Assembly (NCBI RefSeq): GCF_000021825.1
Contig: NC_011729.1
Span: forward strand, 4,506,969 to 4,538,968
From: Gloeothece citriformis PCC 7424
Lineage (GTDB): Bacteria; Cyanobacteriota; Cyanobacteriia; Cyanobacteriales; Microcystaceae
DNA length: 32,000 nt
Reading direction: 5' to 3'
The position numbers were made by a program, and so were the translations under genes. Shown here one piece after another: positions 1-32,000 of this stretch. Positions within the stretch are counted from its first letter, which is position 1. Every line of letters begins with the position of its first letter. Below the pieces are notes generated by a model, which was given only the letters and a program-made list of their open reading frames with translations, ran no database searches and was not told the origin of the DNA.

Positions 1-1405
1 AGTCATGAGTCATCACCCAAATGACCCTAGCCTTAGATAAAGCGGATAAACGGATCGCATTTCGCATATAGTCAGTGAAGACTAAGAAGGTTGCTCCGTA
101 AGGAATTAACCCAGAACCATGAAGGGCAATTCCATTACAAATTGCTCCCATCCCATGCTCGCGCACCCCAAAGCGAACGTTTCTGTTCTCGTATTTGCCT
201 TTTTGGAAATCTTTAGAACACTTGAGCAAGGTTTTATTAGAAGGAGCTAAGTCCGCAGACCCTCCGATTAATTCGGGGATAACGGTAGCAATGGCGTTCA
301 GGGTAGCACCGGATTGATTTCGGGTTGCATCTGCTTTACTTTCTGGGGTATAGGTTGGCAATGCTTTTTCCCATCCTGCCGGTAATTCCCCACTGACCAT
401 CCGTTCTAATAAGGCGGCTTCTTGGGGATATTTTGCTTGATACTCAGAATACAACTGTTTCCATTCGTTTTCCGCTTGTGCCCCCCGCTCAACTGCTTTT
501 CGGAAACGACTTAGGGCATCTTGCGGGACTTCAAAGGGGCCATACTCCCATCCTAAGTTTTCCCGAGTGGCTTTAATTTCATCGTTTCCTAGGGGAGACC
601 CGTGAACATCATGGGTATCGGCCTTATTGGGAGACCCATAACCAATAGTTGTGGTCACTTTAATTAAAGAAGGCTTATCTGTAACTGCTTTCGCCGCTTC
701 AATAGCTTTGGCGATCGCATCTAAGTTAGTATTTCCGTCCTCGACGTGCTGAACGTGCCAGCCATAAGCCTCATAGCGCTTCCCTACATCTTCAGTAAAG
801 GAGATATCGGTATGACCATCGATGGAGATATGATTATCATCATAAAAAGCAATGAGTTTACCTAAGCCCCAATGTCCGGCTAAAGAACAGGCTTCTCCGG
901 AGATGCCCTCCATGTTACAGCCGTCTCCTAAGATCACATAGGTATAGTGATCGATCAGTTTACAGTCGGGTTTGTTGAATACTGCCGCTAAATGAGCTTC
1001 TGCGAGGGCTAATCCTACTGCGTTAGCAATTCCTTGTCCTAACGGTCCGGTGGTGACTTCCACCCCTTCGGTGACGAAATTTTCTGGATGTCCTGGGGTT
1101 TTGGATTCCCATTGACGAAATTCCTTGATATCATCTAAGGAAACGCTATCATAACCGGTTAAATACAGCAAAGCATACTGAAGCATACAGCCATGCCCCG
1201 CCGAGAGAACGAAGCGATCCCGGTTCAACCATTTGGGATTTTTGGGGTTGTATCGCATAAAGCGATCCCAGAGGACAAAGGCCATAGGAGCAGCCCCCAT
1301 CGGCAACCCTGGATGTCCTGAGTTAGCTTTTTGGACTGCATCAATAGCCAAAAAGCGAATGGAATTAATACAAAGTTGTTCTAATGACTGGGTAGCAACG
1401 ACCAT
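1..1405 (-). CDS. tktA: Transketolase. The N-terminal ~468 codons are present; the C-terminus runs off the window start.
   Basis: My reverse-strand translation from the ATG (plus-strand 'cat' 1403-1405) reads [43 protein letters not shown]...[15 protein letters not shown]...[10 protein letters not shown]. This is the typical transketolase N-terminus with its TPP-binding motif. It is open to position 1 and missing from the ORF track because no stop lies in the window. Confidence 0.93.
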
Positions 1406-1700
1406 ATATATAACTTCAAATTCTAAATGTGGACTCTGACCATGAAGTGCCCCGTCAAGTAGAGGGGCTTCCCAGACTCAACCCCGAACAGGGCTGATAC
1501 ACACTCGATGGACTATTTTGAAAGATAGCCACCCCTTGGCGAGTGTCTTCCGTGGGCGTAATTTCCCGCCCTTCTAAGCGGTACAAAGCAACCAAGTCTT
1601 TAATGGTCTCTATCTTGCCAATTACATCATCTCATTGTTAGGCAGTAAAGAAAAGTCTTTTGACTTTTGATCCCTTAATCCCTGACAATTTTTATTTGGC

Positions 1701-2951
1701 CTAATGATATTTTTTAAAGGCTAAGGTAACATTATGGCCTCCAAAACCAAAGGAATTAGAGAGGGCTACTTCTACTTTGTGAGCGCGACTTTGATCGGGT
1801 ACATAATCTAAATCACACTCTGGATCGGGGTTGACTAGATTTATTGTGGGTGGGATTTGATCCGATGCGATCGCCATTACTGTAGCTACCGCTTCTATGC
1901 CTCCTGAGCCGCCTAATAAGTGACCGGTCATAGATTTGGTTGAACTGATCGGGATTTCATAGGCATATTTCCCTAAAGCTTTTTTAATCGCTTTGGTTTC
2001 GGTCACATCATTAGCCGCCGTACTCGTTCCGTGAGCGTTAATATAACTAATATCTTCGCTTTGGAGTCCTGCTTCTTGCATCGCTAATTCTATTGCTCGG
2101 GTTGCCCCTGTTCCATCCGGAACCGGAGAAGTCATATGATAAGCATCGCAGGTCATTCCGTAGCCGACTATTTCTCCATAAATTTTTGCTCCACGTTCTA
2201 GAGCTTGTTCGAGTTCTTCTAATAGTAAAATTCCTGACCCTTCTCCCATGACAAATCCATCCCGGTCTCGATCAAAGGGGCGACTCGCATGGGCTGGATC
2301 GTCATTTCTCATCGATAAGGCTTTAGCTGAGGTAAATCCGGCCACAGACAAAGGAGTAATGGCTGATTCCGCTCCGCCACAGATCATGGCTTTGACATAT
2401 CCCCGTTGAATCAGACGGAAAGCATCCCCGATGGCATTAGACCCAGCCGCACAAGCGGTTACTGTACAAGTATTCGGCCCTTTGGCTCCGGTATGGATAG
2501 CGGTTAATCCGGCGGCCATGTTGGGAATCATCATGGGAATGGTGAAAGGACTGCATCGAGACGGCCCTTTAGTGAGAAGGATCTCGTTTTGATCCTCCAT
2601 GACTTTGATCCCTCCTACTCCCGTGCCAATGATGACTCCTATCTGTTCTGCATTGAGATCATCAATCACCAGTTGAGCATCGGCTACAGCTTGTTTACTG
2701 GCACAGACACCGAACAGGGCAAAGCGATCCATCCGCTTGGCCTCTTTGCGATCGAGGTAGTCATGGGGATCAAATCCTTTCACTTCTCCGGCAATTTTAC
2801 AGGCGTGACGGGAAGTATCAAATAAGGTAATTAGATCTATTCCATTGCGTCCACTGAGTAATCCTTCCCAGTATTCCTGCAAGGTATTTCCAAGGGGGGT
2901 TATCGCGCCTAGCCCCGTTACGACAACACGTTTCAGTTGCAAGTTGGCCAT
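1701..2951 (-). CDS. fabF: Beta-ketoacyl-ACP synthase II
   Basis: KAS II hallmarks are present: RVVVTGLGAITPLG, active-site Cys in TACAAGSNAIGDA, and HGTST / GHLLGGSG. The track start at 2960 is a TTG; the ATG at 2949-2951 (MANLQLKRVVVTG) is the more likely start. Confidence 0.95.
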   Translation of the reverse strand: MANLQLKRVVVTGLGAITPLGNTLQEYWEGLLSGRNGIDLITLFDTSRHACKIAGEVKGFDPHDYLDRKEAKRMDRFALFGVCASKQAVADAQLVIDDLNAEQIGVIIGTGVGGIKVMEDQNEILLTKGPSRCSPFTIPMMIPNMAAGLTAIHTGAKGPNTCTVTACAAGSNAIGDAFRLIQRGYVKAMICGGAESAITPLSVAGFTSAKALSMRNDDPAHASRPFDRDRDGFVMGEGSGILLLEELEQALERGAKIYGEIVGYGMTCDAYHMTSPVPDGTGATRAIELAMQEAGLQSEDISYINAHGTSTAANDVTETKAIKKALGKYAYEIPISSTKSMTGHLLGGSGGIEAVATVMAIASDQIPPTINLVNPDPECDLDYVPDQSRAHKVEVALSNSFGFGGHNVTLAFKKYH

Positions 2952-3122
2952 GATTCTCAAGTATGATTAACGGCTGAATTTACTCAAATTTCAGATAGGA
3001 ACTACATAAAAGCAGATTTTTGTCAAGCTTTTTCTCTCGGAACTTCCCTAACAGAGCGAACTTGTTTAATTTTTTAGCTATAGGAGTAGAATTGAGGATC
3101 TGGTTGTCCTTTTTTAGATAAA

Positions 3123-3371
3123 TTAAGCTGTTGCTTCTACTTTTTCGCTGATATGTTCTACTGCTTTGCCTACAGTATCGATTTTCTCGGCTTCTTCGTC
3201 AGGAATTTCGATATCAAATTCTTCTTCTAAAGCCATGACTAATTCTACTGTGTCCAAGGAGTCTGCATTTAAATCATTAGCAAAACTGGCTTCAGGGACG
3301 ACACTATCTTCTGGGACTTCTAGTTGGTCAATGACAACTTTTTTGACTCTTTCAAAAATTTCTTGATTCAT
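3123..3371 (-). CDS. acpP: Acyl carrier protein
   Basis: An 82-aa acidic protein with the phosphopantetheine attachment motif [19 protein letters not shown]. It lies immediately upstream of fabF on the same strand. Confidence 0.96.
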
Positions 3372-3640
3372 TGATTTAATTTAAGTATACCGCTAATTAC
3401 CCCATGCTATACACAGCACGAGGAGGAAGCGGGGCGGAGATTACCACTTCCTAGGTCTATTGTTTATGTTGTTGGTTTGGTATTTCTCATCATATCGGAA
3501 AGGGGGGACGATTTGATATACTGAGCCGAAATTGATGATCGTCAAGTGAGTATCAAGAATTCTTTAAGGTTGCCCAAAGGATGATGCGGGTTTGCGATAA
3601 TAGAGATCAAGATTAATACGTTTCGCTCCTAAAAAAACAA

Positions 3641-4534
3641 ATGCTTCGATACGCTTATTTTCCCGGCTGTGTAGCCCAAGGTGCTTGTCGAGAGCTTTAT
3701 CTATCGACGGCGGCTCTCACTCAAGCGCTCGGAATTGAGTTGGTGGAACTGAAAAAAGCTGCTTGCTGTGGATCGGGAACTTATAAAGAAGATTCTCAGT
3801 TACTCGAAGATACGGTTAATGCTCGTAATATCGCTTTAGCTGAATCCCTTAATCTCCCTTTACTGACTCATTGCAGCACTTGTCAAGGGGTCATTGGTCA
3901 TGTGGATGAACGATTAAAAGAAGCCAAAGAAGAAGACCCGGTTTATTTTGAAAAGGTCAATGATTTTTTAAAAAAAGAAAGTTGCTCTCCTTATCAAGGC
4001 TCTACAGAAGTGACTCATTTATTATGGGCAATAGTCGCTGATTTTGGCTTAGAAGCTTTGGCTCAAAAAGTGACTCGTAAGTTGAGCGGTTTAAACTGTG
4101 CTGCTTTTTATGGCTGTTATCTATTAAGAGGACAAAAGTTTTTACCCTACGATAATGTTTTCCAACCGGAATCAATGGAGAATGTGTTTCGCACGGTTGG
4201 GGCTAATCCTATCTATTATTCTGGACGGACTCAATGTTGTGGGTGGCCGCTTTCGAGTTATTCTACCCCTGAATCGTTCAAAATGGCCGGTAAACACATT
4301 CAAGAAGCCCTTGAAGCCGGTGCAGATTGTTTAGTGACCCCCTGTCCTCTATGTCATTTAAATCTCGATTCCCGTCAACCTGAAGTGGCTAAGGTAGTCG
4401 GAAAGGATTTAGGATTACCTGTGTTACACTTACCTCAATTGGTGGCGTTGGCGGTGGGAGTTTCCCCGAAAGAATTAGGATTAGATCGTCATGTCGTTTC
4501 TACTAAGCCGGTTTTAGAAAAGTTGGGATTATGA
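3641..4534 (+). CDS. HdrB/SdhE-like protein with two CCG cysteine-rich domains (heterodisulfide reductase subunit B family; possibly a succinate dehydrogenase-type subunit)
   Basis: Two CCG motifs (AACCGSGT and TQCCGWP) plus CxxC-type cysteines (FPGC, HCSTCQG, PCPLCHL), as in the HdrB/GlpC/SdhE family. Confidence 0.75.
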
Positions 4535-4809
4535 AACTCATTGCGGCTCATGTTTTAATTTCTGGCAAGGTTCAGGGAGTCGGTTATCGTTACTCCACTG
4601 TTCACAAAGCGAAAGAGTTAGGACTTCAAGGGTGGGTGAAAAATCTGGAGGATGGACGAGTAGAAACGGTCTTTGAAGGCTCTCAAATGGCGGTTGAACA
4701 GATGATTCAATGGTGTCACCAAGGCCCTCAAGGGGCAATTGTTTCTGAGGTTAGGGTTGAAAGGGTTCAACCGGAAGCTTTAGAGGGTTTTGAAATTAAA
4801 TATTCATAA
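4531..4809 (+). CDS. acyP: Acylphosphatase
   Basis: A 92-aa protein with the family motifs [10 protein letters not shown] and [12 protein letters not shown]. Its start overlaps the upstream stop (ATGA), which indicates translational coupling. Confidence 0.88.
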
Positions 4810-4818
4810 ATAAATAAC

Positions 4819-4873
4819 AGGTTTTAGGGGATAAACTTTGTCTAAGGTCTAATCCTAAAACCTATATTAGACC
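4819..4873. terminator. Hairpin between the convergent acyP and 153-aa genes (possible bidirectional terminator)
   Basis: A 10-bp stem pairs aggttttagg (4819-4828) with cctaaaacct (4854-4863). An alternative stem pairs ggtctaat with attagacc (4846-4873). The flanks are AT-rich. Confidence 0.45.
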
Positions 4874-4996
4874 TCTTGCATAAATCAAATTAAAATCAAT
4901 TGTAGTACAGAAATTATCAAGTTTTCTTACTTTTGACTTTCTTCTGCAAGAAGTCTATTTTTTTTCTCAAAAAGTATCAAAGCAAAATTTATTTTT

Positions 4997-5458
4997 TTAA
5001 CCTTTCGTTGATGGCTTTTTCACTTGACGAGCCATAGCTTTAAACGTATTTAAACTAGGTCCGGGACGACGACGTGCCATAGTAGGATTAGGTAAATTTT
5101 GGCTAGCAAAACCAACCTCTTGAGGTTGAGTTTTTCCGTTTTGGCTAGAGGATGTTACTGTTGTGGGAAAGGGGGTTAATAAAGGAACTGATTCAGATTG
5201 AGTTTCTGGTTGTTTTTGTGACTTGGAAGCTGAAGCTGATTTTTTAGCTTTGATTGAAGTCTTTTTGCTTTTAGATGAGTTGGGTGCGGGTTCAGCCGGT
5301 TTTTGTTCAGCAGCAGGAGCAGGAGCAGGGGTTGAGGGCTGTTTTTCTGCTTCAGGTTGAGCAGATTTTTCAGATTTTGAAGTTTTTTCTTGAGTTTCTT
5401 CTTCTTTTAGCTCTAAAAAAAAGCCCGATTTATTTTTACCAAAAAGTTTTTTCAGCAT
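4997..5458 (-). CDS. Hypothetical low-complexity (Lys/Pro/Ala/Ser-rich) protein, likely disordered
   Basis: A 153-aa ORF with an ATG start. A short amphipathic N-terminus (MLKKLFGKNKSGFFLEL) is followed by a PAPAPAAEQKPAEP / KSKKTSIKAKK tract. No recognisable domain. Confidence 0.5.
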   Translation of the reverse strand: MLKKLFGKNKSGFFLELKEEETQEKTSKSEKSAQPEAEKQPSTPAPAPAAEQKPAEPAPNSSKSKKTSIKAKKSASASKSQKQPETQSESVPLLTPFPTTVTSSSQNGKTQPQEVGFASQNLPNPTMARRRPGPSLNTFKAMARQVKKPSTKG

Positions 5459-6232
5459 TGATTATAACTCCGAAAGAATAAACTGCAACCACAGACGATT
5501 AAATTTGACTTACTGCCATCATAGAGGCGGTAAGGTGTAGACTATCAGATATTGTACGGGAAAAGCGTGACAAAATAATTGTCACAATGGATTTATCTGC
5601 TACAGGTAAAGTAAGTATTTATCTGGTTTTTCCCCATCCCAAATTAGATCATAGTTATAACTATCACACTGTTACTATTTTATCGCTACTTAAGTCCCTA
5701 GAGTTCCCTTAACGTTAACTGTTTGTCAAGAGAACAGGCAACAGGAAAGACTTTCAAGCTTTTTACATTTCTTAATATAATGAGTTTTAATTGATGTCGA
5801 GGGACTCAATATCTTTGTTAGGAAGAGTTGGCTGGTAAGTATAAATTCTTAACAGGTCGGTCATTAAACATAAATCAACTCAATTCGGTCAAATTTTTGA
5901 CAAAATTTAATATTTAAGCCCCAGGTTAATCGACGTTAATGGACTTTTGCTTAAGTTTTATGACAAAAGCTTTACATAATTCTCATTATGCCAGTTAGCT
6001 CTTGGTCTTTATCGTCAAACTCATCAGTAAAAATTCCTAAAAGCCCCCCCAAAAATCTGTTTTAGATCTTAAAATATTATTTAGAAAAGGTAACAAAACT
6101 TTGATGTAAACAAAAAAGCGAAAGGAAAATTTCGGCAAGATTATAAAGAAAAGCCAAAGATCTATCTGATTTGACATCCAAACTTCAAACATTCTTAGAA
6201 GATTGTCTTACCCTTAAATATAGTTGTAGATC

Positions 6233-7231
6233 TTGAAGAGTACCGTGAAAATTCCAAGTACAATCATCACCCTTATTCTTGGGATTACCTTAACTTTGGT
6301 CAGCCTTTGGTATGGTCAAAATCATGGATTAATGCCGGTGGCAGCATCAGAAGATGCTAAACAAATTGATAGTGTTTTTAATCTGATGATGACCATTGCG
6401 ACAGGGCTATTTTTCATCGTTGAAGGAGTCCTAATCTATAGCCTGTTTGCCTTTCGCCGACGCAAAGGAGATCAAACTGACGGGCCACCGATTGAAGGAA
6501 ATGTCCCTCTAGAAATTCTCTGGACAGCTATCCCAACGGTTATCGTTTTTATGTTAGCGGTGTATAGTTTTGAAGTTTATAGCAATATTGGGGGATTAAA
6601 TCCTAAAACCTCCGGAGATGTACCCCCAGGCTTAATGGCGCACCATCACGGAAAAGCCCAGCCTTCCGAGCAAGGGATGGTCGCTATGGCTGACGAGGGT
6701 CAAGTTGCCTTGGGAATTGGTGCTTCCCCAGAAAATGAAAATATTACTCCTGTAGTGGTAGATGTCAAAGGAATCCAGTTTGCTTGGATTTTCACCTATC
6801 CGGAAACAGGTATTGTCTCCGGAGAACTCCATATTCCGGTTAATCGTCCCGTTCAACTCAATATTAGTGCGGGGGATGTGCTTCACGCGGTATGGATTCC
6901 CGAATTACGTCTCAAACAAGATGCGATTCCGGGTAGAGACTCAACTTTAGCTTTCATATCTAACCGAGTGGGAGAATATCCGATCATTTGCGCCGAACTG
7001 TGCGGATCTTATCATGGGGGAATGAAAGCACTCGCCTATGTTCAAACCGAGGAAGATTTTAACAAGTGGGTTCAAGAGAATACCTTGGCGCAAAATGAAG
7101 ACCCTTCTGAAACCGTTGCCCTTAACCCGGCTACTGCTTCAGATGGAGAATTTTTAGCTCCCTATGCAGCAGAAATGGGCGTTACTTCCGACACCCTCGC
7201 TCAAATCCATCCATTCCATCAAGGAATGTAA
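6233..7231 (+). CDS. ctaC: Cytochrome c oxidase subunit II
   Basis: Two N-terminal TM helices and the CuA centre (HAVWIPELRLKQD ... CAELCGSYHGGM). The track start is TTG at 6233; GTG at 6245 is an alternative. Confidence 0.93.
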   Translation: MKSTVKIPSTIITLILGITLTLVSLWYGQNHGLMPVAASEDAKQIDSVFNLMMTIATGLFFIVEGVLIYSLFAFRRRKGDQTDGPPIEGNVPLEILWTAIPTVIVFMLAVYSFEVYSNIGGLNPKTSGDVPPGLMAHHHGKAQPSEQGMVAMADEGQVALGIGASPENENITPVVVDVKGIQFAWIFTYPETGIVSGELHIPVNRPVQLNISAGDVLHAVWIPELRLKQDAIPGRDSTLAFISNRVGEYPIICAELCGSYHGGMKALAYVQTEEDFNKWVQENTLAQNEDPSETVALNPATASDGEFLAPYAAEMGVTSDTLAQIHPFHQGM

Positions 7232-7258
7232 GTTTTTCAGTGTGAGTTCAGCTAAATT

Positions 7259-8941
7259 ATGACTACATCAGCAGAAGTTACTGCCACAAAGCCAACCCCC
7301 CCTTCCGAACCGAAACAGCAACGGAAGTGGACAGATTATTTTACCTTTAGTACGGATCACAAGGTTATTGGGATTCAATATCTGACGACTTCTTTTCTCT
7401 TTTTCTTTGTCGGTGGTTCTTTCGCCGAAATCATGAGAACGGAGTTAGCCACTCCGGATCCGGATTTTGTCTCACCGGAGATGTATAACCAGTTTATGAC
7501 CATGCACGGGACGATTATGATCTTTTTGTGGATCGTTCCGGCTGGCGCGGCCTTTGCTAACTATCTGATTCCCCTCATGATTGGGGCCGAAGATATGGCC
7601 TTTCCCCGTCTGAATGCGGTCGCTTTTTGGCTCTTTCCCGTCGGGGGAATATTACTCATGTCCAGTTTCTTTGTGGGCGCTCCTGAAGCCGGATGGACTT
7701 CTTACCCTCCCCTCAGTTTAGTATCGGGTAAATGGGGTGAAGAAATTTGGATTTTGAGTATTTTATTGGTGGGAACTTCGTCAATTTTAGGGGCGATTAA
7801 CTTTATTACCACCATCCTCAAAATGCGAATTCCGGACATGGATTTGCATAGTATGCCCCTATTCTGTTGGGCAATGTTGGCTACCTCTGCCCTGATTTTG
7901 CTCTCCACTCCGGTTTTAGCTGGCGCGTTGGTGCTGTTGTCTTTTGATTTAATTGCAGGAACGAGCTTTTTTAACCCAACTGGCGGGGGAGATCCCATCG
8001 TCTACCAGCACTTATTCTGGTTTTATTCCCATCCGGCAGTGTATATCATGATTTTACCCTTCTTTGGGGTAATTTCTGAAGTTTTACCCGTCCACGCTCG
8101 TAAACCCATTTTTGGCTATCGGGCGATCGCTTATTCGAGTTTAGCCATTAGTTTCTTAGGGTTAATTGTCTGGGCGCACCATATGTTTACCAGTGGAACA
8201 CCGGGATGGTTACGGATGTTCTTCATGGCGACTACGATGTTAATTGCTGTGCCAACGGGAATTAAAGTCTTTAGTTGGTGTGCCACCATTTGGGGCGGTA
8301 AATTGAGCCTCAATACGTCCATGCTATTTGGCATCGGTTTTGTCTCTTCCTTCCTGTTGGGAGGGTTAACCGGGGTCATGGTGTCTTCCGTTCCCTTTGA
8401 TATCCACGTTCACGACACTTATTTTGTAGTCGGACACTTCCACTATGTTCTGTTTGGGGGGGCAGCGTTAGGACTGTTTGCCGGGTTCTACCATTGGTTT
8501 CCGAAAATGACCGGACGGATGATTAATGAACCGTTAGGTCGTCTTCACTTTATTCTGACCTTCATTGGGCTAAATTTAACCTTTATGCCGATGCACGAAC
8601 TGGGATTATTGGGGATGAATCGTCGCGTCGCTCTCTACGATGCTCAGTTTCAAGGGTTAAATATGCTCAGTACCGCCGGGGCCTATTTTATGGCAGTGTC
8701 AACCATTCCCTTTTTAATGACGGTTTTCTGGAGTCTGTTTAAAGGGGAAAAAGCCGGTCGTAATCCTTGGCGGGCGTTAACCTTAGAATGGCAAACCGCT
8801 TCTCCTCCGATTATCGAAAACTTTGAGGAAGAACCGGTATTATGGGCCGGCCCTTATGACTACGGGATTGATGTGGTGTCCTTTGAGGGAGCGGAATCCG
8901 TAGATCAGATATTAGCTGAGGTTGGTGCTGAGTCGAATTAA
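7259..8941 (+). CDS. ctaD: Cytochrome c oxidase subunit I
   Basis: A 560-aa polytopic protein with the heme-copper oxidase signatures WFYSHPAVYIMILP, HHMFTSG and HFHYVL. Confidence 0.97.
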   Translation: MTTSAEVTATKPTPPSEPKQQRKWTDYFTFSTDHKVIGIQYLTTSFLFFFVGGSFAEIMRTELATPDPDFVSPEMYNQFMTMHGTIMIFLWIVPAGAAFANYLIPLMIGAEDMAFPRLNAVAFWLFPVGGILLMSSFFVGAPEAGWTSYPPLSLVSGKWGEEIWILSILLVGTSSILGAINFITTILKMRIPDMDLHSMPLFCWAMLATSALILLSTPVLAGALVLLSFDLIAGTSFFNPTGGGDPIVYQHLFWFYSHPAVYIMILPFFGVISEVLPVHARKPIFGYRAIAYSSLAISFLGLIVWAHHMFTSGTPGWLRMFFMATTMLIAVPTGIKVFSWCATIWGGKLSLNTSMLFGIGFVSSFLLGGLTGVMVSSVPFDIHVHDTYFVVGHFHYVLFGGAALGLFAGFYHWFPKMTGRMINEPLGRLHFILTFIGLNLTFMPMHELGLLGMNRRVALYDAQFQGLNMLSTAGAYFMAVSTIPFLMTVFWSLFKGEKAGRNPWRALTLEWQTASPPIIENFEEEPVLWAGPYDYGIDVVSFEGAESVDQILAEVGAESN

Positions 8942-8950
8942 TTTTAGTAG

Positions 8951-8992
8951 TTAGTCATTAGTTGTGATCTAAAACAAAGGACTAATGACTAA
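8951..8992 (+). repeat. Intercistronic ctaD-ctaE hairpin built from inverted STRR-like heptamer sequence
   Basis: ttagtcattagt (8951-8962) is the exact reverse complement of actaatgactaa (8981-8992). The stem extends to about 15 bp with one mismatch, around an 18-nt loop. Confidence 0.7.
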
Positions 8993-9034
8993 TTATTAAA
9001 AATTGAATACCATAAAACTAACCATCAATAACCC

Positions 9035-9679
9035 ATGACCAACAACTCATTAGGAATTATGCAAGGTTCAACAGTAGAAGCATCAGAAATGACGGTTGAT
9101 TATCATCACTCAGCCGAATCCACTCATCATGGACATCCGGATCATCGGATGTTTGGATTAGTTTTGTTTTTAATTGCTGAGGGAATGATCTTTTTTGGAT
9201 TATTTGCTGGCTATGTTCTTTACAAAAGTATGATGCCGGCTTGGCCTCCTGAAGGCACACCCGAAATGGAATTATTACTGCCTACAGTCAATACTGTCAT
9301 TCTGGTTTCTAGTAGTTTTGTGATGCACATGGGACAAAAAGCTATTAAAAAGAATGATGTGTCTGGTTTGCAACTGTGGTTTATTATTACCGCTATTATG
9401 GGGGCTGTGTTCTTAGTTGGACAGGGTTATGAATATACTCATACTGGTTTTGGGTTAACCACTAATTTGTTTACCAGTGCTTTTTATGCGTTGACTGGTT
9501 TTCATGGTCTTCACGTGAGTTTCGGATTGTTATTAATTCTGGCGGTTTTGTGGCGCTCTCGTGGCAAAGATCATTATTCTAGTGAATCCCATTTTGGAGT
9601 AGAAGCAGCCGAATTATACTGGCATTTTGTCGATGTTATTTGGATAATTCTGTTTGTTCTTGTTTATCTGCTCTCCTAA
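9035..9679 (+). CDS. ctaE: Cytochrome c oxidase subunit III
   Basis: A polytopic 214-aa protein with TGFHGLHVSFG and YWHFVDVIW motifs, third in the ctaCDE order. The internal ATG at 9059 (MQGSTVE) is a possible alternative start. Confidence 0.93.
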   Translation: MTNNSLGIMQGSTVEASEMTVDYHHSAESTHHGHPDHRMFGLVLFLIAEGMIFFGLFAGYVLYKSMMPAWPPEGTPEMELLLPTVNTVILVSSSFVMHMGQKAIKKNDVSGLQLWFIITAIMGAVFLVGQGYEYTHTGFGLTTNLFTSAFYALTGFHGLHVSFGLLLILAVLWRSRGKDHYSSESHFGVEAAELYWHFVDVIWIILFVLVYLLS

Positions 9680-9702
9680 TTTAACTCCAAAAAGCAGAGC
9701 GA

Positions 9703-9737
9703 GGGGCAGAGATTTTTTCCTGTCCCTTTTTGATTTT
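9703..9737 (+). terminator. Rho-independent terminator after ctaE
   Basis: A 7-bp stem (6 Watson-Crick pairs plus one G-U) pairs ggggcag (9703-9709) with ctgtccc (9720-9726), followed by tttttgatttt. Confidence 0.6.
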
Positions 9738-9758
9738 ACCTTGACACCCGCGATTCAT

Positions 9759-9802
9759 CCGACGGTGATTGGTGGGTATTTTTATCGCCAATTCACCGTC
9801 GG
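9759..9802. terminator. Long hairpin just downstream of glmM (likely the minus-strand terminator or an RNA stabiliser)
   Basis: ccgacggtgattgg (9759-9772) pairs with ccaattcaccgtcgg (9788-9802), about 14 bp with a single-base bulge. The loop is T-rich. Confidence 0.5.
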
Positions 9803-9815
9803 GCCCAGGAGCGGA

Positions 9816-11279
9816 TTAAGCTAAATATTTCTGAACCACACCGATTAAATGCTCTGTCCAATAGTTAGCGGACTGGGCACATTCGGACTCTACCATAACC
9901 CGAATTAAGGGTTCTGTTCCGGAAGCTCGAACTAAAACTCGTCCTCGATCTCCCATAGCGGCTTGAGCTTCAGCGATCGCAATTTGGAGAGGGTTACAGT
10001 CTTTCCAATTACAGCGACGTTCTCGGTCTTCTACCCGAACATTGCGTAAAATTTGGGGGTAAGGCTGAAAACTTTGCTCAACTAAAGCGCCTAAAGACCG
10101 TCCCGACTGACGCACTAAAGCGGCCAAATGTAAGGCGGTTTGAATGCCATCCCCAGAAACCCCATGATGATGACAGATAATATGGCCAGACTGTTCACCC
10201 CCTAACATTGCTCCGGTTTCCCACATTTGAGCTTGAACGTGCTGATCCCCTACCGCAGTACGAATTAATTGACCCCCAAGATTTTGCCACGCTTTCTCAA
10301 AGCCTAAATTAGCCATGACTGTGGCAATAATTAAATTGTTGGGCAATTTATCTTGAGCTTTGAGGGTTTGACCCCAAAAATAGAGAATATAATCCCCATC
10401 GACTACTCTCCCTTCAGAATCTACCGCTAACACCCGATCGGCATCTCCATCAAAGGCAACCCCTAAATCTGCCCCAAATTCTTTAACCGCTTGTTGTAAT
10501 AAATTTAAATGAGTAGACCCACAGTTAACATTAATGCGATCGCCATCGGGTTGATCGTGTAAACAGATCACCTCTGCACCCAAAGACTTAAAAACTTGGG
10601 GAGCAATTTCTACCGCAGCACCCCAAGCCAAATCTAAGACAATTCGCATTCCTTCTAAGTTAACATCTGTGGGGATAGATAAGCTTAACTGCTGTAAATA
10701 CTGCTCAATTAATTCTCGACGATGATAATATTTACCCCAACTTAAGGAAGATTCCCGTTGAGAGTTAGATTCAAGGGTGTTTCTGAGAAGATCTTCTACT
10801 TGTTGCGCTAATCCTTTGGAGAGTTTTAATCCTTGATGGTCAAAAAACTTAATTCCGTTATCTTCGGGAGGGTTGTGGCTGGCAGAAATCATAATTCCTC
10901 CCATTGCCTCAGTATTGCGCGCTAAGTAAGCCACACAGGGAGTCGGACATAGGCCAATCTGCCAAACTTCGACACCGGCAGAGGTTAAGCCGGCGGTGAT
11001 AGCCGTTGTTAACATATCACTAGAATTTCTCGAATCTTGACCAATAATAATCGGCCCTGGGGTTGGCATAGTGGCTTTTAACACTTGTGCCGCACAAAAT
11101 CCTAAATCTAAAGCTAAAGACGCATTTAAAAGTTCACCGACTTTTCCTCGAATACCATCCGTTCCAAATAGAGGAGTTTTAGGCAGAGGGCAAAGCTGAT
11201 TGACTACACCAAGGTTTGCTGTATCTTGAGTGTAGCTATTTAAACGACCGTTACCATTTCGATATAAAGAAGTTACCAT
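9816..11279 (-). CDS. glmM: Phosphoglucosamine mutase
   Basis: Phosphohexomutase active-site loop [14 protein letters not shown], metal-binding FDGDADRV, and sugar-binding GGEQSGH. The track start at 11303 (MCCEETLF) precedes a GAGGA-like site; the ATG at 11277-11279 (MVTSLYRNG) is favoured. Confidence 0.92.
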
Positions 11280-11388
11280 AAACAATGTTTCCTCACAACA
11301 CACATACCCTCTAAGACTATACTTTATATTTCATTAAAGGGATAAAAATCTTCTATTTGACAGAGTTTAACGAGTCTTGTTTCTTGAC

Positions 11389-11688
11389 CTAGACGTTAAT
11401 TTGTGATAGGAGTTCCTCCATTTCTTGCCAGGTCAAGCCGGTTTGAATATAACGGGGATTACTGGGATTATAAGGACTTTCTAAGCGATCGATGGTCATA
11501 ATTTTCGCCGTTTCGGGTAACACTGCCACCTCCGGATCAAAAGCGGTTGGCCTCATCAAGGAGCTAGAAAACCCTTTAAAAATGAGAATTTGATCGGTTT
11601 CGTCTTCGAGTTGTATCTCCAGTAACAAAACTTCTTGAGGGCGTTTGAGGGTGTATTGTTCTAAGCGTTTTTCTCTTGAATTCTTCAT
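11389..11688 (-). CDS. Hypothetical 99-aa protein
   Basis: A clean ATG-initiated ORF with protein-like composition. I do not recognise a domain. Confidence 0.55.
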   Translation of the reverse strand: MKNSREKRLEQYTLKRPQEVLLLEIQLEDETDQILIFKGFSSSLMRPTAFDPEVAVLPETAKIMTIDRLESPYNPSNPRYIQTGLTWQEMEELLSQINV

Positions 11689-11716
11689 TGTTTCCCAGTT
11701 CCCAAAAATAAACTAT

Positions 11717-11739
11717 GGCAGAAGGCAGGAGGCAGAAGG
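11717..11739. repeat. GGCAGAAGG/GGCAGGA-type short G-rich repeat tract
   Basis: The sequence is ggcagaaggcaggaggcagaagg. The complementary version ccttctgccctctgcctcctgccccctgcc occurs at 21509-21538. Confidence 0.7.
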
Positions 11740-11835
11740 TTAAAAGCTTATTATTATTAGGTTTGAGCTTGAAAAAATGTCCGCGCCTGCCTTTGCATTT
11801 GCTACATATCATCAAAAGGAGAAATAAACCGTCCA

Positions 11836-11863
11836 GTAGAGACGTTGTATGCAACCTCTCTAC
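11836..11863. repeat. Small palindromic element (12-bp stem, 4-nt loop)
   Basis: gtagagacgttg-tatg-caacctctctac, with one mismatch in the stem. It resembles the gtagagacg...cgtctctac palindromes dispersed in several cyanobacterial genomes. Confidence 0.6.
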
Positions 11864-11901
11864 ACACCTTCGATCCTCCCCACCCTCCCCACACTCCTAA
11901 A

Positions 11902-12495
11902 CTATTGCTCTAGAGCAATGCGTCCCTGTTTAGGCAAACGAATAAAGATAAAATAAACAAAGTACAGCAGATAAATCATTAACCCCAGCAATCCAAAAAA
12001 TCCTAAAACTTCCTGCTCCGTCGTCGGGTGAAACATTTCTCGAAATCGCCAGGGAGCTTCTAACCAAACTCGACAAAACTGGTTTTCTGCTACCTCTTGC
12101 TCAAAGCCGCAAGGCAAAAACGGAATAGTAGCGATCGCCCCTAGAGTAGAATAGATCGTTATTGCCCAACGCCAAGAGGTTAAAGCCATTTTTAAAGAAC
12201 TTTGGGGTAAATCTTTAATTTCATCATTTAAATCCACCCAAAACCACAGAGAAATCGGAATTAGAACCCTAGACGCAAAACTGGTAATAAAACTAATCGG
12301 CCAAGCCGGAATCATCAAATAAACCGTAATCATTAATAAACTAGCCACTCGCCAGTAAATCACTAACAATTTAGAAATAGATTCTATTCCTCTGGCTAAA
12401 GACCAAATTAACAAAATAATCGGCAAAATAACCGTTAATAACACAGCTAATCGATAATCTGTCCAAACTAAGGATCTAAACCAAATGTCGTTCAT
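11902..12495 (-). CDS. Hypothetical integral membrane protein (about 5-6 TM helices)
   Basis: A 197-aa ORF with an ATG start and repeated hydrophobic stretches (LAVLLTVILPIILLIW, LLMITVYLMIPAWPISFI, GLLGLMIYLLYFVYFIFI). Confidence 0.65.
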   Translation of the reverse strand: MNDIWFRSLVWTDYRLAVLLTVILPIILLIWSLARGIESISKLLVIYWRVASLLMITVYLMIPAWPISFITSFASRVLIPISLWFWVDLNDEIKDLPQSSLKMALTSWRWAITIYSTLGAIATIPFLPCGFEQEVAENQFCRVWLEAPWRFREMFHPTTEQEVLGFFGLLGLMIYLLYFVYFIFIRLPKQGRIALEQ

Positions 12496-12588
12496 ATCAC
12501 CCTATATAGCGCTACGCGCAAGTCAAAAGTTTATGGTAAGCCGTCTTAAGACTTATCAGATGTCCTAACCTTAAAATCTCATATCGGC

Positions 12589-12614
12589 AAAATAAAAGCC
12601 TGCTGGAGCAGGCT
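12589..12614 (-). terminator. Rho-independent terminator after cp12
   Basis: On the minus strand, agcctgc-tcca-gcaggct is followed by tttatttt. It lies about 35 nt downstream of the cp12 stop. Confidence 0.65.
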
Positions 12615-12649
12615 AATCGGTTCAAAGACCGATACAAACGCGACTTACA

Positions 12650-12874
12650 TTAGTCATCATAAACCCGACATTCATCAGCATCAGGGTTAGCATCGCAGTA
12701 TTTTTCAAAATACGTTTGCTGAGGATGCTTTTGAAGTTGATGAGATGCTTCTGCTTGTAATTCTTCTACTACATCCCAGGCAGCCGCACAGTCAGAGGAG
12801 TTAGCCCCCTCGGTACTGCAAACGGCTCTGGCGTTTTCGAGTTCTTGTTCAATTTGTTCGTGGATATTGCTCAT
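12650..12874 (-). CDS. cp12: CP12, a Calvin-cycle regulatory protein (GAPDH/PRK complex)
   Basis: A 74-aa protein with the AWDVVEELQAEASH core, an N-terminal Cys pair (CSTEGANSSDC) and a C-terminal Cys pair (CDANPDADEC) ending in VYDD. Confidence 0.92.
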   Translation of the reverse strand: MSNIHEQIEQELENARAVCSTEGANSSDCAAAWDVVEELQAEASHQLQKHPQQTYFEKYCDANPDADECRVYDD

Positions 12875-13285
12875 GTTTCCTCTTATTTAAATAAAGATTG
12901 CTGTGTCACCCATCTTATCAATGTTAAACGGTTTTTGCCTTCTCATTTTCTGAATAACTCGCCCAGAAAATCCTGAAAAACTAAGTCTAAAGGCTGATTT
13001 ATAGAGATTTAATGACAATTATCTGCACTGGGCAAAATCAGGAAATTTACAACTTTATCATTATAAGTCTAATTAATGCACGGATCTCTGCTCGACAAGA
13101 CCATTTAACCATGTCACAATAGAAATAGCTTAGATCAAAAAGCTTAACCTGTCTGAGTCAGAAATTAAGCACAATTTAGCCAAAAAAACCAACACTAGCC
13201 ACAAGTCATAACCCCTAGAGCCATCATTACCCCCTAATTTTTAGCCGATTAACCTGAGCCTTTCAATTTCCATTCGACAGAAGAT

Positions 13286-14533
13286 ATGACTAAGCCAATG
13301 CAATGGACTAACGCCCTATCAACTCGTCCGTCTTTAGAAGCCGCCGTCACAGAAGTGGTGGATAAAATCACCTCCTCTCTAACCGACTCTCCAGATTTAG
13401 GAATTGTGTTTATTTCTTCAGCTTATGCGAGTGATTATCCCCGGCTAGTTCCCCTAATTTTAGAAAAACTTCCCCTACCAATTTTAATCGGTTGTGGAGG
13501 CGGCGGGATTATTGGTATGAAAGGATCGGATCAAGTTTTAGAAATAGAAGGCTCTCCGGCTTTAAGTCTGAGTGTGGCGACTATGCCAGGGGTTGAAATT
13601 ACGCCCTTTTACCTCAGCGCAGATGAGCTACCGGATTTAGATGCTCCCCCCGAAGCTTGGAGTAATTTAATCGGCGTTTTACCCGACAAAAATCCTCAAT
13701 TTATTTTATTATGCGATCCCTTCACCTCAAAAATTAATGATTTACTAGAAGGACTTGATTTTGCTTATCCAGGAGCAGTCAAAATTGGGGGACTAGCTAG
13801 CACTAGCACGATGGGGCTTCCCAGTGCCCTGTTTTATCATCATTCTAATCAGGTAGAGGCCGCTCTCTATCGAGAGGGAACAATCGGTATTGCTTTTGCC
13901 GGGGAAATTATTGTAGAAACTATTGTAGCTCAAGGGTGTCGTCCTATCGGTGAACCCTATCGGATTAATCATAGTGAACGCAACATCATTATTGAATTAA
14001 CCGATATTGACAACGAAACTCCACCCCGTCCACCTCTAGTGATTTTACAGGATTTGGTTCAAAGTCTAAGTGACCAAGATCGACAGTTAGCCCAACATTC
14101 TCTGTTTATCGGCATTGCTAGGGATGAATTTAAATTTCAACTCCATCAAGGGGATTTTTTAATCCGCAATTTAATCGGAGTCGATCCCAGACAAGGCGCT
14201 ATAGCTGTCGGCGATCGCGTAAGAAATGGTCAACGGATACAATTTCATTTACGGGATGCTCAAACCTCAGCCACAGATTTAGAATTACTCCTACAAGCTT
14301 ACCAACGAGAACCCGGACGAGACTTACCGGCAGCCGGAGCGTTAATGTTTTCCTGTTTAGGACGGGGAGAAGGGCTTTATGGTGAGTTAAATTTTGATTC
14401 TAATTTATTCCGGCATTATTTACAAAATATCTGTATAGGAGGGTTTTTCTGCAATGGAGAAATTGGCCCAGTAGGAGGAAGAACCTTTTTACATGGTTAT
14501 ACGTCTGCTTTTGCCATTTTTCGTCAACCCTAG
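13286..14533 (+). CDS. FIST N/C-domain sensory protein
   Basis: A 415-aa protein. The C-terminal region MFSCLGRGEGLYG...GFFCNGEIGPVGGRTFLHGYTSAFAIF is typical of FIST_C. Confidence 0.8.
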   Translation: MTKPMQWTNALSTRPSLEAAVTEVVDKITSSLTDSPDLGIVFISSAYASDYPRLVPLILEKLPLPILIGCGGGGIIGMKGSDQVLEIEGSPALSLSVATMPGVEITPFYLSADELPDLDAPPEAWSNLIGVLPDKNPQFILLCDPFTSKINDLLEGLDFAYPGAVKIGGLASTSTMGLPSALFYHHSNQVEAALYREGTIGIAFAGEIIVETIVAQGCRPIGEPYRINHSERNIIIELTDIDNETPPRPPLVILQDLVQSLSDQDRQLAQHSLFIGIARDEFKFQLHQGDFLIRNLIGVDPRQGAIAVGDRVRNGQRIQFHLRDAQTSATDLELLLQAYQREPGRDLPAAGALMFSCLGRGEGLYGELNFDSNLFRHYLQNICIGGFFCNGEIGPVGGRTFLHGYTSAFAIFRQP

Positions 14534-14687
14534 GCATTATGAGCAGAAGAGTGCCCACTCTCAGGGACGGATCTTGATATTTGATAATTATTTTGTTATG
14601 ATAGGAAGTTTAACCCTTTTTAAGGAACTGGGACAAGGGAGCATATCTCATCACTCTTCCCTCAATCCCAATTCCCCCATAAAAACC

Positions 14688-15023
14688 TTAACCGTCGAGA
14701 CTGCCTACACTCAGTGGCACAAAGTCCCCATGAATCGTTAATCCTAATAACATCGGCTCATTTTGTTGAATTAATTTGCCCGTTAGCGCACAACTCTCAT
14801 CTTTTCTAGCCACTGCCTCAATCGTAGCGCGAATATCTGCCCTGCAAAACTGCGGTCGATAGTCTCCTGACTTCTGATGGACATAATTCCATAGTATATC
14901 TCGAATCAGAGCTTGATAGCCCTGATTGCCCGAAAGATCTTTGAGTTTATCCTTGAGAATTTTTTCTAAGCGGATGCTGGTAACTTCCATTTCAGTGGTA
15001 GAGGTACGAGTTATAGTTCGCAT
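14688..15023 (-). CDS. Hypothetical protein with a ribbon-helix-helix (CopG/BrnA-like) segment
   Basis: TSIRLEKILKDKLKDLSGNQGYQALIRDILWNYV looks like a beta-strand plus two helices. The track start at 15050 is a TTG; the ATG at 15021-15023 is preceded by GGAGA and is preferred. Confidence 0.55.
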   Translation of the reverse strand: MRTITRTSTTEMEVTSIRLEKILKDKLKDLSGNQGYQALIRDILWNYVHQKSGDYRPQFCRADIRATIEAVARKDESCALTGKLIQQNEPMLLGLTIHGDFVPLSVGSLDG

Positions 15024-15111
15024 GATTTTTTCTCCAAAAATAGTAGACAATATCAGTATTACAAGTGTAGTATTAAAAAGACCCCTTTAACAAAGATCAA
15101 AAAATTCCTTT

Positions 15112-15360
15112 ATGCTTCATGGTTCTCTCCTATCTCCGATTTTGGCTAATCGTCGTCCGATTGGATGGCAGATTAGTTTACCGATGGGAGAAAATTTATC
15201 TATAGAGAGAGAAAAAGCCAATGAAGACAAAATTATCCTATTTAAAACGAATTCAAGCCGAGATTATCAGTTTTCAGGCAACGATAACCCTACAGGGATC
15301 GCAGTAAAATCAATAACTATAAGCGGGAGGTGCAGATTTACAATAACTGTACCAAAATAA
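15112..15360 (+). CDS. Questionable 82-aa ORF (the region may instead be a non-coding transcript)
   Basis: The ORF has an ATG start but no Shine-Dalgarno sequence and no recognisable domain. A strong intrinsic terminator follows it. Confidence 0.25.
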   Translation: MLHGSLLSPILANRRPIGWQISLPMGENLSIEREKANEDKIILFKTNSSRDYQFSGNDNPTGIAVKSITISGRCRFTITVPK

Positions 15361-15389
15361 AAAAAAACAATCTCAAACCTGACTGCACT

Positions 15390-15423
15390 CCCCGCCTCTC
15401 CATAAGACAGAAGCGGGGTTTTT
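15390..15423 (+). terminator. Intrinsic terminator upstream of the HNH gene
   Basis: ccccgcctct pairs with agaagcgggg (10 bp, one mismatch) around a 9-nt loop, followed by ttttt. Confidence 0.7.
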
Positions 15424-15467
15424 AATCAGTCCTTCTTTAAAATTTAATCATCAAGATGGTGTAAATC

Positions 15468-15977
15468 GTGAGCTATGTAACAGAACCTCTAAATCATTCC
15501 GTTGTGGTATTCTCTAGAAATTATCTCCCCATCAGTCGGGTTAATATTCGACGAGCAGTTATTCTTCTGGTTACTGGAAAAGCTGAACCGATCGATGTAT
15601 TATCGGAGGCAATTTGGGAAATCCGTTCTCCTAATTTAGTGGTGCAAGTTCCCCCCCAGATTCGCTTAACCCTTAATAGTGGCGATCGACTCTGGAAAAC
15701 TCCCCCAGTCAACCGACGGGAAGTTCTGCGACGGGATAAACATCAGTGTCAATACTGTGGGAGCAAACATAAGCTCACCCTAGATCATATTCTTCCTCGC
15801 TCAAAAGGCGGAAAACACACTTGGGATAATGTAGTTATTGCTTGCGAAAGTTGTAACTCTCGTAAAGGCGATCGCACTCCTTCTGAAGCAGGGATGATCT
15901 TAAAAACTAGCCCCAAAGCTCCCATTCACCCGACTATTCTGTTTGCTGAACAGTTTTGGCAACAACAGCAGTTGTAA
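15468..15977 (+). CDS. HNH endonuclease family protein
   Basis: The HNH core reads HQCQYCGS...LTLDHILPRSKGGKHTWDNVVIACESCNSRKGDR. It has a GTG start and the N-terminal domain typical of this small-HNH family (YLPISRVNIRRAVILLVTGKAE). Confidence 0.88.
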   Translation: MSYVTEPLNHSVVVFSRNYLPISRVNIRRAVILLVTGKAEPIDVLSEAIWEIRSPNLVVQVPPQIRLTLNSGDRLWKTPPVNRREVLRRDKHQCQYCGSKHKLTLDHILPRSKGGKHTWDNVVIACESCNSRKGDRTPSEAGMILKTSPKAPIHPTILFAEQFWQQQQL

Positions 15978-16029
15978 CCCCTAACCAGCTTTTCAATTTG
16001 ATAATCCGAACAAAGGAGAGATTATCCTA

Positions 16030-16416
16030 ATGTTAAAATTAACTTATACAGAAAATGGTTTCCATTTAGAACGTTTATCACAATCCCTAGAAGAGTGGGT
16101 GAATATACGGGTGATGCTTGCTCTACGTTCAGCAACTCCGCTTTATGTTGAACCGAGTACGGCGGCCTTTTTACTGCCGATCGATGTCCCTTATTTAACG
16201 GATCTCGAAAAACTCATCGAAAAAGAAAATGGTTTTTTGGAGTTATCCATGTCTGATGAGGAAACTGTCGAAGTTAGCTTACAGGGAACTTGGATCACTT
16301 CTGATCCAGAGGATGAAGAAGGGGTTTTTATTTGTCTGTTGAGCGATCGCACAGAATTCTTTCTTGAGAAACTCTGGCAAGAAGCCCATTTAGGGGCCTT
16401 TGTAGTCAATGAATAA
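16030..16416 (+). CDS. Hypothetical acidic 128-aa protein, possibly alr0857-type (from memory, not checked)
   Basis: An ATG start 52 nt after the HNH stop, on the same strand. No catalytic motif recognised. Confidence 0.6.
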   Translation: MLKLTYTENGFHLERLSQSLEEWVNIRVMLALRSATPLYVEPSTAAFLLPIDVPYLTDLEKLIEKENGFLELSMSDEETVEVSLQGTWITSDPEDEEGVFICLLSDRTEFFLEKLWQEAHLGAFVVNE

Positions 16417-16447
16417 CCCCCTAAGTCTTCGGGTTGTTTGGTGGTTG

Positions 16448-16487
16448 TTTTAGGGGTAGGCATTCTAGGCTTACCTCTAAAATTTTA
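16448..16487 (+). terminator. Terminator-like hairpin after the 128-aa gene
   Basis: A 13-bp stem (with G-U pairs) pairs ttttaggggtagg with cctctaaaa around the loop cattctagg, followed by tttt. Confidence 0.5.
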
Positions 16488-16561
16488 GAAAATATCTTTT
16501 ATAAAATGGGATTTTATGTTAAAATAGAAAAACTATTGTGTAAATTTTGAGTCAATCTTGG

Positions 16562-16634
<73 letters not shown>

Positions 16635-16695
16635 TTAATGGTCTTCAAGTTTTGCGATCGGCAGATAAAGGCGAATAAATGCTGATGGGAATAAG

Positions 16696-16701
16696 TATAA
16701 T
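16696..16701 (+). promoter_or_regulatory. Candidate -10 box (TATAAT) upstream of the NLR-like locus
   Basis: A perfect TATAAT sits 56 nt upstream of the ATG at 16757. There is no convincing -35 element. Confidence 0.3.
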
Positions 16702-16756
16702 ATCTCCTTCTTAGGCTAGAATTAGAACAAAAAGCTTTTCCTTAGCTCATAAACTG

Positions 16757-17191
16757 ATGGAACTTATTAGTAGCGCAGTAATAAGCCTTGCTTCTGCTTT
16801 TTTAAAAAAAGTTTGGGAAAAAACAGAGGACAAGGCAGCAGATACATTGTTAGAGAAAACTAACAAGTTTTTAGCCTCTCTTAGACAACAATCTCCCGAT
16901 ACAGTCACCGCTATTGAAAAAGCACCTACACAACCCCTTGATTATGGCACGGCTATATTAGAAATTGAATCGGCGGCTAAGTCTAATCCAGATGTAGCTG
17001 AATCTATGGCACAATTGGCAGAAACCGCTAAAGCTGAATCTATTCCTCAATTACAGCAAAAGATAGATGAGATTTTAGAGAAATTGAAGACTGAGAAACA
17101 CTCCCCAACGGTTATTAATCAGCAAAAGTTGGCAGATGAGATTAAAAATAATTTCCAAGGTAACACATTTAATAATACTACCTTTCAATGA
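16757..17191 (+). CDS. 144-aa helical protein. It corresponds to the N-terminal (effector-like) module of the downstream STAND NTPase and ends at an in-frame TGA.
   Basis: It is in the same reading frame as 17267-19798, with no other stop between them. It has a hydrophobic/amphipathic N-terminus (MELISSAVISLASAFL), a helical body and an N/Q/G/T/F-rich tail (NNFQGNTFNNTTFQ). Confidence 0.6.
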   Translation: MELISSAVISLASAFLKKVWEKTEDKAADTLLEKTNKFLASLRQQSPDTVTAIEKAPTQPLDYGTAILEIESAAKSNPDVAESMAQLAETAKAESIPQLQQKIDEILEKLKTEKHSPTVINQQKLADEIKNNFQGNTFNNTTFQ

Positions 17192-17266
17192 CTCCAGTCG
17201 CCCGGACGGGAACGGGCAAAGTTAACTCCCCCTAAATCTATACCTTATCGCGGTTCTGTCCATTTT

Positions 17267-19798
17267 GTGGGACGAGAAAAGGAACTGCACTTGCTGCATG
17301 AAGATTTAGGGAGAGGAGATTTTGTTGCGGTGACGGGAATGGGGGGAGTGGGTAAAACTGAGTTGGTGACTCAGTATGTTAAGCGGTATGGGGAAGCTTA
17401 CGGGGGGATAACTTGGTTTAATGATAGGGAAAGGGGTTTGGCGGCAGAAGTTTTCAAGTTTTTTGTTTTACAGTTAAATTATGAGATTCCCCAAGAGTTA
17501 GGGGGACAACGGTTAAGTCTTAAACAACAATTAGAGTGGTGTTGGAGTAATTATCCGGCTTGTGAGTTGCCTATTTTACTGGTTTTTGATGATGTTACTC
17601 ATTTAGATAATTTTCGGGAGGTTGTTCCTAGTGATAACCGTTTTCGAGTTTTGGTGACGACTCGACTACAATATCTAGACCCTAATTTTATTAGTGAGGT
17701 GGGTTTAGATGTTCTTTCCCCAGAAAATGAACCGGGTAAGGCGTTAGAACTGTTAGAAAGTTTGTTAGGAACGAAAGATAAGCGCGTCCAAAGAAAACCC
17801 CAAGCGGCAGCAAATATATGTCAATGTTTGGAGTTTTTGCCGTTGGGGATAATTTTAGTCGGGGGGTATTTGGTTAATGAGCCGGATTTGTCTTTAGAGA
17901 GAATGTTACAGCGCTTGCAGGAGAAAAAGTTAGCAGAGGAAGCGCTACAGCAACGGGAAAGTCTTAATAAATATGAAAGGGGAGTTAGGGCGGCTTTTGC
18001 GTTAACTTGGGAAGAACTTAATCCTTTGTCTCAACAAGTAGGAATGTTCCTCAGTTTATTCTCTCCTAAGTTGATTCATTGGGATTTGGTGGTAGGGGTT
18101 GTGTGTGACCTCTCCCCTGACCCCTCTCCTACTATGAGAGGGGAGAATATTGACCTCTCCCCCAACCCCTCTCCTACTATGAGAGGGGAGAATATTGATA
18201 TTGTTCCCCCTTCCCTTGTAGGGAAGGGGGTTAGGGGGTTAGGTCTTAATTGGTCGGAGGAGAAGTTAAACGAGGGGAAAAAGCAACTCTATAAACGAAA
18301 TTTGCTGCAACGGGAAGAAGAGAGAGAGGGATGTTATAAAATTCATGCTTTAGTAAGGTGGTTTTTACAGGAAAGGTTAGAGGAGTCAGGGGAGATAAAG
18401 GGAGTTTTAAAACAAACTTTCGCCACCGCGATGATAACTAAGGCTAAAATTATTCCTAAGCAACCCAGTGTTACAGATATTGAAAATGTTAAAGATTTTA
18501 TTCCCCATATAGAAGCATTGGCAGAGAGTTTAATTGAAGAAGCAAAGGACAAAAGACAGGGAAAGATCATTACCTCAGCATTCTTGTCTGATGAGGATAT
18601 TATCCGGCCTTTTGTGGGGGTAGGATGGTTTTATCAAGGGCAGGGGTTATATTTTTTAGCAGAACCTTGGTTAAAGCAATATGTAGATGTGCTTAAAAGT
18701 TACTTTGGAGAAGAACATCCCGATGTAGCAACCAGTTTGAACAATTTAGCCGTACTCTACCATTACCAAGGGCGCTACACTGAAGCCGAACCCCTGTACC
18801 TCCAAGCGTTGGAGATGAGAAAGCAACTGTTAGGGCAATCTCATCCTGATGTGGCAACCAGTTTGAACAATTTAGCCATTCTCTACTATTCAATGGGGCG
18901 CTACGAAAAAGCCGAACCCCTATACCTCGAAGCTTTGGAGATGTATAAGCAACTGTTGGGGCAATCTCATCCTGATGTGGCAACCAGTTTGAACAATTTA
19001 GCCATTCTCTACTATTCAATGGGGCGCTACGAAAAAGCCGAACCCCTATACCTCGAAGCTTTGGAGATGTATAAGCAACTGTTGGGGCAATCTCATCCTG
19101 ATGTGGCAACCAGTTTGAACAATTTAGCCATTCTCTACTATTCAATGGGGCGCTACGAAAAAGCCGAACCCCTATACCTCGAAGCTTTGGAGATGTATAA
19201 GCAACTGTTGGGGCAATCTCATCCTGATGTGGCAACCAGTTTGAACAATTTAGCCATTCTCTACTATTCAATGAGGCGCTACAAAAAAGCTGAACCCCTA
19301 TACCTCGAAGCTTGGGAGATGTATAAGCAACTGTTGGGGCAATCTCATCCTCTTGTCGCAACGAGCTTGAACAATTTAGCCCTTCTCTACTCTTCAATGG
19401 GGCACTACGACAAAGCTGAACCTCTGTTGCTCGAAGCTTTGGAGATGAGTAAGCAACTGTTGGGGCAATCTCATCCTGATGTGGCAACCAGTTTGAACAA
19501 TTTAGCCCTTCTCTACTCTTCAATGGGGCGCTACGAAAAAGCCGAACCTCTCTACCTCGAAGCTTTGGAGATATGTGAACGAGTCTTAGGGAATAATCAT
19601 CCTAATACGGTGGCAATTAGAGAAAATCTTGACCTTATGCAACAGGAACGTACTTCCCTTGACATCTGGAGTCATCGCTTGGGTTACGTTGTTGGAATTT
19701 TGTTAGGAATAGTGATATTACCTGTTGTAATCTTGTTAGTACCCTTTTATGTCCTGTGGTTGCTCTTTAAGCGCTTGTTTACTTTCCTGTTCCGTTAA
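17267..19798 (+). CDS. NLR-like STAND NTPase: NB-ARC domain, about 7.5 KLC-type TPR repeats and a C-terminal hydrophobic (TM) segment. The open frame actually begins at 17192.
   Basis: Walker A VAVTGMGGVGKTELV, Walker B LLVFDDV, RVLVTTR and a GLPLA-like LPLGIILVG. The track's GTG start lies inside the conserved FVGREKEL pre-P-loop motif. The 42-aa TPR units read HPDVATSLNNLAxLYxSMGRYEKAEPLYLEALEM. The C-terminus is LGYVVGILLGIVILPVVILLVPFYVLWLLF. Confidence 0.85.
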   Translation: MGREKELHLLHEDLGRGDFVAVTGMGGVGKTELVTQYVKRYGEAYGGITWFNDRERGLAAEVFKFFVLQLNYEIPQELGGQRLSLKQQLEWCWSNYPACELPILLVFDDVTHLDNFREVVPSDNRFRVLVTTRLQYLDPNFISEVGLDVLSPENEPGKALELLESLLGTKDKRVQRKPQAAANICQCLEFLPLGIILVGGYLVNEPDLSLERMLQRLQEKKLAEEALQQRESLNKYERGVRAAFALTWEELNPLSQQVGMFLSLFSPKLIHWDLVVGVVCDLSPDPSPTMRGENIDLSPNPSPTMRGENIDIVPPSLVGKGVRGLGLNWSEEKLNEGKKQLYKRNLLQREEEREGCYKIHALVRWFLQERLEESGEIKGVLKQTFATAMITKAKIIPKQPSVTDIENVKDFIPHIEALAESLIEEAKDKRQGKIITSAFLSDEDIIRPFVGVGWFYQGQGLYFLAEPWLKQYVDVLKSYFGEEHPDVATSLNNLAVLYHYQGRYTEAEPLYLQALEMRKQLLGQSHPDVATSLNNLAILYYSMGRYEKAEPLYLEALEMYKQLLGQSHPDVATSLNNLAILYYSMGRYEKAEPLYLEALEMYKQLLGQSHPDVATSLNNLAILYYSMGRYEKAEPLYLEALEMYKQLLGQSHPDVATSLNNLAILYYSMRRYKKAEPLYLEAWEMYKQLLGQSHPLVATSLNNLALLYSSMGHYDKAEPLLLEALEMSKQLLGQSHPDVATSLNNLALLYSSMGRYEKAEPLYLEALEICERVLGNNHPNTVAIRENLDLMQQERTSLDIWSHRLGYVVGILLGIVILPVVILLVPFYVLWLLFKRLFTFLFR
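18107..18245 (+). repeat. In-frame insertion of hairpin-forming short dispersed repeats inside the STAND gene
   Basis: Two 45-bp direct repeats (18107-18151 and 18152-18196) each carry the hairpin cccctctc-ctactat-gagagggg. They are followed by a perfect hairpin, cccccttccc-ttgta-gggaaggggg (18206-18230). Together they translate as DLSPDPSPTMRGENIDLSPNPSPTMRGENIDIVPPSLVGKGVRGLG. Confidence 0.85.
18710..19640 (+). repeat. 126-bp tandem repeat array (coding; TPR units)
   Basis: The motif caatctcatcctgatgtgg recurs exactly at 18836, 18962, 19088, 19214 and 19466, with a variant (caatctcatcctcttgtcg) at 19340. Units 18836-18961, 18962-19087 and 19088-19213 are identical base for base by my comparison. 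The flanking units are diverged. Confidence 0.9.
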
Positions 19799-20015
19799 TT
19801 AAATCGATTTAAGCTTAGAATATGTAAATAGAATAGCGATCGCTTTTCCTAATTTAACTTACCAAACTATAATTCTAGCCTGCGTAGGCAGGCTTTGCTC
19901 GTAGAGCAAGACCCTTTAGGGTGTGGGTACTAATTATTTTTTGTCCGCAGATGAACGCAGATGAACACGGATGGATGTTGGTTTGATTACAAGGTTTGTA
20001 TGATGATAGTAGGAT

Positions 20016-20321
20016 TTAGTTTAATAAGGCTCTGACAATATCTTCCCATTCTTGATCTAATGATGTGTTAGCTGCCGGTTTCCCACTGCGACGATACCAA
20101 TAATGAGCGTTACTGATATCTCCTTCCTTTCGATGTAAATAGGCATGAACCCAAGCGCTATCACTATCATTGGCATCCTGGACAATTTCGTGCCCTCTGT
20201 CCCAATTTCCCTTTTTATCGTACCATAATCCTTGCAATGCCACCGATAACGACTTAGGACAACTAGACTCGGTTCTCAGTAATTGGATAAACTCCTCAAA
20301 ACTTAAACCAGAAACTTTCAT
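20016..20321 (-). CDS. Hypothetical small protein
   Basis: The ORF contains WVHAYLHRKEGDISNAHYWYRRSGKP. The track start at 20348 is a TTG; the ATG at 20319-20321 is preceded by AAGGAAG and is preferred. Confidence 0.55.
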   Translation of the reverse strand: MKVSGLSFEEFIQLLRTESSCPKSLSVALQGLWYDKKGNWDRGHEIVQDANDSDSAWVHAYLHRKEGDISNAHYWYRRSGKPAANTSLDQEWEDIVRALLN

Positions 20322-20418
20322 CGGTTTTTTTTCTTCCTTTGAATTCAAAGTTAATAATCTATGACTTAATCCCCTATTCTATATAGATGATGCCCAGAAA
20401 GCACATCACCCCGAAAAG

Positions 20419-21405
20419 TTGATTAACATGACTCATTTAAGTTACGCCATAACCTTATTTTTAAGCTTATTAATGACATCCCTCCCCTTCCTGTTGTTGG
20501 GAATATTCGTTTCTAGTTGGTTGCTGGTGTTTGTCGATGAGCATCAACTAACCGCTAAATTTCCCCATAATCGCATTTTAGGGGCACTCATTGGCAGTAG
20601 TTTAGGCATGATTATCCCTGTCTGTCAATATGGTAACGTACCGGTCACTAGACGGCTATTGATGCAGGGCGCTCCTCTATCGGTTGCGATCAGTTTTTTA
20701 GTGGCTAGTCCTACGGTTAATCCTATTGTTCTTTGGTTGACTTGGCAAGCTTTTCCGAATCAAGCTAGTATTCTATTCTACCGTCTTTTATTAGCTTGGC
20801 TAATTGCTTTTATTCTTGGGCTAATTTTTAGCACCCACACGGAAAAACCTTGGACGAGTGATGAATATACCTCTCCTCGCTGTTATTTATTACCCTCCGG
20901 CACTTTTTTATTGCCTTCTGAAGAGAGTCAACCTTTACATCGAGTCGGAAATTTAGTCTATGAATATAAAACGACTACTACTGCTAGAAAGTCTTTAAAA
21001 GTTGGCTTAAGTTTATTATGGCAAAATGCTGTTCAAGAAACTTTAGAATTAGGTTCTATTCTAATTATTGGATGTGCGATCGCTACTTTAGTTCAAGTAT
21101 TTCTGCCTCAAGGTCAAATTTTAAATTGGGGACAATCTCCTCCCTCTCAAATCTTGGTTATGATTTTATTGGGGTTTATTTTGTCCTTGGGGTCTCCTAA
21201 TAGCGGGTTTTTTCTGAGCTTTTTTACATCGACTTTTCTCAAAGGATCTCTGTTGAGTTTTCTTCTGTTTAGTTCGGTTGTGGATCTCAAAAGTCTGGGC
21301 TTATTATTTTTTGTCTTACGAGTTAAAGCGGTTGTTTATTTACTGATCTTGGTTTTAGAATTGACACTTTTATCCGCATTAATCTTTAATTTTTACCTCT
21401 CTTAG
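20419..21405 (+). CDS. Predicted permease (UPF0718/DUF318, ArsP-like family)
   Basis: About 8 TM segments and the family-like loop PVCQYGNVPVTRRLLMQGAP. The track start is a TTG; the ATG at 20428 (MTHLSY) is the likely true start. Confidence 0.7.
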   Translation: MINMTHLSYAITLFLSLLMTSLPFLLLGIFVSSWLLVFVDEHQLTAKFPHNRILGALIGSSLGMIIPVCQYGNVPVTRRLLMQGAPLSVAISFLVASPTVNPIVLWLTWQAFPNQASILFYRLLLAWLIAFILGLIFSTHTEKPWTSDEYTSPRCYLLPSGTFLLPSEESQPLHRVGNLVYEYKTTTTARKSLKVGLSLLWQNAVQETLELGSILIIGCAIATLVQVFLPQGQILNWGQSPPSQILVMILLGFILSLGSPNSGFFLSFFTSTFLKGSLLSFLLFSSVVDLKSLGLLFFVLRVKAVVYLLILVLELTLLSALIFNFYLS

Positions 21406-21508
21406 GTGAGCAAAATTTTCCTCCCCTTGGATACTCAAAAAAAAACTTAAGTAGTCGAACATAAATAAAGTGAATTGCGTAAACAATTGTAAAATTCCTA
21501 CATCCGTT

Positions 21509-21538
21509 CCTTCTGCCCTCTGCCTCCTGCCCCCTGCC
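21509..21538. repeat. CTGCC-rich short repeat tract (complement of the tract at 11717-11739)
   Basis: The sequence is ccttctgccctctgcctcctgccccctgcc. Confidence 0.7.
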
Positions 21539-21704
21539 TAACCTGACAGTTAAAGTTAATTTTGTCCAGGTACTTATCTGTTTTCGCTCCTCACTTCGAC
21601 TGCTTTCAAGGTAAGATTCTAGCGATCCCCAACTGTAAACTTTAGTAACAAAGTTAACCTAGCTGACCTGAAACTTGTTAGATTAATAAGTGAAGCTAAA
21701 CAAG

Positions 21705-22059
21705 CTTCCCTGGCAGATAAACTCAACCAGTTAACCTAAACCAAGAAGGAGAAAACCCTGAACAAGTTAATATCTGTCTCGTTAACCGACAATAACAGTA
21801 ATCAACTTAGATTGTCATATTTCCTCACCTTAAATGCAAGAGAGTAAGATCATAGTCAATCGACTATTAAATTAACTCTAAGTCAAACTCAACATATAAG
21901 AGGAAATCACTGGGGATCAATGCTTGATTGCTGTTATTGTGCTATCATCATTTAAAAGCTATAGATCACCCTCAATCCGAGATTAATGTAAAGATAAATT
22001 GCGATTACAGACCGAGACGATTAAAATAATGCTATATATAAGAATATAAGTTTAACAAA
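21705..22059 (+). ncRNA. Copy A of a tandemly duplicated ~355-bp unit with a conserved ~230-nt structured core (candidate ncRNA or leader; strand not established)
   Basis: Helix 1 pairs 21712-21723 with 21765-21778, with a conserved AAGGAGAAAA in the loop (21746-21755). The long-range helix pairs aataacagtaatcaa (21791-21805) with ttgattgctgttatt (21924-21938). An inner helix pairs atttcctc (21819-21826) with gaggaaat (21900-21907). Confidence 0.5.
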
Positions 22060-22400
22060 CTGACTTGGCAGATAAACTAAAACAGTAAATCCATCAATTA
22101 ATAAGGAGAAAAATCTGAATCAGTTAATATCTGTCTCCCAAATCGAAAATAACAGCAATCAATCTGAATTGTCATATTTCCTCAACTAACAAAAAAATTT
22201 AGAGAGTCATACCAAAGTCGAATCAGACTTGAGAATAACTCTAAGTAAACTCAACATATAAGAGGAAATCACTGGGAATCAATGTTTGATTGCTGTTATT
22301 GTATGGTCATGAAGCCTAAAATATTAAAGTTAATTAGGGCAACTAAGTCATGATTTGATTAAAATAGAGATAAGTAAAAGTAAACAATCTTCAGTTAGAG
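22060..22400 (+). ncRNA. Copy B of the tandem unit
   Basis: The same helices are present: 22067-22078 with 22122-22135; aataacagcaatcaa (22148-22162) with ttgattgctgttatt (22286-22300); and 22176-22183 with 22262-22269. The loops and spacer are diverged while the stems are kept. One stem position differs (t in A, c in B), changing a G-U pair to G-C. Confidence 0.5.
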
Positions 22401-22636
22401 TGATGTTAAAGTCAAGAGTCCAACCCTAGAAAGACCAGAAACAGAAAAATTAATCTTCCTGATGACGATAACTTTAATTGATAAATCGTTTAAGATTGAA
22501 GATATAGACAAAGTTACCCTAATGTGCATTTAAAGTTGATCAAGGCAGCCGGCTAAACCTTCGGCTGTAATTTGATGATTGAAGTTTACATAGATTAATC
22601 TCACTCTAGTCAGTTAAATAGTAACGTTTTGACAAC

Positions 22637-23863
22637 ATGACCTCAGAATTACTCAATAAAAATAAAGACTCTAACTATGAGCCAAAAGAGACTATCATTA
22701 AATCATCTAATGGAGTTTCTCAATTAGGGACAGACAACGAAACCCCAAATCGGTCTTTAGAACAAATTATAGACAAATTCCGCCGGACATTAGAAAATCA
22801 TAAAGGAGAACGGCAAATTGTAGTGATTCAAGATTTTCCGGATCCGGATGCGTTAGCGAGTGCTTGGGCTTATCAATTGATCGCCGAACAATACGACATC
22901 AAATGTGATATTGTTTATGCAGGGACTTTATCCCATCAAGAAAATATTGCCCTAGTGAGACTGACTGGACTCCCGGCTAAACGATGGGGAGTGTATACCC
23001 TCAAAGACAGAGACTTATCCGTTTATCAAGGATGTGTGTTAATGGATAGTCAGGGAACGAATAGTCAGTTAATGCCTCTGATTAAAGAACATAAGATTCC
23101 GGTCGTGGTCGTGGTAGACCATCACAGCAAACAGGAAGATTTAGGCGCGGAATTTATCGATTTACGGCCTCAAATCCGAGCAACGGCCACGATTTTAACT
23201 CAATATCTACAAAGTGGGATATTAAAGTTAAATAGTAATGATACTTGTCATGTTAAATGTGCTACGGCATTAATGCACGGAATTCGCTCAGATAGCAATA
23301 ATTTGTTACAAGCATTAGAAGCAGATTTTCAATCCGCCGCCTATCTCAGTCGATTTTATGATGTACAATTGCTCAATGCGGTGTTACAATCGGCTCGTTC
23401 TCGCCGGGTAATGGATATTATCGAGCGATCGCTTAAAAACCGTATGATTAAAAATAACTTCTCGATTGCTGGAGTGGGGTATTTACGCTATGATGACCGA
23501 GATGCTATCCCTCAAGCGGCAGACTTTTTAGTCACAGAAGAAAATATTCATACGGCGGTGGTGTATGGAATAGTTCATGATGAAGATGAAGGAGTTGAAT
23601 TAATTATAGGCTCATTAAGAACCACAAAATTAACTTTAGATCCGGATGAATTTCTTAAAGAAGCGTTTGGCCATGATGGACAAGGACACTTTTTTGGAGG
23701 TGGACGGTATATGGCCGGAGGGTTTGAAATTCCCGTTGGTTTTCTGGGAGGGTTTAATGATAATAATCAGTATGCCAAACTAAAATGGGAAGTTTTTGAT
23801 ACTCAAATTAAACAAAAATTGCTCCGTTTAGTTAATCCGGATGCGAGTGTTATTGAAACTTAA
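22637..23863 (+). CDS. DHH/DHHA1-family phosphoesterase (NrnA-like)
   Basis: Motif I VIQDFPDPDALASAWAY, the DHH motif VVVVDHHS, and a DHHA1-like FGGGRYMAGG near the C-terminus. Confidence 0.8.
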   Translation: MTSELLNKNKDSNYEPKETIIKSSNGVSQLGTDNETPNRSLEQIIDKFRRTLENHKGERQIVVIQDFPDPDALASAWAYQLIAEQYDIKCDIVYAGTLSHQENIALVRLTGLPAKRWGVYTLKDRDLSVYQGCVLMDSQGTNSQLMPLIKEHKIPVVVVVDHHSKQEDLGAEFIDLRPQIRATATILTQYLQSGILKLNSNDTCHVKCATALMHGIRSDSNNLLQALEADFQSAAYLSRFYDVQLLNAVLQSARSRRVMDIIERSLKNRMIKNNFSIAGVGYLRYDDRDAIPQAADFLVTEENIHTAVVYGIVHDEDEGVELIIGSLRTTKLTLDPDEFLKEAFGHDGQGHFFGGGRYMAGGFEIPVGFLGGFNDNNQYAKLKWEVFDTQIKQKLLRLVNPDASVIET

Positions 23864-23928
23864 TTTTATCGGAGGGAAAGGAAGAGTTAGAATAGGGTTT
23901 TACTAAATATTTTTAGTTAAAACCAACG

Positions 23929-24426
23929 ATGACAAAACTTTATTTAATTCGTCATGGAATAGCGGCTGACCGGGCGGACTATTCTAATGATGAAGACCGT
24001 CCTTTAACAGAAAAAGGAAAACAAAAAACTGAACAAGTCGCTAAATGTCTTCATAAAAAAGGGGTCAAATTTGATTTAATTTTAACTAGCCCCTTAGTTA
24101 GAGCCAAAGCTACCGCAGAAATTCTCTCTCAAGAGGGGTTAGGAAAAAAAATAGCAGAATTTGCCCCCCTTGCCCCGGCTGGAGACATTGAAAATTGGGT
24201 CAATTGGTGGTCAAAATGGGAGTATAATAAGGATGATAGCTCTCTTGCCCTAGTGGGTCATCAACCAGACTTAGGCAACTGGTCAGAACTTTTTGTATGG
24301 GGAAGAACCGAAGAAAAACTGATCGTCAAAAAAGCGGGGGTGATTGGAATCAGGATACTCGACAAAGATAAGCCTATCGGTAATTGTGAATTATTTTTGT
24401 TGACTTCCCCTAAGTGGTTGCTCTAA
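23929..24426 (+). CDS. sixA: Phosphohistidine phosphatase SixA
   Basis: A 165-aa histidine-phosphatase fold with LYLIRHGIA (RHG motif) and VGHQPDLG. Confidence 0.85.
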   Translation: MTKLYLIRHGIAADRADYSNDEDRPLTEKGKQKTEQVAKCLHKKGVKFDLILTSPLVRAKATAEILSQEGLGKKIAEFAPLAPAGDIENWVNWWSKWEYNKDDSSLALVGHQPDLGNWSELFVWGRTEEKLIVKKAGVIGIRILDKDKPIGNCELFLLTSPKWLL

Positions 24427-24537
24427 TGGTGTTGAAGATCTTAAAACTTTTCGGTGAAAACGAGATCAAGTAAGAGTTATAGGGTAAGTTAGCAATACTA
24501 TCTTGATCTACATCCTTGCAACGATACAGGTATAACC

Positions 24538-25707
24538 ATGACGACCGTTTGTGAATATCGCCCAGGCTTAGAAGGCATTCCTGCTGCACAATCAAGTATT
24601 AGCTACGTTGACGGACTCAGAGGGATTTTAGAATATCGGGGCATTAATATTGAAGAACTCGCTAAACATAGTAGCTTTTTAGAAACCACTTATTTACTCA
24701 TTTGGGGTGAACTTCCCACTAAAGTAGAATTAGAAGAGTTTGAAACTGAAATTCGCTATCACCGCCGGATAAAATATCACATTCGGGATATGATGAAATG
24801 TTTCCCCGAAACCGGACATCCAATGGACGCATTACAAACCAGTGCGGCGGCGTTAGGGTTATTTTACTCCCGTCGTGCCCTCGATGATCCTGCTTATATT
24901 CGTCAGGCAGTCGTGCGGTTAGTGGCTAAAATTCCCACAATGGTGGCGGCTTTTCATTTGATGAGAAGAGGCAATGATCCGATTCAGCCAAATGATAATT
25001 TAGATTATGCCGCGAATTTCTTGTATATGCTCACAGAGCGTAAACCCTCTGATTTAGCGGCTCATATATTTGATGTTTGTCTGACGCTTCATGCCGAACA
25101 TACCATGAATGCGTCTACTTTCTCTGCTATGGTAACCGCTTCTACCTTAACTGATCCTTATGGGGTCATTGCTTCTGCTGTAGGAACATTAGCAGGGCCT
25201 TTACATGGGGGAGCTAATGAAGAAGTATTATTTATGCTCGAAGAAATAGGCACTATTGATAATGTTCGCGCTTATGTGGATGACTGTATTGAGCATAAAA
25301 AGAAAATTATGGGGTTTGGACACCGGGTTTATAAGGTAAAAGATCCCCGTGCCACCATTTTACAAAATTTGGCGATGCAGTTATTTGAACAGATGGGGCA
25401 TGATGAATATTATGCTATGGCTCTTGAGTTAGAAAAAGTGGTAGAGGAAAGGTTAGGTCATAAGGGAATTTACGCTAATGTCGATTTTTATTCGGGTTTA
25501 GTCTATCGAAAACTGGGAATTCCGACAGATTTATTTACGCCTCTTTTTGCCATTTCTAGAGTTGCTGGTTGGTTAGCTCACTGGAAAGAACAATTAGGAG
25601 AAAATCGGATTTTCCGTCCGACTCAAATTTATACCGGTCGTCACGATACCGTTTATATTCCCATTGAAAAACGCTTAACCGCAGTTACCCGTAATGGGTA
25701 TCAATAA
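24538..25707 (+). CDS. gltA: Citrate synthase
   Basis: A 389-aa protein with LHAEH, GPLHGGANE and the GFGHRVYKVKDPR signature. Confidence 0.95.
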   Translation: MTTVCEYRPGLEGIPAAQSSISYVDGLRGILEYRGINIEELAKHSSFLETTYLLIWGELPTKVELEEFETEIRYHRRIKYHIRDMMKCFPETGHPMDALQTSAAALGLFYSRRALDDPAYIRQAVVRLVAKIPTMVAAFHLMRRGNDPIQPNDNLDYAANFLYMLTERKPSDLAAHIFDVCLTLHAEHTMNASTFSAMVTASTLTDPYGVIASAVGTLAGPLHGGANEEVLFMLEEIGTIDNVRAYVDDCIEHKKKIMGFGHRVYKVKDPRATILQNLAMQLFEQMGHDEYYAMALELEKVVEERLGHKGIYANVDFYSGLVYRKLGIPTDLFTPLFAISRVAGWLAHWKEQLGENRIFRPTQIYTGRHDTVYIPIEKRLTAVTRNGYQ

Positions 25708-25772
25708 TTTAAATCAATCTAATTTTGGCGATCGCTTTTTTTGAGTGGGTTTCAAGGGGCGATCGTTTTAGT

Positions 25773-26681
25773 TTATTGTTTGCCTATCCTAAGAAACTTT
25801 TGGACTCGATTGGCCATATGTTGCTTTTCGTGCCAACCAGAACTAAAAAAATATGTAAGGGGTAATTTTTCACCTGAAGAGAGCATCAGAACAAGACGAT
25901 AATTAGCCTCTTCACTGGCATCTTCTACTGTAACGGCGGTAATATCGCTAGTTTTATGTTCAAAAATTTTTTTGCCGAATAAACTAGATCGTTCTATAGT
26001 GACCAGATTTAATTCTCGATCAAAAGAACAAGTTATATAGGGAGCAAACGCCAATATCAAGAAAGTAACTAAACCAACAAAAGCACTAATGGCAAATCCA
26101 GTATAACCTAACCGCTTTTCTGTTTCGTCGTAAATTGTTAAAGACTCTTTTAAAGGGTTTTCGAGAAAAGAATTGATTTGGCTAACTATAGTCAAAAGAT
26201 GTTGGTATGCTGGTTGAGCAGGAGAAATATAGCCATCTATCAAAGGAATATTCTCCTGAGCGGTTACAAGAACACCTCGATAACGATCAAACGCGCTATT
26301 AATACCATCATATAACTTAGCTTCTAGTAAAGCTTCCCGTAATTCTGGGATTATAATTTTGCTTTGTTCTCTCCCTAACCAGTTAATTGCTGTTAATTCA
26401 CAATTGGTATTAAAACTGGGTTGATGAGTAGATATTGGCGGAGAATAATGGGTACAATTAATAATAGTTATAGGTGGTATAGTTAACGTAAATAGTATAG
26501 ATATCAGAGCAAATCCACCAAAAAAAATACTACTTGTCCAAGAAAATGTGGGTCTAATTTGGAAAATTAATCTATTTTTTGTTTCTTCTACAATTTTAAA
26601 GTTTCTACAAATAATACAAATATACAATCCTAAGCAAATTAGGGCAAAAAGACCTGTAAAAAATATTTTTTGCGAGATCAT
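25773..26681 (-). CDS. Hypothetical membrane protein (3-4 TM segments) with a soluble C-terminal ~85-aa domain
   Basis: TM stretches are IFFTGLFALICLGLYICIIC, IFFGGFALISILFTLTI and AISAFVGLVTFLILAFAPYI. Its start lies 1 nt from the upstream gene's stop, so the two are probably co-translated. Confidence 0.6.
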   Translation of the reverse strand: MISQKIFFTGLFALICLGLYICIICRNFKIVEETKNRLIFQIRPTFSWTSSIFFGGFALISILFTLTIPPITIINCTHYSPPISTHQPSFNTNCELTAINWLGREQSKIIIPELREALLEAKLYDGINSAFDRYRGVLVTAQENIPLIDGYISPAQPAYQHLLTIVSQINSFLENPLKESLTIYDETEKRLGYTGFAISAFVGLVTFLILAFAPYITCSFDRELNLVTIERSSLFGKKIFEHKTSDITAVTVEDASEEANYRLVLMLSSGEKLPLTYFFSSGWHEKQHMANRVQKFLRIGKQ

Positions 26682-26682
26682 T

Positions 26683-27057
26683 CTATTTATTTTCTAATAA
26701 AACTTGGACTAATTCTTTAACTGTTGCTTCTAGTTTTTCGACTCTCTGTTCTAGAGTTATGGGAGGTGTTAAGCCTTGGATAGCCGCTAAAAAAGATGTC
26801 CATCCCTTTTTACATTTTATTCCGTAAGCTTGTTTATAAGCATTATAGGCATTATTATAATTGCCATATTTAGCTATAATTTCTTCTTGAGTAATTTTTC
26901 CTGAAGAAAGTAACTGCTCAGAGGGGTTTAAGTTGGTTAATATCTCTTGTAAGCGAGAGGATAAAATAGCGGTAATTCCATACACTTGAGCAGAATTTTT
27001 AATGTCCTGTTGATGTAGGGTTTCTAACTGGTCAATTAGTTGATTCAGTCTTCCCAT
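26683..27057 (-). CDS. Hypothetical 124-aa helical protein
   Basis: An ATG-initiated ORF tightly coupled to the downstream membrane-protein gene. No domain recognised. Confidence 0.55.
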   Translation of the reverse strand: MGRLNQLIDQLETLHQQDIKNSAQVYGITAILSSRLQEILTNLNPSEQLLSSGKITQEEIIAKYGNYNNAYNAYKQAYGIKCKKGWTSFLAAIQGLTPPITLEQRVEKLEATVKELVQVLLENK

Positions 27058-27116
27058 TTTTTTCTGAATTGTTTATTTGTCTAATAAAGAGGGATTAATT
27101 GAGGCTAGATCTCTAT

Positions 27117-27728
27117 TTATTTGGGGTTCACTTGATCGAAGGGTAACGCATTATCCATTGTTCCATAGTCCCCAAAATTATCATCTAAAAATAAAGATTT
27201 AATCAGTGTCCATAAGATACTAAATTTACCAAAGATTGATTTAGTTGCCTTGACTTTAGTCGCTGCTACTTCTATTTCTATCTGAATCTGTTTAATTTCG
27301 GCGATCGCTCTTTCTCGTTGAGCCAAAATTTGGGCTTTTTCTTCGGTTAATTGTAACATTTCTTGATTCAAGATAGCTAACTCGGTTTTCAGATGAGTAT
27401 TTTCGTGAGAAAGTTTAATTTTTTCGATTTTTAGGTTGTTATTTTTTTGAGAAATTTCAACAACTTTTGTTTTTAGAGTGCTATTTTCTTGAGAAATTTC
27501 AGCAATTTTTGTTGTTAGAGTCGAATTTTGTTGAGAAACGTCAGACATTTGGGTTTTTAAAACTCCGTTATCTTGTCTATATCGCTCATTCCACCCTTGT
27601 AAACTGCCTCGTGACCGTCTTAAAGATTTAATTAGAGCGACAGCTTCTTGTAAGTTAGTATCATTAGGATATTCCTTAGCAAGCTCGTAGAGACTGTTCA
27701 GTCGTTCATCAATAACATCAATACTCAT
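27117..27728 (-). CDS. Hypothetical coiled-coil protein with five 14-residue repeats
   Basis: The repeats are DVSQQNSTLTTK / IAEISQENSTLKTK / VVEISQKNNNLKIE / KIKLSHENTHLKTE / LAILNQEMLQLTEE (42-bp periodicity around 27340-27560). A hydrophobic C-terminal patch reads FGKFSILWTLIKSLF. Confidence 0.6.
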   Translation of the reverse strand: MSIDVIDERLNSLYELAKEYPNDTNLQEAVALIKSLRRSRGSLQGWNERYRQDNGVLKTQMSDVSQQNSTLTTKIAEISQENSTLKTKVVEISQKNNNLKIEKIKLSHENTHLKTELAILNQEMLQLTEEKAQILAQRERAIAEIKQIQIEIEVAATKVKATKSIFGKFSILWTLIKSLFLDDNFGDYGTMDNALPFDQVNPK

Positions 27729-27808
27729 GATCTGCTCCTAGTAATCGGATAAGTTTACTATACTTATCCGTTTTTACTAGCTTTTTTGAGAAAGGGCTGT
27801 GATTTAAA

Positions 27809-30622
27809 TCACTCGTGTTGTTCTATAATTTCTGCTATCTTGTCAAACGAGTTAACCAATAACCTAGTCTGTTCTGAAGTTTGACGGATAAAGGTCGCCA
27901 TTTCCAATACTGAGTGACTGACTTGTGCCAAAGTGTCTCCGTCTTCAATCCTAACTTGAGCTATTTCTTTGACTAAATCGGTAATTTGACCATTAAAGCG
28001 AATTATTTGACCAGATAAAAGCTTTATTTCTTCAACTAAGTGATTGTCAATCTTTATCTGTTGAATTTCTCGTCTGATTGTGGTAGAAACTTCATGGGTT
28101 TGTCCTTGAATTTCTCCTATCAAAGGGACGATCTGATTAAATTCGGTTTCCATTTGTGCGGTTAGGGAGAGTGCTTTTTTAATCATAGAAGATAACTGTC
28201 CATTTCCGCCTTCAATACGAGAAACTTCTAGTTCTGCACTCAAAGCTTCAAATTTAACTTGAGGCATGATATTATTGACTAGACTAATCACGTCAAAAAG
28301 CTTGCGGACAGGCTGTTCAATCAAATTAAGTTGATCTGCTGTTTGAATAAAAGTGTTTTGAAAAGTAGAAATCTGCTCTAAAAGTTGATTCATAGATTCA
28401 CAAGAAGACTGAATCATTTTTGTCATCTGCTGCTGTTGGCTTTCTATTTGTTGAATAATAGTATTCTGATTCTCAACATGATTAGCCGTGTCTCGAATTT
28501 GATTATAAATAACACTAACTCTATCCATTTGAGTTAAGGCTTCTGTTGAGAGATTTTTTAATCCGGTTTGATTTTCTCCTAGAATTTCTGACAACTGAAG
28601 GTGAAGAGTTTCTTGTTGTTGGTGCTGTTTTTGTCCAATCAAATGAGCGGTTTGATAGGCTTGCTCTACTTGCCCTAACAGTCTAGCATGATCGAGAGCA
28701 AAACCGACTTGAATCGCTATCTGGGTAAATAACTCTATTTCTGAAGGTTGCCAATGGCGAGGATTAGTGCATTGATGGGCAATTAATAAGCCAAATAATC
28801 TCTCATCTTTGAGAATCGGGGCGACTAAATTAGCTTTTACCCCAAAAGGTTCGAGTTGTTGCAAATAACACTCGGTTAATCCGGCTTCATAGATATTATC
28901 GAGGGCATGAACTCTTCCCTGTTGATAAGACTCTACATACCCTTCGGCAAAACAGGGGTCTTTAATTTTTGCCCATAACGCTTTGGGAAATCCGGGTACA
29001 ACAGATTCAGCGATTACCGTACCATACCAATCAGAATCAAAAGAATAAACCAGAACTCGGTCGGCTTTAAAGGCTTTACGGACTTCTTCAACGGTAGTGG
29101 TTAAAACATCTTCTTCCCGCAGAGATTTTCGTAAATTAAGGGTAATATCGCTAAAAAGATGCGTTTGTTCGGCAGAGTGATCTACTTGCCCTAACAGTCT
29201 AGCATGATCGAGAGCAAAACCGACTTGAATCGCTATCTGGGCAAATAAATCTATTTCTGAAGGTTGCCAATGGCGAGGATTAGAACATTGATGGGCAATT
29301 AATAAGCCAAATAATCGCTCATCTTTGAGAATCGGGGCGACTAAATTAGCTTTTACCCCAAAAGGTTCGAGTTGTTGCAAATAACACTCGGTTAATCCGG
29401 CTTCATAGATATTATCGAGGGCATGAACTCTTCCCTGTTGATAAGACTCTACATACCCTTCGGCAAAACAGGGGTCTTTAATTTTTGCCCATAACGCTTT
29501 GGGAAATCCGGGTACAACAGATTCAGCGATTACCGTACCATACCAGTCAGAATCAAAAGAATAAACCAGAACTCGGTCGGCTTTAAAGGCTTTACGAACT
29601 TCTTCAACGGTAGTGGTTAAAACATCTTCTTCCCGCAGAGATTTCCGTAAATTAAGGGTAATATCAGTAAAAATTTGCGTTTGTTCGGCAGAGTGATCTA
29701 CTTGCGCTAACAGTCTAGCATGATCAAGGGCAAAACCGACTTGAATCGCTATCTGGGCAAATAAATCTATTTCTGAGGGTTGCCAATGACGAGAATTAGC
29801 GCATTGATGGGCAATTAGTAAACCAAAAAGCTTATTTTCCCGAAAAATGGGGGCGATTAAACTGGCTTTAACAGCAAATCGTTCTAACAATCCAATGTCA
29901 GCATCGGACAATTCGGCTTGATAAATATCGTTAATCGCATGAATGAGTCCCTCTTGATACATTTGAGTGTAATTTTGGTCAAAAAGAGCATGATTAATCG
30001 TCGTCCATAGGGTTTTTGGCCAAATAGGCGCAACGGATTCGGCGATAAACGTCCCTTCCAACTCATTATCAAAGCGAAAAATCGCAACTCGGTCAGTGTT
30101 TAGGGTTTGACGGACTTCTTCAACCGTTGTTCTCAAAACATTTTCTTCTGAGAAGGATTCCCAAATGTGGCGACTAATGGTCATTAATACTTGAAACTGT
30201 TCGTCAGTGGCCTCTCTTTTCCATAACAGAGTGGGAATTTGTTGAGCGATTAGGTTAATATTCTTTGGTAAGTTCCTCAGTGCGTCTGGGTTTGTTTCAG
30301 GAGAACGAAGGGGGAAATTTTCTTGACGCAGACGATTGACGACAGTAGTAGAAGTCTGAGACGCTTTGAGAATTGGACGGAGAACAAGACGAGTTAACCT
30401 AAGTGCGATCGTAGCACTGAATAGGGCGGTTGCACCGGATATCAATGCAATGACGGATAATTGGGGTGTCAGAGGAGATTGAGTGTTTTGTCTGTCTTCA
30501 ACCAGTTGGGTTTTTAGGGATTGAATCGCTAAATAGCTGAGTCCTCCGACAATCAAGGGAGGAATGAGGGTTAAACTGATTGCCCCTGCCAGAATTTTAG
30601 CTTTTAAACTCCATTTATTCAT
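27809..30622 (-). CDS. Membrane-anchored MCP-like photoreceptor candidate: 2 TM, GAF1, two DXCF cyanobacteriochrome-type GAFs and a divergent MCP signalling domain
   Basis: N-terminal TM helices (AGAISLTLIPPLIVGGLSYLAI, VIALISGATALFSATIAL) and three GAF domains. GAF2 and GAF3 contain DPCF, and a second Cys lies 28 residues downstream (GLTECY). The C-terminus is a heptad-rich ~290 aa with an MCP-tip-like FEALSAELEVSRIEGGNGQLSSMIKKALSLTAQ. Confidence 0.8.
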   Translation of the reverse strand: MNKWSLKAKILAGAISLTLIPPLIVGGLSYLAIQSLKTQLVEDRQNTQSPLTPQLSVIALISGATALFSATIALRLTRLVLRPILKASQTSTTVVNRLRQENFPLRSPETNPDALRNLPKNINLIAQQIPTLLWKREATDEQFQVLMTISRHIWESFSEENVLRTTVEEVRQTLNTDRVAIFRFDNELEGTFIAESVAPIWPKTLWTTINHALFDQNYTQMYQEGLIHAINDIYQAELSDADIGLLERFAVKASLIAPIFRENKLFGLLIAHQCANSRHWQPSEIDLFAQIAIQVGFALDHARLLAQVDHSAEQTQIFTDITLNLRKSLREEDVLTTTVEEVRKAFKADRVLVYSFDSDWYGTVIAESVVPGFPKALWAKIKDPCFAEGYVESYQQGRVHALDNIYEAGLTECYLQQLEPFGVKANLVAPILKDERLFGLLIAHQCSNPRHWQPSEIDLFAQIAIQVGFALDHARLLGQVDHSAEQTHLFSDITLNLRKSLREEDVLTTTVEEVRKAFKADRVLVYSFDSDWYGTVIAESVVPGFPKALWAKIKDPCFAEGYVESYQQGRVHALDNIYEAGLTECYLQQLEPFGVKANLVAPILKDERLFGLLIAHQCTNPRHWQPSEIELFTQIAIQVGFALDHARLLGQVEQAYQTAHLIGQKQHQQQETLHLQLSEILGENQTGLKNLSTEALTQMDRVSVIYNQIRDTANHVENQNTIIQQIESQQQQMTKMIQSSCESMNQLLEQISTFQNTFIQTADQLNLIEQPVRKLFDVISLVNNIMPQVKFEALSAELEVSRIEGGNGQLSSMIKKALSLTAQMETEFNQIVPLIGEIQGQTHEVSTTIRREIQQIKIDNHLVEEIKLLSGQIIRFNGQITDLVKEIAQVRIEDGDTLAQVSHSVLEMATFIRQTSEQTRLLVNSFDKIAEIIEQHE
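28666..30213 (-). repeat. Three tandem 516-bp coding units (GAF3, GAF2, GAF1)
   Basis: ctacttgc starts at 28666, 29182 and 29698, a 516-bp (172-codon) period. Units 28666-29181 and 29182-29697 differ at about a dozen positions by eye. The third unit is conserved for about its first 125 bp (29698 to ~29820) and is largely diverged beyond that. Confidence 0.9.
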
Positions 30623-30759
30623 TACTATGCGTCTTCTCTTTTTGTCGTCTAATTCTTGCTTTGGCTTTTTATCTTAATTGACAAGTGCATTAAAATCTAT
30701 CAATATTTTTTTGAACTGCTACAATTTTTTTAGCCAATTCTAGAGCGACAGAAACCCTA

Positions 30760-31266
30760 ATGAATATTAAGAGAATTAACGCCCTATTAACAGAATTAAT
30801 GAATATTTGCCGAGAAATCGAGGGTTCTGTTTTAGTTTCATCCGATGGACAGCTTTTAACCGAGGCGATTGGGATAGATAATCAGACTGGGCAACTTCTA
30901 GCGGGAACATTTCTTCATTTGATGCAAAATACCTGTCAAGAATTTGATGATTCAGAGATTGAAAGTATTAGTCTTAAAGGACAAGATGGGTATGTTATTT
31001 TTACCTCTTGTTATTCGGAGGTATTTTTATTAATTAAAGCGAGTCACAAGGTTTCGGTTGGGTTTTTAAAAAGAGAAATTGAGTTAATGTCTAAAAAGTT
31101 ACAGACGGAATTTCAAGAAACTTCTTCTTCCGTTTTCTCTTCTTATCGTTCGACTGCCCCAGAATTACTCAATTCCTCAACTAAAACAGGTTCATCTAAG
31201 TTTAACAGAAATGAGCGGTCAATTCAAACGACCAGCATCCGCTATCGAGGACTTTTTAAGAGTTAA
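30760..31266 (+). CDS. Roadblock/LC7 (MglB-like) domain protein with a Ser/Thr-rich C-terminal tail
   Basis: The N-terminal ~115 aa (LMNICREIEGSVLVSSDGQLLTEAIG...ISLKGQDGYVIFTSCYSEVFLLIKAS) fit the Roadblock/LC7 alpha-beta-alpha pattern. The gene is divergently transcribed from the MCP-like gene. Confidence 0.7.
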   Translation: MNIKRINALLTELMNICREIEGSVLVSSDGQLLTEAIGIDNQTGQLLAGTFLHLMQNTCQEFDDSEIESISLKGQDGYVIFTSCYSEVFLLIKASHKVSVGFLKREIELMSKKLQTEFQETSSSVFSSYRSTAPELLNSSTKTGSSKFNRNERSIQTTSIRYRGLFKS

Positions 31267-31270
31267 CACT

Positions 31271-31312
31271 CATTAGTCATTAGTCATTAGTCATTGGTCA
31301 TTAGTTATTAGT
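31271..31312. repeat. Heptanucleotide tandem repeat (STRR-like), six units
   Basis: cattagt x3, then cattggt, cattagt and tattagt. This is related to the TTGGTCA-type STRR heptamers of cyanobacteria and to the inverted copies at 8951-8992. Confidence 0.85.
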
Positions 31313-31346
31313 TAATTTAATTGATTAACTTGGGTCAAGAAGTCTA

Positions 31347-32000
31347 TTATTTTTTAGCCAAAATTGTTGCCCTAGTTACTCGCAGAACTTGATAAACCCC
31401 TTGCTGATCTAAAAATTGATAATCTTGAGGTTTTAACCCTAATCTATCAATATATTTTTGCTCGGTGATTAACAAGACTGTAGGGGCAACTTGAGAACTA
31501 TTTTTTTGACTTTCTAAATACTCAATTAAACGCTCTTGATTATTAAAAAATTCGACATTTTGCCGAGTATAATATACTAAACTAGGTCGAATAAACCCGA
31601 CTAAAAGTAACTCTTCACCGGGTTGTCTCACTTGAGTAATTAAAGCAGAAAGTTGTCTGAGAGGAAGCTGACTATCTTTATCTCTAATTTGAGCCACCGG
31701 AAGGGCAATAAAGCTAATAAACGCCATAAAACCGATTAAATTGGGAATCCACAACCAACGCCAGTCTCGTCTTCTTAATAATAAAAATATTGCTCCTAAA
31801 GCCACAAGTCCCCAAATTAACCCCCCTAAAATCGGTAAACTAGATTGTTGTAATAAAGTGGAAAATTCAGGTTTTCTCGGATCTCCCCCCACCAATTGTG
31901 GACTATAAAAACTCGCTAAAGCAAGGGCGATTAAAACAACAATATTAACCAGTCCACTAATTCCTAATAACCATCGTTGTTTTGAAAGCTTATTATTCTT
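31347..32000 (-). CDS. C-terminal part of a polytopic membrane protein (possibly an ArnT/PMT-like glycosyltransferase). The N-terminus lies beyond the window end.
   Basis: I checked codon by codon that the frame stays open from 31895 to 32000 (KNNKLSKQRWLLGISGLVNIVVLIALALASFYSPQLVGGDP...), so the track's TTG start is artificial. TM helices are followed by a ~130-aa soluble tail. The family assignment is tentative. Confidence 0.5.
   Translation of the reverse strand, partial: KNNKLSKQRWLLGISGLVNIVVLIALALASFYSPQLVGGDPRKPEFSTLLQQSSLPILGGLIWGLVALGAIFLLLRRRDWRWLWIPNLIGFMAFISFIALPVAQIRDKDSQLPLRQLSALITQVRQPGEELLLVGFIRPSLVYYTRQNVEFFNNQERLIEYLESQKNSSQVAPTVLLITEQKYIDRLGLKPQDYQFLDQQGVYQVLRVTRATILAKK

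What the first reader, a model, noticed from the sequence alone, without database searches (positions are those of the whole stretch)
16757..19798. NLR-like STAND NTPase with a helical effector-like N-module, TPR sensor and a C-terminal membrane anchor, next to tRNA-Arg
Read as one frame, the locus encodes four parts. First is a ~144-aa all-helical domain whose first ~15 residues are hydrophobic/amphipathic (MELISSAVISLASAFL) and which ends in an N/Q/G/T/F-rich strip (NNFQGNTFNNTTFQ). Next come a linker and FVGREKEL, an NB-ARC NTPase, and about 7.5 KLC-type TPRs. The protein ends in a ~35-residue hydrophobic segment (GILLGIVILPVVILLVPFYVLWLLF). This is the tripartite effector-NOD-sensor logic of bacterial NLR/Avs-type immunity and cell-death proteins. 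The N-module is reminiscent of the Bell/HeLo-like helical executioner domains, with short amyloid-prone tails, described next to NLRs in filamentous Actinobacteria and Cyanobacteria. A C-terminal TM anchor after the TPR sensor is not a standard NLR feature. I cannot assign the N-module to any named family from sequence alone, so it may be an undescribed effector.
Basis: partly seen in the sequence, partly recalled or inferred. Interest (0 to 1): 0.8.

Follow-up and report, generated by a model that had tools for sequence, protein, structure and literature searches.

The report
Leaky stop codon joins toxin to sensor
A small cell-death protein gene and a large immune-sensor (NLR-like) gene in this cyanobacterium share one reading frame, separated only by a UGA stop codon followed by a conserved RNA hairpin; the same layout recurs in at least 60 distinct cyanobacterial loci and most likely lets ribosomes occasionally read through, so one message makes both the free toxin and a toxin-sensor fusion.

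Summary
The four described parts are real, in Gloeothece citriformis PCC 7424. They are not one ORF. A 144-aa ORF (16757-17188) ends at an in-frame TGA (17189-17191). The NB-ARC/TPR/hydrophobic-tail ORF continues in the same frame with no usable start codon.

The N-module is not a new effector. It belongs to the Bell-domain/BASS5 amyloid-signalling family of Dyrka et al. 2020. Relatives with a TAA stop form canonical Bell-BASS5 + BASS5-NLR gene pairs.

The new result is the junction. In 84 loci (60 non-redundant) the stop is always TGA, usually TGA-C. It is followed by a conserved 8-nt spacer and a 5-bp G+C-rich hairpin with compensatory changes, possibly an H-type pseudoknot. The sensor ORF follows at once, in frame. 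Synonymous sites in the element are frozen (pS 0.19 against 0.64). The start-less linker behind it is under protein-level selection (dN/dS 0.34). A metagenome search for the RNA element alone found TGA at the expected position in 39 of 39 hits.

Best explanation: programmed UGA readthrough gives abundant free Bell effector plus rare Bell-NLR fusion, which seeds effector activation. I found no published description. No experiment supports it yet.

The parts
16757..17188 (+). Bell-type effector ORF (144 aa). Hydrophobic N-terminal helix (res 1-21), helical bundle to about res 112, BASS5-like N/Q/G-rich tail (res ~121-144, 17117-17188: QKLADEIKNNFQGNTFNNTTFQ).
   Evidence: ORF. 28 standalone ~140-aa homologues with a conserved end. 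335 relatives in the 1.84e9 representative library, nearly all 120-160 aa. AF2 helices 3-112, tail pLDDT below 50. Class-A relatives carry the BASS5 motif of Dyrka 2020 Table S2. No Pfam, NCBIfam or PADLOC hit.
17189..17191 (+). In-frame UGA stop codon (proposed recoding site), context UGA-C.
   Evidence: TGA in 84 of 84 junctions; +4 is C in 51 of 60 non-redundant. Present in two independent assemblies.
17192..17199 (+). Conserved 8-nt spacer CUCCAGUC (consensus CUNNAGUC) between the UGA and the hairpin.
   Evidence: Position-specific conservation. Alignments A2 and A3.
17200..17217 (+). RNA hairpin. Stem GCCCG (17200-17204) pairs with CGGGC (17213-17217). Loop GACGGGAA (17205-17212).
   Evidence: RNAalifold consensus. 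97.8% of cells paired; 3 of 5 pairs have compensatory changes; 0 of 500 shuffles reach the covariation score; slid controls 23-56% paired. Covariance model hits once in each of 45 such loci and nowhere else in 833 kb. Unique in the window.
17218..17230 (+). A-rich segment AAAGUUAAC (17218-17226) and UCCC (17227-17230). UCCC can pair with loop GGGA (17208-17211) to form a compact H-type pseudoknot (tentative).
   Evidence: 82.6% of cells paired but only one pair has a two-sided change. Register-shifted complementary variants in L009, L012, L013, L037, L053, L062 and L063.
17192..17266 (+). Start-less coding linker LQSPGRERAKLTPPKSIPYRGSVHF, upstream of the first canonical start (GTG 17267).
   Evidence: dN/dS 0.34 for codons 14-24 in 26 NB-ARC-type loci. 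The same PTKSIPYRGSVHFVGRE peptide lies inside class-A NLRs after their own ATG + BASS.
17300..17941 (+). NB-ARC NTPase domain (Walker A GMGGVGKT at 17336-17359).
   Evidence: Pfam PF00931 E 1.1e-12, residues 37-250 of the 868-aa continuation. Walker A found.
18106..18198 (+). In-frame insertion of a 45-nt x2 palindromic mini-repeat (MITE-like) between NB-ARC and TPR.
18716..19572 (+). TPR sensor array: 126-nt units x6.8, 92% identical (KLC-type TPR_12/TPR_10).
19679..19795 (+). C-terminal hydrophobic tail (30 uncharged residues) followed by KRLFTFLFR; a predicted tail anchor.
   Evidence: KD19 = 3.08. Conserved ...ILPFYLLW... tail in L001, L024, L027, L035 and L075.

Best explanation
The locus is a Bell-domain/BASS5 cell-death effector and an NB-ARC-TPR sensor written in one reading frame. 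They are separated by a programmed, leaky UGA.

Proposed steps:
1. Most ribosomes terminate at UGA (17189-17191) and release the free 144-aa Bell effector.
2. A minority read the UGA as sense. Near-cognate tRNA-Trp is the usual bacterial reader; this is inference. Readthrough is helped by the weak UGA-C context, the conserved 8-nt spacer and the G+C-rich hairpin (possibly a pseudoknot). The hairpin would sit at the mRNA entrance of the ribosome when UGA is in the A site.
3. Readthrough yields a ~1013-aa protein: Bell-BASS-linker-NB-ARC-TPR-hydrophobic tail.
4. In this fusion the amyloid-type BASS tail sits directly N-terminal to the NOD, exactly where canonical two-gene relatives carry their NLR-side BASS.
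5. When a ligand makes the NLR oligomerise, the clustered BASS tails would nucleate the amyloid fold. That fold would template the abundant free effector, and its N-terminal helix would then attack the membrane (abortive infection or regulated cell death).

Readthrough would thus supply a perfectly matched motif pair and set a low sensor-to-effector ratio from one mRNA.

Shown here: the conserved UGA, the in-frame start-less sensor ORF, the RNA-level constraint and stem covariation, and family membership. Inferred: that readthrough occurs, its efficiency, the amino acid inserted, amyloid templating and the defence role.
For: Junction anatomy:
- An in-frame TGA is followed directly by NOD homology, with 0-6 nt gap and frame 0, in all 45 such genome loci. 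TAA-type relatives have gaps of 118-704 nt in any frame.
- The stop is TGA in 84 of 84 junctions, 60 of them non-redundant.
- Only 4 of 60 have ATG/GTG/TTG within 3 codons of the stop. In 22 of 33 NB-ARC types the first start lies at or after the xVGR motif. In Microcystis it lies inside Walker A.

RNA-level constraint:
- Third codon positions are near-invariant (TCG 36 of 36, CGG 35 of 36).
- pS is 0.19 in codons 1-13 against 0.64-0.66 downstream.
- L068 keeps the nucleotide sequence despite a 1-nt indel that changes the peptide.
- The hairpin has compensatory changes in 3 of 5 pairs.

Translation of the linker: dN/dS is 0.34 for the start-less linker.

Unbiased test: a metagenome scan for the element, without specifying the stop, gave TGA at the expected position in 39 of 39 hits. 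In each it lies between a ~135-190-aa ORF and a long ORF.

Negative searches:
- No protein spans the junction in 5.8e9 sequences.
- No terminator-like or + strand promoter-like site lies between the ORFs.

Family logic: class-A relatives are Bell-BASS5 + BASS5-NLR pairs identical to Dyrka Table S2.

Established knowledge (Rodnina review PMC7026636): UGA is the leakiest stop, C at +4 and UGA-CUA favour readthrough, and MuLV uses an 8-nt spacer plus a pseudoknot.
Against: - There is no experimental evidence (protein, Ribo-seq or reporter) for readthrough here.
- The hairpin is short (5 bp). The single-sequence folding energy of the window region is not exceptional (z = 0.0).
- The second pseudoknot stem has little covariation.
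- Structured-RNA-stimulated stop-codon readthrough is, to my knowledge, not established for bacterial chromosomal genes. The Rodnina review lists only a B. subtilis case under Bacteria.
- About ten related loci have short or disrupted downstream ORFs.
- L015 carries a second stop two codons later.
- Amyloid formation and membrane attack are extrapolated from other Bell/BASS systems.
Confidence: 0.7

Rival explanations
1. Selenocysteine insertion. The UGA encodes Sec and the downstream hairpin is a bacterial SECIS bound by SelB, so the locus makes mainly one full-length selenoprotein NLR.
For: A UGA is followed closely by a conserved stem-loop with a G-rich apical loop. This is formally the layout of a bacterial SECIS.
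Against: [quoted passage not shown]
- No Cys-codon (TGY) or any sense-codon homologue exists at this position in 84 junctions or in 5.8e9 proteins. Sec families normally have Cys homologues.
- The site is an unstructured linker, not a redox centre.
- The stem starts 8 nt after the UGA and the loop lacks the E. coli GU signature (from my own knowledge).
- Canonical relatives make a separate free effector, so a free short product is expected.
Confidence: 0.05
2. Two independent proteins. Ribosomes always stop at UGA. The NLR is made separately by internal or non-canonical initiation or by termination-reinitiation. The hairpin serves mRNA processing, stability or translational coupling rather than readthrough.
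For: Gene callers annotate the NLR from GTG 17267. Four of 60 loci have GTG right after the stop. Translational coupling is common in bacteria.
Against: - The codon after the stop is mostly CUA or CUG (44 of 60); CUA cannot initiate.
- The first canonical start usually lies at or after the conserved xVGR motif, and in Microcystis inside Walker A, which would truncate the NTPase.
- The start-less linker is under protein-level purifying selection (dN/dS 0.34).
- Strict frame 0 and zero gap in every locus are unnecessary for two independent proteins.
- Exclusive use of UGA, the leakiest stop, is unexplained.
Confidence: 0.12
3. One reading: a single fused NLR protein with a novel, unassigned helical effector N-domain.
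For: The two ORFs are in the same frame and the domain order effector-NOD-TPR is correct. More distant relatives carry the Bell-like module fused directly to other domains, such as dynamin-like GTPases.
Against: - A TGA interrupts the frame and is conserved in 84 loci.
- All close homologues of the N-module are standalone ~140-aa proteins ending at the same place.
- The module belongs to the described Bell/BASS5 family.
Confidence: 0.03
4. Decaying pseudogene or assembly error. The stop is a recent nonsense mutation in a fused NLR.
For: A few related loci are disrupted (L003, L008, L069, L083).
Against: - The same TGA is seen in two independent assemblies.
- TGA is conserved at the same position across lineages whose synonymous sites are near saturation (pS 0.64), with intact downstream ORFs of median 639 aa.
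Confidence: 0.01

Closest known systems
Bell-domain/BASS - NLR amyloid-signalling gene pairs of filamentous bacteria (Dyrka et al. 2020, bioRxiv 10.1101/2020.01.06.895854), specifically BASS5
   Same: The effector family is the same: a ~100-aa helical domain with an MEPxx hydrophobic N-terminus and a C-terminal KLA[DE]KI...QGG/N... motif. The partners are the same NB-ARC-TPR proteins. TAA-type relatives found here carry the very motif pair in their Table S2.
   Different: Here the NLR has no start codon and no N-terminal BASS of its own. The two genes are one frame split by a conserved UGA plus an RNA hairpin. The paper does not mention stop codons or readthrough, and I expect a screen for motifs shared by adjacent annotated genes to miss this class (inference).
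Bab/Agp antiphage abortive-infection system of E. coli (Ibarlosa et al. 2024, bioRxiv 10.1101/2024.11.07.622273)
   Same: A Bell-type membrane-targeting effector with a C-terminal amyloid motif is activated by a sensor that carries the same motif. This supplies the only experimental function for Bell/BASS systems.
   Different: [quoted passage not shown] The Foldseek PDB search with the N-module model gave no significant match to any entry; whether the Bab structure (PDB 9H9V) is in that copy was not checked.
Fungal HET-S/NWD2 and 'all-in-one' versus two-gene NLR architectures
   Same: The logic is the same: the NLR N-terminal motif templates a pore-forming effector. Both fused and split architectures exist.
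   Different: The present layout is a third architecture, fused and split at once through recoding. It is not described for fungi in the papers read.
Viral programmed stop-codon readthrough with a 3' structure (MuLV gag-pol: UAG + 8-nt spacer + pseudoknot; Q-beta A1: leaky UGA)
   Same: A leaky stop, an in-frame extension, two products from one mRNA in unequal amounts, an 8-nt spacer, then a structured element. UGA-C/UGA-CUA context (for the known cases; for this element).
   Different: This is a cellular bacterial gene family. The stem is shorter (5 bp) and the pseudoknot is unproven. The extension is ~870 aa and carries the whole sensor. No sequence similarity or Rfam family was found.
Bacterial SECIS/selenoprotein genes
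   Same: An in-frame UGA followed by a conserved hairpin.
   Different: No Sec trait is reported in cyanobacteria. There are no Cys homologues. The position is a linker.
Antiphage NLR-like STAND proteins (Avs/bNACHT)
   Same: Tripartite effector-NTPase-repeat design. The Ibarlosa paper notes the MEPIS-type N-terminus in Avast2 and several bNACHTs.
   Different: PADLOC gives only generic TPR or weak P-loop hits and no system assignment. The effector is released as a separate protein by a stop codon.

Membership tests
Bell domain / BASS amyloid-signalling effector (Dyrka 2020) | ~100-aa all-alpha domain with a conserved hydrophobic N-terminal helix ('MEPIS'-type motif) | tested here: met
   AF2 model: helices 3-21, 26-45, 47-54, 63-76, 78-93, 97-112. 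Family consensus MEPLTTAAIAxGS.... The window copy reads MELISSAVISLAS. The motif is described.
Bell domain / BASS amyloid-signalling effector (Dyrka 2020) | C-terminal ~25-aa N/Q/G-rich motif repeated at the N-terminus of the adjacent NLR | tested here: not met
   Met in TAA-type homologues (KLADKIGQVVMPGGTGNIQNQSF against MPEDSGKFADKVGAFAAPGSQVNIGTQII; identical to Table S2 BASS5). Not met in the window: the effector tail is present, but the NLR has no motif of its own and no start codon.
Bell domain / BASS amyloid-signalling effector (Dyrka 2020) | Sequence homology to proteins the authors list as Bell/BASS5 | tested here: met
   Class-A loci, 45-50% identical to the window N-module over residues ~3-143, carry the exact GAX34748.1 motif.
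Bell domain / BASS amyloid-signalling effector (Dyrka 2020) | Amyloid or prion formation of the tail; membrane targeting and toxicity of the domain | not testable with these tools
   Needs ThT/EM/ssNMR and expression assays.
NLR-like STAND NTPase (NB-ARC + TPR) | NB-ARC P-loop NTPase followed by a repeat sensor | tested here: met
   PF00931 E 1.1e-12; Walker A GMGGVGKT; TPR_12 E 1e-127 with 7 units; NCBIfam FxSxx_TPR 306 bits.
Programmed stop-codon readthrough with a 3' stimulatory structure | Conserved leaky stop (UGA/UAG) with a long conserved in-frame ORF lacking its own start | tested here: met
   TGA in 84 of 84; frame 0, gap 0; start-codon statistics.
Programmed stop-codon readthrough with a 3' stimulatory structure | Conserved spacer and RNA structure ~8 nt downstream, supported by covariation and synonymous-site suppression | tested here: met
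   for the hairpin. The pseudoknot stem 2 is inconclusive.
Programmed stop-codon readthrough with a 3' stimulatory structure | Purifying selection on the protein encoded after the stop | tested here: met
   dN/dS 0.34 (codons 14-24) and 0.26 (codons 25-47).
Programmed stop-codon readthrough with a 3' stimulatory structure | Direct detection of both products, and dependence on the stop context and structure | not testable with these tools
   Needs reporters, western blot or mass spectrometry, or Ribo-seq.
Bacterial selenoprotein (UGA + SECIS) | Host encodes SelA/SelB/tRNA-Sec | not tested
   Whole genomes were not searchable here. The literature reports no Sec-decoding trait in Cyanobacteria.
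Bacterial selenoprotein (UGA + SECIS) | Cys-containing homologues at the Sec position | tested here: not met
   No TGY or sense codon in 84 junctions. No junction-spanning protein in 5.8e9 sequences.
Known anti-phage defence systems (PADLOC-DB v2) | Match to a system-specific model | tested here: not met
   The N-module has no hits. The NLR has only generic TPR and weak P-loop matches.

The most novel reading that the evidence does not exclude
Cyanobacteria use a dedicated recoding cassette (UGA-C, an 8-nt spacer, and a compact hairpin or H-type pseudoknot) as a general 'soft joint' between death effectors and diverse sensors. The effectors are several Bell families and at least one alpha/beta-hydrolase. 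The sensors are NB-ARC, NACHT, AAA-TPR, CHASE2 and PsbP-like membrane proteins. Under this reading it would be the first widespread, structure-stimulated programmed stop-codon readthrough in bacterial chromosomal genes. It would also be a third NLR architecture, in which one mRNA yields both the rare nucleating receptor and the abundant polymerising executioner. Readthrough efficiency could itself be a regulated trigger threshold.
Probability: 0.55. Interest if true: 0.92.

Novelty: new variant of a known kind. Interest (0 to 1): 0.86.

Why it matters
Recoding. Programmed stop-codon readthrough driven by a downstream RNA structure is textbook for retroviruses and plant viruses. To my knowledge it is essentially undocumented for bacterial cellular genes. 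A conserved, easily assayed 45-nt cassette present in dozens of cyanobacterial genera would give a tractable bacterial model for it.

Prokaryotic immunity. The layout suggests how sensor-to-effector stoichiometry and perfect motif matching can be hard-wired in amyloid-type signalling. It adds a third NLR architecture beside 'all-in-one' and 'two-gene'.

Annotation. Current pipelines truncate these NLRs at an internal GTG or ATG and call the effector a hypothetical protein. Motif-pair screens for amyloid signalling would probably miss the whole class (inference).

Tried and rejected
- Pfam, NCBIfam and PADLOC on the N-module gave no family.
- The N-module profile against PDB sequences gave only noise, E of 0.058 or higher.
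- The AF2 model (pLDDT 66.5) searched with Foldseek against the PDB gave nothing with E below 0.7. The fold comparison is therefore uninformative, and Bell membership rests on sequence and motif homology.
- Rfam at E up to 10 across 16400-17500 found only the tRNA.
- The single-sequence RNA fold of the window junction has z = 0. It is not informative by itself, and covariation carries the argument.
- The palindrome GACUNNAGUC around the stop shows no compensatory change, so I treat it as a sequence-conserved spacer, not a helix.
- I searched for sense-codon 'all-in-one' versions of the junction and found none. Long proteins with the module are different fusions (dynamin-like GTPase, HEAT) or deletions.
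- I tested whether tRNA-Arg is part of the system. It is not conserved in 59 other loci.
- Scans for an intrinsic terminator or an internal promoter between the ORFs found none on the + strand.
- A viral-contig scan for the element gave 0 hits.
- The frameshift and hop ideas were dropped. The frame is unchanged, and no slippery or landing sites are conserved.
- One literature query timed out. Later queries found no prior report.

Full report
**1. What is in the sequence**

The window comes from Gloeothece (Cyanothece) citriformis PCC 7424; the 144-aa product is 100% identical to an NCBI protein of that strain.

Between 16757 and 19798 there are two ORFs in the same frame:
- 16757-17191 encodes 144 aa and ends in TGA at 17189-17191.
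- An open frame then continues without interruption to 19798 (868 codons). Its first ATG/GTG/TTG is GTG 17267. That codon is the V of the conserved FVGRE motif.

- The downstream frame carries an NB-ARC domain (PF00931, E 1e-12) and seven KLC-type TPR units.
- The TPR units form a 126-nt x6.8 tandem array, 92% identical.
- The frame ends in a 30-residue uncharged segment with Kyte-Doolittle mean 3.08.
- tRNA-Arg(TCT) lies at 16562-16634.

The phrase 'read as one frame' overlooks the stop codon. The TGA is reproduced in two independent SRA assemblies.

**2. The N-module is a Bell/BASS5 effector, not an unknown domain**

No Pfam, NCBIfam, PADLOC, PDB-sequence or Foldseek match was obtained. Even so, the protein has many homologues. 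There are 28 in the word-indexed search and 335 in the exhaustive representative search, almost all 120-160 aa. They end at the same place with a conserved tail, KLADEIKNVFQGNTF..TF. The AF2 model is a helical bundle over residues 3-112 with a disordered tail.

I fetched 80 genomic loci encoding relatives. About 30 of them end in TAA or TAG. In these an NB-ARC-TPR gene lies 118-704 nt downstream in any frame. That NLR begins MPEDSGKFADKVGAFAAPGSQVNIGTQII, which mirrors the effector tail KLADKIGQVVMPGGTGNIQNQSF.

This is literally the BASS5 pair GAX34748.1/GAX34747.1 in Table S2 of Dyrka et al. 2020. The family N-terminus MEPLT... corresponds to the 'MEPIS' motif that marks Bell/Hell domains.

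**3. The junction is the real finding**

The other 45 genomic loci, including the window, behave differently:
- The effector ORF ends in TGA.
- Homology to the NLR begins 0-6 nt after the stop, always in frame 0.
- The in-frame continuation runs 200-1230 codons.
- A canonical start codon is usually absent until the xVGR motif or later. In Microcystis the first one is the Met inside GMGGVGKT.

The 45 nt after the stop are conserved at the nucleotide level: TGA CTN NAG TCG YCY GNN NGG GAA CGG RCA AAG TTA ANY CCC. Third codon positions are invariant, for example TCG in 36 of 36 and CGG in 35 of 36. L068 keeps this sequence despite a 1-nt insertion that changes the encoded peptide.

RNAalifold and explicit pair counting give a 5-bp hairpin. 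In the window, 17200-17204 pairs with 17213-17217, with an 8-nt loop. The supporting numbers:
- 97.8% of cells are paired.
- Three of five pairs show compensatory changes, for example U-A 19 against C-G 15.
- No shuffle out of 500 reaches the observed covariation score.
- Slid controls give 23-56% pairing.

The loop GGGA can pair with UCCC at 17227-17230 across an A-rich segment. That is the topology of a compact H-type pseudoknot. This second stem has little clean covariation, so I treat it as tentative.

**4. Tests of the link between element, UGA and translation**

- A covariance model of the element hits once in each of the 45 loci and nowhere else in 833 kb.
- A scan of 241 million metagenome records used the element pattern without specifying the stop. 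It gave 39 hits. In all 39 the codon at the expected position is TGA, in frame between a ~135-190-aa ORF and a long ORF.
- Pooling all loci gives 84 junctions, 60 non-redundant at below 90% identity. All have TGA. The +4 base is C in 51 of 60. The next codon is CTA or CTG in 44 of 60.
- Nei-Gojobori counts on 26 NB-ARC-type junctions show synonymous change suppressed in the element: pS 0.19 with dN/dS 0.91, against pS 0.64-0.66 just downstream. The start-less linker (codons 14-24) has dN/dS 0.34, like the NTPase start at 0.26. It therefore evolves as translated protein.
- No protein in a 5.8-billion-sequence database spans the junction. No sense-codon variant was found.
- No terminator-like site, and no + strand promoter-like site, separates the ORFs.

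**5. Modularity**

The same TGA+hairpin follows several divergent Bell-like families with different N/Q/G-rich tails. It also follows one alpha/beta-hydrolase-like ORF.

It precedes a range of partners:
- NB-ARC-TPR
- NACHT (+HEAT/NCC-H)
- AAA-TPR
- CHASE2
- a TM+PsbP-like protein
- a CHAT-TPR-like protein

It therefore behaves as a portable joint between effector and sensor modules. All carriers are cyanobacteria: Nostoc, Tolypothrix, Brasilonema, Scytonema, Stigonema, Anabaena, Microcystis, Microcoleus, Gloeothece and others. The element is absent from the viral contig collection.

**6. Mechanism proposed**

The features are those of programmed stop-codon readthrough as known from viruses (review PMC7026636):
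- UGA is the leakiest stop.
- C at +4 and UGA-CUA contexts favour readthrough.
- MuLV has an 8-nt spacer before a stimulatory structure.

Most ribosomes would terminate and give the free Bell effector. A minority would read through and give Bell-BASS-NB-ARC-TPR-tail. Canonical relatives place a BASS directly before the same PTKSIPYRGSVHFVGRE linker. The readthrough product therefore puts an identical BASS in the equivalent place.

By analogy with Bell/BASS and HET-S/NWD2 signalling and the Bab/Agp antiphage system, NLR oligomerisation would nucleate the amyloid fold. That fold would convert the excess free effector, which then attacks the membrane.

These last steps are inference. So is the identity of the inserted residue (Trp expected, from my own knowledge of bacterial UGA leakiness).

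**7. Rivals**

- Selenocysteine is formally compatible with UGA plus a hairpin. It is unlikely. Surveys found no Sec-decoding trait in cyanobacteria, there are no Cys homologues, and the site is a linker.
- Independent initiation or reinitiation of the NLR does not explain the strict frame, the zero gap, the exclusive UGA, CUA as the next codon, or selection on the start-less linker.
- Pseudogene or sequencing error is excluded by conservation and replication.

**8. Prior knowledge**

None of these papers mentions stop codons, readthrough or recoding: Dyrka 2020, the two Kaur/Aravind eLife papers on STAND conflict systems, and Ibarlosa 2024. Full-text searches combining readthrough with NLR, amyloid signalling or cyanobacteria returned nothing relevant.

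I therefore rate this a new variant of a known kind. A known effector/NLR system is joined by a recoding device known from viruses but, to my knowledge, not from bacterial chromosomal genes.

**9.

- The C-terminal hydrophobic tail is real. It is conserved as ...ILPFYLLW... in the nearest NLR relatives: L001, L024, L027, L035 and L075. A tail-anchor role is plausible but untested.
- The flanking genes are housekeeping or unrelated: phosphoglucomutase, FIST, HNH, ArsP permease.
- The tRNA adjacency is not conserved.

Noticed in passing
window 18106-18198 (partner arm 18379-18395): A 45-nt unit, repeated twice in tandem and internally palindromic (CCCCTCTCC...GAGAGGGG), is inserted in frame in the NLR between NB-ARC and TPR. 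It encodes DLSP(D/N)PSPTMRGENI twice. It looks like a cyanobacterial MITE-like mini-repeat tolerated inside a coding region.
   Followed up: partly
window 18716-19572: The TPR array consists of 126-nt units x6.8 at 92% identity. Three 42-aa units are identical, which points to recent repeat expansion or homogenisation. The 276-aa antisense ORF 18693-19523 is a by-product of the repeat.
   Followed up: partly
window 16562-16634: tRNA-Arg(TCT) lies 122 nt upstream of the effector ORF. AGA is near-cognate to UGA at codon position 1. No tRNA lies near the cassette in 59 other loci, so the adjacency looks incidental.
   Followed up: yes
L015 6421-6429 (= L105): A Brasilonema MAG has TGA CTG TAG: a second in-frame stop two codons after the UGA. 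The hairpin and NLR ORF are otherwise intact. This could be a pseudogene, an assembly error or double readthrough.
   Followed up: no
L068 4437-4485: A 1-nt insertion in the hairpin loop leaves the nucleotide element intact but changes the encoded linker peptide (LQSSEVGTDKVKSP). This is direct evidence that the RNA sequence, not the peptide, is what is conserved.
   Followed up: yes
L103 683-1642: An alpha/beta-hydrolase-like ORF (DUF676/PGAP1-like, GxSxG motif HSMGG) sits upstream of the same TGA+hairpin in place of a Bell domain. The cassette is therefore not restricted to Bell effectors.
   Followed up: partly
L006, L007, L009, L056: The TGA+hairpin is followed not by an NTPase but by membrane proteins: a TM segment plus a PsbP-like domain, or a CHASE2 sensor. 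This implies Bell-sensor readthrough fusions outside the NLR class.
   Followed up: partly
P0094, P0151, P0156 (also P0065, P0103): More distant Bell-like N-modules without a BASS tail are fused directly, with no stop, to dynamin-like GTPases or other long proteins.
   Followed up: partly
L058 6001-9148: A deletion joins a Bell-BASS5 ORF to the middle (winged-helix region) of an NB-ARC-TPR gene and removes the NTPase. It is probably a decayed locus.
   Followed up: partly
L086 7320-7410: ARAGORN reports an odd 'tRNA-??? (cccg)' that overlaps the recoding element on the opposite strand. It is probably spurious.
   Followed up: no
elsewhere in the PCC 7424 genome (not in the window): Dyrka 2020 Table S2 lists a canonical two-gene Bell/BASS5-NLR pair (ACK70198.1/ACK70197.1) in the same strain. 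Both architectures therefore coexist in one genome.
   Followed up: no
window 15468-16416: An HNH endonuclease ORF (15468-15977) and an Alr0857-family small ORF (16030-16416) lie just upstream of the tRNA. The relation to the cassette is unknown.
   Followed up: no

What the first reader, a model, noticed from the sequence alone, without database searches (positions are those of the whole stretch)
17189..17269. A single in-frame UGA-C separates the N-module from the NB-ARC body: split gene, pseudogene or leaky readthrough
16757-17191 and 17267-19798 share a reading frame. I translated the 75 nt after the TGA (17189-17191) codon by codon as LQSPGRERAKLTPPKSIPYRGSVHF-VGREKEL. There is no other stop and no ATG/GTG/TTG before the GTG at 17267. 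That GTG lies inside the conserved FVGRExEL motif that normally precedes the P-loop, so independent initiation there would give an oddly truncated NTPase. The stop is UGA followed by C, the tetranucleotide reported as the weakest termination signal in E. coli (stop-signal context studies by Poole, Brown and Tate). The locus could therefore make both a free 144-aa module and a low-abundance full-length fusion. Alternatively it is a fresh nonsense mutation or a sequencing error.
Basis: seen in the sequence. Interest (0 to 1): 0.75.

Follow-up and report, generated by a model that had tools for sequence, protein, structure and literature searches.

The report
Conserved UGA readthrough joins effector to NLR
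A small cell-death-type effector gene and the immune-sensor (NLR) gene behind it are separated only by an in-frame UGA stop followed by a conserved RNA hairpin, an arrangement repeated in about 80 cyanobacterial loci, which points to deliberate partial readthrough of the stop, something rarely documented in bacterial cellular genes.

Summary
ORF1 (16757-17191, 144 aa) ends in TGA-C. It is in frame with the NB-ARC/TPR body, with 25 open codons and no ATG/GTG/TTG before the GTG inside FVGREKEL.

This is not a fresh mutation or a sequencing error. The window matches Gloeothece citriformis PCC 7424, and the G. verrucosa orthologue has the same TGA-C and linker.

Among 80 relatives in cyanobacterial genomes:
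- 44 of 47 TGA-terminated copies continue in frame for 116-1230 codons.
- 0 of 33 TAA/TAG-terminated copies do (Fisher p = 2e-19).

After the TGA comes a conserved signal: UGA-CUR, an 8-nt spacer, then a 5-bp hairpin (17200-17217). The hairpin shows compensatory, non-synonymous covariation.

ORF1 belongs to the Bell-domain/BASS5 amyloid-signalling effector family. In TAA/TAG-type relatives the NLR has its own start and its own copy of the effector's C-terminal motif. UGA-type NLRs have neither.

Best explanation: programmed UGA readthrough makes abundant free effector plus a rare effector-NLR fusion of 1013 aa (confidence about 0.7). No experiment supports this yet. I found no earlier report of it.

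The parts
16757..17188 (+). ORF1 coding region: 144-aa all-helical effector module of the Bell-domain family, with a hydrophobic N-terminal helix.
   Evidence: The ORF and its translation are. It is 100% identical to a G. citriformis PCC 7424 protein, and its 27 close homologues are all 109-149 aa. An exhaustive search found 335 representative clusters, nearly all 120-160 aa. The AlphaFold2 model is all-helical, with pLDDT 71. TAA/TAG-type family members carry the motif string that Dyrka et al. list as Bell-side BASS5.
17117..17188 (+). C-terminal Q/N/G-rich motif NQQKLADEIKNNFQGNTFNNTTFQ, a BASS5-like putative amyloid signalling motif.
   Evidence: It aligns in the same columns as KLADKIGQVVMPGGTGNIQNQSF in relatives. 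That string is listed as BASS5 in Table S2 of 10.1101/2020.01.06.895854. AlphaFold2 confidence is low here (pLDDT 40-45).
17189..17191 (+). In-frame UGA, the proposed recoding (readthrough) site.
   Evidence: The TGA is invariant in 46 distinct cassette contexts. Of 47 TGA-ending copies, 44 continue in frame; none of 33 TAA/TAG-ending copies do.
17192..17199 (+). 8-nt spacer CUCCAGUC, holding the +4 C and the conserved CUR NAG UC context.
   Evidence: Across 46 contexts, +4 is C in 38, +5 is U in 40, and +6 is G or A in 43. UGA followed by C is documented as a weak termination signal in bacteria (PMC5289835).
17200..17217 (+). RNA hairpin: stem GCCCG (17200-17204) pairs with CGGGC (17213-17217); loop GACGGGAA (17205-17212).
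   Evidence: 97.7% of cells form pairs. One pair splits CG 21 / UA 21 / UG 2 with no mismatch. None of 500 shuffles reaches the observed values, and slid controls pair only 12-42%. RNAalifold predicts the same helix independently. The helix is in the minimum-free-energy fold, but its stability is not unusual (z = 0.02). No Rfam family matches here.
17227..17230 (+). UCCC, a possible pseudoknot partner of the loop GGGA (17208-17211). Support is weak.
   Evidence: The four pairs are 77-95% paired, but only one lineage shows a compensatory change (Microcystis AGGA/UCCU).
17192..17266 (+). 25 linker codons (LQSPGRERAKLTPPKSIPYRGSVHF) with no start codon. The two-gene reading treats this as 'intergenic', yet it is conserved as protein.
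   Evidence: The linker is 19/25 identical to G. verrucosa with no indel. pN/pS downstream of the hairpin is 0.16-0.5 in most divergent pairs. The same peptide lies inside the NLR ORF of TAA/TAG-type relatives.
17267..19798 (+). NB-ARC NTPase (P-loop 17336-17359), TPR repeats and a C-terminal hydrophobic tail. This is the NLR sensor body, as annotated from the GTG.
   Evidence: Pfam finds NB-ARC at E = 1e-12 and seven TPR_12 units. The body is 69% identical to the G. verrucosa orthologue from the first post-stop codon onward.
16757..19798 (+). Proposed full readthrough product: 144 + 1 + 868 = 1013 aa (Bell-like module, motif, X, linker, NB-ARC, TPR).
   Evidence: This is inferred. No terminator-like site and no plus-strand promoter-like site lies between the two ORFs.

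Best explanation
The locus is one translational unit with a programmed, partial readthrough of UGA 17189-17191.

Most ribosomes terminate there and release a free 144-aa effector. This effector has a Bell-type helical domain and a C-terminal BASS5-like motif. A minority of ribosomes decode the UGA and continue through the 25-codon linker into the NB-ARC/TPR body. The decoding is most likely by near-cognate tRNA-Trp; that step is inferred. The product is a rare 1013-aa fusion.

Three features are proposed to set the readthrough ratio: the weak UGA-C(UR) context, the 8-nt spacer, and the covarying hairpin at 17200-17217.

Functionally, readthrough is proposed to replace what canonical Bell/BASS-NLR gene pairs achieve with a second motif copy on the NLR N-terminus. 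The sensor would carry the effector's signalling motif, or the whole effector. An activated, oligomerised sensor could then nucleate and activate the pool of free effector, leading to membrane damage and cell death.

**Shown here:** the anatomy, conservation of the stop's identity and frame, coding constraint after the stop, absence of a conserved start, RNA covariation, and the complementary distribution of motif copy versus UGA cassette.

**Inferred:** that readthrough happens at all, its efficiency, the inserted residue, amyloid templating, and the death or defence output.
For: 1. **Stop identity and frame.** 44 of 47 TGA-ending family members continue in frame for 116-1230 codons, against 0 of 33 TAA/TAG-ending members (p = 2e-19).
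2. **Orthologue.** G. verrucosa keeps TGA-C and the linker, while the putative GTG start is GTA there.
3. **No conserved start.** Four Microcystis loci have no ATG/GTG/TTG in the 50 codons before the P-loop. Other loci have their first start at codon 78-115, beyond essential N-terminal segments. The first post-stop codon is CUG, CUA, CCA, CAG, AUA or GAA.
4. **Coding constraint.** The post-stop region is under coding constraint in frame 0. The whole NLR is orthologous from the first post-stop codon.
5. **Hairpin.** It lies 8 nt after the stop and shows compensatory changes (CG 21 / UA 21 at one pair). These changes force correlated amino-acid changes: SP..A versus SS..T. Third codon positions in the cassette are nearly invariant, for example TCG, CGG and AAG.
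6. **Specificity of the signal.** A covariance model of the signal hits 66 sites in 0.8 Mb. Every hit is at such a TGA junction, and none is in a TAA/TAG-type locus. An independent metagenome scan found 30 more, all with an ORF ending at the TGA and the conserved in-frame post-stop peptide. A few of these break off after 1-63 codons.
7. **Complementary architecture.** TAA/TAG-type NLRs start with their own Met and a copy of the effector motif. An example is MPEDSGKFADKIGAFAAPGAQVNIGTQII, followed by the same LTPTKSIPYRGSVHFVGRE linker. UGA-type NLRs lack both. This motif pair is BASS5 in Dyrka et al..
8. **No sense-codon version.** None of the cassette-bearing junctions has a sense codon in place of the TGA. 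This fits selection for two products.
9. **Weak stop context.** UGA-C is an established weak stop in bacteria and is used at the prfB shift site, including in Synechocystis.
10. **Single transcription unit.** No terminator-like or plus-strand promoter-like site lies between the ORFs.
Against: - There is no direct evidence of a readthrough product: no proteomics, ribosome profiling or reporter data.
- The hairpin is short (5 bp), and its predicted stability in the window is no better than shuffled sequence (z = 0.02).
- Structure-stimulated readthrough is established for eukaryotic and viral ribosomes. I recall no bacterial cellular example (from memory).
- The covariation counts come from related sequences, so they overstate the number of independent events.
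- A few copies carry extra stops soon after the TGA (L018, L072, L006, L011). Some members are therefore decaying, and this window's copy could in principle be inactive.
- The Bell assignment rests on family membership with proteins in a published list. It is not a direct domain hit: Pfam, NCBIfam, Foldseek and PDB searches found nothing significant.
Confidence: 0.7

Rival explanations
1. These are two ordinary genes. ORF1 terminates normally, and the NLR is made independently from GTG 17267 or TTG 17291 (or a non-canonical start). The shared frame is a relic of an ancestral fusion. The conserved element is an intercistronic RNA signal with another role, such as processing, stability or coupling.
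For: Public gene calls treat the two as separate genes. The window has an in-frame GTG at codon 26 and a TTG at codon 34. The hairpin could serve another role. The family's free effector form is clearly real: hundreds of stand-alone proteins of about 140 aa exist.
Against: - No start position is conserved. The codon is GTA in G. verrucosa, and four Microcystis loci have no start before the P-loop. Other loci have their first start far inside the body.
- A relic would let the stop drift among TGA, TAA and TAG, and would let the gap accumulate indels and stops. Instead TGA is invariant and the frame stays open in 44 of 47 copies.
- The linker is more conserved than ORF1 itself.
- An NLR made this way would lack the signalling motif that canonical relatives carry.
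Confidence: 0.12
2. Termination is followed by reinitiation. The ribosome stops at the UGA, is held by the hairpin, and restarts at the adjacent codon without a canonical start. The result is a separate NLR beginning LQSP...
For: The conserved element sits immediately after the stop. Three loci have GTG directly after the TGA (L019, L074, L076). This would also explain the strict frame and the missing upstream start.
Against: The adjacent codon is usually CUA, CUG or CUC, and sometimes CCA, CAG, AUA or GAA. Most of these are not used as bacterial start codons, as far as I recall. No Shine-Dalgarno-like element is conserved. The NLR would again lack the effector motif that canonical relatives need.
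Confidence: 0.08
3. The UGA encodes selenocysteine, and the hairpin is a bacterial SECIS element.
For: A UGA followed closely by a conserved hairpin is the bacterial selenoprotein gene layout. The TGA is invariant.
Against: - A published survey did not detect the Sec-decoding trait in Cyanobacteria (PMC1794560).
- No SECIS or other Rfam family matches the junction.
- The site is an inter-domain linker, not a redox centre.
- No homologue with Cys at this position was found.
- The 5-bp stem with its GGGAA loop is smaller than, and unlike, the E. coli fdhF-type element (from memory).
Confidence: 0.04
4. The locus is a pseudogene, a fresh nonsense mutation, or a sequencing or assembly error in this window.
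For: A single in-frame stop inside what looks like one protein. Some relatives are visibly decaying (L018, L072).
Against: The same stop occurs in the orthologue and in about 80 independent loci and assemblies, with purifying selection on both sides. The exact 144-aa protein is on record from the finished genome.
Confidence: 0.02

Closest known systems
Bell-domain/BASS effector plus NLR gene pairs (bacterial amyloid signalling; Dyrka et al. 2020, 10.1101/2020.01.06.895854). The fungal HET-S/NWD2 system is the paradigm, and the E. coli Bab/Agp antiphage system is a tested example (10.1101/2024.11.07.622273).
   Same: A helical effector of about 140 aa carries a short Q/N/G-rich C-terminal motif and sits directly upstream of, and co-linear with, an NB-ARC/TPR protein. 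TAA/TAG-type members of the same protein family carry the published BASS5 motif pair.
   Different: Here the NLR has no N-terminal motif copy and no start of its own. The two parts are joined by an in-frame UGA plus an RNA hairpin. The published pair-based screen does not list this locus. It lists another PCC 7424 pair, ACK70198/ACK70197, and it does not mention stop codons or readthrough.
Programmed stop-codon readthrough in viruses: Q-beta coat/A1 (leaky UGA), alphavirus UGA-C with a 3' stem-loop, and MuLV gag-pol UAG with a pseudoknot after an 8-nt spacer (these details are from memory).
   Same: One mRNA yields an abundant short product and a rare C-terminally extended one. The stop context is a weak UGA-C(U). 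A downstream structure begins 8 nt after the stop. The stop's identity is conserved.
   Different: This is a cellular bacterial gene family, not a virus. The structure is a small 5-bp hairpin, with a pseudoknot only weakly supported. The element is portable between different effectors and sensors. Nothing has been tested experimentally.
prfB (RF2) autoregulatory site CUU UGA C.
   Same: It uses UGA-C as a deliberately weak stop recognised by RF2, and this holds in cyanobacteria too. The outcome could likewise depend on RF2 activity.
   Different: The prfB site causes a +1 frameshift and has an upstream Shine-Dalgarno-like stimulator. Here the continuation is in frame 0 and the conserved element lies downstream.
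'All-in-one' NLRs with an N-terminal effector domain.
   Same: The predicted readthrough product has exactly that architecture: effector, then NB-ARC, then TPR.
   Different: The ORF is interrupted by a conserved stop. The true uninterrupted fusions found in this family have other bodies (dynamin-like GTPase, HEAT repeats) and lack both the motif and the LQSP linker.

Membership tests
Bell/BASS-NLR amyloid-signalling gene pair (Dyrka et al. 2020) | An effector with a helical Bell domain of about 100 aa | tested here: inconclusive
   ORF1 is all-helical with a hydrophobic N-terminal helix. It is homologous, at E values down to 1e-25, to proteins whose C-terminal string equals the Bell-side BASS5 entries in the published table. 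No direct Bell model was available. Pfam, NCBIfam, Foldseek and PDB searches gave nothing significant.
Bell/BASS-NLR amyloid-signalling gene pair (Dyrka et al. 2020) | A short (about 25 aa) G/N/Q-rich motif at the effector C-terminus | tested here: met
   NQQKLADEIKNNFQGNTFNNTTFQ aligns with the BASS5 string KLADKIGQVVMPGGTGNIQNQ. Whether it forms amyloid cannot be tested here.
Bell/BASS-NLR amyloid-signalling gene pair (Dyrka et al. 2020) | An adjacent, co-linear NLR-type gene (NB-ARC or NACHT with TPR or WD repeats) | tested here: met
   NB-ARC plus seven TPR units lie immediately downstream on the same strand.
Bell/BASS-NLR amyloid-signalling gene pair (Dyrka et al. 2020) | A matching copy of the motif at the N-terminus of the NLR | tested here: not met
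   The window has only the 24-residue linker between the stop and FVGRE, with no motif copy. TAA/TAG-type relatives do have the copy. This locus is therefore not a canonical pair. Readthrough would supply the motif.
Programmed stop-codon readthrough (recoding) | An in-frame stop of conserved identity at a conserved position | tested here: met
   The TGA is invariant in 46 distinct contexts. 44 of 47 TGA-ending copies continue in frame, against 0 of 33 TAA/TAG-ending copies.
Programmed stop-codon readthrough (recoding) | Downstream sequence constrained as protein in the same frame, with no independent initiation site | tested here: met
   pN/pS is 0.16-0.5 in most divergent pairs. The linker peptide is shared with the interior of canonical NLR ORFs. 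No start codon is conserved, and Microcystis loci have none at all.
Programmed stop-codon readthrough (recoding) | A conserved stimulatory context or 3' RNA structure | tested here: met
   The UGA-CUR context and a covarying hairpin 8 nt downstream are both present. Whether they actually stimulate readthrough is untested.
Programmed stop-codon readthrough (recoding) | Demonstrated synthesis of the extended product | not testable with these tools
   This needs proteomics, ribosome profiling or reporter assays.
Bacterial selenoprotein gene (UGA plus SECIS) | SelA/SelB/tRNA-Sec machinery in the organism, and a SECIS-like element | tested here: inconclusive
   No Rfam SECIS match was found. A published survey did not detect the Sec-decoding trait in Cyanobacteria. 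The source genome itself could not be searched. No Cys-containing homologue was found.
All-in-one effector-NLR fusion | A single uninterrupted ORF spanning the effector and the NTPase | tested here: not met
   The ORF is interrupted by TGA 17189-17191.

The most novel reading that the evidence does not exclude
The UGA-plus-hairpin element may be a portable recoding cassette. Cyanobacteria would use it to connect many kinds of death effectors to many kinds of sensors. The effectors seen are Bell-like helical modules, a second helical family with Q/N-rich tails, and an alpha/beta-hydrolase. The sensors seen are NB-ARC/TPR, NACHT/HEAT, CHASE2 and membrane proteins.

The readthrough rate itself may be part of the sensing. 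Anything that weakens RF2-dependent termination would raise the amount of effector-sensor fusion and tip the system toward firing. Candidates are phage-encoded suppressor tRNAs, stop-codon-recoding phages, and translation stress.
Probability: 0.12. Interest if true: 0.95.

Novelty: new variant of a known kind. Interest (0 to 1): 0.85.

Why it matters
If confirmed, three things would follow.

**A recoding mechanism in bacterial cellular genes.** As far as I recall, family-wide, structure-associated stop-codon readthrough is textbook for viruses and eukaryotes but barely documented for bacterial cellular genes. This would be a clear case.

**A new way to wire sensor to effector.** Sensor and effector would be coupled by translating them from one frame at a fixed ratio. 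Canonical systems instead fuse them or duplicate an amyloid motif. This would explain why a class of cyanobacterial NLRs appears to lack both a start codon and a signalling motif.

**Annotation and discovery.** These loci are currently called as a hypothetical small protein plus an N-terminally truncated NTPase. Motif-pair screens for amyloid signalling cannot see them. The cassette is short and portable, which gives a directly testable reporter system. It may also serve as a tool for setting protein ratios in cyanobacteria.

Tried and rejected
- **Domain and structure searches on ORF1.** Pfam and NCBIfam gave no significant family. Foldseek of the AlphaFold2 model against the PDB gave nothing below E = 0.7 (the potato Rx coiled-coil domain ranked third, not significant). 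A profile search of PDB sequences returned only weak matches, mostly to designed helical proteins. The Bell assignment therefore rests on family membership with published entries.
- **Rfam at the junction.** No match, and no SECIS.
- **Exact-match scan of genome contigs with 60 nt around the stop.** No hit, so the source genome could not be pulled in and its Sec machinery could not be checked.
- **Apparent uninterrupted fusions.** L061 and the second N-module-like ORF in L004 (ending at 3828) look like deletion derivatives. The long database proteins are direct Bell-like fusions to other bodies without the cassette. Neither reveals which residue replaces the stop.
- **ATGA overlap.** By eye, an ATG overlaps the TGA at 17188-17190, but it opens a short out-of-frame ORF. 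The overlap is not kept in G. verrucosa. Rejected as a coupling start.
- **Mini-hairpin containing the stop (GAC..GUC).** It appears in the minimum-free-energy fold, but the columns do not covary (my reading of the counts). Rejected.
- **Pseudoknot GGGA:UCCC.** It is mostly conserved rather than covarying, so I kept it only as a possibility.
- **Thermodynamic significance of the hairpin.** None (z = 0.02).
- **tRNA-Arg(UCU) just upstream as a suppressor.** It is not syntenic in the orthologue and is a poor near-cognate for UGA. Treated as coincidence.
- **Ungapped pN/pS on the N-module tail.** It failed where indels misalign the pairs (about 30% identity), so those rows were ignored.
- **Literature.** Five full-text searches found no report of readthrough at Bell/NLR junctions or of programmed readthrough in cyanobacteria.

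Full report
**1. The observation**

- ORF1 runs from ATG 16757 to TGA 17189-17191 (144 aa).
- The next base is C.
- The following 75 nt translate in the same frame to LQSPGRERAKLTPPKSIPYRGSVHF, with no stop.
- The first in-frame ATG/GTG/TTG is GTG 17267, the valine of FVGREKEL. It lies 22 codons before the P-loop GMGGVGKT.
- Pfam finds NB-ARC and seven TPR units in the downstream ORF, and nothing in ORF1.

A single in-frame, open 25-codon gap could arise by chance about one time in ten (my estimate). The case therefore rests on comparison with other loci.

**2. Source and orthologue**

ORF1 is identical to a protein of Gloeothece citriformis PCC 7424. Its 27 closest database relatives are all stand-alone proteins of 109-149 aa from cyanobacteria. 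The stop is therefore not a private mutation.

The G. verrucosa orthologue (L001) also ends in TGA-C. It continues in frame with LQSPFRERVKLTPSKSKLYSGSVHFVGREKEL.
- The linker is 19/25 identical and has no indel, while the N-module is only 64% identical.
- The codon after the stop differs synonymously (CTC versus CTA).
- The 'start' GTG of the window is GTA there.
- The two NLR bodies are 69% identical from the very first post-stop codon.

**3. The family-wide pattern**

I fetched 80 loci from cyanobacterial genomes with a profile of the N-module. I then located every N-module ORF with an HMM.

| Stop codon of N-module ORF | Copies | Continue in frame |
|---|---|---|
| TGA | 47 | 44, for 116-1230 codons or to the contig end |
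| TAA/TAG | 33 | 0 (longest continuation 45 codons) |

Fisher p = 2.2e-19.

The three TGA exceptions are:
- L025, a TGA-T copy of the classical two-gene type.
- L018 and L072, two copies with an extra nearby stop.

After the TGA the peptide L[QEK][SP][SP]xxER[AT]K is conserved, even though the downstream bodies differ. The bodies include NB-ARC/TPR, NACHT with HEAT and NCC-H, TPR only, CHASE2, and a PsbP-like membrane protein.

**4. No independent start**

- The position of the first in-frame ATG/GTG/TTG after the TGA varies from locus to locus.
- Four Microcystis loci have none in the 50 codons before the P-loop.
- L009, L010 and L056 have their first start at codons 78-115.
- The codon next to the stop is CUG or CUA in most loci. 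Elsewhere it is CUC, CUU, CCA, CCG, CAG, AUA, GAA or GUG.
- Divergent pairs mostly give pN/pS of 0.16-0.5 in the region after the hairpin.

**5. An RNA signal**

The nucleotides after the stop are more conserved than coding alone requires. Across 46 distinct contexts, +4 is C in 38, +5 is U in 40, and +6 is a purine in 43. Third codon positions such as TCG, CGG and AAG are nearly invariant in a 40% GC genome.

Eight nucleotides after the stop, a 5-bp stem can form. In the window this is 17200-17204 GCCCG with 17213-17217 CGGGC, and the loop is GACGGGAA.

Across 44 distinct sequences:
- 97.7% of cells pair.
- One pair splits CG 21 / UA 21 / UG 2 with no mismatch.
- Another pair shows GC 36 / CG 3 / UG 2 / GU 1.
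- No shuffle out of 500 reaches the observed values.
- Sliding the partner drops pairing to 12-42%.
- RNAalifold finds the same helix unaided.

The compensatory changes are non-synonymous: SP...A versus SS...T. The constraint is therefore on the RNA and not on the peptide.

Three caveats apply. The stem is short and its predicted stability in the window is unremarkable (z = 0.02). The sequences are related, so events are fewer than cells. A further loop-to-downstream pairing (GGGA with UCCC, which would make a pseudoknot) is only weakly supported.

Rfam has no matching family.

**6. Specificity and portability of the signal**

A covariance model of the signal found 66 sites in 0.8 Mb of fetched DNA.
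- All 66 are at TGA junctions of this kind.
- None is in a TAA/TAG-type locus.
- Three were new copies, each again an N-module ORF, a TGA and an in-frame NLR.

A pattern scan of metagenomes gave 30 more loci. All have an ORF ending at the TGA and the conserved peptide in frame after it, although a few break off after 1-63 codons. Nine have divergent or different upstream ORFs. These include a second helical family with Q/N-rich tails and an alpha/beta-hydrolase.

Closely related bodies are also found behind different N-module tails, for example L014/L031 and L019/L083. The element therefore behaves as a junction cassette.

**7. What the parts are**

In TAA/TAG-type relatives, the NLR begins with its own Met. 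It then carries a second copy of the effector's C-terminal motif.
- Effector: ...KLADKIGQVVMPGGTGNIQNQSF.
- NLR: M(P/S)EDSGKFADKIGAFAAPGAQVNIGTQIIEGQKQ-LTPTKSIPYRGSVHFVGRE.

Exactly this pair is listed as BASS5, with Bell-side and NLR-side entries, in Table S2 of Dyrka et al.. ORF1 therefore belongs to the Bell/BASS effector family of bacterial amyloid signalling. In that system an NLR-side motif templates the effector-side motif, and the helical domain is thought to damage membranes. A related E. coli system defends against phage.

UGA-type NLRs keep the same linker at the same distance from the NTPase, but they have neither the motif nor a start. Readthrough would supply both.

For another motif type (AKLQEKG...), both architectures also exist: L045 is the two-gene form and L065/L066 are UGA forms.

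An exhaustive profile search found 335 family clusters, nearly all 120-160 aa. The few long members are direct fusions to other bodies and lack the cassette. No sense-codon version of the junction exists in the data.

**8. Mechanism proposed**

Most ribosomes terminate at the weak UGA-C and release free effector. The weakness of UGA-C is documented in bacteria, and the prfB shift site uses it in cyanobacteria too. A fraction of ribosomes read through, helped by the context and the hairpin. They make the 1013-aa effector-NLR fusion.

The activated, oligomerised fusion would then seed the free effector. All functional steps after translation are inferred by analogy with the published systems.

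No terminator-like site and no plus-strand promoter-like site separates the ORFs.

**9. Rivals**

- **Independent initiation or reinitiation.** These conflict with the missing or variable starts, the invariant TGA and the missing motif.
- **Selenocysteine.** This is unlikely. A survey did not detect the Sec-decoding trait in Cyanobacteria. There is no SECIS match, no Cys homologue, and the site is a linker. I could not search the source genome.
- **Pseudogene or sequencing error.** This is excluded by conservation.

**10. Novelty**

The Dyrka et al. preprint does not mention stop codons or readthrough. Its table does not contain the other motif types seen in UGA loci. Five full-text searches found no description of this arrangement.

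I file it as a new variant of known kinds: Bell/BASS-NLR signalling expressed through programmed readthrough. It has high interest but lacks experimental proof.

Noticed in passing
window 18106-18198: A 45-bp tandem repeat (2.1 copies, 95% identical) is translated in frame inside the NLR as DLSP(D/N)PSPTMRGENI twice, followed by VPPSLVGKGVRGLG. The G. verrucosa orthologue has unrelated sequence at this spot. It therefore looks like a hypervariable insert between the NB-ARC region and the TPR region.
   Followed up: partly
window 18716-19572: There are 6.8 copies of a 126-bp TPR unit at 92% identity, which suggests recently amplified repeats. The 276-aa antisense ORF at 18693-19523 is probably a by-product of the repeat.
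   Followed up: partly
window 16562-16634: A tRNA-Arg(TCT) gene lies 122 nt upstream of ORF1. The left flank is not syntenic with G. verrucosa, which has a DnaJ gene there. The tRNA may mark an island boundary. It is an unlikely UGA suppressor.
   Followed up: partly
window 19660-19795: The NLR ends in a hydrophobic tail (...GYVVGILLGIVILPVVILLVPFYVLWLLFKRLFTFLFR). The tail is conserved in G. verrucosa, which suggests a membrane anchor on the sensor.
   Followed up: no
window 15468-15977: This 169-aa ORF has an HNH-nuclease-like motif (CQYCG...LDHILP...WDN...CESCNSRK). I recognised it by eye only.
   Followed up: no
L018 4421-4429 (same contig as L102): The Brasilonema copy reads TGA CTG TAG, a second in-frame stop two codons after the first, with the hairpin intact. 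It is either a decaying copy or a double stop. L072, L006 and L011 also break off after 40-138 codons.
   Followed up: partly
L101 1610-1642; L086, L088, L090, L094, L098, L103: The same UGA-hairpin cassette follows other upstream ORFs. One is a 301-aa alpha/beta-hydrolase with weak, sub-threshold PGAP1/DUF676-type matches. The others belong to a second family of helical proteins of about 140-150 aa with Q/N/G-rich tails and no Pfam match.
   Followed up: partly
L085 (4001 and 9645), L091 (6327 and 10405), L111 (5183 and 8110): Two cassette-bearing effector-NLR units lie on the same contig a few kb apart, so these systems cluster.
   Followed up: partly
L059 2097-3395; L009 4439-5098: The cassette also precedes non-NTPase bodies: a CHASE2 sensor domain protein and a PsbP-like protein with a predicted membrane segment.
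   Followed up: no
P0083, P0140, P0145 (database proteins): Uninterrupted fusions of the Bell-like module to dynamin-like GTPase bodies (about 820-900 aa) exist. They lack the BASS-like tail and the LQSP linker.
   Followed up: no

Follow-up and report, generated by a model that had tools for sequence, protein, structure and literature searches.

The window analysed, a 32,000-nucleotide stretch of the genome of Gloeothece citriformis PCC 7424, carries on its + strand a YraQ/ArsP_1-type permease gene (20428..21405; Pfam PF03773, E = 2e-66) and, 3' of it on the same strand, two tandem copies of a complete RNA gene that span positions 21622-22311. As originally predicted, neither strand of the interval 21406-22636 has an ORF reaching 60 aa (the longest have 33-44 aa), and the interval contains two direct copies of a unit with a period of 355-362 bp, the measured start-to-start distances being 355, 357 and 362 bp. 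RNA copy A, whose ends are predicted, occupies 21691..21945 (~255 nt; covariance-model match of 230 bits at 21686-21949), and copy B lies at 22045..22307 (~262 nt; 192 bits at 22041-22311). The two copies could be aligned over ~235-265 nt, including an 88-nt block that was 82% identical and a 56-nt block that was 96% identical, with diverged loops. Farther 3', a weak and degenerate remnant of a third promoter region was detected at 22357..22387 on the + strand (direct repeat D4, 71% over 31 nt to 22019-22049), and neither nhmmer nor covariance-model scans found an RNA body 3' of it.

Homologues were found in eight other lineages, giving 13 copies in nine lineages (two of Gloeothece, one each of Pleurocapsa, Hydrococcus, Aphanothece and Moorena, and three metagenomic); nhmmer E-values range from 1e-43 to 1e-87, and the covariance model scores the copies at 192-274 bits. 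In all nine lineages the RNA lies ~70-290 nt 3' of the permease gene (70-286 nt from the stop codon to the 5' hairpin of the RNA), on the same strand and in one to three tandem copies. The permease is the constant 5' neighbour (9/9), whereas the downstream neighbour varies (DHH, ferrochelatase or VWA genes, or GAF-PHY and TP_methylase genes on the opposite strand), which excludes the earlier option of a cis-leader, here one of the downstream DHH gene. Copies within a genome are 78-96% identical, compared with 57-75% between lineages; on these identities, the arrays are lineage-specific or homogenised, and their repeated amplification in tandem suggests that dosage is important. The RNA is dispensable for the permease, since it is absent from L004, which is a close Gloeothece-like relative and shares the permease-DHH synteny, and was not found by nhmmer and covariance-model scans of the Crocosphaera subtropica and Microcystis loci.

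Copies away from the permease were likewise sought, and the covariance model found none in 160 kb of loci. Scanning a genome collection with an invariant 20-mer returned one real match, on a permease-linked Pleurocapsa MAG contig, together with four chance matches, in a search that did not return PCC 7424 and G. verrucosa PCC 7822 despite their containing the pattern, presumably because they were masked. The plasmid scan gave no copies, the metagenome scan one chance match only, and the viral-contig scan 20 chance matches and no copy. These results bear on whether the unit is a MITE-like mobile element bounded by terminal inverted repeats, a fragment of a decayed gene or some other DNA-level repeat. 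Inverted repeats of 15-17 bp do flank ~120 bp, and the 3' arm of the long helix of the unit (P2, see below) resembles ~18 nt of the permease coding sequence and could be a vestige of a partial duplication. However, the locus and orientation are the same in nine lineages, the scans added only the permease-linked Pleurocapsa copy, nhmmer similarity between the RNA and the permease gene is limited to that short segment, and the compensatory changes and the G.U/A.C asymmetry described below show selection at the RNA level, all of which makes a DNA-level origin extremely improbable.

The RNA matched no known family. Rfam 15 (4227 models) was searched with four loci: at the gathering threshold the whole window returned only a tRNA (16562-16634), and at E-values up to 10 the interval 21400-22650 gave only eukaryotic snoRNA and lncRNA noise, with nothing at the RNA element in L012, L023 and L027. 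Our literature searches turned up no report of sRNAs from these strains, no work on the cyanobacterial members of this permease subfamily, and no small-RNA description of the locus for Gloeothece, Pleurocapsa, Hydrococcus, Aphanothece or Moorena.

The comparative data supported a modelled fold consisting of a 5'-terminal hairpin (P0), a helix P1 with a AGGAGAAAA loop, and helices P2-P6, which form a rod closed by P2, the 15-bp long-range helix. P1 presents an invariant Shine-Dalgarno (SD)-like purine loop, and a U-rich tail follows the rod. In copy A the predicted helices are P0 (21692-21697/21703-21708), the base of P1 (21712-21717/21773-21778), P2 (21791-21805/21924-21938), P3 (21810-21817/21911-21918), P4 (21819-21826/21900-21907), P5 (21841-21844/21876-21879) and P6 (21852-21857/21862-21867), with the SD-like loop AAGGAGAAAA at 21746-21755 and the U-rich tail following. 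Their counterparts in copy B, also on the + strand, are P0 (22047-22052/22058-22063), the base of P1 (22067-22072/22130-22135), P2 (22148-22162/22286-22300), P3 (22167-22174/22273-22280), P4 (22176-22183/22262-22269), P5 (22203-22206/22239-22242) and P6 (22215-22219/22226-22230), with the SD-like loop at 22103-22112.

Several parts of this architecture had been anticipated in the original prediction. The 15-bp long-range helix is present in both copies, as are the paired segments ATTTCCTC/GAGGAAAT and GGCAGA.../...TCTGTC, and the single T/C difference within the long helix indeed leaves that position paired in both copies, as G.U or as G-C. Two details had to be revised. The block aactctaagt(c)aaactcaacatataa, described as conserved and single-stranded, is conserved only between the two copies of the window; the family keeps ACUC alone, and keeps it paired (P5, CUCU with AGAG). 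The partial third unit thought to precede copy A is in fact the P0 hairpin of unit A; it lines up with its counterpart in unit B and has compensatory changes.

Support for the fold came from thermodynamics and from the alignment. On the + strand, the minimum free energy z-scores were -4.4 for copy A and -4.6 for copy B, and none of 200 dinucleotide shuffles folded as well. Across the 65 pairs of the structural alignment, which is shallow (13 copies, effective number 2.18), 90.0% of cells were paired, compared with 32.5-47.1% in slid registers, while double compensatory changes occurred at 15 pairs against 8.0 +/- 1.7 in shuffles (0 of 500 reached the observed value) and the covariation score was 0.166 against 0.119. 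An earlier 10-copy alignment behaved similarly, the two alignments together giving 90-93% of cells paired and 13-15 double-change pairs. Read on the + strand, 64 cells were G.U and 13 were A.C, and since G.U outnumbers A.C the RNA was assigned to the + strand; a minus-strand RNA was rejected on the same ratio, although both strands fold. Selection acts on pairing and on the + strand. With homologues in eight other lineages, significant + strand covariation and no Rfam match, the earlier view of a structured RNA outside known families has held up.

The sequence of the helices is conserved far beyond what pairing needs, with six of six pairs invariant in P1a and nine of 15 in P2, and P2-P6 forms an interrupted rod of ~45 bp in which a large internal loop separates P4 from P5. 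Both features would suit an RNA that binds a protein or RNA polymerase and does not act by base pairing, for instance as a 6S-like rod with a central bubble or as a GGA/SD-like decoy titrating ribosomes or an RNA-binding protein. Like 6S RNA, this RNA has a rod in which a long stem closes a large internal loop and a terminal stem-loop, and it is of similar size, P2-P6 measuring ~165 nt. Unlike 6S RNA, it carries an extra 5' domain (P0 and P1), is patchily distributed and occurs in tandem copies, and its bubble is unconserved, the internal-loop columns of the rod being variable across the family. In addition, neither the 6S covariance model nor any other in Rfam matched at E up to 10, and no candidate protein partner is linked to the locus, so that we regard a protein-binding role of this kind as quite improbable.

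Upstream of the RNA, all 13 copies carried a TGTAAA-N5/6-T(T/G/A)NCA motif located 26-28 nt 5' of a -10 hexamer, with a spacer of variable sequence, and all 13 also had an extended -10-like box (TGn + TAnAYW), including the second and third members of the arrays. GGCAGA followed 27-28 nt 3' of the -10-like box in 12 of the 13 copies, and the geometry of the whole promoter-like region is fixed relative to the 5' hairpin of the RNA. In unit A, the upstream block GCGATCCCC-N2-CTGTAAACTTTAGTAACAA (21622..21651), a candidate regulator-binding site, precedes the extended -10-like box TGT TAGATT (21676..21684), which predicts a transcription start at ~21691; in unit B, the upstream motif TGTAAAGATAAATTGCGA (21987..22004) precedes TGC TATATA (22030..22038), all on the + strand. 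The units extend farther upstream than first placed, the conserved promoter region of copy A beginning at ~21622. By sequence conservation, each unit thus has its own apparent promoter; the transcription start, the 3' end and the expression of the RNA are predictions. The upstream motif was found nowhere else in 153 kb of cyanobacterial loci. A known regulator site was considered for it and set aside, as by eye it misfits the spacings of NtcA, CRP and the RpaB HLR1; the NtcA consensus is GTA-N8-TAC and that of CRP TGTGA-N6-TCACA. At the other end of the RNA, a search of the + strand of the window gave no canonical intrinsic terminator; the tail after P2 has 3-7 U per 10 nt, with UUUUU in the Moorena copies.

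The invariant same-strand linkage to the 3' end of the permease gene could also be read as a purely cis-acting element of the permease 3'-UTR, serving stability, termination or long-range 5'-3' pairing, the 'promoter' then being something else. No canonical terminator separates the permease from the element in the window, the gap between the permease stop codon and the upstream motif is 11 nt in Pleurocapsa, making read-through from the permease likely there, and the RNA has complementarity to the permease coding sequence (see below). Such an element would, however, hardly explain the tandem amplification of whole units, nor why second and third array copies, as in PCC 7424, PCC 7822 and Moorena, each keep the motif, spacer and -10-like box in fixed geometry; moreover, in L015 and Hydrococcus weak structures of a hairpin plus a U-run come after the permease stop codon. 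We therefore consider an exclusively cis-acting role unlikely. Among the three options first offered for the structured RNA, an sRNA is the best-fitting one, because every unit, array members included, has its own conserved promoter-like region.

A frame without a canonical start, ORF1, runs along the 3' strand of P1 and then the 5' strands of P2-P4. In copy A it comprises CTG, 28 codons and TAA (21758..21847, +), and in copy B CTG, 23 codons and a stop (22115-22189, +), its translation being putative in both; the latter arrangement holds in all 12 copies other than copy A, the stop falling at codon 25 as TAA, TGA or TAG. An SD sequence (AAGGAG or UAGGAG; GAGGU in Moorena, still SD-like) lies 6-7 nt 5' of an invariant CUG. 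The frame is open in 13 of 13 copies, with no in-frame stops against 4.66 expected (nominal P = 0.0004 by a column shuffle that ignores relatedness; P ~0.03-0.06 by a cruder count of stop sites per frame), and frames 2 and 3 match the null (19 stops against 19.5, and 34 against 32.9, respectively). Gap columns are absent from the 75 columns of ORF1, compared with nine in the 70 columns of the partner 3' strands.

These properties make it possible, although we hold it only tentatively, that the RNA is a small mRNA or a dual-function RNA, in which the SD-like loop is a real ribosome-binding site, the 24-codon CUG ORF is translated and the 3' half acts as a fold-back inhibitor; the strong SD, the open frame, its fixed stop in 12 of 13 copies and its lack of gaps all favour this. 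Other observations weigh against it. No ATG, GTG or TTG start was found in range in any of the 13 copies, in-frame stops lie upstream, and the CUG never alternates with a better start codon (13/13). No purifying selection on the amino acid sequence was detected, the synonymous fraction being 18% compared with 11% and 21% in the off-frames, and at unpaired sites the first, second and third codon positions are equally variable (8/10, 8/9 and 9/9). The conserved residues coincide exactly with helix strands, variability following RNA pairing and not codon position, and the peptide would be short, polar and of low complexity. If the frame is read at all, the act of translation, unzipping P1-P4, is more plausible as the output than the peptide. 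A second frame, ORF2 (M[LF]DCCYC..., just 5' of the P2 3' arm), was dismissed: it is start-less in L019, L020 and Aphanothece, its tails are unrelated, and it is a by-product of the P2 helix arm. A tmRNA, which also carries a start-less ORF, was considered too, and ARAGORN found none.

The type I toxin-antitoxin-like mRNA of the original prediction, a structured toxin mRNA with fold-back inhibition and tandem amplification, recalls the same small frame embedded in long-range helices, and the tandem, multi-copy, intergenic and patchy occurrence of the unit would fit it. Nevertheless, the only conserved frame encodes a polar peptide, not a hydrophobic or membrane-spanning one, without a canonical start, and its SD is exposed and not sequestered. 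As for an antisense RNA, the minus-strand promoter-like matches of the window fall on sequence that varies between lineages, and the G.U statistics show selection on one strand. Given also the strict synteny that the locus keeps with a single housekeeping-type gene across orders, a toxin-antitoxin system appears very improbable.

We next consider the relationship between the RNA and its constant neighbour. The permease is distantly similar to the SO_0444 Cu/Zn efflux transporters, below threshold (73 bits; cutoff 300), and a role in metal or metalloid efflux is a guess from this similarity. Within its coding sequence, a candidate pairing segment, AGTTGGTTGCTGGTGTTTGTC (20515..20535, +; within the SSWLLVFV stretch), is complementary to the P2 5' arm and mimics the P2 3' arm of the RNA. 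The predicted duplex with the P2 5' arm (-22.2 kcal/mol, duplexfold) ranked first both among 274 permease-mRNA windows and among the 15,568 taken from the two strands of the whole window. Complementarity recurs at the homologous position, permease codons ~30-36, in six of nine lineages; this +87 site is the best in the whole permease mRNA in five lineages, the best of all locus windows on both strands in three, and among the top few in three more. The stability of the arm-permease duplex is about that of the P2 helix of the same copy, and the RNA arm of Aphanothece carries an A-to-C change that is mismatched with the 3' arm of the same RNA but fits a U-to-G change in the permease.

L019, L020 and Moorena show this complementarity weakly or not at all, and the permease segment is conserved in L004, which lacks the RNA (arm versus L004, -18.4 kcal/mol), so codon constraint and one inherited coincidence could explain it. 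Furthermore, the candidate pairing arm is normally sequestered in P2, and the sole invariant unpaired block is purine-rich and SD-like, which is atypical of a base-pairing seed. Other contacts with the permease were examined and rejected: pairing of the whole RNA with the translation-initiation region gave z-scores of -1.7 to +1.1 and no common site, the P0 loop matched a conserved AAGCTTGTTT in the permease 5' region only in the close relatives L015 and Hydrococcus, and a match of the SD-like loop to the permease coding sequence near +830 depended on codon choice and occurred in two to three lineages only. A SECIS element, an idea prompted by selenoprotein relatives of SO_0444, was discarded because the permease stop is TAG or TAA and not UGA.

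Comparison with known systems placed the RNA near, and apart from, several groups. PMC4030482, which cites Ionescu et al. 2010, describes NsiR1 as a 60-nt, HetR-dependent RNA of heterocystous cyanobacteria that is encoded near hetF; Anabaena sp. PCC 7120 has 12 copies and other heterocystous genomes have several. Going by that description, the permease-linked RNA resembles NsiR1 as a head-to-tail cyanobacterial sRNA gene with a promoter or promoter-like region per repeat and an array beside one constant gene, and differs from it in being ~255 nt long with six helices, in having one to three copies and a different upstream motif, and in occurring in unicellular, baeocytous and Moorena lineages, with no match in Rfam. 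It is also like DapZ and MicL in that a protein gene has the RNA gene nested at its 3' end in the same orientation, with a promoter, here a promoter-like region, close to or overlapping the end of the protein gene, and like MicC-ompD in having a candidate pairing site in a coding region, 3' of the initiation window. DapZ and MicL are 3'-UTR-type sRNAs with their own promoter (type I), and MicC-ompD exemplifies targeting of a coding sequence; sRNAs of this kind are Hfq-dependent, enterobacterial and 80-110 nt long, with single-stranded seeds and canonical terminators. In the RNA described here, by contrast, a 15-bp helix locks up the candidate seed, the host gene itself is the proposed target, and no canonical terminator was seen.

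A third comparison concerns SgrS/SgrT, RNAIII/hld and SR1/SR1P, which are dual-function sRNAs, and the hok-type fold-back-inhibited mRNAs. With these the permease-linked RNA shares a small frame with a good SD in a structured RNA and long-range pairing over that frame. To our knowledge, the known dual-function and fold-back examples use AUG, GUG or UUG starts and encode peptides that are either selected at the amino acid level or hydrophobic toxins, whereas here all copies have CUG as the would-be start, and the sequence of the peptide shows no constraint.

Taken together, we favour, with a probability of roughly 0.55, the reading that each ~355-bp unit is an independently promoted gene for a ~255-nt structured RNA of the + strand, belonging to an undescribed permease-tied family that is noncoding or marginally coding. 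Most likely it is a new structured small-RNA family, for which we infer a regulatory role. The RNA would be made from its own regulated promoter as a regulatory sRNA, and in some lineages probably also by read-through from the permease, in the fashion of 3'-UTR sRNAs, with tandem duplication raising its dosage. It may act on, or together with, the permease transcript: the P2 5' arm could either close the rod or pair with permease codons ~30-36, at about equal stability, and the latter pairing would let the stability or translation of the mRNA be controlled at a site inside its coding region. Occupation of the SD-like loop by a 30S subunit or ribosome, possibly with low-level translation of the 24 codons, would open the rod and decide between the two pairings.

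Taken to its full extent, this scheme would make the RNA a translation-gated riboregulator, in which a ribosome engaging the SD-like loop and the weak 24-codon CUG frame unzips the rod and switches the P2 arms between pairing with each other and pairing with the mimic segment at codons ~30-36 of the permease mRNA. The peptide would then be irrelevant, the P1-P4 5' strands being unzipped by the ribosome, and the length and stop of the frame would be fixed because the ribosome must travel exactly along those strands. We regard this stronger version as doubtful and offer it as speculation; were it true, permease expression would be coupled to translational status or to a metal-responsive promoter.

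These results describe a well-supported structured RNA family that is absent from Rfam 15, with an anatomy of a candidate regulator site, a -10-like box and six helices. Its linkage to the permease provides a functional context both for the RNA and for an uncharacterised permease subfamily. The start-less frame beside every helix, together with the segment of the permease that mimics the RNA, could reveal an unusual coupling of translation, refolding and target pairing.

The interval 21406–22636 of the window had no ORF reaching 60 aa (maximum 33–44 aa) and held two direct copies of the ~355-bp unit whose starts lie 355, 357 and 362 bp apart, in agreement with the original prediction. The copies shared 82 % identity in one 88-nt block and 96 % in one 56-nt block, with the expected diverged loops between the conserved blocks. 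All the inverted repeats described were recovered, including a 15-bp long-range helix (21791–21805/21924–21938 in copy A and 22148–22162/22286–22300 in copy B), and both copies folded much better than dinucleotide shuffles (z=−4.4 and −4.6). A block described as single-stranded and conserved was conserved only between these two copies and proved to be partly paired, and the supposed partial third unit ahead of copy A turned out to be unit A's own 5′ hairpin. Rfam gave no match to the unit at any threshold tried, which upholds the proposal of a structured RNA without a known family. We infer from its conservation that the duplicated unit would be a complete gene. The sole Rfam match in the window at gathering score was a tRNA gene (16562–16634, 72 bits).

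The array lies between an ArsP_1/YraQ (UPF0718) permease gene (20428–21405) and a gene for a DHH/NrnA-type protein (22637–23863), whose product matched one of Gloeothece citriformis PCC 7424 at 100 % identity. In G. verrucosa PCC 7822 the permease, gap and DHH gene occur in this order too, and the unit is again a tandem pair (8994–9255 and 9317–9581 of its locus, L001). Collection scans worked by exact patterns; among genome contigs, an invariant 20-mer picked out a Pleurocapsa MAG, in which the copy likewise comes immediately after an orthologous permease gene. The 20-mer is present twice each in PCC 7424 and PCC 7822, neither of which was among the scan results, the stretches probably being masked in the collection; further homologues were sought by fetching the contigs of permease orthologues. 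At 54–82 % identity, all the orthologues examined but one were followed by the element in the same orientation, adding to Pleurocapsa (L012) the loci L015, L019, L020, Hydrococcus rivularis (L021), Aphanothece sacrum (L023) and a Moorena MAG (L027), the last with three tandem copies. The exception, L004, is a metagenomic contig resembling Gloeothece, with a permease of 81 % identity; the element was also absent beside the more distant orthologues of Crocosphaera subtropica ATCC 51142 and Microcystis, and the gaps after the permease in these three were 300, 97 and 119 bp. Since the next downstream gene varies by lineage (DHH, ferrochelatase, VWA, and, on the other strand, GAF-PHY or TP_methylase), the element belongs with the permease rather than with DHH. 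The covariance model of the 13 copies recovered exactly those 13 in 160 kb (192–274 bits), with nothing further except weak reverse-strand echoes. Copies within one genome were 78 %, 89 % and 82–96 % identical, as compared with 57–75 % between lineages, indicating that the arrays arose by lineage-specific duplication or were homogenized. These distribution data speak against a mobile or decayed element, which we consider the least likely of the alternatives.

The permease itself showed a distant, sub-threshold similarity (73 bits, cutoff 300) to the SO_0444 Cu/Zn efflux family; the efflux role of SO_0444 is an assignment from fitness data (PMC3219624). The 620-bp gap 5′ of the permease contains a 110-aa ORF (20016–20348, minus strand) with no Pfam or NCBIfam match. 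A large NB-ARC and TPR (STAND-type) protein gene adjoins the permease in both Gloeothece (window 17267–19798; L001 4581–7409), and Microcystis also has one beside it (L025 5085–7592), but on the opposite side and strand. The DHH, His_Phos and citrate synthase trio that follows the array in Gloeothece (22637–25707) is found upstream of the permease in Hydrococcus (L021 1–2234), so that the permease and RNA stay together where the genes about them have been rearranged. In the Pleurocapsa MAG, a long run of CAGTAAT heptamers starts ~30 nt past the RNA (L006 1–60, equivalent to L012 after ~6575) and closes one contig. In Moorena, the stretch that separates a Proton_antipo_M gene from the permease gave a below-threshold match to the Na+ riboswitch (DUF1646) aptamer (L027 2516–2561, minus strand; 22.7 bits, gathering score 40.5, E=0.74), which is probably noise.

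The structure was modelled on the 13-copy alignment, which is shallow (nine lineages, effective number 2.18). It comprises a 5′ hairpin (P0); P1, with an invariant GGCAGA/UCUGUC base that includes an invariant G·U pair, weaker distal helices and an apical region presenting AGGAGAAAA; a 12-nt linker; and a rod closed by the 15-bp long-range P2 and continued by P3, by P4 (AUUUCCUC/GAGGAAAU) with a large internal loop after it, by P5 (GGAG/CUCC, covarying to AGAG/CUCU) and by the hairpin P6. Standard pairs occupied 90.0 % of 832 cells, as compared with 32.5–47.1 % when partners were slid by 1–3 columns. Changes on both sides were seen in 15 pairs, against 8.0±1.7 in shuffles (0 of 500 reached the observed value), and the covariation score was 0.166 versus 0.119; a 10-copy analysis gave the same picture. 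Most compensatory changes fell in P3 and P6, and one P2 position runs through U-A, U·G and C-G. G·U cells far outnumbered A·C cells (64 versus 13), which shows that selection acts on the plus-strand RNA. The distal P1 helices, 74–83 % paired, are tentative. A conserved rod could also suggest a protein-binding, 6S-like RNA, the third likeliest alternative.

The same upstream arrangement preceded all 13 copies: a motif, TGTAAA-N5/6-T(T/G/A)NCA (most commonly ATGTAAACTTTAGTTGCAA), a spacer of fixed length (26–28 nt) and free sequence, and an extended −10-like box, TGn-TAnAYW. The invariant GGCAGA follows the box by 27–28 nt in 12 of the 13, and the motif had no further occurrence in 153 kb of the loci examined. 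With transcription predicted to start ~7 nt past this hexamer (copy A: near 21691), P0 would stand at the extreme 5′ end of the RNA. In first copies of arrays, GATCCC precedes the motif, and a HIP1-like GCGATC(C/G)CC abuts TGTAAAC on its 5′ side (window 21622–21630, L015 ~7040–7050, and equivalents in L020 and L021). Missing from second and third copies, this sequence could belong to the regulatory site or simply be the cyanobacterial HIP1 palindrome. At the other end, the long helix is followed by a U-rich tail with 3–7 U per 10 nt (UUUUU in Moorena), and no canonical terminator was found. The distance from the permease stop codon to the motif is only 11 nt in Pleurocapsa, and in some lineages the RNA would probably also be produced by read-through from the permease; a purely cis-acting 3′-UTR element is the second likeliest alternative to a small RNA with its own promoter.

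Other features were noted around these genes. Short CTGCC-type repeats form a C-rich stretch (ccttctgccctctgcctcctgccccctgcctaacctgac, 21505–21548) past the permease stop codon and ahead of the predicted RNA promoter, with nothing similar in the short post-permease gap of other lineages. A CAGCCG-(10-nt loop)-CGGCTG hairpin followed by TAATTTGATGATTG (22545–22580), ~65 nt 5′ of the DHH start codon, could be a terminator for read-through from the array or part of the DHH 5′ region. A conserved block, TAAGCTTGTTTTTCAAGCC-GATGCTCGA, with a small GCTTG/CAAGC hairpin lies ~30–58 nt 5′ of the permease start codon in Pleurocapsa (L012 ~5188–5218), L015 (~5942–5972), Hydrococcus (L021 ~3942–3972) and L019 (~5940–5975), and may represent the promoter or 5′ UTR of the permease gene; in the Gloeothece lineages another conserved block takes this upstream position.

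The likeliest alternative is that the RNA is a small or dual-function mRNA. ORF1 begins at an invariant CUG 6–7 nt past an SD-like box, which retains its character in Moorena (AGGAG to GAGGU), and is open in all 13 copies, with a stop at codon 25 in 12 (TAA, TGA or TAG). It has no in-frame stops against 4.66 expected by column shuffling (nominal P=0.0004), and frames 2 and 3 agree with their nulls; its 75 columns have no gap columns, against nine in the partner 3′ strands. A canonical start codon was never present in the 13 copies. The synonymous fraction (18 %) did not exceed that of the off-frames (11 and 21 %), all three codon positions varied equally in unpaired stretches, and the conserved 'residues' matched helix strands exactly. 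We consider translation of ORF1 rather unlikely; if ribosomes do use it, we read the act of translation as what counts and not the peptide. A type I toxin mRNA ranks fourth among the alternatives. ORF2, a frame that the P2 3′ arm spells by chance (MLDCCYC...), was set aside more easily than ORF1 and rejected, its start codon being absent in three lineages.

The permease start region was not supported as a pairing partner of the RNA, and complementarities of P0 to the permease 5′ region and of the SD loop to the coding sequence near +830 were not conserved. Positions +88 to +108 of the permease coding sequence (20515–20535, AGUUGGUUGCUGGUGUUUGUC) closely resemble the P2 3′ arm and are therefore complementary to the 5′ arm, with a predicted duplex (−19 to −22 kcal/mol) about equal in stability to P2. 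This was the top site of the entire permease mRNA in five lineages; across the whole locus on both strands it ranked first of all windows in three lineages (PCC 7424, with 15,568 windows, PCC 7822 and Aphanothece) and within the first few in three others (Pleurocapsa, L015 and Hydrococcus). The arm of the Aphanothece RNA has an A-to-C change that disrupts the P2 pair of its own and is matched by a U-to-G change in the permease. L019, L020 and Moorena show the complementarity weakly or not at all, and the RNA-less L004 also keeps the segment; the match may be a coincidence passed on by descent, or a remnant of how the RNA arose.

Taken together, these loci carry a conserved structured plus-strand RNA, linked to the permease and amplified in tandem, with a promoter-like region at every copy. 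We propose that it would be a regulatory small RNA, expressed from its own regulated promoter, which may act on or with the permease transcript, the P2 arm serving as a switch; the rod could plausibly be opened by a 30S subunit or ribosome that binds the SD-like loop. Its position 3′ of a gene likens it to type I 3′-UTR sRNAs, the intragenic candidate target has a parallel in MicC-ompD, and the embedded frame has parallels in dual-function sRNAs or hok-type fold-back mRNAs. The nearest organizational parallel is NsiR1 of heterocystous cyanobacteria, a tandem array of 60-nt repeats beside hetF, each with its own promoter (PMC4030482), although the two RNAs differ in size, fold, hosts and neighbouring gene. 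Our literature search found no description of the permease-linked element. It adds a new family to the bacterial structured small RNAs, a kind already known, and has two unusual features open to test: a conserved start-less frame and a helix-arm mimic in the neighbouring permease gene.
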